A DNA stretch of 38,737 bases, taken from positions 1-38,737 of the forward strand of contig NJBH01000036.1 of the NCBI GenBank assembly GCA_005223125.1, in the 5' to 3' direction. The notes beneath the pieces are model-generated. The model had not been told where the DNA came from and ran no database searches. It was given only the letters and a program-made list of their open reading frames with translations. This document shows positions 1 through 38,737 of this stretch, piece by piece (position 1 is the first letter of the stretch; every line of letters begins with the position of its first letter). Origin of the DNA: Promethearchaeota archaeon Loki_b32 (GTDB lineage Archaea > Asgardarchaeota > Lokiarchaeia > Sigyniarchaeales > SOKP01). The translations under genes and the position numbers were made by a program.

Positions 1-213
1 GAGGAATCAAATTTAGGTTCGAAACCCCGATGTTTTATTATAATCTTCTTCACCTGATATTTTTATTAAAGATTTTGAGTATATATCTATTCTTCATAAT
101 TTAATAGTTCTATATGAAAAAGTGAGATTATTTAATTTAAAACTATTTAATAAGCTTAAGATTAATAGCAATTTTTAGATATATTACTATAATATAAAAA
201 ATGTGACTGAAAA

Positions 214-768
214 ATGAAAAAAGTATCATTAAGTCCAAAAATCTCTACATTCCCCATGCCCACCGCAGTAATTTCGGTGGGTACGGGAGAAGAAGCAAAT
301 TTAATCACATTGGCCTACGTAGGAAAAGTATGTGCTGATCCTCCCATTGTTGTTGTTTCTATCCGACCCCCAAGACATTCATATCAATTGATTGAAAACC
401 ATAGTGAGTTTGTAATTAATTATCCAACAATAGATCAATTAAAAGAAACAGATTATTGTGGGACACGTTCTGGAAGGAATGTTAATAAATGGAAAGAGTT
501 AAACTTAACTAGAGAAGAAGCTTCAGTAGTAAAAGTCCCTATGATAAAGGAGTTTCCTTGGAACATGGAATGTACAGTGATAAATAGAATAGAATTAGGA
601 ACACATGTCTGCTATTTTGGTAAAGTTGTAGCAACACACTCAGATCCTAAGTATATCAAAACTGATTCTTTGGATCCAGAAAAATTTCATTTTCCAGCAT
701 ATATAGCAGGTAATTACCTCGAAATAAAAAGTGGTATTTTAGAAAAACATGGTTTTTCAATAGAATGA
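214..768 (+). CDS. Flavin reductase-like FMN-binding protein (flavoredoxin family)
   Basis: FPMPTAVIS..., PPIVVVSIRPPRHSY, DYCGTRSGR, ECTV...LGTH motifs. Confidence 0.85.
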   Translation: MKKVSLSPKISTFPMPTAVISVGTGEEANLITLAYVGKVCADPPIVVVSIRPPRHSYQLIENHSEFVINYPTIDQLKETDYCGTRSGRNVNKWKELNLTREEASVVKVPMIKEFPWNMECTVINRIELGTHVCYFGKVVATHSDPKYIKTDSLDPEKFHFPAYIAGNYLEIKSGILEKHGFSIE

Positions 769-817
769 TCTGGATATAAAGATTAATAGTACAACATGAT
801 AAAAAACGTTATTAAAA

Positions 818-1348
818 ATGCCTAAAGATTCCATTGCTCTCATTGGTTTTATGGCTACTGGAAAAACAACAATAGGAAAAGCTTTAGTAGAGTATCTTGG
901 TAATGATTACAGATTTATAGAAACAGATCAACTTATCATTCAAATAGCGGGTAAGCCAATTCCTAGAATTTTTTCTGAGGATGGAGAAGATAAATTTAGA
1001 GAATGTGAAATTTCTGTGTGCGAAAATCTTTCTAAACTACAGCGGGTAATCATTTCATGCGGAGGCGGAGTAGTTGTAAATTGGGTCAATATTGAAAATT
1101 TAAGGAAAAACTGTCATATAGTCTTACTAAATGCTACTCCAGAAGAAATTTTTAAAAGATTATTGAAAAATGGGAAAGAAACAAGACCCATTATTGATAA
1201 AAAGGATCCAAAAGGAGAAATTATGAAAATTTTAAATATTCGAAAGCCCTATTATGAAAAAGCAGCAGAACTTGTCATCGATACTACTGATAAAAAAATT
1301 CAAAATATTGTGAGGGAGATTGCTATAAAAACCTTCTTAAAAACCTAA
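818..1348 (+). CDS. aroK: Shikimate kinase
   Basis: LIGFMATGKTTIG P-loop, GEDKFRECE, SCGGGVV, RP..., RKPYYE. Confidence 0.9.
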   Translation: MPKDSIALIGFMATGKTTIGKALVEYLGNDYRFIETDQLIIQIAGKPIPRIFSEDGEDKFRECEISVCENLSKLQRVIISCGGGVVVNWVNIENLRKNCHIVLLNATPEEIFKRLLKNGKETRPIIDKKDPKGEIMKILNIRKPYYEKAAELVIDTTDKKIQNIVREIAIKTFLKT

Positions 1349-1407
1349 ATTTAAATTTATTAACTATACTTTATATTTAAAATATTTTATAAGAGATTAG
1401 AATCAAT

Positions 1408-1607
1408 ATGACAGAATTTAAAAGAGTAAAGTGTCCTCAATGTGGCAATGAAAATCCACGTAAGCTTCATGAGGAAAACGACAGGAATAATGTGCTTTAT
1501 TACAGTATAGGTAAAGCTAGTTCAGCCTACCGCTGAAGCAGGGCACTCCTGTTTATGCTAAGAATATGAAATGCGGCGGATGTGGCAATATTTTCAAAAA
1601 GAATTAA
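1408..1607 (+). CDS. 56-aa zinc-ribbon protein, spliced: join(1408..1508,1538..1607)
   Basis: Removing the BHB intron gives MTEFKRVKCPQCGNENPRKLHEENDRNNVLYYSMQGTPVYAKNMKCGGCGNIFKKN* with two CxxC pairs. Unspliced, it stops at TGA 1534 and the second CxxC is in another frame. Confidence 0.8.
1509..1537 (+). other. 29-nt BHB mRNA intron
   Basis: Central helix CAGT(1503-06)/GCTG(1532-35); bulges ATA(1507-09) and AAG(1536-38); intron stem GGTA/TACC; exon stems GTGCTTT/AGGGCAC and ACAGGA/TCCTGT. Confidence 0.8.
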
Positions 1608-1663
1608 TTTATAATTTTTATTCTTATTTTTTTAATTTTTATATCTTATAATATCATTTGCTA

Positions 1664-2215
1664 TTATTCTTGACCAAAGGCAGTTTTAATACTTTTAATG
1701 TCAAAAATCGTAGTGTCATATATAGTATAAGGTATATTTTCTAACTTTAAATCTGGTTCAACCTTTTCCAAGAATTTTCCTTTTAGATTTCTCTCATCCG
1801 GAACATAATCAGGGTCCAACTTATGAAAAAGGAAAATTATTTTTGCCTCCGGGCTGTATTTTCTAATTAAATTAAAAACAGCTTTAAAGTACATCACAGA
1901 TTGAATAAGTCGGTAATAATCCTGAATATCTACAACATAATAAAAAAACGAGATTGTGTAAAAATATTTTTTGGGATTCGATAAGTATTTATTACGAAAT
2001 GATTCTTGTCCACCAAAATCCCAAACCTTAGTTTCCTTCTCAAAAAATAAAATGGTACTTCTTTCTACACCCTTAGTTGGATTCATACTGGGTGGTTTAT
2101 TAGGTGTTACATTAATTTTGCCAGTGAGTACATCCATTATTGTAGTTTTTCCCGCATTTTCCATGCCCATAATTACAAGTTTTATCGGTTGTTCTTCATT
2201 TTCCGCATTATCCAT
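1664..2215 (-). CDS. Small Ras-superfamily GTPase (Arf/Rag-like, Asgard type)
   Basis: G1 GMENAGKT, G2 PTKG, G3 WDFGGQ, G4 HKLD, G5 TTI. Confidence 0.88.
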   Translation of the reverse strand: MDNAENEEQPIKLVIMGMENAGKTTIMDVLTGKINVTPNKPPSMNPTKGVERSTILFFEKETKVWDFGGQESFRNKYLSNPKKYFYTISFFYYVVDIQDYYRLIQSVMYFKAVFNLIRKYSPEAKIIFLFHKLDPDYVPDERNLKGKFLEKVEPDLKLENIPYTIYDTTIFDIKSIKTAFGQE

Positions 2216-2370
2216 TATTTATTTCAACTCATCGTTTTTATTTATTCATAATTTTTCAAAAAAACATTGCATTGAAGTGAATGAATTTAAGAAAATATTT
2301 AAAGATTCGACAAAAAAGTAATTAAAAAAGTTAGTAAACAAAAGGAAAAACGAATTATAAAATAAGAATT

Positions 2371-3291
2371 TTACACAGAATTAGCTAAAATTAATGATGG
2401 TTTTGTAAAAATATCTGAAAATTTATTCCAAAACTCTTCTATATCCCATATCTCCTGCTTTTTATATATAGAAGATAATTCCAGAAAAACTTGTTTTATT
2501 ATTAAAGATTGAAAATATGTAATCTTAGGCGCAATAAGCGATAACATATAATCTTTACTTCCACCTCTAAAAGATTTGTCAAGATAAGAATCAAAAAATA
2601 CGTATGACATAATATTAAAGTTTTGTACATTTATCAAAAGACCTTCTGCACGTGTTATATAATCTTGACCATATATAGAAGAAATTACATCGTAGAGCTG
2701 ACTACCAATTTTATCGAGTGGAAAGTCTGATTCAATATCTTTAGGGAAATAATTTTCTAATTTTGGCCCTATTACATCATCCCAAACTACTTCCATTAAT
2801 ACTATTAGATCTTTTTGTTCCTTATAAATAATTTTTTTCTCACTTTCATATGAGGCATAAATCTCATTAATTTTTTTATTTATTAAGTCGGTATTTTTGC
2901 TACGTTTAATTTTACCAGCAATTGTAGCCAATAAATCATCTTCATTAATAGGTTTAGTGAGATAATCATCCGCTCCAAGCATCTTCCCTAACCGAATATC
3001 TTCGGGAGAATCAAGAGCAGACAAAAATATGAAGGGTACATGACAATAGGTTGGGTTATTAGAAACCGCATCAAAAAAGTCATACCCATTCATTTCTGGC
3101 ATCATAATATCACTAATAATGAGATCAGGGCAATCTTTTAGCTCCGAAAGAACTTTTAGCTCCGAAAGAACTTTTAGCCCCTCTTTTCCGTTGTTTGCTG
3201 TAATAACTTGGCACTCGTTAAATTCTAATGTAATTTTAAGATATTTTAAGATATTTGGATCATCCTCGACTATAAGTATTAAGGGTTTCAT
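2371..3291 (-). CDS. Response regulator: receiver domain plus C-terminal possible uDENN/longin-like domain
   Basis: VEDD, ISDIMMPEMNG, GADDYLTKP; C-terminal WDDVIGPKL motif (domain assignment is inference). Confidence 0.8.
   Translation of the reverse strand: MKPLILIVEDDPNILKYLKITLEFNECQVITANNGKEGLKVLSELKVLSELKDCPDLIISDIMMPEMNGYDFFDAVSNNPTYCHVPFIFLSALDSPEDIRLGKMLGADDYLTKPINEDDLLATIAGKIKRSKNTDLINKKINEIYASYESEKKIIYKEQKDLIVLMEVVWDDVIGPKLENYFPKDIESDFPLDKIGSQLYDVISSIYGQDYITRAEGLLINVQNFNIMSYVFFDSYLDKSFRGGSKDYMLSLIAPKITYFQSLIIKQVFLELSSIYKKQEIWDIEEFWNKFSDIFTKPSLILANSV
3135..3178. repeat. In-frame 18-nt tandem duplication (CTTTTAGCTCCGAAAGAA x2 plus partial)
   Basis: Gives LKVLSE-LKVLSE in the receiver domain. 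Confidence 0.85.
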
Positions 3292-3468
3292 TTCATCTCA
3301 CTCATGGATAAATAAAGAAGATTTAAATATTTGACAATAAAGTAATTAATATTTATGTTTTCTTAAATTTAAGGGTAATATTAATTTGAAATATTGAAAA
3401 AATTTAATTAAAACATTAACTTTCAACGAGAAGACGAAACTATGCCCTGTGCAGGTGAAGAAATTGTA

Positions 3469-5127
3469 ATGATTTGGGATCCCCTTGAACGATTTTTATG
3501 GGGAATTGCTATAACCATAACAATAATGTGCGGAATTTATTTTGTACATATAGGAAGAAAAAGAGAAGTCTTTAAGGAAAGAATTATTATGTTAGGACTG
3601 GCAAGCCTGCCCCTTGGTTTTGCATTCAGTTTACTTTTTACATATTTTCAAGGTTTTCAAGTATGGGGAACCTATCATGTTGATAGAAATATATTTTGTG
3701 GAGATTACGATGATATTGGATCGCTATATAACTTTTATGGGATATTAAGTTACATATCTTTTGGATTAGGAGGTTTATTCTTTGTATTAACCTTTGATAT
3801 AATAAAACGCACGAGATTTCTTCTTACAATCATTGCCACTGTTCCAATAGTATTAGTAATTTTTTTTTTCTCAATTGACGAAATGGAGACGGTGAAATCC
3901 ATTTTTAATGTTTATTTAATACTTGAATTGGTATTCTTTGTTCCACTTGTATTATTTCGTTATACAAAATGGTCCAGTTTTGAGTTTAAAGCCGTATCTT
4001 CATTTTTATTCTTCGGTTTTATATTATTCATGATTTCATTACTCTTTGCTAAGAGTCTTCATAGGAAGCTCGATGTATACCCATTATTTTTAGGCCCGCT
4101 CTTATTAATTGCAGGTTGCTGTATCATGATAATACCAATAATTATTGATCCTAACGTGGTTTCTCACCCCTTAACTTATTGGGTATTTTTTGCAATTTTA
4201 ACTATAACCTTTCTCATTGGAATAACAATTTTTGACATTATCTTATTATCTCACCCAAAGAACCCGTGGTCAGTAAAATGGATAATACTAATAGGTGATT
4301 ATTTGGTAGCCATTTTCTATTTTTCTATTTTATTGATTCTCATAATTAAAAACATACGTTCTGAAATAATCTCCATCAGTGAAGAAAAATTGAAAGAGGA
4401 TGAAGCTTATAAAGCCGATTTTTTAGCAATGTTCACGAGACCGCAACAAGTTAGTTTTTTAGCAAGTATGAGTCATGAATTCAAAACTCCATTAACTTCT
4501 ATAATAGGTTTTACAAGAACGATATTGAAGGGAAGGGTTGGAGAGATAAATGAAGAACAAGAAAACCAACTTAATATTATTCTAAATAGTGCAACTCATT
4601 TAGATGAATTGATTAATCGTGTATTAAACATGGCTAAAATTGAAACAAGTAAATTAACCATAAGAAAAGATAAGTTTAATCTCGTAGAAGAGTTAATAAA
4701 CTTGATAGAAACTTTTAGTGTTGCTGTTAAGGAAAAAGGACTTGACCTTTTTGTGGATGCTCCCGAAAACCTTATAATTTACAATGATAAACAACAGATT
4801 AATCAAATTTTAATAAATCTAATTGGAAATGCAATAAAATTCACTGACAGTGGGATGATTTCCATAAAAATTAAAAGAAAAAAAGAAAATATTGTAATTT
4901 CAGTTAAAGATAGTGGACCAGGAATACAAAAAGAAGATTTAAAAAAATTATTCAAACCGTTTAGTCAAATTCTTGAACCTGGGAAGTTTAAAGAGGGAAG
5001 TGGTCTAGGACTTTATCATTCTAAGAAATTAGCGAATCTACTCGGGGGAGATATAACAGTAAAAAGCAAATTTGGGAAAGGAAGCACTTTCAAATTAGTT
5101 TTAAAAACAGAAGAGGAGGATATATGA
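3469..5127 (+). CDS. Multi-pass membrane sensor histidine kinase (HisKA + HATPase_c)
   Basis: SHEFKTPL H-box, NLIGNAIKF N-box, DSGPGI, GSGLGL; many TM helices. Start moved to ATG 3469 behind AGGTGA (ORF track starts at 3442). Confidence 0.9.
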   Translation: MIWDPLERFLWGIAITITIMCGIYFVHIGRKREVFKERIIMLGLASLPLGFAFSLLFTYFQGFQVWGTYHVDRNIFCGDYDDIGSLYNFYGILSYISFGLGGLFFVLTFDIIKRTRFLLTIIATVPIVLVIFFFSIDEMETVKSIFNVYLILELVFFVPLVLFRYTKWSSFEFKAVSSFLFFGFILFMISLLFAKSLHRKLDVYPLFLGPLLLIAGCCIMIIPIIIDPNVVSHPLTYWVFFAILTITFLIGITIFDIILLSHPKNPWSVKWIILIGDYLVAIFYFSILLILIIKNIRSEIISISEEKLKEDEAYKADFLAMFTRPQQVSFLASMSHEFKTPLTSIIGFTRTILKGRVGEINEEQENQLNIILNSATHLDELINRVLNMAKIETSKLTIRKDKFNLVEELINLIETFSVAVKEKGLDLFVDAPENLIIYNDKQQINQILINLIGNAIKFTDSGMISIKIKRKKENIVISVKDSGPGIQKEDLKKLFKPFSQILEPGKFKEGSGLGLYHSKKLANLLGGDITVKSKFGKGSTFKLVLKTEEEDI

Positions 5128-5151
5128 TATTTAAAGTGTTGATTCGTTTTT

Positions 5152-6357
5152 TCAAATTAAAGATAAAACAATCTTATTTTGTGCTATTAGCATATCTCCC
5201 ATAATAAGCTCCATTGCATCTTTAATATCTGGATTACTCTCAGGAATACTGCGTTTTGCATTCACACTTGCCATTAAGACTTCATTTAATCCGCGTAAGA
5301 TCATATCAGGGCTATACCATGGGCGTTGTGAGGCCCACCATTGTTGACAGCTGTGAATTCCGCGATCTAACAAGTTTCTTGCATTATCAAATATTCTTTT
5401 CTTATCCTCATTCATACCATCCCGATATTTTGCTGCTAAATGAATTAAAGTAAGGGCATACATGAAAAATCGGTGTTGTTCAAGGTGAATTTCGTTGTTT
5501 GGATCAAGCCAAAGAGGAAATGGCACATCATGAGCAATATCATATGGCATTGTCGACCAACTGGAGTCTCGTGGTACTTGAGTGAAGCCTTTAGGGAATT
5601 TATCAACTATTTCCGAGACGGTACATAGTTTCACATCGTTCCTATGTGGTAGCGCATCAAACAAGGGTATCAAGAAATCTCTTATCGCATGCTTTACATG
5701 GTGTCCAAATGTTTCTCCATCAAGACCAAGAATCACATACATATCCTGTGAAGTATTCTTATATTTTAACCTACTGGTAAAAGCATCAATGTTGTTAATC
5801 TTATCAAAAGCACAATCAATTGAGGTATAATCATCTCTAAAAAGAACTCTTAATCCATTAGGATGCACGGATATATGGTTTGTAGGAAATTCTGGTAAAA
5901 TATTTGCAATTCCGCTCATAATCATCCAATCAAATCCCTCCTTTTTAACTGTTTTAAACACCTCTTCAGAAACAGCCATTTCTGGGGGAAAAAACCCACG
6001 AGGATTGTAAAGTTTCCCAAAAAAGTGTTCATTTGTTTCATTATTTAGTTGTATCTGACGTTTAATTTCAGGTTCTGGAATTAAAGGAAGTAATGGATGG
6101 AATTTCCCAGACCCTGTAAATTCAATTTGTCCTCTCGAAGCAAGTGTAGTAATAGCTCCTATCAAATCGTCATATCCATAATCATGTAATTGTTCGGTTA
6201 AAGTTCCATTGATGTTTAACGTAATCTTTGCCTCTGAATGATCTCTTAAAGCTTCAATTATAGGCTTGTATGATTCGTTTACGATTTGTTTTATTACAGA
6301 AGGGATTTGAACTGGTGGCTGGTAAATATGAAATAAAAAGGCAAAATAGACTACCAT
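5152..6357 (-). CDS. Glycoside hydrolase family 57 protein
   Basis: HIYQP, ESY, HPLLPL, PPEMA (nucleophile), DGETFGHH. Confidence 0.88.
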   Translation of the reverse strand: MVVYFAFLFHIYQPPVQIPSVIKQIVNESYKPIIEALRDHSEAKITLNINGTLTEQLHDYGYDDLIGAITTLASRGQIEFTGSGKFHPLLPLIPEPEIKRQIQLNNETNEHFFGKLYNPRGFFPPEMAVSEEVFKTVKKEGFDWMIMSGIANILPEFPTNHISVHPNGLRVLFRDDYTSIDCAFDKINNIDAFTSRLKYKNTSQDMYVILGLDGETFGHHVKHAIRDFLIPLFDALPHRNDVKLCTVSEIVDKFPKGFTQVPRDSSWSTMPYDIAHDVPFPLWLDPNNEIHLEQHRFFMYALTLIHLAAKYRDGMNEDKKRIFDNARNLLDRGIHSCQQWWASQRPWYSPDMILRGLNEVLMASVNAKRSIPESNPDIKDAMELIMGDMLIAQNKIVLSLI

Positions 6358-6417
6358 ATAATAAACTAAAAGTCCTACTTTTTTAATTTTTATAGTTCTA
6401 ATTTTAAGGGGATAAAT

Positions 6418-7170
6418 TTATTGATTATTTAGTATTAAATTGTACATTTCTTTCATTTTACTGACATTAATTTGCCCAGATGCTGTTTTTTCTTCTAAGG
6501 AAGCATAAGTGAAATATGAACCAGCAAGAATGCAAGTAATTCTAGAGAAGATACCTAATGGTCCCATACAGAATGAGATAACTTTTTGATTGGAATTAAA
6601 CATTTCTTTACACAGTTTTAATGGTACTAAATTATCTTCAAATTTTTGAGCTGTAAAAATGATTTTATAGATAATCTCTTCAAGTACATCTGAATCTAAA
6701 GATAAATCTTGAATTAATTTATTATTGAAATTTTGTATAAGTTTGATTGTATCATCAAAGCTTATTGTTTTTTCAAAATTATGATATGAAAATATTATTT
6801 TTACTTCATTTTGGGAAGCTAAATTGATGATTTCATTTATGATGTTTTGATCGGTATTCATTTCAAAGTCTACATAATCAGGTTTAGATTCTATAAACAT
6901 TTTCAGGATTTTAAAGCGGTCTTTTTGATTTATTTTGAGTTGACCACCTTCAGATGGGTCCCTTAAAGTGAAGATAACACCAGCATAAGGCTTAATACTT
7001 TTTACTATATCTCTTAAGAAATCCATTGAAAGAGTTTTAATGTTAGATATATAATCAAACCTTAATTCAATTAGTTTAGGATTTGATTTTAATACATCTG
7101 CAATTATAGGTTCAACTTCTTTAAAACTTGTATTTTTAATAGGTATCGAGACACAAATATTAAATTTCAT
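6418..7170 (-). CDS. aroD: Type I 3-dehydroquinate dehydratase
   Basis: IELRFD, FTLRDPSEGG, SYHNFEKT, FCMGPLGIFSR, TASGQ; start at ATG 7170. Confidence 0.88.
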   Translation of the reverse strand: MKFNICVSIPIKNTSFKEVEPIIADVLKSNPKLIELRFDYISNIKTLSMDFLRDIVKSIKPYAGVIFTLRDPSEGGQLKINQKDRFKILKMFIESKPDYVDFEMNTDQNIINEIINLASQNEVKIIFSYHNFEKTISFDDTIKLIQNFNNKLIQDLSLDSDVLEEIIYKIIFTAQKFEDNLVPLKLCKEMFNSNQKVISFCMGPLGIFSRITCILAGSYFTYASLEEKTASGQINVSKMKEMYNLILNNQ

Positions 7171-7198
7171 GATTTGGAATAAATAATAAAGAAAAATA

Positions 7199-7843
7199 TT
7201 AAATTTCAATAATCTGCTTTACGTCGTCCATAGTGAAACTCAAAGTATCTGTAGCATCTACTTTTTTCAGTTTTCCCCTTTTCTTATAATATTTAATGAG
7301 CGGTTTGGCATTTTTTTCGTAAGCATCTATTCTATTCTTCAAAGTTTCTTCATTATCATCGCTTCTTTGTTCAAATTTTATTTCAGCACCGCATTTATCA
7401 CAAATTCCTTCCACCTTTGGTGGAAGAGTGAATTTATTATATATCTCCCCACAATTATTACAACCATATCTGCCTAAAATTCTTTTAAATATAATATCTC
7501 GAGAAACTTGTAATAATAGAAGTAAATCTATTTCAGTTATATCTGTTAAGGCTTCTGCTTGAGGCAATGTTCGAGGAAATCCGTCAAGAATAAAACCCTC
7601 TCTTTTAACATCCTCTCTATTTAATCTATCTCTAACCATTGCTATAGTAACATCATCAGGTACTAATTCTCCCTTATCCATGTAGCTTTTTGCTTTTAAT
7701 CCTAAAGGAGTTTCGTTTTTCAAATTTTCCCGAAATATATCTCCTGTACTTATATGAATGATTTCAGGTGCTACTTTTTTTATCTGTCCTGAAAACGTGC
7801 CTTTTCCTGCTCCAGGTGGTCCAAATAAAATTAATTTTTTCAT
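7199..7843 (-). CDS. adk: Adenylate kinase (bacterial-type, Zn-binding LID)
   Basis: GPPGAGKGT, HISTGDIFR, LDGFPRT, CxxC...CxxC LID, RSDD. Confidence 0.93.
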   Translation of the reverse strand: MKKLILFGPPGAGKGTFSGQIKKVAPEIIHISTGDIFRENLKNETPLGLKAKSYMDKGELVPDDVTIAMVRDRLNREDVKREGFILDGFPRTLPQAEALTDITEIDLLLLLQVSRDIIFKRILGRYGCNNCGEIYNKFTLPPKVEGICDKCGAEIKFEQRSDDNEETLKNRIDAYEKNAKPLIKYYKKRGKLKKVDATDTLSFTMDDVKQIIEI

Positions 7844-7930
7844 CTTAATCAATTATTTTTATTTCTAATTTGTAGATAATTTAGTTGGACATAAATTAAA
7901 ATTATTTTGCCTAAATATTTTATAAAAATG

Positions 7931-8518
7931 CTATCCAGTAAAATAAGATTTTTCTAATTTTTTTACTAAATATTCTACTAATCTTTTTTCTCTTAAGCTA
8001 AATGTATTGGTAAAATCTGTTTTTATAGAAGAACCATAATAAGAATTTCCTAAAAAAGTATGTGATTTTTGTATTGAATCTAGCAGTAATTTTTTATTTC
8101 CTATATGAAGAAATATTGATATATCATTGATAATTAATATTGAAGTGGGATTTTCATTGAATAAATTTAATATTTTAAAAGTTATTTTATAATTTTTACA
8201 AGCATTCTCGTAAAGCTCTTTAATATTTCTTGCGTTCAGCCGGGGTGGGATTATTTCTCCTTCAAGGGAAAAGTTATTACATTTAATACCGTCTTTATAA
8301 AAGTCCTTAATTTTGCCGCCAATTTTGATATTTTTAATGATACATTGTGGCGGAGCAAAATCTAAGATACTAATTTCTTTTGGATCTATATGTTTTGATT
8401 CTATAAGGAATTGAATAAATATTGCTGTATAATAAGTCTTTTTGGTGTTAGTTTCCCCGTATAATAATGTATGATGATCGATTAAACTAGAGTAGTCAAT
8501 ATTGTTGTGTAAGTTCAT
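7931..8518 (-). CDS. Hypothetical protein with degenerate P-loop-like N-terminus
   Basis: TLLYGETNTKKT, ILDFAP; intact 195-aa ORF in a co-oriented run. Confidence 0.6.
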   Translation of the reverse strand: MNLHNNIDYSSLIDHHTLLYGETNTKKTYYTAIFIQFLIESKHIDPKEISILDFAPPQCIIKNIKIGGKIKDFYKDGIKCNNFSLEGEIIPPRLNARNIKELYENACKNYKITFKILNLFNENPTSILIINDISIFLHIGNKKLLLDSIQKSHTFLGNSYYGSSIKTDFTNTFSLREKRLVEYLVKKLEKSYFTG

Positions 8519-8532
8519 AGGAAATTGAAAAA

Positions 8533-9135
8533 TTAATTTTTTAGGAAAAAATCTGCTCGTGAAATTCCTGCCTTTTTTAACGCGATTAATATTAAGTACC
8601 CGATAATAGCCCCAGGAATACTACTTAGAGCCCATGAGATCCAAAACCCCCATAGGAAAATAGGATCCCATGTTGTTGTAGCATATATAATTGGATTTAC
8701 TAAATAAGCAATTGTCCCCCCAATAAAAACTGTACCAAATGGTTCAACCAGGGCAGATAATTCTACATATTTTGATTTTTTTTTCCATAATATCAACGAG
8801 ACAAGACCTACAATAAATGCTCCTGATAAGTGTCCATGAAAAGCGTGAAAAGAACCAAATCCTAATGAAAATCTATAAATTGCAATTCCTAAACCAGTTA
8901 GTAGAGCGAAAGGAAGTCCTATTAATACGCCTGTTATTCCATTTATCAAATGTGCAAATGGATATATTTTTGCGCTTAAAATTTGAATATATATGAAAGG
9001 ATTAAAAGGACTTAAAAAAACGGCTCCAATTGCAATGAATATAGCTGCAATTGCAACTTTTTTAGTAATTGGGCTTTGAATTATTGTTCTTTCTTTTTCT
9101 TCATTGTTAGGTTTCTGTTCACTCAGTTTTCTCAC
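8533..9135 (-). CDS. thiW: ECF transporter S component, ThiW-like
   Basis: KIYPFAHLINGITGVLIG, R.SLGFGSFHAF.G, EPFGTVFIG, SSIPGAIIG. Start uncertain (GTG 9135 chosen). Confidence 0.75.
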   Translation of the reverse strand: MRKLSEQKPNNEEKERTIIQSPITKKVAIAAIFIAIGAVFLSPFNPFIYIQILSAKIYPFAHLINGITGVLIGLPFALLTGLGIAIYRFSLGFGSFHAFHGHLSGAFIVGLVSLILWKKKSKYVELSALVEPFGTVFIGGTIAYLVNPIIYATTTWDPIFLWGFWISWALSSIPGAIIGYLILIALKKAGISRADFFLKN

Positions 9136-9310
9136 ATTGTCTAAAGCAAATTTTCTTATATTAGTAATTTTTTTTACTATAAATATTTTAAAATTAGAAA
9201 TTCTTTTAGGAAAATCTAAGAAATTAAAGAGTTTTAATCTATTAAAGTATTTAAAATCATATAAAATTTGTAAGAGTTTTTCTATTTTTTCCAAAAACGG
9301 TAATTATTTA

Positions 9311-9985
9311 ATGAAGATTGGGAATCAAACTATTAATCCAAGTAAGATTATCTGCATCGGTACAAATTACATGGATCATATCGAAGAGACAGGTTTAGAC
9401 GTTCCAAAAGAACCAGTTCTATTTCCAAAAACATTAAATTGTTTGATTTCAAATAATGACCCCATAATTTATCCCAAATTTTTATATAACCAACGTAAAT
9501 ATAATAGAGTAGATTATGAAGTAGAATTAGCATTTATTATAAAAGATAGATGTAAGTATGTTCCAAAAGAGGATGTATACAATCACATACTTGGATACAC
9601 GGTATTTAATGATGTAACAGCAAGAAAAATGCAAGCTAAAGATATTGTATCTAAATTACCATGGTTTCGATCAAAATCCTTCGATACATTTGGTCCAATT
9701 GGTCCGAGGATTGTTGATATTGATGAAATCAAAGATCCACATAATTTGAATATCAATTTAAAGTTAAATGGAGAAATTAAGCAATTATCTAATACAAAAC
9801 ATTTATTGTTTAAGATACCAGAACTTTTAGAATATATATCGACTATTTTAACTTTAGAACCCGGAGATATTATAGCTACTGGGACACCAAGTGGGATTGG
9901 ACCTATGCAACCAGGTGATCTTATTGAAGCAACAATAGAAAAAATTGGAACTCTTGTAAATAATGTAGTTATGGAAGGTGAATAA
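9311..9985 (+). CDS. Fumarylacetoacetate hydrolase family protein
   Basis: KIICIGTNY, DYEVEL, NDVTAR, KSFDTFGPIGP, GDIIATGTP; start at ATG 9311. Confidence 0.9.
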   Translation: MKIGNQTINPSKIICIGTNYMDHIEETGLDVPKEPVLFPKTLNCLISNNDPIIYPKFLYNQRKYNRVDYEVELAFIIKDRCKYVPKEDVYNHILGYTVFNDVTARKMQAKDIVSKLPWFRSKSFDTFGPIGPRIVDIDEIKDPHNLNINLKLNGEIKQLSNTKHLLFKIPELLEYISTILTLEPGDIIATGTPSGIGPMQPGDLIEATIEKIGTLVNNVVMEGE

Positions 9986-9988
9986 AAA

Positions 9989-10666
9989 ATAAATATTAAA
10001 ATTGGAGATAAAACTATTTATCCAACAAAAATAATTTGTTTAGGGCGAAATTATATAGATCATGCAAAGGAGATGAAAGCCCAGGTTCCCAAAAATCCAG
10101 TATTTTTCGTGAAAACTGTAAATACATTGGTGGCTGATGGGGATCCTATAATCTACCCGAAAATACTCTACAATAATCAAGATTATAATCAAGTAGATCA
10201 TGAAGTAGAATTAGCATTTATTATTTCTCAGAACTGTAAAAATATTCAAGCCGAACATGGTTATGAATATGTTGAAGGATATACTATTTTTCTTGATATT
10301 ACAGCAAGGAAAATGCAGATTAGCGATAGAAATATAAATTTGCCATGGTATAGGAGTAAAAATTTCGATTTTTTTGGTCCTATTGGTCCTAGAATTGTAA
10401 ATTTTAACGAGATTGAAGATCCTCATAATTTAAACATTCAATTAAAAATAAATGGGGAAATTCGTCAACAATCAAACACAAAACATATGATTTTTAAAAT
10501 TCCAGAAATCTTAGAGTATCTCTCCAAGTTTATCACATTAAGTCCTGGGGATATTGTTGCAACAGGTACACCTAGTGGTGTAGGGCCTATTCAACCAGAA
10601 GATATTATTGAAGCCTCTATAGAAAAAATAGGAACAATTACTCATAAGGTAATTTTAGAAGAATAG
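9989..10666 (+). CDS. Fumarylacetoacetate hydrolase family protein (tandem paralog; probable ATA start)
   Basis: Homology to the upstream paralog extends 28 codons before ATG 10073 (INIKIGDKTIYPTKIICLGRNYIDHAKE); ATA 9989 lies 7 nt after GGTGA. Confidence 0.85.
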   Translation: MNIKIGDKTIYPTKIICLGRNYIDHAKEMKAQVPKNPVFFVKTVNTLVADGDPIIYPKILYNNQDYNQVDHEVELAFIISQNCKNIQAEHGYEYVEGYTIFLDITARKMQISDRNINLPWYRSKNFDFFGPIGPRIVNFNEIEDPHNLNIQLKINGEIRQQSNTKHMIFKIPEILEYLSKFITLSPGDIVATGTPSGVGPIQPEDIIEASIEKIGTITHKVILEE

Positions 10667-10776
10667 TACTACGAGTTAATAAATACGTTGATAATAATTA
10701 AAAAACTAATTTTAATTATCAGAATATATTTAAACAAGTAATTTCATTATTTTCAGTAGTAGATTACAAGATTAAA

Positions 10777-11919
10777 ATGCCAAGAAAAGTATTAATTGCT
10801 TCTGAATCAGCATATCGCAGAAGTTTTCTAGCTGAAATGCTTTCTTCACATAGTGAAATAATTTTAGCTGTTACGGCAAGAAATGGACAAGAAACAGTTA
10901 ATATCATAAAAGCTAAAGACCCTGATGTTTTAATTCTCGATATTGAGTATGAAAATCGAGAGTGGTTAGCACCTTTTAATCTTATAATAAAACAATTAAA
11001 TATACCTACTATTGTTTTAACTGATATAAATCCTAAAAATGTAGATTCACATGAAATTCCCTTCGTCTTACAATCTAATGATTATGTTGTCAAACCTATG
11101 GGTATATGGAAGGATGTACTTCCTACAATTAGAGATATTTTAATCTCTAAAGTGATTTTAGCCCATCTTCCAGAAAAGAGTAAAGTCAATATAAAAGCAG
11201 AGTTATTAAATAAACATATTTTTATACACCAAAGCCAAAAATTAAGAATCAAACCAGAAGTTCAATTTAATGAAACTAAAGAATCCTCAATAGCACGTAC
11301 ATCAGAAGATTATTTTTTAGATCTAACTCCAATCAGTATTACACGATTACCTACTAAGATTGTTGTTATTGGAGCAAGTGTCGGTGGGCCTAGAACCTTA
11401 AGAACAATCTTAAGTGATATTCCCCAAGATTTTCCGGCTCCAATTTTAGTTGTACAACATTTGAATCATCTTTTCATGCGTCAGTTTGTGATGTCTTTAA
11501 AAGATATATGTAAAGTCAATGTAAAAATAGGAATGAATTATGAAGAAATCAATCCTGGAATTATTTATCTCTCACCAGGAGATAAACATATGCAAGTTAC
11601 TGTAAAAAATAATAAACCTTGCATTCGAACGTTTGAAGGAGAACCTGTTAATTTTTGCAGACCCTCCGTTGATGTGTTATTTTATTCAACTGCACGTGTT
11701 TACAAGTATAAAACTCTTGGGATTTTACTGACGGGTATGGGATCTGATGGTGCTTCCGGGTTGATGGCAATCAGACAAGAAGGTGGTAAGACAATTGCTG
11801 AATCTGAGGAAACTAGTATCTTATACGGAATGCCTAAAGTCGCTGCTGAAACTGGTGCAGCGAATCTAATAATACCAAATTATAAAATTGTAGATGAAAT
11901 GATTAGATTTGTAAGTTAA
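10777..11919 (+). CDS. cheB: CheB-like protein-glutamate methylesterase with receiver domain
   Basis: GASVGGP, VVQHL, RPSVDVLF, LTGMGSDG, YGMPK; divergent N-terminal receiver. Confidence 0.85.
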   Translation: MPRKVLIASESAYRRSFLAEMLSSHSEIILAVTARNGQETVNIIKAKDPDVLILDIEYENREWLAPFNLIIKQLNIPTIVLTDINPKNVDSHEIPFVLQSNDYVVKPMGIWKDVLPTIRDILISKVILAHLPEKSKVNIKAELLNKHIFIHQSQKLRIKPEVQFNETKESSIARTSEDYFLDLTPISITRLPTKIVVIGASVGGPRTLRTILSDIPQDFPAPILVVQHLNHLFMRQFVMSLKDICKVNVKIGMNYEEINPGIIYLSPGDKHMQVTVKNNKPCIRTFEGEPVNFCRPSVDVLFYSTARVYKYKTLGILLTGMGSDGASGLMAIRQEGGKTIAESEETSILYGMPKVAAETGAANLIIPNYKIVDEMIRFVS

Positions 11920-11951
11920 AATTTATTAATGAATACTAATATTTTAGCATA

Positions 11952-12134
11952 ATGACCGTAGAAGTTAGTGAAGAAGTTAAGAAAGAAATTTTTAAATTAA
12001 TAGCGACTCCCGGAATTGAAATTGAGGATATTGTTAAAAAAACAAAATTAGATTCCGAAACAATCTTAAACATATTATCTGAAGAATATTTGAGATGCAA
12101 TTTAGACCATGGAAAAAGTTTATGTTGTAGATAA
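11952..12134 (+). CDS. Small hypothetical protein (HTH-like, C-terminal Cys)
   Basis: 60-aa ORF with protein-like composition. Confidence 0.55.
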   Translation: MTVEVSEEVKKEIFKLIATPGIEIEDIVKKTKLDSETILNILSEEYLRCNLDHGKSLCCR

Positions 12135-12337
12135 AAAAATTTTTTAACCTTTATTCATTCACAAAAATACTAAGTAAAAAAAAAATTGTTCTAATAAACT
12201 TAGGACGCAAAATTAAGCGGTTTCAATATATTATAAATATTGGAATGAGTATAAATCATAAAAAACTTAAATTTCGTGTTCTTAACTTTTAGAATATATT
12301 TAAAACCAAGATTAATAAAATAAAACAGTGAGAACAT

Positions 12338-12860
12338 GTGAGTGAAAAAGGAAAAGTGGTCGTAAAAGCTCTTGTAACAGGGGGCAGTGCCAGTGGTGGA
12401 CCCCCGATTGGCCCTGCTGTTGGTCCTACAGGCATAAACGAAAATCGTCTCGATTTTTGATGCATACATTAAAGACGTAGTCGATGAGATCAACAAGCAG
12501 ACAACAGTTTTCAGAGGCCTAACAGTACCAGTCAGAATTGAATGTGATCCAGAAACAAAGCAATTCGAAATTTTTATTGAAACACCTTCTACAGCATCAT
12601 TACTATTAAAAGAAGTTGGAGTTGAAAAAGGGAGTTCAGTATGTTCAGATGAGAAAATTGGTAATTTAACACTTGACCAAGTTCAAAATGTAGTTGAAAC
12701 AAAACGAGAAAAATTCTTAGATAAAACATATAAAACTGCTTTAAAAACTGTTTTAGGAACAGCTCTATCCGTAGGTTTGACAGTTGAAGGAGAAGATCCA
12801 AGAGTAATTCAAGAAAGAATTAATAATGGAGATTATGATGAAAAAATAAGGGGTGACTAG
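12338..12860 (+). CDS. rpl11: 50S ribosomal protein uL11, spliced: join(12338..12437,12466..12860), 164 aa
   Basis: GTG start; ...GGSASGGPPIGPAVGPTGIN|IKDVVDEINKQT..FRGLTVPVRI...ETPSTASLLLKE...GTALSVGLTVEGEDP; first gene of the L11-L1-L10-L12 operon. Confidence 0.93.
12438..12465 (+). other. 28-nt BHB mRNA intron in rpl11
   Basis: Central helix GCAT(12432-35)/ATGC(12460-63); bulges AAA(12436-38) and ATA(12464-66); 9-bp intron stem CGAAAATCG/CGATTTTTG; in-frame TGA at 12458. Confidence 0.88.
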
Positions 12861-12866
12861 TATAAC

Positions 12867-13595
12867 TTGAAAGTGGATGATAAATTATTAAAGAAGTCGT
12901 TAAATGCTGCAATTAATTTTTCTGTTATTAAAAAAGAAGGTTTCAAGGACAAAGTAAGAAAATTCAATGAATCAATAGAGCTTATAATAAATATTAAAGA
13001 TGTCAATCTAAAAGATCCAAAAAATAGAATAGATAAAGAGATCATTTTATCGAATGACGTAATTGCAAATGATAAACCTAATATTTGTATAATTGCTTCA
13101 GATGAAATTTTGCTCGAAGCGAAAAAACTTGGTGTAGATACTCTTGATTCTAATGGTTTAGTCAATTTAAATAATGAAGAGAAAAAATTCAAGAAAAAAT
13201 TTGCTAAAAAATATGATTATTTTGTTGTAGAAGATAAAATGATGAGAGATGTTGCTCGCTACTTAGCAAGATTTCTTGGACCTGTTGGGAAAATGCCAAA
13301 ACCCTTTCCTACGGGATATGGAATTATTTCCAATCCAAATGATTTAAAAGTTGCTTATGAACGATATAAAAGGGTAATTCGAATTCAAATGAAAAAACAA
13401 CCTATCATATTTGTTAAAATTGGTAAAAAATCTATGGATCAAGAAAAATTATATGATAACATGAAAACGGTTATAAATTTTATCGCTGATCAGATGCCAC
13501 ATAAGTTTAATAATTTTAAATCTATGTATCTTAAATCAACTATGGGAAAACCCGTAAAAGTAACAGAGGAATTCCTAAAAAGTATTGAGGTGTAA
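12867..13595 (+). CDS. rpl1: 50S ribosomal protein uL1
   Basis: RKFNESIELIINIKDVNLKDPKNR, LGPVGKMPKP, KSTMGKPVK; operon position. Confidence 0.92.
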   Translation: MKVDDKLLKKSLNAAINFSVIKKEGFKDKVRKFNESIELIINIKDVNLKDPKNRIDKEIILSNDVIANDKPNICIIASDEILLEAKKLGVDTLDSNGLVNLNNEEKKFKKKFAKKYDYFVVEDKMMRDVARYLARFLGPVGKMPKPFPTGYGIISNPNDLKVAYERYKRVIRIQMKKQPIIFVKIGKKSMDQEKLYDNMKTVINFIADQMPHKFNNFKSMYLKSTMGKPVKVTEEFLKSIEV

Positions 13596-13599
13596 AGAT

Positions 13600-14490
13600 T
13601 TGATTAAAAATAAACATATCCTACAATGGAAAATAGATGAAATTAATCATTTAGTTGATTTGTTTAGAAATTATAAGAATGTTGCTGTAATCGAGGTTGC
13701 TCATATAAATGATATGCAATTTCAGACTATGAGAAAGATTTTGAGAGAAGAAGCAGTATTTAGAATGTCTAAAAAATCACTTCAATTACGTGCAATAGAA
13801 CAATTTAAAAATGAATCTAAGAAGAAAAACCTAGATGAATTTGTGAAAAATATCCCAGGCCAATCTAGCCTTGTTTTTACAAATATTGATTTATTTAAAT
13901 TAAAAAATATTTTTCTTGAAAATGAATGGATGGTCCCTGCAAAACCAAATGAAATTACTCCAGTGGATATATTGGTTCCAGCTGGTGATACAGGTTTACC
14001 TACAGGACAAGTGATTAGTGAATTGAATATGACTTTACGATTACCAACGAGAATTATGAATGATACAATACATATTAGGGAGGATACAAGAACTCATAAA
14101 GCAGGGGATTTAGTCACTGTTAAACAAGCAGCAGTTTTAAAGAAATTGGGAATTACTCCTATAGAATCATTAATTAAGATTCATTTTGCCTGGAGTGATG
14201 GTGAAATCATACCTGAAGAAATCTTATATATGAAAATGGATCAATTTAAACAAGATATTGCTACTGCTTATAGACAAGCACTAGGAATTCTTTTTGAAAT
14301 GCCATTCTTCATGGAGGAAATGACAGATGAATATATTCGGAAAGCTGTATCTGAGGCTAATACACTAGACGCAATGATCTTTGGAGAGGGGATCGAAGTA
14401 TCGGCTGAGCCAGAACCTAAAGTTGAAGAAAAAGAAGCTGAGGATGAACCTGAGGAAGAAGAAGTTGGTATTGGAGGTCTTTTTGGCTGA
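13600..14490 (+). CDS. rpl10: 50S ribosomal protein uL10 (P0)
   Basis: WKIDEI, PAGDTGLPTGQVISEL, LKKLGITP, acidic tail ending GIGGLFG; TTG 13600 behind GAGGTG. Confidence 0.92.
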   Translation: MIKNKHILQWKIDEINHLVDLFRNYKNVAVIEVAHINDMQFQTMRKILREEAVFRMSKKSLQLRAIEQFKNESKKKNLDEFVKNIPGQSSLVFTNIDLFKLKNIFLENEWMVPAKPNEITPVDILVPAGDTGLPTGQVISELNMTLRLPTRIMNDTIHIREDTRTHKAGDLVTVKQAAVLKKLGITPIESLIKIHFAWSDGEIIPEEILYMKMDQFKQDIATAYRQALGILFEMPFFMEEMTDEYIRKAVSEANTLDAMIFGEGIEVSAEPEPKVEEKEAEDEPEEEEVGIGGLFG

Positions 14491-14559
14491 ATTTAAAATA
14501 ATTTTATTATCAATAAATTGAATTAAAAATAAAAAATATTAATTAGGAGGTTTAAAAAT

Positions 14560-14850
14560 ATGGAAAGCATCTATGCTGCATTATTGCTTCATAAAGTTGG
14601 TGGAAAGGTTACAGAAGCAAATGTAGAAAAAGTATTAACTGCTGCAGGTGTAAAAGCTGACAAAACAGAAATCGCCAACCTTATTGCTGGTTTAAAAGGA
14701 GCAGATATTGATGAAATTATAAAATCTGCTGGGTCTATACCGGTAATGGCAGCTCCTGCCGGAGGAAAAACTAAAGAAAAGAAGGAAAAAAAGAAGGAAA
14801 AAGAAGAAGAAGTCGAGGAAGAGCCTACGGGGATAGGATCACTTTTTTAA
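14560..14850 (+). CDS. rpl12: 50S ribosomal stalk protein P1/L12
   Basis: MESIYAALLLH, acidic tail ending GIGSLF; AGGAGG SD. Confidence 0.93.
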   Translation: MESIYAALLLHKVGGKVTEANVEKVLTAAGVKADKTEIANLIAGLKGADIDEIIKSAGSIPVMAAPAGGKTKEKKEKKKEKEEEVEEEPTGIGSLF

Positions 14851-14855
14851 TTTAC

Positions 14856-14959
14856 AATGCAGCACAAACCGTAGCGGCGCGAGTTGCGCACAACCTGGTG
14901 ATGTATGATAAGCAAGCTTTACACAGAATAAAAACCAGAATCGATTGAGTGCTGTTATT
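14856..14959. ncRNA. Candidate structured ncRNA of unknown family
   Basis: GC-enriched intergenic island closed by GCAGCAC/GTGCTGT, with internal stems GCGCG/TGCGC and CTGGT/ACCAG. Confidence 0.4.
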
Positions 14960-15292
14960 CCTTGATGTGCTTAATTCATAATTTTTTTATTTGAAATGTT
15001 CTTAAAAAATATACGAAATGAAATAATTTGAATCAATTACTCATAGCTAGGAAATATGAAATAGTAATTATAAAGAAATAATTGTTAATTCTAAATTTAT
15101 CATTTCAATTCCTATTAATTTGTATATCATTCTTTATCTGTAAAATTTCTTTAAATAAATTAGGTCCGAATCGCAAACTTTTTTTTAAATTCATTTTTTT
15201 TTAATATTACATTTCAAATTTAAGAATTTGATATTGACAACTTGATAAAATTATCATAAATAAATTTAAAAAACTCACATTGCTGATGAAAA

Positions 15293-16771
15293 ATGGCTGG
15301 AAAGTTCCTTAAATTCTTCACACCTTTCGTAAAAGTAATGCCAGAAATCAAACAGCCACAGCGTGAGGTTACATTTAAAGAGAAATTTATTTGGACAGCA
15401 ATTGTACTTATTATCTATTTGATAATGAGCAATATTCGATTATACGGAATAAACCTAGAGGAATCCACAGACTATTTTTATTGGTTAAGAGTTATTCTTG
15501 CAAGTCAGAGGGGAACATTAACAGAATTAGGTATTGGCCCAATAGTCACATCGGGTCTAATTATGCAATTACTTCTAGGATCAAGAATAATCAATGTAAA
15601 TATGGCAGATCCATATGATAGAGCAATGTTTACTGGAGCTCAAAAAGTTCTATCTGTGTTTTTAACAATTTTTAATACAATAGCCTATATTATGGGAGGA
15701 GCTTTTGGTTCATTATCAGAAATAGGAATACAAGGAGCATTTTTTATTTTCCTTCAGCTATTATTTGCAGGGATAATAATTATTCTATTAGACGAAGTAC
15801 TTCAAAAAGAGTGGGGCCTTGGTAGCGGAATCTCCCTATTTATAGCAGCAGGGGTTTCTGGTCAGATCTTTTGGAATTGTTTTAGTTTTATTTCTGCTCC
15901 AGATAAGATACCAAGAGGAATTGTCATTGCTTTTTTCACGGTGTTATTTGACGGTAAGGCTGAGACACATTTAGGAACACTTTTGCTAAGAGGAAGTTTA
16001 CCATCAATTCTAGGGATTTTTACAACCGTTGGTATATTTCTTATAGTAATTTGGTTTGAATCTACTCGCGTTGAGATCCCACTTGCATATAGAGGCTATC
16101 GAGGTTTTAAAGGTAAATATCCAATGAAACTACTTTATGTTTCAAATATTCCGGTTATTTTGGTTAACGCATTATATGCTAATTTTCTATTTTTTGGACA
16201 ATTATTAGCGGGGCCCAGTTCAACAATTCGAGCAAGCAATGGCGGGGCAATACCTGATTTTTGGATAAATTTAATAGGCGTATTTAAAGTCCAAACAGCA
16301 ACAGGGGGCGCTACAGGAAATCAACTTATACCAAAATCTGGTTTGATATATTTATTTAGTCCACCAATGGGACTTGATGCGGTGGCAGCAGATCCATTTA
16401 GAGCAATCTTTTATTTATTTATATTTATTTTTCTTTGTATAATGCTCGGCCGTGTTTGGGTCGAAGTCAGTGGTTTAGCACCACGGGATATAGCTCAACA
16501 AATAATAGATTCAAAGATGCAAGTTCCTGGATTCCGAAGTTCAGCTAAAATAATAGAACGAATTTTAAAAAGATATATTCCCACACTCATCATTCTCAAC
16601 GGAATTATTATAGCAGTTTTAAGTTTCACTGCTGATACATTAAGGGCATTGACTTCAGGTACGGGGCTTTTAATAGCCATTGGGATCATCCATAATTATG
16701 CTGAAACTATTTCCAAAGAGCTCGCTGCAGCACAGTATCCTGGCATGCGTGCCATGCTTGGGCTGGATTAA
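15293..16771 (+). CDS. secY: Protein translocase SecY/Sec61alpha
   Basis: GTLTELGIGPIVTSGLIMQLL, WGLGSGISLFIAAG, YPMKLLYVSNIPVIL, PGFRSS. Confidence 0.96.
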   Translation: MAGKFLKFFTPFVKVMPEIKQPQREVTFKEKFIWTAIVLIIYLIMSNIRLYGINLEESTDYFYWLRVILASQRGTLTELGIGPIVTSGLIMQLLLGSRIINVNMADPYDRAMFTGAQKVLSVFLTIFNTIAYIMGGAFGSLSEIGIQGAFFIFLQLLFAGIIIILLDEVLQKEWGLGSGISLFIAAGVSGQIFWNCFSFISAPDKIPRGIVIAFFTVLFDGKAETHLGTLLLRGSLPSILGIFTTVGIFLIVIWFESTRVEIPLAYRGYRGFKGKYPMKLLYVSNIPVILVNALYANFLFFGQLLAGPSSTIRASNGGAIPDFWINLIGVFKVQTATGGATGNQLIPKSGLIYLFSPPMGLDAVAADPFRAIFYLFIFIFLCIMLGRVWVEVSGLAPRDIAQQIIDSKMQVPGFRSSAKIIERILKRYIPTLIILNGIIIAVLSFTADTLRALTSGTGLLIAIGIIHNYAETISKELAAAQYPGMRAMLGLD

Positions 16772-16901
16772 GTTTTGTCAAAAGACATTATTATTTTAAA
16801 TTATATTAATTTACACAGATTACTAAATTCTTTAGACAGCCTATAAGAAAAGTATATCTTCTGAAAACTTTTTAATAATTTCAATATAATAAAATATAGA
16901 G

Positions 16902-17507
16902 ATGTTGTCTTTAATTTTTAAAAATGCTTTTTTAGATTTGATAGATTCACCCCCCGGTTCAATGATCTTTGTTTTATTACTATCTATTGCTACAGCATCA
17001 ATTAGTACAATTTTAACAAAGTGGTTAGTAGATACAGAAGAGATAAACCGTAAGCAGACTCAAATTAAAGGTCATGAAGAAGAAAAACAAAAAATAATTG
17101 ATTTAGCTGAGGTTGACCCTGAACGTTATAGAAAAGCTCGGAAAAGATGGGATCGTAAAGATGTAATGTTAAAGAAAACAAAGCAAAAAATGTCTCTTCA
17201 AAGGATGAAGCCTTCTTGCGTTACATTTCTTCCAATGATAATTATTTTTGGTGTTTTGAATACTGTTGTTTTTCGTGGAGCTCAAGTTGCACTTTCACCT
17301 ATGCATGCGAATGATGTTCCCCTTATAGGAAATTTTATAAGCGCTGGGCCAATTTGGATCAATTTTACGGCATGGTATTTTCTGTGCTCATTAGGTTTAA
17401 ATACACTTATTCAAAGATTGTTAAAAATACAATCTCAGGCTTCTGGAGGTATGGGAGGGATGTTCGCAGGTCAAAAGGCAAAAGCTTTAGAATTTCCAGA
17501 TGTTTAA
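16902..17507 (+). CDS. EMC3/TMCO1 (DUF106, Oxa1-superfamily) membrane protein
   Basis: TM - coiled coil - MKPSCVTFLP - WYFLCS motif; typical secY neighbour. Confidence 0.85.
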   Translation: MLSLIFKNAFLDLIDSPPGSMIFVLLLSIATASISTILTKWLVDTEEINRKQTQIKGHEEEKQKIIDLAEVDPERYRKARKRWDRKDVMLKKTKQKMSLQRMKPSCVTFLPMIIIFGVLNTVVFRGAQVALSPMHANDVPLIGNFISAGPIWINFTAWYFLCSLGLNTLIQRLLKIQSQASGGMGGMFAGQKAKALEFPDV

Positions 17508-17534
17508 AATATCAAGCTAATTGAAAGAGAAATA

Positions 17535-17665
17535 CGCAACGGGAGGGATTTATTCCTATAAGAAGAAGCTTCTTATAGCTCGAACCCCCGAGTGGATACC
17601 CACACCGGCTTTCTGGGAATATCTCCGCTCCAAGCCGGCGCCGTACCGGGCTAGGCAACCGTTGC
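17535..17665 (-). tRNA. tRNA-Ser(GGA) with two BHB introns (37/38: 17611..17627; 58/59: 17550..17579)
   Basis: Acceptor GCAACGG/CCGTTGC, G73, long variable arm, anticodon loop TTGGAG|A, T-loop TTCGA|AT. Confidence 0.88.
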
Positions 17666-17715
17666 ATTTAAAAAAAATAATTAATAAAATATTATTTTAG
17701 ATGTTTTTTTTGAAA

Positions 17716-17988
17716 TTATTTGATTGGGATGGATACAATTTCATTCATTTTCTTTTCTAATTTAGCTTTTTTAATTGCAGCTTCTACTTGCTCATGTGAT
17801 GCTCCTTTTTTAATTTCCAATACATCTGCTATCGGTTCGATGTGTTTGTAATTTACTCTTCTTCTTCGAATGTTTAAACCATCAATAAGTAAGTAATTTT
17901 TATCAATAATATCAACGATGACACAGTAATGTCCAGCGTCTCTTCCCATAGTTTTTACGCATAATCTTCCAATATCATATACGCTCAT
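17716..17988 (-). CDS. rpl14e: 50S ribosomal protein eL14
   Basis: IGRLCVKTMGRDAGHYCVIVDIIDKNY, RRRVNYKHIEP; ATG 17988 behind GGTGA. Confidence 0.93.
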   Translation of the reverse strand: MSVYDIGRLCVKTMGRDAGHYCVIVDIIDKNYLLIDGLNIRRRRVNYKHIEPIADVLEIKKGASHEQVEAAIKKAKLEKKMNEIVSIPIK

Positions 17989-18133
17989 ATAATTTGTCAC
18001 CAAATTATTTCTAGCTAATTCATAATTACTGGCAATTTTAAATCACCAGTAAACATATAAAATTGTTAGTGATTTAAAAAATGCATATAGAAATAAAATT
18101 TTTACGATTTATAAAACTAAAATTTAACTTCAC

Positions 18134-18661
18134 TTATTCTAAAGTTGATAGAATTTTCTCTAGAACGTCTTCAATTGTGAGGTTTTCTGTATCTATTATT
18201 AGGTCATATAAGTCTTGAATTTCCTCTTGATCACTTAAATCGATATTATACAGATGTTTAAATCGTTCTAATTCTGATTTTTCTCTTATTTCTGTCTCTC
18301 TTAGCTTCAATTTATAATTTACATTGTCTCGTTCCGCCATTCGTTTAATTCTGATTTCTAAAGGGCAGATTAATAAAATTTTAAAATCTGCTATAGATTT
18401 TAGAATATATCCACTCAATTGACTATCAATAATTATATTTCCTTTTCGAGCAATTCCAATTATCTTAGAATCCAATTCTTTATCAATTTCAGGGTTTTTT
18501 TCTGCATACTCACTAAATTTTTCTAATGTCATATTCATTTCTTGAGCTAGATCTCTAAAAGCTTGTCCAGTACTATAATATTGGAGTCCTAATTTTTCAG
18601 TGATTAGTTTTGCTATTGTAGATTTACCTGTTCCATGGAGTCCTGAAATGGTTAAGATCAT
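18134..18661 (-). CDS. cmk: Cytidylate kinase (archaeal type)
   Basis: ITISGLHGTGKST-type P-loop, GQAFRDLA, RIKRMAERD, RF..LYNID; lies between rpl34e and rpl14e. Confidence 0.9.
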   Translation of the reverse strand: MILTISGLHGTGKSTIAKLITEKLGLQYYSTGQAFRDLAQEMNMTLEKFSEYAEKNPEIDKELDSKIIGIARKGNIIIDSQLSGYILKSIADFKILLICPLEIRIKRMAERDNVNYKLKLRETEIREKSELERFKHLYNIDLSDQEEIQDLYDLIIDTENLTIEDVLEKILSTLE

Positions 18662-18774
18662 TATTTTTAGTTATTTCAAATTAATAGATTAATTCAACTA
18701 AAAAGAATATAGTATTTGTCTTTTACTATTATAGGTCAATATTTTAGAAGAATTTAGAAGATCAGATATAAATC

Positions 18775-19044
18775 TTACTGGTTCCAAACTGTTTCTTTTA
18801 TTAATGTTTGAAGACATTTTGCACAGTATCTTCCACTTTCCATTCTATTTGCTCTTCTTGCGGTTTTTTGTGTTTTAACCATTTTAGCAGGTCGTAGTCT
18901 TGGAATTGATTGAAGTGGTCTTTTGCAAATAGCGCAGGATACTCTTTTAGGTTTTCTTCTCCAGTAATGAGTGACATTTTGATTACCAGGGGTACTAAGT
19001 TTTTTTCTTGCTTGAGCTTTAGATCGTAAGCCTGGACGTGGAAT
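18775..19044 (-). CDS. rpl34e: 50S ribosomal protein eL34 (not in ORF track; apparent ATT start)
   Basis: (I)PRPGLRSKAQARKKLSTPGNQNVTHYWRRKPKRVSCAICKRPLQSIPRLRP...RRANRMESGRYCAKCL...WNQ*. Confidence 0.92.
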   Translation of the reverse strand: MPRPGLRSKAQARKKLSTPGNQNVTHYWRRKPKRVSCAICKRPLQSIPRLRPAKMVKTQKTARRANRMESGRYCAKCLQTLIKETVWNQ

Positions 19045-19125
19045 AATAATTACCTTTTTTTTCTTTATGTTTGAGATGATGCTTGATTAATATTATTTAA
19101 AAAAATAGAAAAAATATTAATTTTA

Positions 19126-19755
19126 TTATTTTTGCTTAGATTTTAGATTTAATTTATTTTGAAATTCTTTAAACACCTGGTATAAATCATCAATAATTTT
19201 TTCCTTTAATTTTACATCAGACATAAGAGTATCAATATGATTTAGAGAGTTTTTATGAATTGATTTAACCTTATATAAAATGTCATCTAAACCAGGAAAA
19301 TTACCCAAATTATTATTTAATTCATCAAATAAGTTAAAGATAAGATCTTGTTTTGTTAAACCATCCAAATTTAAAGCATCCATAAGAGTTATAAAGGAGG
19401 TGGTTATTTCTGAAGTAATACCAGGTAACTCTAAAAATGTATGATGCTCTGGGCTTTTATTATTAGAGAGATCCAAAGAAGAAACACGATTTATAATATC
19501 TATAGCAGAGCGATATTCTTGAGATATTTCCATTTTATTTAGGAGATCTGGTAATTGAATACTAATTTCTTTTAAAGTAAAATTTAATTTAAGTAAATTA
19601 TTCATGGCATTTTTTAATGCCTTTCTAAAAAAATTATCATTGACTATCCCCTTTTGATATTTTTTATTTAGGTTTGTTATGAATTTAATTAAAGCAAATA
19701 GTTCAGATTCAATTTTTGATTCCATATCTGGATAAATATTATTATCTTCTACCAT
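19126..19755 (-). CDS. vps28: Vps28-like protein (ESCRT-I subunit homolog)
   Basis: ESELFALIKFITNLNKKYQKGIV and SEITTSFITLMDALNL resemble conserved Vps28 helices. Confidence 0.7.
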   Translation of the reverse strand: MVEDNNIYPDMESKIESELFALIKFITNLNKKYQKGIVNDNFFRKALKNAMNNLLKLNFTLKEISIQLPDLLNKMEISQEYRSAIDIINRVSSLDLSNNKSPEHHTFLELPGITSEITTSFITLMDALNLDGLTKQDLIFNLFDELNNNLGNFPGLDDILYKVKSIHKNSLNHIDTLMSDVKLKEKIIDDLYQVFKEFQNKLNLKSKQK

Positions 19756-19820
19756 ATTACACTGAATAAAATGAAAAAATCGAAATTTTTATATAAGGTT
19801 TGGATTGAGAGTAAATAAAT

Positions 19821-20744
19821 TTAACCAAATAATGTTGGACGCAAGAAATAGAATAAAATAGCAACGATAACACCAATGATAATTGTAGGGATAAGTACTC
19901 GCGTAGTAGAAGAATTGCTTAATTCTCTAATAGCAAGTGTCATTAAAATAGGTACCCAAGCTGCAATAGTGATTGCATCAATTATATCTAAAGTTGCCCA
20001 AGTTGGGGCACTAAATATTTGGTCAAATACCGCCTCATTAAACGTATCACCTGTGACATCTACAGTTGGAAAGCCAAAGAGAACAATTAAAATCTTGATT
20101 GCATTAATTAATAAAAACGGTGTGAACGCGCATAACATCATTTTAAATCTATATGCCCCTTCTAACTGTAACATAGTACCTCCTTTATAAATACTAAAAG
20201 GGCTTACATCTGAAGCTTTATATTTTTCTTTTTGTTCTTTTAATGTTCCAAAACGTTTTTCTAATCTGTCTGTGAACCCTACAGCATAATTAGCTCCCTT
20301 TGTAAATAAGTATATTAGAATTGCAAAATAAATTAATTGAAAACAGAATCCAAATACAAAAAATGCAATAAAAAAGGATAAATTAAACATGAAGAGTTCA
20401 AATGAAAAAGTTGAATATTCAGTAAAATTAAAATGTGAAAAGAATGCTAATCCCATTAATCCGTATAATAGTGAAGAAAATAATAAGATCACCCACCCAG
20501 GAGCTTTACTTCTTTTATGATTAATATCGTAAAAAGCTTTTGGGGCATTTACAAAAAGATAGAAAATCTTCATATACCAAGGAGATGGAGCTGTCCAATC
20601 TGCTTCATATCTTCTGAAAAATCTAATTGTTTCAATTCTTTCGATTTTTAACCTAAAACCACAGAAATTACATGCAAAACTTTCAGCACTATTCTCATTT
20701 CCGCATCTAGGACAACGCTGAAATGCGGCAACTGTCTGAGACAT
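19821..20744 (-). CDS. Zinc-ribbon plus Yip1-like multi-pass membrane protein
   Basis: N-terminal CPRCG...CNFCG; LFVNAPKAFYDI, ~5 TM helices, LAIRELSNSS. Confidence 0.6.
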   Translation of the reverse strand: MSQTVAAFQRCPRCGNENSAESFACNFCGFRLKIERIETIRFFRRYEADWTAPSPWYMKIFYLFVNAPKAFYDINHKRSKAPGWVILLFSSLLYGLMGLAFFSHFNFTEYSTFSFELFMFNLSFFIAFFVFGFCFQLIYFAILIYLFTKGANYAVGFTDRLEKRFGTLKEQKEKYKASDVSPFSIYKGGTMLQLEGAYRFKMMLCAFTPFLLINAIKILIVLFGFPTVDVTGDTFNEAVFDQIFSAPTWATLDIIDAITIAAWVPILMTLAIRELSNSSTTRVLIPTIIIGVIVAILFYFLRPTLFG

Positions 20745-20866
20745 TCTTATTCGGAAGTTTTAATAATTTTTATAATAATCATATAATAAACTAATCTTAT
20801 AAAAATTTCTTCTAATTTTTTATCAAATGATAATTAGAATTTTCTTTAGATTGCATTTCTTATTTA

Positions 20867-21928
20867 TTATTGAAGTTCAATTATGAAATGGGTATTTTCT
20901 TTTTTGATAAGATAATTTCTATTTAAAAATAATTTAATTAATTCTAGATTAGTTTTAGTATGATTTGTTATTTTAAGAACTTTTATTCTTGATGGGTCTT
21001 TAACAAAACCCATGAAAGGAATTAACTGATCGCTTAAGTAATTGTCAATAGGTATGCCATTTTCTATATATTTAAGAAGTTCATTAGCAGCGAGTTCACC
21101 AAGTTTCTCCGAAGTAATATTTCGTTCACCTAATATTGTTCCAGAGGAAATAATAGCACCAGTATCTGAACTTGCCCATAAAGAAAGTCCTACTCCAGGA
21201 CTTAATGAATGTACGTAATTATAATCAATTTTAAAATTATAATCTAGATTTTTCTTTAAATGTTTTAAAACAGATGTTCTTATTCTTTCACCTACCTTGT
21301 TTTTTCTTAATTGGTTTGTAATTATTATTTCACCGCGAATTAAGTCAATTTTTCCAAGTTCTGTTAATGATATTGGCTTGAGTTTATCTTTAGGAGGATA
21401 TAAAGTACATTTAACAATTGCCCCTCCCTTTGGATAAAATCCGTGTTTTTGGATATTAATATCGATATCATATCCATGATTTCTGAAAATCTGATAAGTA
21501 ACTTCTTTAAGATAGTTAAGACTTGGAGCCCATTTGCCAAATGTCCCCCCACCATTAATTAAAATTTCTATTTTCTCTGGTTTGTTAAAGCCTAAGCATG
21601 CGATTTGAATTGGCTGAAGTAATAGCCCTATGTTCCCTGCAGTTCCAATTTTCACTTCAATTTTACTTTGTAGTGTTTGCTTAGGATATAATGTGATCTC
21701 TTTTGTTCCAACCTGACATTCCGATAAGGAGCTATTTGTTAAGTTAGCCAAAGCCTCTAATCCCTTTAAATGCTGGAGTCGTAATCCGGACTTTGGTCTA
21801 TTTGCTCTTATATTTTTTATTCGAATTGGGCGTTTTAATAATATTGAAAGTCCTGCACCTAATCTTAGTATTGAACCTCCACCTTCTCCAAAAGAACCGT
21901 CAATAACTATAAGTTCTGAGTCATTCAT
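20867..21928 (-). CDS. rtcA: RNA 3'-terminal phosphate cyclase
   Basis: IDGSFGEGGGSILR, IRANRPKSGLRLQH, GFYPKGG, YLSDQLIPF, TNHTKTN (catalytic His). Confidence 0.93.
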   Translation of the reverse strand: MNDSELIVIDGSFGEGGGSILRLGAGLSILLKRPIRIKNIRANRPKSGLRLQHLKGLEALANLTNSSLSECQVGTKEITLYPKQTLQSKIEVKIGTAGNIGLLLQPIQIACLGFNKPEKIEILINGGGTFGKWAPSLNYLKEVTYQIFRNHGYDIDINIQKHGFYPKGGAIVKCTLYPPKDKLKPISLTELGKIDLIRGEIIITNQLRKNKVGERIRTSVLKHLKKNLDYNFKIDYNYVHSLSPGVGLSLWASSDTGAIISSGTILGERNITSEKLGELAANELLKYIENGIPIDNYLSDQLIPFMGFVKDPSRIKVLKITNHTKTNLELIKLFLNRNYLIKKENTHFIIELQ

Positions 21929-23057
21929 AGGTTATTGTTTTTTCATATAAAGATTTTATTCGTTCAATTCCTTCAATTTCCTCAATTAATTCGACTACTT
22001 CTTTTGATACTAAAGTCTTCCACTTTTTATCATTTTTTATAATTAGTTTTCTGATATTACTTCCATTAAATTTTTTTTTGAAAATTGTGAATTTCTTCTC
22101 AACTTTAATTCCCTTATTAACAAACAATTCTCTTACCCATTCACTATTGGAATAAATTGAATTAACTTCACCTATAATAGAGATTACATGATCTACCCAT
22201 TTTTTAGCGTTAAATATGTCTGGGATAAAAAATATTTCATATCGTTTAGAGGAGATACCTCTTTTTTCTAAGGCACTTATAAGAAATTTCTTTCTTTCTT
22301 CGCTTGTAAATGGATCGTTTAAAGTATAGGATAATTGAGAACTTCCTATCCCTATTTTTACTTTTTTATTTGTCTTAAAAATATTTTTAAGAATATAAAT
22401 ATGCCCATGATGTAAAGGTTGAAATCTACCGATAAATAAAGCAATAGAATTTCTGTTCTCATCTATTTGTTCAATCTCTTTTTCAAAAAGAGATAATACA
22501 TCTATATTTAGTATTCTTTTCCATGTCTTCTTTGTATAATCGATATTCTTTTCATTCCCTAACAGACTTTCTAGTTCAGTTCTATTATAAAATTTGCTTA
22601 ATTCTACGTCCAATTCTTCAGGATTAGGTTTTAAAGGGACTTTAGAATCAACAATCCCAAAAAAAATATATGCGATTTCATTCCCTTCAGTATTTATATC
22701 ATAAAATAATACCTTTTGAATATCTTTCGGGGGTATTCCAAACTCTTCTTCAAGTTCTCTTATTGCATTCTTTTTGATTTTATTAAGGGTCAAATTTTTT
22801 GTCCAAATTACATGTCCAGAAGCGGAATCTGTAAAATATTCAGGGAATATTTTCTTAGTCTTACCACGTTTTTGGATTAAATATATTATATCTCCTTCGG
22901 GAGTTTCTGATACTATGAAAAATCTGGTAATTAAATGACTTATGTTTTTATTATGGGCTTCTGATCGTTCCATTGGAAAAACAAATTTAGATTGTTGGCC
23001 TGATTCCAAAAATTTCTTGTTTTTTTCATCAATACAAACCAAAATTTCTTTTTCCAT
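21921..23057 (-). CDS. NUDIX domain fused to NMN adenylyltransferase (NadM-like)
   Basis: N-terminal SASGHV...AIRELEEEFG; C-terminal FIGRFQPLHHGH, GIGSSQ, DPFTSEER. Confidence 0.85.
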   Translation of the reverse strand: MEKEILVCIDEKNKKFLESGQQSKFVFPMERSEAHNKNISHLITRFFIVSETPEGDIIYLIQKRGKTKKIFPEYFTDSASGHVIWTKNLTLNKIKKNAIRELEEEFGIPPKDIQKVLFYDINTEGNEIAYIFFGIVDSKVPLKPNPEELDVELSKFYNRTELESLLGNEKNIDYTKKTWKRILNIDVLSLFEKEIEQIDENRNSIALFIGRFQPLHHGHIYILKNIFKTNKKVKIGIGSSQLSYTLNDPFTSEERKKFLISALEKRGISSKRYEIFFIPDIFNAKKWVDHVISIIGEVNSIYSNSEWVRELFVNKGIKVEKKFTIFKKKFNGSNIRKLIIKNDKKWKTLVSKEVVELIEEIEGIERIKSLYEKTITYE

Positions 23058-23073
23058 AATTAAACATTCTCGT

Positions 23074-23904
23074 TTACAATTCTAGGGTTACAGCATCTCC
23101 TACAATAAACCCTAATTTTTTAGATGCATTTCCTTGATTAACTGATATTTCAAGAAACCCTGTTGAGCCAACAATAAATAATATTGATTTTAATTGTACT
23201 TTTTGGAAATATGAAGTAAATACTCCTTCATATGTATTTCCCTTAATAGTTATCCTAATTTTTATACCTTCACTTAATATCAATTTACTATTTTGTATTT
23301 TATTATTAACTATTGGAATGTTTGTTGTTCCATTCCCAAAAGAGTCGATATATTGAATTAAACATCTAATAGTCTTCTTTTTAATTTCTATATCATAATT
23401 AATAGGGGATTCTTTTAAATTATTAAGGTTAAAATTAGAACCAAATTTATTTAAGGGGATACCAGATAATAAATGTGCACCAATGGGGGCCATAATATCT
23501 CTTCCATGAAATGTTTTTGAAATCGGTTTATTAAAAAAGGTATCATTCTGAATTTCTATACACTCTTTTATATCATCAGTTAAATTAATAGAAAAGATTC
23601 CATTATTTGGTCCAATAAAATAATGATCAGAATATGTTTTTAATGCTAAAATTTCTCGAGAACTTCCAACTCCTGGATCAACTACAATTATAAAAACAGT
23701 TCCTTTAGGAAATAACTTATAAGTATTTTTTAGAATATAAGAAGCCTCAATTACAGAATATGGGGTAACCTGATTCGAAAGATCTATTATTCTTATATTA
23801 AAATTAATTTTTAATATAACAGCTTTCATACTTGCTACATAATGCTGACCCTTTAATCCAAAATCAGTTAGTATGCATATTAATTTTTGATTGAAATCTG
23901 CCAT
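23074..23904 (-). CDS. SAM hydroxide adenosyltransferase / SAM-dependent halogenase family (DUF62)
   Basis: LTDFG, VVDPGVGSSR, GPNNG, TFHGRDIMAP, IDSFGN, LEISVNQGNA. Confidence 0.9.
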   Translation of the reverse strand: MADFNQKLICILTDFGLKGQHYVASMKAVILKINFNIRIIDLSNQVTPYSVIEASYILKNTYKLFPKGTVFIIVVDPGVGSSREILALKTYSDHYFIGPNNGIFSINLTDDIKECIEIQNDTFFNKPISKTFHGRDIMAPIGAHLLSGIPLNKFGSNFNLNNLKESPINYDIEIKKKTIRCLIQYIDSFGNGTTNIPIVNNKIQNSKLILSEGIKIRITIKGNTYEGVFTSYFQKVQLKSILFIVGSTGFLEISVNQGNASKKLGFIVGDAVTLEL

Positions 23905-23963
23905 ATCAAGGAAAAAACAGGGAATTTAGTAGATTGTATTTATAAAAATAAAGCAAGAGAAAT

Positions 23964-24869
23964 TTATTTAGTTTTTCTATATTTTTCATCTACTTTATAA
24001 AAATCTTCTAATGCTTTTGATTTTAATCTGTATTCCTCTTCTTTATCAAATTGTATAAGTTTTTTAGAAATTTCACTTGCTCTTCTGTAAGAGGTATAAG
24101 CCCTATGAAAATCTTCATTTCTAAGTGCATTCCGTGCTTCTTGCACAATTTTTTCTCTTTCTTTGGATAAATCAGGAATATGTTGAGAGAAACTCCCTTT
24201 TTCTCTGAGGGAAGTAGCAATATCCATTACATATAGATTTTCAGCCATCTCCGCTGCTTTATAGTAAAACTTACTAGCTTTCTCATAATCTAAAGATTTA
24301 ATCGCATTTTCCGCTATTTTGTAGTATTCTGAAATTTTCTTATGTTCTCCCCCTTCAATTTTTTCTACAAGTTCTTGAGCAATTTTTCTTTCTTTTTTCT
24401 CACCACTTAGCATCAACTTAGTGATGTTTATAATACTATCTTTCAATGCTTCAGGTTGAAGAATATCTATTAATGGTTCTAAATGCTCTAAATAAATATC
24501 CTTTAATATAATTTCAAATTCTTCTTGTGATTTATTTAGAATGTTGAGACTTGGAATTTCAAATGCTTCTGCTCCTGCTTTAAGGGACGAACTAAATTTT
24601 TCTGGTTCATCATTTTCATTTAAAAGCATCCCTATAATAAGCCCAGATGCTTTTCGAATCAATTTTCCTTTAAATTTGTAAAGATATGAGAAAATTTGAT
24701 GTTCTTTTAATTTTAATAAATTATACTCATTTTTTGAATGATCAAGATTTAATCTAAGAAACAAATCATTTGAAATTTCAAAATCTGATTTGTTCTCTTT
24801 AAAATAATATCCCATAATCTTATAATCAGCATCAATTGGAAGTAAAATAACAAAACAGCCCATTGGCAT
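23964..24869 (-). CDS. Hypothetical protein; alpha/beta N-terminus plus TPR/MIT-like helical repeats
   Basis: AENAIKSLDYEKASKFYYKAAE and ARNALRNEDFHRAYTSYRRASE repeats. Confidence 0.65.
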   Translation of the reverse strand: MPMGCFVILLPIDADYKIMGYYFKENKSDFEISNDLFLRLNLDHSKNEYNLLKLKEHQIFSYLYKFKGKLIRKASGLIIGMLLNENDEPEKFSSSLKAGAEAFEIPSLNILNKSQEEFEIILKDIYLEHLEPLIDILQPEALKDSIINITKLMLSGEKKERKIAQELVEKIEGGEHKKISEYYKIAENAIKSLDYEKASKFYYKAAEMAENLYVMDIATSLREKGSFSQHIPDLSKEREKIVQEARNALRNEDFHRAYTSYRRASEISKKLIQFDKEEEYRLKSKALEDFYKVDEKYRKTK

Positions 24870-24940
24870 TAGAAAAATTACACCATTTTTATATATTATT
24901 TTTAAATTAAATTAAGAATAAGTAGAAAAAAATTAAAAAT

Positions 24941-25363
24941 TTATTGTTGACTAGCACTAATTATCCTATTTGTTTCTTCTCTTATGGATTGAATTATATT
25001 TAATAATTGAGCAAAGTACAGATTATCGGTTACTGCTTTTGAAACTTGCTTAATAATTTCAATTGCTTTCTTTTCTTCTTCTGTAATTACTTCAATCGCC
25101 TTTTTATCCCAAAGTTCTTTTATTTTTTGATTAAAATCATCAGAAAGTTCCTGAAGATTTTTACTAGATTGAACTCTAAATTGTTTTAAGACTTCTACAA
25201 TTAATCTAATGTTTTCTGTCATGGCAACTGTTTGTTCAGAGAAACTTTGGCTCACAAGGGTAATTGCACTACTCATTTGGGTAATCTGAGCGATTGTTCC
25301 ATCCAAGGAACTCATAATTTGATTTATTTTTTGTATCATCTCATCTAATAGTTGTTCTGCCAA
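24941..25363 (-). CDS. Coiled-coil hypothetical protein
   Basis: Heptad pattern; TTG start behind AGGTGA. Confidence 0.7.
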   Translation of the reverse strand: MAEQLLDEMIQKINQIMSSLDGTIAQITQMSSAITLVSQSFSEQTVAMTENIRLIVEVLKQFRVQSSKNLQELSDDFNQKIKELWDKKAIEVITEEEKKAIEIIKQVSKAVTDNLYFAQLLNIIQSIREETNRIISASQQ

Positions 25364-25397
25364 TTTTTGTCACCTACTTTTATAAAAATTAATTTTT

Positions 25398-25811
25398 TTA
25401 TTCAACTACTTCTTCTTCTTTAATGGATTCTTTAAGAGTTTTAACTGAATCAATAGCTTCTGATAACAATAAGTTTACAGTATCTTGATTGAGAACCCCC
25501 TCAGACATCTTAGAAAAATCCTCAAGCTTTTTAATTAAATTTTTTATTGCATCCAAGCCTAGACCATCCTGAATAGTTTTCAATTCTTTAGTTGTTCCTA
25601 ATCCTATTTCCTTTATAGCATCAATATGTTTAGTTTGAGTAACATTAATTTCATTAGAAAATTCTTCTAACTTTTCAGTTAAATTTGAAATTTTTTGTTC
25701 AATATTTTGATTTAGTCCATCGAGAGAAGTCTTCAGCTCCTGTATTGCTTGCCCTAATTGAGCAATCCTTTTATAGATATTCTGAAGAAGATCGGTTAAC
25801 ATTTCAGCCAT
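25398..25811 (-). CDS. Coiled-coil hypothetical protein
   Basis: Heptad pattern; N-terminus MAEMLTDLLQNI resembles neighbour MAEQLLDEMIQKI. Confidence 0.7.
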   Translation of the reverse strand: MAEMLTDLLQNIYKRIAQLGQAIQELKTSLDGLNQNIEQKISNLTEKLEEFSNEINVTQTKHIDAIKEIGLGTTKELKTIQDGLGLDAIKNLIKKLEDFSKMSEGVLNQDTVNLLLSEAIDSVKTLKESIKEEEVVE

Positions 25812-25988
25812 AGTATATCAACTTTTTCGTATTTTTTAAGTAATTTAAAAATATCTTTTTTTATCACTTCAATTATAAATATAACAGATTACACCAATAA
25901 AAAAATTTTTATCTTTTTGTGACTTTTGACAATATAAAGTATTTTGTTTCAATAGTTAAAAAAAAGTATCTGATTTAACAATCACGTA

Positions 25989-26170
25989 GGGCCATTTGCT
26001 TAGCTATCGTCTTGAGGTTCTCTCGGTGACTGAAATGGTTAACAGGCTTACACGCTTGGTCAACAAGCGCAGGTCTTATAAATGACCTACGGACAGACAA
26101 TAAATATTTGAATAAATTGTCCGTATAAAGTAAAAGCCTGAGATCCGGGGTTCAAATCCCCGATGGCCCA
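25989..26170 (+). tRNA. tRNA-Ile(TAT) with three BHB introns (26006..26035, 26042..26064, 26082..26135)
   Basis: Mature sequence GGGCCAT TT GCTT AGCTTGGTTA AAGC G CAGGT CTTATAA GCCTG AGATC CGGGG TTCAAAT CCCCG ATGGCCC A. That it is a tRNA is clear; the isotype depends on a manual splice parse. Confidence 0.78.
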
Positions 26171-26300
26171 TTTTTTTATTTCTTTAGATCGTGAAACATC
26201 CATTTTACGTCTTTTCAAATATACTAAAATAACACCTCAATATACATTGAAGTAATATTCTTAGATTTTTATCAATAAATAAATTTAGAACAATAAGTTT

Positions 26301-26981
26301 TTATTTATCTAGAAATGAACTGACCAAATCAAGGAGCCATTTCTTTATCTGAGTGATATTTTTCAGAATACCAGGAACAAGATTGTCAGGAAAAGTATGT
26401 TCTTGTTCTAATCTTTGAGCGGTTTCCATCCATTTATTTAAGGCTAATTGAACTAAGCTAGCACCTTCAGCTTCCATAAAGATTGGAACTACAGCAGCAG
26501 ATTCTCTTGCATCCCCTATAGCAAAATAAATTCGTCGATTTATCCCTTTTAACAATACTAAATTTGCACATTCATCGAGTTTTCTCTCAACTAAAATGCT
26601 TTTTAAAATCTGAGTTTTCATTTCTGAATCCTTTTTAGCAAAATTATCTTTTCTCCTTTTAAGTGCAGGTTGGACTTCCAATACAATTTTATCACCAGTA
26701 GTTCCTTCGCTAAAGTATTTAGTGATTGTTAAAGAACTATCTAAAGCTTCTATTGCTATGAATTTTTTGCTATTTGAATAGAAAACTGCTTTAGAACCAC
26801 CTTGATCTTCACTTGAAGATTGTTTTATAAAGATATTTCTCATAGTCACAGAATTAGATGTATGGTAAGCAATTTCAAACAATTCTCGAGGGCTTAAAGG
26901 ACTATATGACTCTTCTATTTGTTTGGAAAGCCACTGAGAAATAATCACATTATTAAATTGGTCTAATAGTCGGTTTTCCAT
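26301..26981 (-). CDS. Hypothetical protein
   Basis: Intact 226-aa ORF, no recognised motif. Confidence 0.65.
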   Translation of the reverse strand: MENRLLDQFNNVIISQWLSKQIEESYSPLSPRELFEIAYHTSNSVTMRNIFIKQSSSEDQGGSKAVFYSNSKKFIAIEALDSSLTITKYFSEGTTGDKIVLEVQPALKRRKDNFAKKDSEMKTQILKSILVERKLDECANLVLLKGINRRIYFAIGDARESAAVVPIFMEAEGASLVQLALNKWMETAQRLEQEHTFPDNLVPGILKNITQIKKWLLDLVSSFLDK

Positions 26982-27101
26982 TAAGATTCCCCATTAGTTG
27001 ATTTAGCATTGTTTAAATAATTTTTATTAAAATATAGAACTTCTAGTTTTTATTTATTTTTATTTCTATTTAACTAGAATATTAAAAGATCGGCAATAAT
27101 T

Positions 27102-28469
27102 TTATTTATGTGTTATTTGTTTATACGCTTTTTCAAATCTCTCGACAGCAGAAACAATGTCTTTTTTTGTTGATCCAATAGCGGCATTCATAACAATATA
27201 AGGGGTTAGATAATTACTACAACATGTCCCAAATAGTTTTTCTTTAGGGTTATATACGCGTGGTCCGGTAACTCGTAAATTATATAAAGCACCACCCAGA
27301 GCATACAATTGATCTTCTTTTAAATTTTTAAGTGATACTGCTACTGCTACTGGATTGAAAATGTTGAGCACTCTTTCATTTAATTTTTCTGCTACTTCTT
27401 TTAGTTTTATTTCAAGTATTTCACGATTCTGTTGTTGTTGTTCAATTAATTTTTGATAACCTGTAATTCCCATTGATAACATTGAAATTAAGAAATTTAC
27501 GATGGGGGTGGCTGAAGCTCGCCCCGGATATGTTTGACTGATTTTTGTTATATTCTCTTTGGTAGGTGAAGCTATTACTGCTCCCCCGATAGGAGTAAGA
27601 AAATTCTTATCAGTTGATTGAATAATTGCATCTACTCTACCTGCGTCAATTGCAGAGCGAATCATTTTCATCCACTCGGGGCTTTGTACGCCATATGCGT
27701 TTATAATAATATGAACTAGGTTGTTTTGTTGAGCAAATTTGCTAATTTCTTTAATATCGTCATGTTCGCGAGGGGGGAAAAAACTTGTCACTGAGATTAC
27801 TGCAAAACATTCATCATCTAAATTATTCCTTATATCATCAATGGGTATTCTAACAGCATCCCCAAAAATCTTTCCACTGATAATTTTTGTTTTAAATCCC
27901 AACAAATTAATCGATTTTAAAAGTGATTTATGATCAATTTGAGGAATCAATACTTTTCTTTTTAAATTTTGAGGGTCTTCATTCTGATCTGGTTTTAATG
28001 CACCTAAAACTAAGGATAGTGACATTCCTGTACATATTGGGACCACAATTGCAGCTTTTATGTTAGGTAATCCAAAATTTCTTAATACATTTCGAGCCAA
28101 GTAGTTAGAAAGATGATACATTATAGATCCTCCTGGTGCTTTAGGTTGAGCGGCTGTTAGAAAACCACTTCTCCCTACACCATGGCAAAATCCTGCTGAA
28201 GTTTTTAAATGAAGCTTTGAAGCTATCCTTGCCTCTCTTTCCCCAACTCTTGCTGCATTCTTATCTTTATCAGTATCCATATTTGATAGCGTTTGAAGTA
28301 GGAATTCAATTTGTTCATCAGTCCAAGGCTCTTTAGGTACAGATCTTTGTTCGAATAAGATTTTTATCGGATTCATGAACTCATTTAAAACAAGTTGACC
28401 TCTGTTAAGCATATTTTCAGGAATATTCAAATTTTCAAAAAAATCGATAATTTTATTAAAATCAACCAT
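27102..28469 (-). CDS. spcS: O-phosphoseryl-tRNA(Sec) selenium transferase (SepSecS)
   Basis: GEREARI, HGVGRSG.L.A.QPKAPG, IDHKS, QSTDKNF (PLP Lys), YPGRASA; directly downstream of tRNA-Sec. Confidence 0.95.
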   Translation of the reverse strand: MVDFNKIIDFFENLNIPENMLNRGQLVLNEFMNPIKILFEQRSVPKEPWTDEQIEFLLQTLSNMDTDKDKNAARVGEREARIASKLHLKTSAGFCHGVGRSGFLTAAQPKAPGGSIMYHLSNYLARNVLRNFGLPNIKAAIVVPICTGMSLSLVLGALKPDQNEDPQNLKRKVLIPQIDHKSLLKSINLLGFKTKIISGKIFGDAVRIPIDDIRNNLDDECFAVISVTSFFPPREHDDIKEISKFAQQNNLVHIIINAYGVQSPEWMKMIRSAIDAGRVDAIIQSTDKNFLTPIGGAVIASPTKENITKISQTYPGRASATPIVNFLISMLSMGITGYQKLIEQQQQNREILEIKLKEVAEKLNERVLNIFNPVAVAVSLKNLKEDQLYALGGALYNLRVTGPRVYNPKEKLFGTCCSNYLTPYIVMNAAIGSTKKDIVSAVERFEKAYKQITHK

Positions 28470-28502
28470 TATAAACTCACGATATCAGTTTTAATAATAA
28501 AT

Positions 28503-28655
28503 TGGCGGCCCTCGAGGAGATTTTCGAAGATCAGGTAATTCATAACCATTATCGAACTCCTATCCCTCCGCAGGATAACTGGGTTTGAAGCCCAGCGTCA
28601 GAGACCACTTATCGCCAAAGATCTGAGTGATCTTTAGTTCCGACCGTCAAGGGCC
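28503..28655 (-). tRNA. selC: tRNA-Sec(TCA) with two BHB introns (D-arm 28609..28638; T-loop 59/60 28521..28550)
   Basis: 9-bp acceptor GGCCCTTGA/TCGAGGGCC, 4-bp T-stem, 7-bp D-stem with TGGT loop after splicing, anticodon loop CTTCAAA, long variable arm, GCCA end. Confidence 0.92.
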
Positions 28656-28735
28656 ATTTTAAATTCTATTTATTTAATAAGTTAAAGTATATTAATTTTA
28701 TTGAAGTTTTCGGTTTAATAATATTATTCTTTTGT

Positions 28736-29641
28736 TTAATTTTTTCTACAATTTAACCTAATCCTTTTCTTATAAAAGCTATTCTGGTAATTATCTAACA
28801 TTTCGTTAAATAATTTGGCTCCTAAATATAATTTATGATTACCTTTATATGAATAAATCTTATTTTTTATATTGAATTTTTCAGAAATTTGTAATAGAAA
28901 TTTTTTACTACCAGATGTAATTCTAGAAGTTCCTGTTGTGCCATCTCCATCAAAATATCCAAGAAGAAATGCTAAATATAATTCTCGACTTTTTAAAACA
29001 AGTAACTCAATATTTTTAGATTTTGTATTTCCAACAATAAATCTATTTTTTACCAACGTATCTCCTATTTTATCATTTGTAATTCTTATTCTAACAGTAT
29101 TTGATTTTTTGTATTATCTTTTATTCTTAGGATTGATACCTACGGCTACACAAAATTGATCTAAGATAATTTCATCATCTTTATTAATCTCTAAACCTAG
29201 CCTAAGGTTATTTCTTAATTGTGTAATATAACCATCAGCATATAAAAATCCAAGCCAATAAGCTTTTTCTTTATTATCTATATGTAAAAAGTAATCAAGT
29301 TTAATATTTGGATGAAATTTATAGATACGCTCATTTGTACTTCTAAGGCTATTTAAATTTTGATACTTTTCAATTAATTTAATTGCATTATCACATTTTT
29401 TAAGACATTTGCAGAATAAATTAGATTTGATTACCTCTAAATCTTCTAAACTTAATTGAAAATTAGGATTTCTTTTAGAGTTTTTATTAATACGATAAGC
29501 CAAATTAGGAGTATTATTTAAAATTTCACTTAGTTTCCTATAAGATAATACCTTATTACAATAATTATTAGGTGAAATTATTTTCTGTAATTCTAATTTT
29601 AACTCTTTTAAAAGCATTAAAGCTGTATAAGATTTATTCAT
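28736..29641 (-). pseudogene. Free-standing double-motif LAGLIDADG endonuclease-like gene with one in-frame TAA (29114..29116)
   Basis: KAYWLGFLYADG and AFLLGYFDGDG motifs lie in two same-frame ORFs: NPKNKR*YKKSNTVRIRI... Confidence 0.75.
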
Positions 29642-29824
29642 CGTCTTTTATTTCAGAAATAAATATTGTTTAAGAAAAGAAATCAATTGTTTATTTATAA
29701 ATAAATAGAGTTTATGGATTTATTTGCAATACAATTAATGGCAGTATACAATAATTAGATTTATATATCTTTTTAAAAAAAGTTTTTGGTTATAGATAAT
29801 GATGCTGTAAATATTCTAGGAAAA

Positions 29825-31042
29825 TTAATAAAAAAGTTCTGAAACATCTCTTCCTTCTTCAAAAATGCTATTGGTCTTCTCCATAATATCAGGGATATCA
29901 ATTTGTTGAGGGCATTTCTCAAGACACTCTCCACATTGAATACATAGACTTGCAGCTCCTTCTACTTCATCTCCTTGAGACAATCCTTTTTCTAAAGCTC
30001 CTTGTGTTTTTACCATCCTATCATAAAAAAATGAAATTCTAGCTTTACGCTCTTCACCCCAATATCCTAGTTCATTTAAAAGTCTAAAAACAAATGGAAT
30101 AGAAACGCCATTTGGACATGGTAAGCAATATCTACAACTAGTACAGGGCACCAGATCATATCTATCATAAGCATCCCGTAACTCAGAAATAGTTTTCAAT
30201 TCATCTTTAGTTAAACTGTTAATTGCCGAATTATTTGCGGATTCGATATTTTCTTTAACTTGTTGCATATTGCTCATTCCACTTAATACGACGCAAACTT
30301 CAGGATGGTTCCAGACGAATTGTAAAGCCCAATCAGCCAAAGTTCTTTTGGTTTTTGAGTTATCTAAGATTGTTCTAAGTTCTGGTTTTGTATCTAATTT
30401 ATCCTCTGTAATAGCCAACTTTCCACCTCGAATAGGTTCCATGATTATTAATGCTATATTTTTACTTCCTGCATATTCTACTCCTTTGGTACCCGCTTGA
30501 TATTCTACATCAAGATAATTATATTGAATCTGGCAACAATCCCAATTATAATAATCAATTATTTCTTTAAAGACTTCAAAATTATCATGAAATGAAAACC
30601 CTATATATTTAAATAAGCCTCTCTCCCTCGCATCTTCCATCTTTTTAATTAGATTTAATTTTTTGATTTTTTCTAGTCGATTTTTAGTTAAACCATGGAA
30701 TAAATATATATCAAGATTACTTTGCAATCTATCGATTTGTTCACTAAGAAATTTATCAAAATCTTCAGAATTTTTTACTGCCCACATAGGTAATTTTGTA
30801 GTAAGATATACTTTCTCACGATAACCTTCTTTGAGAGCTTTCCCAACTATTACCTCACTTTCCCCATTGTGATAAGGATAAGCAGTATCAATATAATTTA
30901 CACCGTTATCGATTGCATAACGAATCATTTTAATAGCTTCTTCTTCATTGACAGTAGTTTGATCAATCATAGGAAACCTCATAGCACCAAATCCAAGAAC
31001 AGAAACATCCCAGTTAAGGGATCCCATTTTTCGATATTTCAT
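29825..31042 (-). CDS. Aldo/keto reductase with C-terminal 4Fe-4S ferredoxin domain
   Basis: LGFGAMRFP, YIDTAYPYH, IGFSFH, QIQYN, MEPIRGG, CTSCRYCLPCP, CIQCGECLEKCPQ. Confidence 0.92.
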   Translation of the reverse strand: MKYRKMGSLNWDVSVLGFGAMRFPMIDQTTVNEEEAIKMIRYAIDNGVNYIDTAYPYHNGESEVIVGKALKEGYREKVYLTTKLPMWAVKNSEDFDKFLSEQIDRLQSNLDIYLFHGLTKNRLEKIKKLNLIKKMEDARERGLFKYIGFSFHDNFEVFKEIIDYYNWDCCQIQYNYLDVEYQAGTKGVEYAGSKNIALIIMEPIRGGKLAITEDKLDTKPELRTILDNSKTKRTLADWALQFVWNHPEVCVVLSGMSNMQQVKENIESANNSAINSLTKDELKTISELRDAYDRYDLVPCTSCRYCLPCPNGVSIPFVFRLLNELGYWGEERKARISFFYDRMVKTQGALEKGLSQGDEVEGAASLCIQCGECLEKCPQQIDIPDIMEKTNSIFEEGRDVSELFY

Positions 31043-31320
31043 AATTAAATCTATACCCTAAAATAAAATAAATGTAAAAAGTGTGCAGTACTAATTGAAT
31101 TTTATCCTTAAATTTCATGAAATAAAATAGTCTTCATTATCATACTTCATTATCATACTTAATATACCTATTGTGTAGATATTACAAGGGTTAATAATAC
31201 TTCCAATTCAAAATAAAAGTAATTTAAATTTCGAATTACTAAACTTGAACTGTATTTTTCTTTATATTTGTAAAATGGTTATTTTTTTTAAATCAAAACG
31301 AGAGAATAAGTGAAACAAAT

Positions 31321-31473
31321 ATGATTAGTGATGTTGAATCAACTATAAATATAAATTTAATTGAATGTCCCTTTTTAAGTTCATGTACACTCCCTAAAAT
31401 TCATTTTTTGTGTAAAATTCCTGAATGTAAAAATTGTCCAGACTATACATATAAATTAGAGAAAATTAAGTAA
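31321..31473 (+). CDS. 50-aa Cys-rich small protein (below ORF-track cutoff)
   Basis: MISDVESTININLIECPFLSSCTLPKIHFLCKIPECKNCPDYTYKLEKIK*. Confidence 0.55.
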   Translation: MISDVESTININLIECPFLSSCTLPKIHFLCKIPECKNCPDYTYKLEKIK

Positions 31474-31510
31474 CTAATTATCTAAACTATATAAAATTAA
31501 TTCCAATACG

Positions 31511-32221
31511 TTAAAATTTCTTGGTTATTTGGTTTCTATATTTAATGTATTCTTTCAAATGCTTAATCTTTTCAAGTTTAAAGCGTTCTAACCCTAATTC
31601 AGACATGTTAAATCCATAGACCTTTTCAATGAATATTGTTATTAAATAAGCCGTTGCTCCCCAAATAGTATATTTTTGTCCACTAGTATCATCAATATAA
31701 TTGAAGTAAAAAATGGGAAATTTTCTTTCTTCAATATCAACAGATTGTTCTCTAAAATTAATTTTGCTTGTGAAAAAATCTATTGGAATTTTTAAGATTC
31801 TTTGAACTTCTCTCTCATCTTTAATTAACACTTGATTTTTATCGATGAGCCCTAAAAAAGGTGTAATGATATATCGAGTCATAGTGGGAAAATCATCTAA
31901 ACACCCTAATATCTTAACTTTCTCACGAGGTACCCCAATTTCTTCTTCTGTTTCTCTTAAAGCAGTATCCTTTAAAGAAGAATCTAACAAATATTCAAAT
32001 TTTCCTCCCGGAAATGACATTTCTCCTCTATGCCTGCTACCTCTATTCGATCTATGAATTAATATTAATTCATATGGTTTATCTTCATAAGGAATTATTG
32101 AAAAAAGAACAGCAGAACTTGTAAAAAAATCATCTTTTATAGAAATTCGTTGAGGTGAATCACATGGAAATATTGCTTTTTTCAGTAGATTTTCATCGAA
32201 AACTAAGTTTATGTTATCCAT
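31511..32221 (-). CDS. CoA pyrophosphatase-type NUDIX hydrolase
   Basis: HRGEMSFPGG, TALRETEEEIG, ITPFLG, IWGATA. Confidence 0.9.
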   Translation of the reverse strand: MDNINLVFDENLLKKAIFPCDSPQRISIKDDFFTSSAVLFSIIPYEDKPYELILIHRSNRGSRHRGEMSFPGGKFEYLLDSSLKDTALRETEEEIGVPREKVKILGCLDDFPTMTRYIITPFLGLIDKNQVLIKDEREVQRILKIPIDFFTSKINFREQSVDIEERKFPIFYFNYIDDTSGQKYTIWGATAYLITIFIEKVYGFNMSELGLERFKLEKIKHLKEYIKYRNQITKKF

Positions 32222-32305
32222 TTGTTTTAGCAAAAATTTTAAGATATTAAATATTAAAGAAACATAATATTTTATTCTAAAAAAGTTTTTAGCAAGTGTT
32301 TAACC

Positions 32306-32605
32306 ATGAAACTTCCGAAGGAACTTAAAGATAAAAGCGATTTAGGCGGATCTGCTAAAAAGAGGGAATGTTCAATAATCGGTTGTGGTGAAGAAGCTAT
32401 TCGATCGCTTTCTGAAAATGCTTGGAAAAAATTTGTCGAAAAATCAGGCTTAAAATATAGTATGAATTCACGACATAAAATTTTTTTATGTAAAGCCCAT
32501 TATAATCAATCAAATAAGTATAGAAAATCCCAAGAAAAGATATTTCAGAAAAAGGGATTTCTAGATAATTCCACAGCTGTTAAAAAAGGAAAATGGGATT
32601 ATTAA
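32306..32605 (+). CDS. Small basic putative Zn-binding protein
   Basis: CSIIGC...AIRSLS...LCKAHY. Confidence 0.7.
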   Translation: MKLPKELKDKSDLGGSAKKRECSIIGCGEEAIRSLSENAWKKFVEKSGLKYSMNSRHKIFLCKAHYNQSNKYRKSQEKIFQKKGFLDNSTAVKKGKWDY

Positions 32606-32727
32606 GGAATTACAGCCATTTTATCATATAAAGAGTTTATTAAAAAATGTTGTCCTTGTATAATTCCAATCGTTAAAAGTGATAATCCAATAAGCAGAAT
32701 AAATATAGCAATTATTTTGTTTCTCAT
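32602..32727 (-). CDS. 41-aa single-TM small protein
   Basis: MRNKIIAIFILLIGLSLLTIGIIQGQHFLINSLYDKMAVIP*. Confidence 0.5.
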   Translation of the reverse strand: MRNKIIAIFILLIGLSLLTIGIIQGQHFLINSLYDKMAVIP

Positions 32728-32778
32728 AGTTATCTTATATTAAAATTTTTCTTAATAAAAATATTTTTACACTTCAGC

Positions 32779-33657
32779 CTATTTTGTCAATTTTTCTAAT
32801 GTTTTAATTTTGGTATTGATTTTTTTCAGTCTAAGGTCAAAATCCTTGTCGCTTTCCTTGAATTCTTCTTCCGTAATCTCTTTTGCGTGAAATCTACCTT
32901 TTGTAAGCTTTCTCTCTCCAGACATTTCTGCTTTTTCCAACTTTAAATCTTGAATCCATAATTTCATCCCTACTAGTAGATCATCTCTTTCTTCTTCTAG
33001 ACTTTGTTTTTCTTGCTTATATTTTTCTCTTAGTTTTTCAAAAGATTCTCTATCAACTTTATGTAATTTATGTTCTCTTGTTAGATTCTCAAGTTGAAAC
33101 ACCTTTGTTTCTATATCATTATTTATCCTCTGAACGATAAATGGTTCCTCTAAACTTTGCTTGACTACACTTTCTTTTTGCTTCAATTCATTAAATAAGG
33201 TTTTTACAGCCTCTAATTTTATATTTACTTCTTTTTTAAAATCAAGATCATATTCATACCTTGCATCCTTAGTGGATTTTGAAATTTCAGTTAATTTATC
33301 CGCAAGAATTTTTTTATTTAGTTGAAGATCATTATACTCAATATAATAAACCATTTGTTCTTTTACTTCTTCTGGGAGAGGTTTTACTTCTCTTTTTTCT
33401 TTGATTTTTCCAAATTTCTTTTTAGGTTCTTGTGTTATCTCGATATCCACATCTTCTTCCTTTTGTTCTTCTTTTGCTTCAAGTTCTTCCTGTTTCTTCT
33501 CAAATTTTTCTTTTTCTTTTTCTTTCTTAGTATCTTTGATTTCCGGTTTTTTTTCACGTTTTGGGATATCTGTAAGCATAGGTTTACCACAAACGATACA
33601 GAACTTATCATTTTCACGAATTGGTTGACCACAATAAGGACAAAATTTTGGGCTCAT
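32779..33657 (-). CDS. Double zinc-ribbon plus long coiled-coil protein (C-terminus CdvA-like by eye)
   Basis: CPYCG...CIVCG; charged linker; coiled coil with GRFHAKEITEEEF. Confidence 0.65.
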   Translation of the reverse strand: MSPKFCPYCGQPIRENDKFCIVCGKPMLTDIPKREKKPEIKDTKKEKEKEKFEKKQEELEAKEEQKEEDVDIEITQEPKKKFGKIKEKREVKPLPEEVKEQMVYYIEYNDLQLNKKILADKLTEISKSTKDARYEYDLDFKKEVNIKLEAVKTLFNELKQKESVVKQSLEEPFIVQRINNDIETKVFQLENLTREHKLHKVDRESFEKLREKYKQEKQSLEEERDDLLVGMKLWIQDLKLEKAEMSGERKLTKGRFHAKEITEEEFKESDKDFDLRLKKINTKIKTLEKLTK

Positions 33658-33821
33658 TTCTTCACCATTAAAATATAGTTAATAAAGTATATGTTATCTT
33701 AAATTACAATTATAATTAAAATTAATTGAGTCCGATTTTTGAAATTTCATACAAAACTCTGAATTTTTAGATAAATTCAATAACAAGATATAAATTTTTT
33801 TTAATTTTTTAGTTATTAAAG

Positions 33822-35240
33822 ATGGAAAATGAAAAGAAAATCCCAATACACATTGGATTGTTTGGGCATATTGATTCTGGAAAAACTAAAATTGCTTCAG
33901 TACTCAGTGAAATAATTTCTACAGCTGGACTTGATGCTCATCCACAAAGCAAAGAACGAGGTATAACTATTGATTTAGGTTTTACCAGTTTTTTACTTGA
34001 CAAATATTTAATTACATTAGTAGATGGTCCAGGTCACGCTGATTTAATAAAGATTAGTGCTTCTTCTGCAGAAATTATTGATTGCGCTTTAGTTGTTATT
34101 GATATTAATAAAGGACCTCAAGTTCAAACTGGAGAACATCTCATTTTGATTGAATCACTTAAAATCAATAAAATAATTGTTGTTATTAATAAAATTGATA
34201 TATTTTCTGGAGATATTGATGAAGAGTTAAAAAAAATAAGAGAATTTTTCGGATCTACTAGTTTTGGTTACGAAGTACCAATTTTTGCTGTGTCTGCGAA
34301 AGAAAAAGCTGGATTTGAAGAACTAAAAAACGGTATATTAGAAACTATAAACTCTTTCCAAATAGAAAGAAATACAAAAGGAGATATAATAATTCCTATT
34401 GATCATCATTTCCCAATTAAAGGAATGGGAGCAATATTAACAGGTACAATTTTGAGTGGGATATTAAAAGTAAATCAAAATTTAGAAGTTATACCAGTAA
34501 AGACTTCTGGTAGAGTTAAAAGTATTCAAATATTCCATCAAAATGTTGATAGTGCTAATGCTGGTGATAGAGTTGGGATTAATATAAAAGGGTTAGATTT
34601 GAAAAAGATTTATCGTGGTTGTTATGCTACAAATAACCCTAATGCTTTTGATTATTGTAATGTATTTGAAGTAAAAGTAAACAATAATAAACTATTCAAA
34701 CCAAAAACAGGCTTTGGAACCCAAATCCACATTACTATTGGGATGGTAACTACTACTGGAAATGTTTATCCTTTTTATGATTTGGATGGAAAGTTGATTC
34801 AAACAACAGCTTCAAATAAAAATAGGGGTTTTAGGGCAATAATATTATTAAAGGAAAAAGTTTTAATTAGAAAAGAGAAACATATTATGCTTCTAAGCCG
34901 ATTAGATCTACCTCCCACTACTTTGAGAATACTAGGATCAGCAGAGTTGTTGAAAATATATGAAGAACCACCAGTATTTTATAAATATAAAACAAAAAAA
35001 GGAGTTATCAAAAATCCAGATCATCCTCAGGGAATTGTATGTTTAGGCTTGGCACAAAGCGCTACTGGCGCAAAAAAAATAGTAGGAAAATCATTAGAAC
35101 CTCCCTTCACTAAAATATTAGATACGTTTGGTACTAAAGGTGCTATTATCGTGGGTATTAGTGATAATGAAAAAAGGGTAAAGAAAGGAGATCCCGTTTT
35201 TCTAAAAGAATTAAGAAATTTTCGACTAAAAAACATTTAA
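33822..35240 (+). CDS. selB: Selenocysteine-specific elongation factor SelB/EFSec
   Basis: GHIDSGKT, LDAHPQSKERGITIDLGF, LVDGPGHADL, QTGEHL, DHHFPIKGMG, RLDLPPTTLRI. Confidence 0.93.
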   Translation: MENEKKIPIHIGLFGHIDSGKTKIASVLSEIISTAGLDAHPQSKERGITIDLGFTSFLLDKYLITLVDGPGHADLIKISASSAEIIDCALVVIDINKGPQVQTGEHLILIESLKINKIIVVINKIDIFSGDIDEELKKIREFFGSTSFGYEVPIFAVSAKEKAGFEELKNGILETINSFQIERNTKGDIIIPIDHHFPIKGMGAILTGTILSGILKVNQNLEVIPVKTSGRVKSIQIFHQNVDSANAGDRVGINIKGLDLKKIYRGCYATNNPNAFDYCNVFEVKVNNNKLFKPKTGFGTQIHITIGMVTTTGNVYPFYDLDGKLIQTTASNKNRGFRAIILLKEKVLIRKEKHIMLLSRLDLPPTTLRILGSAELLKIYEEPPVFYKYKTKKGVIKNPDHPQGIVCLGLAQSATGAKKIVGKSLEPPFTKILDTFGTKGAIIVGISDNEKRVKKGDPVFLKELRNFRLKNI

Positions 35241-35280
35241 ATGCTCATAAATTAATATTATCTTAATAGAGGTGTTAAAA

Positions 35281-35715
35281 ATAGAACAAGCTAAAGATTC
35301 TGAAATTGATATCAGCCAAGAGATTCTTGATGAGTTAATGCGTAATTTAGAAAATTTAGAAGCTTCAACGGATTTAGAAGGATCTGCCGTGGTTTCAAAA
35401 ACAGGGCTAAGAATTGCGAGTTCTGAAACTGCGGATGTTGTTTGGGACATTTATAGTGCGAGCCCAGCAACCTTGATTTCATTAGGAGAAAAGATAAGTC
35501 AAGGATTACAGCAAGGAGAGTTGAGAGATATTGTGATTCGAGGAACTAAAGGATATACAATAATTTTAGTTGGATCAGCAGAAAATAATTTCATGTTATT
35601 TACAAATTGTAAAAAAGGATATAAATTGGGCTACTATTTCCATAAGATTCGAAAAGCTTTCAGAGAAATGGAACCTGTTTTACAGAAAATTGAAACAAAA
35701 GATATAACCTATTAG
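35281..35715 (+). CDS. Roadblock/LC7 domain protein
   Basis: LEGSAVVSKTGLRIAS, GELRDIVIRGTKGYTIIL, KLG; GTG 35272 lies inside the SD, so ATA 35281 is the likely start. Confidence 0.85.
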   Translation: MEQAKDSEIDISQEILDELMRNLENLEASTDLEGSAVVSKTGLRIASSETADVVWDIYSASPATLISLGEKISQGLQQGELRDIVIRGTKGYTIILVGSAENNFMLFTNCKKGYKLGYYFHKIRKAFREMEPVLQKIETKDITY

Positions 35716-35783
35716 AATATCCTAGTTTATTTCTAGTTTTAATATAAATTAAATATAAAAAATAAAGAAAAAGAATTTCATTT

Positions 35784-37562
35784 TTAGTTGGTAGTCCATA
35801 TGACAATATCACCATCTTCTAAATTGTATTTATTAGCTGATACTCCTGGAGATATATCATTAACAGAATAAAGCCAGCCTTTTTCAATGCCATTAACACT
35901 TTCTACAATAATTCCCCTTTCACCATAATCAGTGATTTCAACCTCACACCATTTAGATAATGCATCAAATGCCGTTGTATCGTAATCTGATAACGTAAAA
36001 TTTTCCCATGTCGCTATTGTTCCATTTCCGTAATCAACTATTAGAGTTATGTCACTAACTTCTCTTAAAGGTGTATTTACTTCACCGACTTCTATACTAG
36101 AAGTAAAAACGAAAAATGATGTAAAACTAGCTACAGCTATAACTGCAATTAATATGTATTTATTGAATTTCTTTAAATCTGTTTTGAATCTTGATGCTAT
36201 AAGAGAACCAGCAATTATCAGAATACTTATCGAAATAATAACTATATAAGGAAGAATTTTTAGGAAAAAATTTGGAGTTGGACTAATTTCTTCTCCCGTT
36301 GATTCCCATGGCACGTAATCATCTATTGTCATTTCAAGTAAATAATCCCCTATTGAGGTATAAGCCCAAAGTAATAGTCCTGTTCGTTTCTCGTAAATCA
36401 AACTTGTCTCTTGTTCTCCATCAGTTTGATCAAATGTGATTTTAATAATTAAGGGCGTTTCTTCGATTGTAACTAAGCCATTTGCGAAACCTGATGCTTC
36501 TTGGATTGCTAATATCTTTACTCTTGTTAAATTATCAATAATTTGTAGAAGTAAACCAGGTTGGAAGTAGTTGTACCCTAGTGTAAAAGCCCAACCCAAC
36601 TCACTATTAGATCTATTAGCTATTGTAAAATTTGTCGTTAAAATACCAGTTTTATTCTCTACTATTTCAATATCAAACCAAGGAATTGGATCATCTATTA
36701 CATTACCCCAATCATTTGGATCTTTATTATAATAGCCCGTTAAATTAGCAATTATCTGCCCTCCAGAATTGGTATTCCAATCTCCCTCAAATCCTCCTGT
36801 TAAATTATACCAACCTGTAGCTCCACTAAATTGGATGACATTATAAATAAAGCTATCCCCAAGGGTAAAATTTAATGATTTTATTTCAAGTAAATATCCC
36901 AAAACACTTGTTTTCGCCCAAACCAACAACCCCGTCCACTTATCATATATTAAGTAGGTTTTTTGTTCTACTCCGCCAATCTGCTCAAAACCAACATAAA
37001 AGAAATTGTAACTTTCTTCAACATTTACATCTCCTATACTATAAAATCCTCCAGGATCAGATTGGTTTAAAGCTAGCTCTTTTATATATGTTAGATTTTC
37101 ATTCGGTATTAAAAATCCCGGTTGGAAATTGTTATATCCGAGAGCAAGAGCTCTCGAAACTTCGCTATTGGATTTATTGCTTAATGTAAAATTTGTGTTG
37201 AGAACTCCCAGATTATTCTCTAATATTTCAATGTCAAACCAAGGGATTGGATCTTCGAAAATGTTTCCCCAATCACCTGACTCTTTATTGTAAAAATCCG
37301 TAAAGTTAATTACAATTTGACCATTAGTATTAGTCTTCCAATCTCCTTCATATGAATCAGGCCATGGAGAAAAATTGTACCATGCTGCAGTATCACCGAA
37401 TTGAAGTACTTCATATACATAGGTATCATTAAAATTGAGATTTTGGGAATATGATTCCGGAATAGTTGGAACAGCCTTTACTAAAGGGATAGAACCGGCA
37501 TAGAGTAATTGAATAAATATTAAAATCGAAATGAAGTATATTGCTTTTTTAGGATTTTTCAT
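35784..37562 (-). CDS. Cell-surface protein: signal peptide, two ~190-aa repeats, 2 TM, C-terminal DUF4430-like domain
   Basis: Repeats Y.V.QF...WYN...EGDW.TN..GQI...DPIPWFDIEI; C-terminal TAFDAL...VESVNG...WLYSVND...Y.L.DGD.V.W. Confidence 0.75.
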   Translation of the reverse strand: MKNPKKAIYFISILIFIQLLYAGSIPLVKAVPTIPESYSQNLNFNDTYVYEVLQFGDTAAWYNFSPWPDSYEGDWKTNTNGQIVINFTDFYNKESGDWGNIFEDPIPWFDIEILENNLGVLNTNFTLSNKSNSEVSRALALGYNNFQPGFLIPNENLTYIKELALNQSDPGGFYSIGDVNVEESYNFFYVGFEQIGGVEQKTYLIYDKWTGLLVWAKTSVLGYLLEIKSLNFTLGDSFIYNVIQFSGATGWYNLTGGFEGDWNTNSGGQIIANLTGYYNKDPNDWGNVIDDPIPWFDIEIVENKTGILTTNFTIANRSNSELGWAFTLGYNYFQPGLLLQIIDNLTRVKILAIQEASGFANGLVTIEETPLIIKITFDQTDGEQETSLIYEKRTGLLLWAYTSIGDYLLEMTIDDYVPWESTGEEISPTPNFFLKILPYIVIISISILIIAGSLIASRFKTDLKKFNKYILIAVIAVASFTSFFVFTSSIEVGEVNTPLREVSDITLIVDYGNGTIATWENFTLSDYDTTAFDALSKWCEVEITDYGERGIIVESVNGIEKGWLYSVNDISPGVSANKYNLEDGDIVIWTTN

Positions 37563-37730
37563 TGATTTTATTCACGTTTTTCTAAAAATTTTTGTTAACT
37601 TAGATTTTATTTATAGGATAAGTTACCTAGGAAACTTAACCTAGATAAAAATAATATTATTTCTTTTTTTAATATTTCGATAATCCAAATAATGCTATTA
37701 AAATGAAGAGGTTTGAAAGAGAAGAAGTTC

Positions 37731-38076
37731 CACTCGACAGAAAAGAAAAAGCGTGATCGTCTTAGTCGTGAAAACCGACTTCAAAAAGCCGAAGGCGCGC
37801 TGACCAATTTGATCGGAAAGCTCAACCACCGGAAGCTCAAGACCGAAAAACAAATACTGGAGCGCGTCGATATTAGACCAATATAAGGTAGAATCCTTCT
37901 ATCACATCAACCTTTTGAAGTTAAAACAGTCATACTCCGTGCAAGCGGGAAAAGGGAGACCCGGAAAGCACACCCGATACGTTACTCGACATAAGACGAT
38001 CTACTCCTTGGCGTGGACGAGGAACGACAGAGCACTCAAGAACGAGCAACGATTGGACGGCGTATTTCCACTGGTT
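37731..38076 (+). mobile_element. IS1634-like (IS4 superfamily) transposase internal fragment, frameshifted
   Basis: HSTEKKKRDRLSRENRLQKAEGAL..KLNHRKLKT / GKGRPGKHTRY...YSLAW...EQRLDGVFPLV; GC content jumps; family call from recalled motifs. Confidence 0.6.
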
Positions 38077-38504
38077 TGCCCGTCCACTGTGGAATTTTTG
38101 TTTGAATGCGATATTGACAGGTTTGTTGTACAGCTGTTTTCTGAAATTCTGATAGGTGGTGCCTGGAGTACATACGACCATTTTACCGCCGGGCCAGGAT
38201 ACAGCCATTCGTCTCTCACCCTCGGCTAACCACTTGCCGGACTGAAAATATTGTTCCCGATATTTTCGAAAAAGTAGAGACCATTCGACGGCTTGTCGCT
38301 GGTGGAGACCAGCAGGTCGGTATCCCCATCCTGGTCCCAGTCAACCGGGATAGGATTGGCCCAGAGACCTACACCCAGATCAACGATCAGGTCGGGATTG
38401 TTATATTTTAAACGAATGGTTTCCGGACTGTCAATATCTTTAAACCTACCGGTAGAGGTACTGGATACAAAAGCCGTTACTAGCAATAAATAGTACAAAT
38501 TCAT
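38059..38504 (-). pseudogene. Truncated, frameshifted secreted FG-GAP/VCBS repeat protein (bacterial-like)
   Basis: Signal peptide, VDLGVGLWANPIPVDWDQDGDTDLLVS; continues in another frame near 38230 to ...GRANQWKYA. Confidence 0.55.
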
Positions 38505-38516
38505 TTTTGTGGTGCT

Positions 38517-38735
38517 TTATTCAATAAATCCGTGATGACATGCCATATAATATGGTAGAAGATATATGGTCCCTTCATGTTCGGAATAACCGCTTCCTTC
38601 TGTTGCATCAAGGGCGAATCCATCACGATCCAGCCTCACATGACAACGTTCATCAATGGGCAGGGCTTTCCCGTCAACATGCCAGCCTGTTTTTTGCAGG
38701 TGCTCATCTGCCTGTTCAAATGTGTTATCCGGACG
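38517..38735 (-). CDS. C-terminal part of a bacterial-like hypothetical protein (runs off the window)
   Basis: ...ALPIDERCHVRLDRDGFALDATEGSGYSEHEGTIYLLPYYMACHHGFIE*. Confidence 0.5.
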   Translation of the reverse strand, partial: RPDNTFEQADEHLQKTGWHVDGKALPIDERCHVRLDRDGFALDATEGSGYSEHEGTIYLLPYYMACHHGFIE

Positions 38736-38737
38736 TT

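Follow-up and report, generated by a model that had tools for sequence, protein, structure and literature searches.

The zinc-ribbon gene of Promethearchaeota archaeon Loki_b32 (assembly of 4.13 Mb, 29.9% GC) is a 56-aa C4 open reading frame containing a 29-nt bulge-helix-bulge (BHB) intron with the form of an archaeal tRNA intron, and its mRNA must almost certainly be cut and rejoined. The gene occupies positions 1408-1607 of the window, i.e. the whole 38,737-nt stretch of DNA that was analysed; the coordinates of its parts are collected in Table 1. We hold it very probable that the insert is a real mRNA intron of the endonuclease type with a relaxed BHB motif, removed by EndA and RtcB. Excision with cuts after the second nucleotide of each bulge joins AT and G into the codon of Met34 and yields a 56-aa product with both CPQC and CGGC, following the pattern CxxC-x33-CxxC; the predicted exon junction (1508 to 1538) reads TACAGTAT followed directly by GCAGGGC. 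A preliminary description of this DNA had proposed such an intron, and its core elements, the helix CAGT/GCTG, the bulges ATA and AAG and the intron stem GGTA/TACC, lie where it had placed them. Likewise, the claimed Met codon and the union of CPQC with CGGC in 56 aa are recovered when the frame is read after removal of the intron, and translation of the unspliced frame agrees with the claimed 42-aa peptide, which ends at a TGA within the insert.

Table 1. Positions of the zinc-ribbon gene elements in the window, of inserts in orthologs and of other predicted coding introns (G000, Loki_b32 genome)
Feature	Position	Strand	Remarks
Putative TATA-like promoter region	1366..1385	+	AT-rich block, conserved ~30 nt upstream of the start codon (from alignment)
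Exon 1	1408..1508	+	codons 1-33 and 2 nt of Met34; first CxxC; pN/pS 0.12 (35 intron-bearing copies)
Central helix, 5' strand (exon)	1503..1506	+	4 bp; pairs with 1532-1535; 99.3% of cells paired, 35 alleles
5' bulge	1507..1509	+	predicted cut 1508/1509, from BHB rule and ortholog junction
29-nt BHB intron	1509..1537	+	frameshifting; in-frame TGA 1534-36; same site and length in 35 genomes; zero slide
Intron hairpin	1510..1531	+	outer stem 1510-13/1528-31, inner stem 1516-18/1524-26, 5-nt loop
Central helix, 3' strand (intron)	1532..1535	+	pairing conserved over 35 alleles
3' bulge	1536..1538	+	predicted cut 1537/1538; then invariant A1502.C1539 mismatch (relaxed motif)
Exon 2	1538..1607	+	last nt of Met34 to stop; second CxxC; pN/pS 0.17 in spliced frame
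rpl11 BHB intron (predicted)	12438..12465	+	28 nt; gene 12338-12859, single-copy (uL11)
Ortholog insert, G016	after codon 40 nt 1		31 nt
Ortholog insert, L064-66, L126, L135, L137, L253	after codon 41 nt 2		30-33 nt
Ortholog insert, G017	after codon 42 nt 2		30 nt; one helix mismatch
Ortholog insert, L123, L125, L133, L254	after codon 43 nt 1		31-36 nt
Further predicted coding BHB introns, G000	C4:22687, C20:13198, C24:174992, C32:33892, C36:188607, C45:47178
Weaker coding insert candidate, G000	C27:38065		histone-like
Weaker coding insert candidate, G000	C63:17590		small GTPase
Insert in G023	opposite G000 C67:7176		histone-like

Because the insert cannot slide, its borders follow from the orthologs without any appeal to the fold. 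Among 54 genomes of the same genus, a 29-nt insert stands at the identical site in 35, the gene is uninterrupted in 13 and 1 has a different intron only; in the remaining 5 the gene is truncated, masked or without match. S-M-Q-G is read across the junction in every one of the 34 uninterrupted orthologs examined, which come from the same genus and from others, and the exact DNA junction predicted from the BHB motif is found in five intron-less copies (L024, L025, L027, L032 and L033). The gap between the two kinds of ortholog has the same borders as the claimed intron. Intron-less Asgard orthologs reading YYSMQGTP, named beforehand as the check on the junction, were found, and they align colinearly with the spliced product. 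There is one copy of the gene, usually placed after that for shikimate kinase whether or not the genome has the intron. A metagenome scan with the junction motif diagnostic of spliced intron-bearing alleles matched one contig; it was rejected as spliced RNA, being a genomic intron-less allele present on 8 contigs, most of which include a convergent opposite-strand gene. Among database proteins, none resembling the spliced product came from an intron-bearing lineage.

The pN/pS values show purifying selection on both exons and hence a living gene. Public gene callers annotate the 42-aa product only, and paralogous domains are present in the genome, as might be expected if the intron-bearing alleles were pseudogenes, or encoded only the 42-aa half protein, the hairpin being a dead insertion. 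This explanation is largely refuted, and we give it very little credence: in 35 species-level genomes purifying selection acts on exon 2 when it is read in the spliced frame, both cysteines are kept, the unspliced stop varies, leaving products of about 35, 38 or 42 aa, and the intron stems are upheld by compensatory changes. A ribosome frameshifting or hopping over the hairpin, with no splicing at all, would profit from the hairpin form of the insert and from the 13-nt overlap of the two frames in the Loki_b32 allele. However, none of the 35 alleles has a slippery heptamer, two alleles leave a stop-free overlap of just 1 nt and two more one of 4 nt, about 10 extra residues would be put into the invariant SMQG tip, and a shift would not help with the 30-nt inserts elsewhere in the gene, which are in frame and contain stops, all of which makes recoding very improbable. 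Selenocysteine readthrough of the TGA was also considered and rejected, the resulting frame being without the second CxxC. Finally, some young inserts at other sites lie within 6-9-nt direct repeats, as excision at the DNA level or an assembly artefact might leave them, but the 1509-1537 intron has a 0-nt end repeat and is present in 35 independent assemblies, and the inserts of the gene conform to the BHB register of the RNA, one of them with a mismatch in its helix. We consider the chance of either negligible and retain splicing of the mRNA.

Over 35 distinct alleles, 97.8% of the cells of the BHB core are paired, with two-sided changes at 8 of the 13 pairs (25 cells). The structure is better than in 499-500 of 500 shuffles, a test inflated by the relatedness of the alleles, and better than all slid controls. 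Direct swaps between G-C and A-U in the intron stems are seen in 9 alleles at 1510/1531 and in 5 at 1517/1525, and the intron hairpin shows compensatory changes at 6 of its 7 pairs; a few of the 35 copies have a broken helix pair. A full 4-bp helix combined with an intron stem of at least 4 bp arises at the fixed borders in 0.02% of shuffled introns and at 0.065% of random genome positions, while the folding energy of the intron alone is modest (z -2.1). The central helix demands AGY at the codon of Ser33, and all 35 intron-bearing copies use AGY, compared with 16 of the 34 that have no intron (the other 18 use TCN), related genomes not being independent in these counts. This serine is invariant, and its codon has switched repeatedly between AGY and TCN across the family. 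Within the intron, a second, inner hairpin is conserved and the loop bases are invariant, which is more than a BHB needs.

The closing exon-exon pair which a strict hBHBh' motif has at the 3' bulge is absent, an A.C mismatch standing there in 35/35 copies, and the motif takes the relaxed HBh' form. Conserved exon-exon pairs adjoin it at 1500-01/1540-41. Of the outer exon pairing which the preliminary description had added, all pairs exist in this allele, and the helix between GTGCTTT (1492-98) and AGGGCAC (1540-46) is 93.5% paired, with one covarying pair only and largely under coding constraint. The outermost helix, ACAGGA (1481-86) with TCCTGT (1547-52), did not stand: it is unconserved among the 35 copies, two of its pairs being formed in 6/35 and 14/35, and it was removed from the motif. 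On this comparison the far exon-exon helices are incidental or weak. Rfam gave no match for the intron region up to E=5; a group I or II intron or a described structured ncRNA was rejected on this result and on the length of 29 nt.

Two EndA paralogs and RtcB are encoded in the Loki_b32 genome. The catalytic paralog has the Tyr/His/Lys motifs, is best aligned to the crenarchaeal-type chains 3p1z/3ajv and keeps the loop K-P-R at K44; the second paralog is without the His. We take the best PDB match of the alpha chain, with whose K44 the loop lines up, to be Aeropyrum EndA. By these features the host enzyme is of the (alpha-beta)2 type, with the loop lysine that permits relaxed motifs, and together with the invariant A.C mismatch this agrees with the relaxed BHB that had been claimed. 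Relaxed introns are removed only by (alpha-beta)2 and epsilon2 EndA, via the loop lysine, and the broad-specificity loop is conserved in Asgard (PMC5829648). In the mechanism that we propose, the pre-mRNA would fold into a relaxed BHB with a 4-bp helix, two 3-nt bulges, an intron hairpin and a mismatched closing pair; the (alpha-beta)2 tRNA-splicing endonuclease would cut after the second nucleotide of each bulge; RtcB would then ligate the exons, creating the Met34 codon and a single frame for a zinc beta-ribbon. EndA cleavage, RtcB ligation and translation of the spliced RNA are here taken over from established archaeal splicing chemistry; a search of the literature brought to light no biochemical assay in which an Asgard EndA was given an mRNA.

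Since intron-less orthologs have the same protein product, the likeliest reading is that the intron is a tolerated passenger which is spliced out constitutively. Alternatively, splicing could be real but regulatory, the availability of EndA and RtcB or an RNA-binding factor gating the protein as in an unconventional stress-splicing switch. The long retention of the intron and the conservation of its inner hairpin and loop would suit such a role, and the splicing of HVO_1309 in Haloferax volcanii appears to affect expression (PMC7714728). Nevertheless, 13 same-genus genomes and most other genera are without an intron in the zinc-ribbon gene, one lineage has lost it precisely and unrelated introns occupy other sites elsewhere, which looks like the turnover of a passenger. 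We regard regulation as unlikely and keep the reading of a passenger.

Across the orthologs, introns occupy five sites in a stretch of 27 nt, located at the tip of the conserved hairpin and on its second strand; at the four other sites the BHB inserts, 30-36 nt in length and independent of the 29-nt intron, restore the frame exactly. Two-intron alleles are found in G016 and G017. The second intron of G016 is a near-copy of the 29-nt intron (24/29 positions; 0/5000 shuffles as similar); the two (L020/L252, C20 12488-12558) lie 17 nt apart, each after CAGTAT, and a sister genome is without the second. This apparent intragenic copying would concern an allele found in one assembly, a second having been looked for without result. 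No further copy of the 29-nt intron stands at another position in the Loki_b32 genome, in the 54 genus genomes (exact pattern) or in viral contigs. Around self-complementary tetramers, exact direct repeats are seen in L135 (9 nt), L254 (8), L253 (7) and L125 (6), the random expectation for a repeat of at least 6 nt being 0.5%. The central helices are palindromic in L123, L125, L133, L135, L253 and L254, and close sisters are without these introns. Target duplication as a route of gain is a lead and not a result, because in a palindromic helix four of the repeat bases are demanded by the pairing itself and because palindromic helices, common in the introns of the zinc-ribbon gene, are uncommon in other Loki_b32 introns.

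In a tree of the neighbouring genes and the spliced gene, the intron-less L127 (1501-1680) is nested with starred support in an intron-bearing clade. With L127 added, the data reject a single clade of all intron-bearing alleles (p-AU 5e-8) and at least 3 changes are required, whereas the first tree, without it, did not reject such a clade (p-AU 0.09). The placement of L127 points to a precise loss, either by a spliced template or by recombination with an intron-less allele. Our wider reading, offered tentatively and held somewhat short of probable, is that Lokiarchaeia of this family possess a genome-wide and actively turning-over population of EndA-spliced mRNA introns, gained by nearby copying at the same 6-nt exon end, as in G016, or by hairpin insertion with a 6-9-nt target duplication, and lost precisely from spliced templates. 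Insertion of a hairpin at a self-complementary tetramer would build the central helix automatically. If true, this would amount to a working prokaryotic cycle of intron gain and loss in the closest relatives of eukaryotes. The five sites, the near-copy and the young repeat-flanked inserts make this tiny gene a test bed for the arrival of BHB introns, the central open problem according to a recent preprint (bioRxiv 10.64898/2026.10.13.758758).

Sequence comparison suggests at least seven mRNA introns in the Loki_b32 genome besides that of the zinc-ribbon gene, hence at least eight in all. The rpl11 intron is present in 15 of 30 genus loci and exactly absent in the other 15. Four loci have further rpl11 inserts, two each (37 and 36 nt, upstream) in L096, L097 and L106 and one in L110. 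A motif-free comparison of Loki_b32 with G023 (2.2 Mb aligned) revealed seven Loki_b32-specific coding inserts of 28-33 nt, rpl11 included, when a full helix and a stem of at least 4 bp were required; the figure is a minimum, since introns common to both genomes and genes outside the alignment are missed. An ab initio scan for BHB motifs plus frame gave 17 candidates in the window and 2088 genome-wide and was discarded for counting introns as too noisy. The zinc-ribbon intron and two unrelated rpl11 introns from relatives have in common a five-base loop, ATTTC or similar (1519-1523 and 12446-12450), which might serve stabilisation or recognition in all of them or might be a matter of chance. 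ARAGORN found only 15 tRNAs in the Loki_b32 genome, consistent with heavily interrupted tRNA genes, and Loki_b32-specific inserts of 30-34 nt are seen in tRNA-like sequence at C4:18301, C4:82067, C29:46433 and C48:102918. Should frame-breaking mRNA introns be frequent in Asgard, the interruption of protein genes and their splicing with the machinery for tRNA would already have been in place in the sister lineage of eukaryotes. It would also follow that many Asgard genes are cut short or overlooked in current annotations; the zinc-ribbon gene itself is on record as a 42-aa fragment.

In the literature outside subscription journals, splicing inside an archaeal coding sequence is documented for cbf5 only, to which the Loki_b32 case would add an Asgard gene. 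For the cbf5 pre-mRNA intron of Desulfurococcales and Sulfolobales, splicing was shown by cDNA (Watanabe 2002; Yoshinari 2006; Yokobori 2009, PMC2738675), introns in other archaeal coding genes being predictions only (PMC2738675). A 2023 review counts two spliced genes (PMC10485636). Both the cbf5 and the Loki_b32 introns are short coding inserts that split a codon of a conserved motif, have a relaxed BHB with a cut predicted between bulge nucleotides 2 and 3, occur in hosts with a hetero-oligomeric EndA and show gain and precise loss across lineages. The Loki_b32 intron differs in belonging to another superphylum (Asgard) and another gene, in being one of at least eight predicted coding introns where cbf5 is single, and in a family with five positions in 27 nt and two-intron alleles; its splicing is deduced from DNA comparison, that of cbf5 from cDNA. 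HVO_1309 has a 46-nt BHB intron whose cutting by EndA was shown experimentally (PMC7714728; PMC10485636). It is likewise a short BHB intron of an mRNA, but it lies in the 5' UTR, leaves the reading frame unaffected and is cut by an alpha'2-type enzyme. The 2026 preprint on Asgard introns is confined to tRNA genes, does not mention mRNA and did not identify a general route by which introns arrive (bioRxiv 10.64898/2026.10.13.758758). The non-canonical Asgard tRNA introns, and the transposed Thermoproteales tRNA introns cited there, share with the Loki_b32-type introns a similar size class, BHB boundaries, repeated independent gains and the same machinery; in contrast, the mRNA intron is accompanied in G016 by a near-copy within the gene, 17 nt further downstream, and some young introns lie in direct repeats.

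A homolog of the zinc-ribbon protein was found in 154 of the 154 genomes searched in the order, a count which includes paralogous domains. The Loki_b32 genome holds seven such domains, mostly C-terminal on low-complexity or coiled-coil-like proteins. The structure model is a zinc beta-ribbon (pLDDT 82), and fold comparison with VIA-align gave weak matches only (Z up to 3.4). In remote searches with the intron-less ortholog L025 as the query, Pfam gave no family above the cut-off, Foldseek no match at E<=0.001 and the Atlas no family, which does not imply a new fold. JGI names such as S27AE/S27E are unsupported by these profile and fold searches. TFIIS/Rpb9, the NrdR N-terminal ribbon and zf-Sec23 have in common with the Loki_b32 protein the CxxC...CxxC arrangement and a beta-hairpin, but the latter has a longer hairpin with an invariant SMQG-PV tip. 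As modelled, it is most likely a small binding module of the zinc-ribbon type, a free-standing version of the C-terminal domain. Because the same domain ends low-complexity or coiled-coil-like proteins in this genome, we lean slightly and on weak grounds towards protein binding; binding to nucleic acid, polymerase or ribosome is a reasonable but less probable role.

Downstream of the zinc-ribbon gene, on the minus strand (1664-2215), lies a small Gtr1/RagA- or Arf-like GTPase, a neighbour unconserved in most relatives. Elsewhere in the window, a response-regulator gene contains an exact 21-nt tandem duplication (3139-3180) resulting in a repeated stretch of 7 residues. Two adjacent ORFs on the minus strand (28736-29641) show, by eye, LAGLIDADG-like motifs and are possibly a broken gene of the homing-endonuclease type. 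The contig end (37915-38737) is foreign-looking, with a transposase-like fragment and the start of a secreted repeat-like protein, and may be chimeric.

What the first reader, a model, noticed from the sequence alone, without database searches (positions are those of the whole stretch)
12432..12467. 28-nt BHB intron in ribosomal protein gene rpl11
Seen: GCAT/ATGC central helix, bulges AAA and ATA, 9-bp intron hairpin, flanking G-C exon pair. Splicing gives GGC ATA A|AC ATT-type continuity (junction 12437|12466), reading G-I-N-I-K-D-V-V-D-E-I-N, the conserved uL11 GPxG(I/V)N...EIN segment. Both exons are otherwise intact and the gene heads a normal L11-L1-L10-L12 operon, which argues against a pseudogene. 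Inference: uL11 synthesis depends on the tRNA splicing endonuclease, possibly linking ribosome production to tRNA/rRNA processing.
Basis: partly seen in the sequence, partly recalled or inferred. Interest (0 to 1): 0.93.

Follow-up and report, generated by a model that had tools for sequence, protein, structure and literature searches.

The report
tRNA-type mini-intron splitting Asgard rpl11
The only gene for ribosomal protein uL11 in this Lokiarchaeia-type Asgard archaeon is broken by a 28-base insert shaped like a tRNA intron, so its mRNA almost certainly has to be cut and rejoined by the tRNA-splicing enzymes; the papers I could search show this inside a coding sequence for only one other archaeal gene (cbf5).

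Summary
Window 12438-12465 is a 28-nt insert in the single-copy uL11 gene. [quoted passage not shown] Cutting after the 2nd base of each bulge restores the frame and gives a 164-aa uL11.

- **Precise absence in close relatives.** Two genomic contigs about 95% identical lack exactly these 28 nt. They encode exactly the predicted junction.
- **Spread.** The same 28-nt insert sits at the same site in 14 of 50 congeners scored and in a second genus. Three other sites (B, C, D) within the first 100 nt of the gene carry similar inserts.
- **Selection.** Both exons are under strong purifying selection (dN/dS about 0.07). The intron helices stay paired (96%, two compensatory pairs).
- **Machinery.** The genome encodes an alpha/beta EndA pair and RtcB.
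- **Other genes.** At least four other genes (aEF2, PyrG, CdhD, a LOR-like gene) carry BHB mini-introns of the same design.
- **History.** Intron and exon divergence correlate, so this looks like an old intron lost precisely many times.

No RNA-level evidence could be obtained. A uL11-specific regulatory role is unsupported.

This scan had already noted rpl11 BHB introns in other Asgard genomes. I found no published report.

The parts
12338..12437 (+). uL11 exon 1: GTG start, 33 codons plus the first base of the Asn codon
   Evidence: Ribosomal_L11_N profile positions 1-26. dN/dS is 0.067 among intron carriers.
12432..12435 (+). 5' strand of the central 4-bp BHB helix (GCAU), in exon 1
   Evidence: Pairs with 12460-12463. 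100% paired in 14 alleles.
12436..12438 (+). First 3-nt bulge (AAA). Predicted 5' cut is between 12437 and 12438.
   Evidence: The rule of cutting after the 2nd bulge base is as used for cbf5 (PMC2738675). This cut restores the frame.
12438..12465 (+). 28-nt intron
   Evidence: Exactly this stretch is missing from the roughly 95%-identical contigs L071 and L072. The insert is 28 nt in all 14 congeners that carry it.
12439..12459 (+). Intron hairpin h': 9 bp (12439-12447 with 12451-12459) and loop UCU
   Evidence: 94% of cells paired, and two pairs show compensatory changes.
12458..12460 (+). TGA that ends the exon-1 frame if the RNA is not spliced (40-aa product)
12460..12463 (+). 3' strand of the central helix (AUGC), in the intron
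12464..12466 (+). Second 3-nt bulge (AUA). Predicted 3' cut is between 12465 and 12466.
12466..12860 (+). uL11 exon 2: the last two bases of the Asn codon, 130 codons, and TAG 12858-12860
   Evidence: L11_N profile 27-58 plus the L11 RNA-binding domain. No ATG/GTG/TTG ORF of 30 aa or more in this frame. dN/dS 0.072.
12867..13595 (+). uL1 gene, next in the operon
13585..14490 (+). uL10 (P0) gene
14560..14850 (+). P1/L12 stalk protein gene

Best explanation

**Proposed pathway**
1. As the operon transcript emerges, exon bases 12432-12435 pair with intron bases 12460-12463. The intron's own 9-bp hairpin stacks on this helix. Two 3-nt bulges are left exposed.
2. The heterotetrameric (alpha-beta)2 splicing endonuclease cuts after the second base of each bulge.
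3. RtcB joins the exons and probably circularises the intron.
4. Only then can a ribosome read the 164-aa uL11. Unspliced RNA yields a 40-aa stub.

**History and scope**
- The intron is old within this Lokiarchaeia-type family. It was inherited with the gene and lost precisely many times.
- It is one of a set of mini-introns of similar design. Four sites lie in the first 100 nt of rpl11. Others lie in aEF2, pyrG, cdhD and a LOR-like gene.

**What is shown and what is inferred**
- Shown: the structure, the frame restoration, precise presence/absence, selection on both exons, and the presence of the enzymes.
- Inferred: the cleavage, the ligation and their timing.
For: **Structure and junction**
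- Canonical BHB geometry.
- The Pfam profile is split at positions 26|27.
- Spliced length is 495 nt, giving 164 aa, the same length as the uninterrupted orthologues P0002-P0009. Their N-termini read exon 1 + N + exon 2.
- Contigs L071 and L072 carry the upstream intergenic DNA and the operon, so they are genomic. They are about 95% identical and lack exactly 12438-12465.

**Comparative data**
- The same-site 28-nt insert is in 14 of 50 congeners scored and in a second genus of the family.
- 96.4% of cells are paired, against 24-46% when partners are slid. Two pairs show compensatory changes.
- dN/dS is 0.067 for exon 1 and 0.072 for exon 2, at dS of about 1-1.5.
- Intron distance correlates with exon distance: Mantel r 0.62, p 0.0002.

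**Genome context**
- uL11 is single-copy in a 95.5%-complete genome.
- Exon 2 has no usable start codon.
- The EndA catalytic subunit is closest to the A. pernix alpha chain 3p1z_B, and the alignment covers its KPR loop region. A second EndA-fold ORF is also present.
- Published work assigns Asgard archaea the broad-specificity (alpha-beta)2 type (PMC5829648).
- One RtcB gene is present.

**Folding and precedent**
- The BHB is the dominant fold (P 0.66-0.74) for a transcript ending just past the 3' splice site.
- Four other genes carry BHB mini-introns. In three (aEF2, PyrG, CdhD) exon 2 resumes where exon 1 should leave the Pfam profile; in the LOR-like gene exon 2 starts at profile position 32.
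Against: - There is no RNA-level evidence. The exact own-species junction was not found in JGI contigs. The degenerate junction found only genomic contigs of other species. Public protein sets hold only truncated, mis-started products for the intron-carrying relatives that had a match; none was found for this genome.
- The outer helix is a single base pair.
- Local stability is unremarkable (z = -1.55).
- In a 223-nt context the minimum-energy fold uses a competing hairpin. P(BHB) then falls to 0.07-0.22.
- Covariation is modest: 2 of 13 pairs.
- My genome-wide BHB-plus-ORF-joining scan shows no overall excess over frame-shifted controls. The motif by itself proves nothing.
Confidence: 0.9

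Rival explanations
1. The insert is read through by recoding. A +1 ribosomal frameshift just after the Ile codon, or a translational bypass of 28 nt, would restore the frame without splicing.
For: - The exon-2 frame is open through the intron in 13 of 14 alleles. A +1 shift between 12438 and 12457 would therefore reach exon 2.
- Some alleles have matching Asn codons at the take-off and landing positions.
Against: - A frameshift would put about 10 variable residues into the most conserved loop of the N-terminal domain. Orthologues 95-98% identical have none there.
- Changes in the insert follow base pairing, not amino-acid conservation.
- In this window the landing codon (UAC) does not match the take-off codon (AAC).
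- Site B inserts contain two in-frame stops, so recoding cannot explain the sister inserts. The BHB rule explains all four sites and four other genes.
Confidence: 0.03
2. The gene is a pseudogene or the insert is an assembly or sequencing artefact. A working copy would lie in the unassembled 4.5% of the genome.
For: The frame is broken, and the genome is a 71-contig draft at 95.5% completeness.
Against: - The same 28-nt insert occurs in 14 independently assembled genomes of the genus and in another genus.
- Both exons have dN/dS of about 0.07 at saturated dS.
- The gene heads an otherwise intact L11-L1-L10-L12 operon.
- Only one uL11 match exists in the genome.
Confidence: 0.03
3. The two halves are made as separate polypeptides. 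A 40-aa N-terminal peptide and a C-terminal protein would assemble on the ribosome without splicing.
For: Public annotations of intron-carrying relatives call N-terminally truncated L11 proteins of 126-152 aa.
Against: - In this window the exon-2 frame has no ATG, GTG or TTG giving an ORF of 30 aa or more.
- The called starts in relatives lie at different, non-homologous places, some inside the intron.
- The break falls in the middle of one Pfam domain.
Confidence: 0.02
4. The intron is real and also acts as a dedicated regulatory switch. It would tie uL11 or operon output to EndA activity.
For: - The position is 5'-proximal.
- An in-frame stop in unspliced RNA would silence uL11.
- A competing downstream hairpin could modulate BHB formation.
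- The cbf5 authors proposed negative regulation for their intron (PMC2738675).
Against: - Sister lineages at about 95% nt identity do without it.
- At least 11 changes of state at site A are needed on the operon tree.
- Introns of the same design sit in unrelated genes.
- No conserved element beyond the BHB and the apical loop was found.
Confidence: 0.15

Closest known systems
BHB intron in the cbf5 (pseudouridine synthase) pre-mRNA of Desulfurococcales and Sulfolobales (Watanabe 2002; Yoshinari 2006; Yokobori 2009, PMC2738675)
   Same: - A short BHB intron lies inside a coding sequence.
- Cuts fall between the 2nd and 3rd bulge bases.
- The motif is mostly relaxed and needs the hetero-oligomeric EndA.
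- The distribution is patchy, with inferred secondary losses.
   Different: - Different gene (a ribosomal protein) and different phylum (Asgard rather than Crenarchaeota).
- Up to three introns per gene at four sites, with 22-28-nt micro-exons between them.
- Turnover is much faster, with presence/absence at about 95% nt identity.
- cbf5 splicing was shown by cDNA. Here there is no RNA evidence.
Archaeal pre-tRNA and pre-rRNA BHB introns processed by EndA and RtcB
   Same: Same predicted motif geometry, cut positions and enzymes. Asgard archaea are reported to have many non-canonical tRNA introns (PMC11291895; bioRxiv 10.64898/2026.10.13.758758).
   Different: The substrate is an mRNA. Splicing must therefore restore a reading frame and compete with translation. 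There is no tRNA body to help recognition, and the outer helix is only 1 bp.
BHB intron in the 5' UTR of Haloferax volcanii HVO_1309 mRNA (PMC7714728)
   Same: An mRNA substrate of the splicing endonuclease, confirmed in vivo and in vitro.
   Different: It lies in the untranslated leader, not the coding sequence. The enzyme there is of a different architecture.
HAC1/XBP1 unconventional mRNA splicing in eukaryotes (own knowledge; RtcB's role in XBP1 is mentioned in PMC8718801)
   Same: Spliceosome-independent removal of a small frame-changing mRNA intron. The ends are sealed by the tRNA ligase.
   Different: The cut there is made by IRE1 at stem-loops and is stress-regulated. Here the cut is by EndA at a BHB, with no sign of regulation.

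Membership tests
Archaeal BHB (EndA-type) intron | Two 3-nt bulges on opposite strands separated by a 4-bp helix | tested here: met
   GCAU/AUGC helix with bulges AAA and AUA. The helix is 100% paired in 14 alleles.
Archaeal BHB (EndA-type) intron | Cuts after the 2nd base of each bulge give a functional product | tested here: met
   Junction 12437|12466 restores the frame. It reproduces the sequence of intronless orthologues and the contiguous Pfam profile 26|27.
Archaeal BHB (EndA-type) intron | Flanking helices h (exon side) and h' (intron side) | tested here: inconclusive
   h' is a 9-bp hairpin. h is a single G-C (G-U in 3 alleles). This makes it the relaxed HBh' form, which is accepted only by broad-specificity enzymes (PMC5829648).
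Archaeal BHB (EndA-type) intron | Host encodes a splicing endonuclease able to cut relaxed motifs, and an RtcB ligase | tested here: met
   Two EndA-fold ORFs of 202 and 205 aa. The first is closest to the A. pernix catalytic chain 3p1z_B, and the alignment includes the KPR loop region. One RtcB.
Archaeal BHB (EndA-type) intron | Precise absence of the insert from orthologous genes | tested here: met
   L071 and L072 lack exactly 12438-12465. 36 of 50 congeners lack it at this site.
Archaeal BHB (EndA-type) intron | Spliced RNA, circular intron or cleavage by EndA observed | not testable with these tools
   No transcript data are available. Junction searches found no cDNA-like record.
cbf5 intron family | Located in cbf5 at the catalytic Asp codon | tested here: not met
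   The host gene is rpl11. This is an analogue, not a member.
Programmed translational bypass (T4 gene 60 type) | Matching take-off and landing codons flanking the skipped stretch | tested here: not met
   In this window the take-off codon is AAC and the landing codon is UAC. The mismatch also occurs in several other alleles.

The most novel reading that the evidence does not exclude
One family of mini-introns has colonised, and been repeatedly and precisely lost from, the 5' ends of highly expressed protein genes in this Lokiarchaeia-type family. The introns are 28-37 nt long, with a BHB base and a hairpin mostly capped by a pentaloop ending in UC.

The genes affected include rpl11 at four sites, aEF2, pyrG and cdhD. 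If this is right, EndA/RtcB splicing of mRNAs is a routine and essential step of gene expression in close relatives of eukaryotes. The result would be multi-intron ribosomal-protein genes with micro-exons.
Probability: 0.5. Interest if true: 0.9.

Novelty: new member of a known kind. Interest (0 to 1): 0.8.

Why it matters
- **It extends a one-gene curiosity.** In the papers I could search, splicing of an archaeal coding sequence by the tRNA machinery is documented only for cbf5 in Crenarchaeota. Here the same mechanism is needed to make an essential ribosomal protein, and apparently aEF2, CTP synthase and others.
- **The lineage is Asgard, the closest known relatives of eukaryotes.** The introns are gained or lost on the time-scale of species. 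Up to three occur per gene, separated by micro-exons of 22-28 nt.
- **It makes archaeal questions testable.** These include how coupled transcription-translation tolerates mRNA introns, how precise intron loss happens without an obvious reverse transcriptase, and whether BHB introns move between sites.
- **There is a practical cost.** Public pipelines currently annotate these genes as N-terminally truncated L11, and probably mis-call other split genes too.

Tried and rejected
**Searches for RNA-level evidence**
- The exact spliced junction of this species gave 0 hits in JGI metagenome contigs.
- A degenerate junction gave 5 multi-gene genomic contigs of other species.
- For each intron-carrying relative I looked for full-length products in the protein collection. 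Only truncated, mis-started ORFs were present, or none at all.

**Genome-wide intron count**
- I scanned for BHB geometry plus ORF joining, with spliced lengths shifted by 1-2 nt as controls.
- There was no overall excess: about 2,500 joins in every class.
- Only the strictest class rose above controls (11 against 5-7). It yielded the 4 Pfam-supported extra introns.
- The true number of mRNA introns therefore remains unknown, and relaxed motifs would be missed.

**Other tests that led nowhere**
- blastn-short of all rpl11 introns against the own genome gave only chance-level AT-rich hits. There is no evidence of dispersed copies.
- ARAGORN tRNA intron calls were too few and too doubtful to compare tRNA and mRNA introns.
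- RVT_1 reverse transcriptase was not found in this genome. cDNA-mediated loss has no support here.
- Rfam found nothing in the window at gathering scores.

**Readings rejected**
- Pseudogene, assembly artefact, separately translated halves, frameshift and bypass. See the rival explanations.

Full report
**The observation**

The uL11 reading frame starts at GTG 12338 and runs into TGA 12458-12460 after 40 codons. The rest of the protein, 130 codons ending at TAG 12858-12860, lies in the +1 frame from 12468.

Pfam places Ribosomal_L11_N profile positions 1-26 in the first piece. Positions 27-58 and the whole RNA-binding domain fall in the second. The break is therefore a clean cut through one domain.

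- GCAU 12432-35 pairs with AUGC 12460-63.
- The bulges are AAA 12436-38 and AUA 12464-66.
- A 9-bp hairpin (12439-47 with 12451-59) has a 3-nt loop.
- One outer pair joins G12431 and C12467.

The strand order is 5' exon helix strand, bulge, intron hairpin, intron helix strand, bulge, 3' exon. That is the canonical order for archaeal splice sites. The rule of cutting between the 2nd and 3rd bulge bases was also used and cDNA-checked for cbf5 (PMC2738675). Here it gives cuts at 12437|12438 and 12465|12466.

Removing 12438-12465 (28 nt) yields a 495-nt CDS of 164 codons plus stop, reading G-I-N-I-K-D across the junction. uL1, uL10 and P1/L12 follow. The one qualification is that the outer helix is a single pair, so this is the relaxed HBh' form.

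**Is it more than chance?**

Not on structure alone. The local fold has z = -1.55. A loose scan finds about 185,000 BHB-like motifs in this 29.9% GC genome. The comparative data carry the case.

1. **Single copy.** uL11 is single-copy in the 95.5%-complete genome.

2. **Same insert in relatives.** I scored 50 genomes of the same genus.
   - 14 carry an insert at exactly this site, and it is 28 nt in every case.
   - The other 36 read G-I-N-I-K without interruption.

3. **Conserved pairing.** In an alignment of the 14 alleles, 96.4% of cells in the proposed pairs are standard pairs, against 24-46% when partners are slid by 1-3 columns.
   - The central helix is 100% paired.
   - Two hairpin pairs show compensatory changes, A-U to G-C and C-G to U-A.

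4. **Selection on both exons.** Among carriers, dN/dS is 0.067 for exon 1 and 0.072 for exon 2, at dS of about 1-1.5. Both pieces have stayed under strong protein-level selection in their offset frames for a long time. That excludes a pseudogene.

5. **Exact match to intronless orthologues.** The protein collection holds uninterrupted 164-aa uL11 proteins 95-98% identical to exon 2. Their N-termini are exon 1, then Asn, then exon 2, exactly as predicted.
   - Two of their contigs (L071, an ENA metagenome scaffold, and L072, a Logan contig) carry the upstream intergenic DNA and the operon. They are therefore genomic.
   - They are about 95% identical to the window. The alignment gap is window 12438-12465 and nothing else in the gene.

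6. **No independent start.** The exon-2 frame has no ATG, GTG or TTG that gives an ORF of 30 aa or more. It cannot be translated on its own.

**Surroundings and relatives**

The same gene carries similar inserts at other places in relatives:
- Site B lies after T-G-G and is 31-37 nt.
- Site C lies after P-P-I and is 31-36 nt.
- Site D lies after P-A-V and is 28-30 nt. It was seen in another genus of the family.

For sites B and C I worked out the motifs by hand from the sequences:
- Site B has a perfect UGGG/CCCA helix with 3-nt bulges. The rule gives ...GGG AG|U GCA..., which reads G-S-A.
- Site C has a strong outer helix and a 3-nt 3' bulge but a looser 5' side. The rule gives AU|A, which is Ile.

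Combinations seen in the genus are A, B, C, B+C and A+B+C. Two genomes have all three, leaving micro-exons of about 22 and 28 nt.

In a 301-genome sample of the phylum, among the matches listed (about half), short open frames at this gene occur only in the window's own family. Names attached to the nearest proteins are Promethearchaeota, Lokiarchaeota or Lokiarchaeia MAGs.

**History**

I built a tree from exon 2 plus uL1 plus part of uL10 (1,500 columns, SH-aLRT support). On it, site A needs at least 11 changes of state, and sites B and C need 7 each.
- The window's allele sits in a well-supported 10-row clade whose other 9 members lack the intron.
- Its nearest rows are the intronless L071 and L072, at 97% identity.

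Counts on an unrooted character cannot separate gain from loss. Two observations favour an old, vertically inherited intron with many precise losses:
- Pairwise intron distances track exon-2 distances (Mantel r = 0.62, p = 0.0002).
- The window's intron differs from every other by at least 4 of 28 bases. It is not a recent import from any sampled lineage.

Several intronless alleles, including the nearest ones, keep GGC AUA AAY at the site. That is the sequence the intron's helix requires, and it fits a footprint of loss. A preferred insertion target is not excluded.

No RVT_1 reverse transcriptase was found in this genome. The mechanism of loss is therefore open.

**Machinery**

The genome has two EndA-fold ORFs.
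- The 202-aa ORF is closest to the catalytic alpha chain of the A. pernix heterotetramer (3p1z_B, E = 2e-35). The alignment spans the loop region containing K-P-R and the Y/H/K positions.
- The 205-aa ORF is more divergent. By eye it lacks the His, as a structural beta subunit would (inspection).

Published analysis assigns Asgard archaea the (alpha-beta)2 type with the L1 loop that confers broad specificity (PMC5829648). Yoshinari 2006, cited there, tied cbf5 mRNA splicing to the hetero-oligomeric enzyme. One RtcB gene is present.

tRNA genes look heavily interrupted. ARAGORN finds 15 and the Rfam tRNA model finds 21, several of them over 100 nt long, where 40 or more would be expected by my own estimate. 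This fits reports of intron-rich tRNA genes in some Asgard archaea (PMC11291895; bioRxiv 10.64898/2026.10.13.758758).

**Not specific to uL11**

I ran a strict BHB scan combined with an ORF-joining test, then checked the candidates with Pfam. It found four more split genes in this genome:

| Gene | Contig and intron | Length | Evidence at the junction |
|---|---|---|---|
| aEF2 | C3 75804-75833 | 30 nt | Junction inside the A-H-I-D-H-G-K-T-T P-loop; GTP_EFTU profile resumes at position 12 |
| CTP synthase (PyrG) | C66 7883-7912 | 30 nt | CTP_synth_N profile resumes at position 14 |
| CdhD | C45 47178-47210 | 33 nt | Profile 176\|179 |
| LOR-like gene | C36 188607-188636 | 30 nt | LOR profile starts at position 32 in exon 2 |

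Most hairpins at all four rpl11 sites are capped by a pentaloop ending in UC: AUUUC 13 times, AAUUC 6, AUAUC 4, and others. It is usually closed by C-G. The aEF2, LOR-like and CdhD introns share this cap. It hints at common descent or a shared structural need.

**Mechanism**

*Shown:* the geometry, the frame restoration, precise presence/absence, selection on both exons, and the enzymes.

*Inferred:*
- EndA cuts at the two bulges.
- RtcB ligates the exons and circularises the intron.
- Unspliced RNA gives a 40-aa stub.

Folding calculations favour co-transcriptional recognition. The BHB has ensemble probability 0.66-0.74 for RNAs that end just past the 3' splice site. It drops to 0.07-0.22 once 30-240 nt of downstream sequence can form a competing hairpin.

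**Rivals**

- **Frameshifting.** It is formally possible at site A, because the exon-2 frame is open through the insert in 13 of 14 alleles.
   - It would add about 10 variable residues to the most conserved loop.
   - It cannot cope with site B inserts, which have two in-frame stops.
- **Bypass.** The take-off codon (AAC) and landing codon (UAC) do not match here.
- **Dedicated regulatory role.** It is neither shown nor excluded. The intron's dispensability in sister lineages and its presence in unrelated genes speak against it.

**Literature and earlier notes**

Full-text searches found mRNA BHB introns only for cbf5 and for the Haloferax HVO_1309 leader (PMC7714728). Nothing was found on Asgard protein genes.

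This scan had already flagged rpl11 BHB introns and an eS26 case in other Asgard genomes. I reached the three-site picture before reading those notes, and my results agree with them.

**Verdict**

This is a real BHB intron in an essential ribosomal-protein mRNA and a new member of a known kind. It still lacks RNA-level proof.

Noticed in passing
own genome G000: C3 75804-75833; C66 7883-7912; C45 47178-47210; C36 188607-188636 (loci L062-L065): Four other protein genes are split by 30-33-nt canonical BHB inserts: aEF2 (inside the P-loop), CTP synthase PyrG, CdhD and a LOR-like protein. For aEF2, PyrG and CdhD, Pfam profile positions fit across the junctions.
   Followed up: partly
relatives L007, L008, L013, L021, L023, L031, L034, L038, L040, L041, L044, L046, L050, L073-L083 (5' 100 nt of rpl11): rpl11 carries BHB-type inserts at three further sites. 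Site B follows T-G-G, site C follows P-P-I, and site D follows P-A-V. Up to three introns occur in one gene (G005, G044), with micro-exons of about 22 and 28 nt.
   Followed up: partly
intron hairpin apices, all loci above: Most of these mini-introns are capped by a 5-nt loop ending in UC (AUUUC, AAUUC, AUAUC, CCUUC and others), usually closed by C-G. This holds at all four rpl11 sites and in the aEF2, LOR-like and CdhD introns. It could mean common origin or a shared recognition feature. I did not test it against chance.
   Followed up: no
own genome G000, whole: Only 15 tRNA genes (ARAGORN) or 21 (Rfam RF00005) are detectable in a 95.5%-complete genome. Several are over 100 nt long. Most tRNA genes are probably interrupted beyond what these tools can parse.
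   Followed up: partly
public protein records P0021, P0040-P0042, P0046, P0074, P0077, P0079, P0092, P0102, P0105: Databases annotate rpl11 of intron-carrying relatives as N-terminally truncated '50S ribosomal protein L11' of 126-152 aa. Some of the called starts lie inside the intron.
   Followed up: yes
own genome C44 about 11805-12080 (L086 1495-1773): The eS26 ORF is uninterrupted. However, it has no ATG, GTG or TTG between the upstream in-frame TGA and the conserved P-K-K-R-K start, and its first codons are UUC CUU AUU CCU. This could be an unusual start codon or a tiny upstream exon. I could not resolve it.
   Followed up: partly
window 12470-12490 with 12454-12462: A downstream exon segment can pair with the 3' half of the intron. 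It out-competes the BHB in equilibrium folds of longer RNAs. Splicing may therefore depend on co-transcriptional timing.
   Followed up: partly
intronless alleles L035, L036, L037, L040, L044, L051, L066-L072: Alleles without the site-A intron often keep GGC AUA AAY, the exon sequence the intron's central helix needs. This is either a footprint of precise loss or a preferred insertion site.
   Followed up: partly
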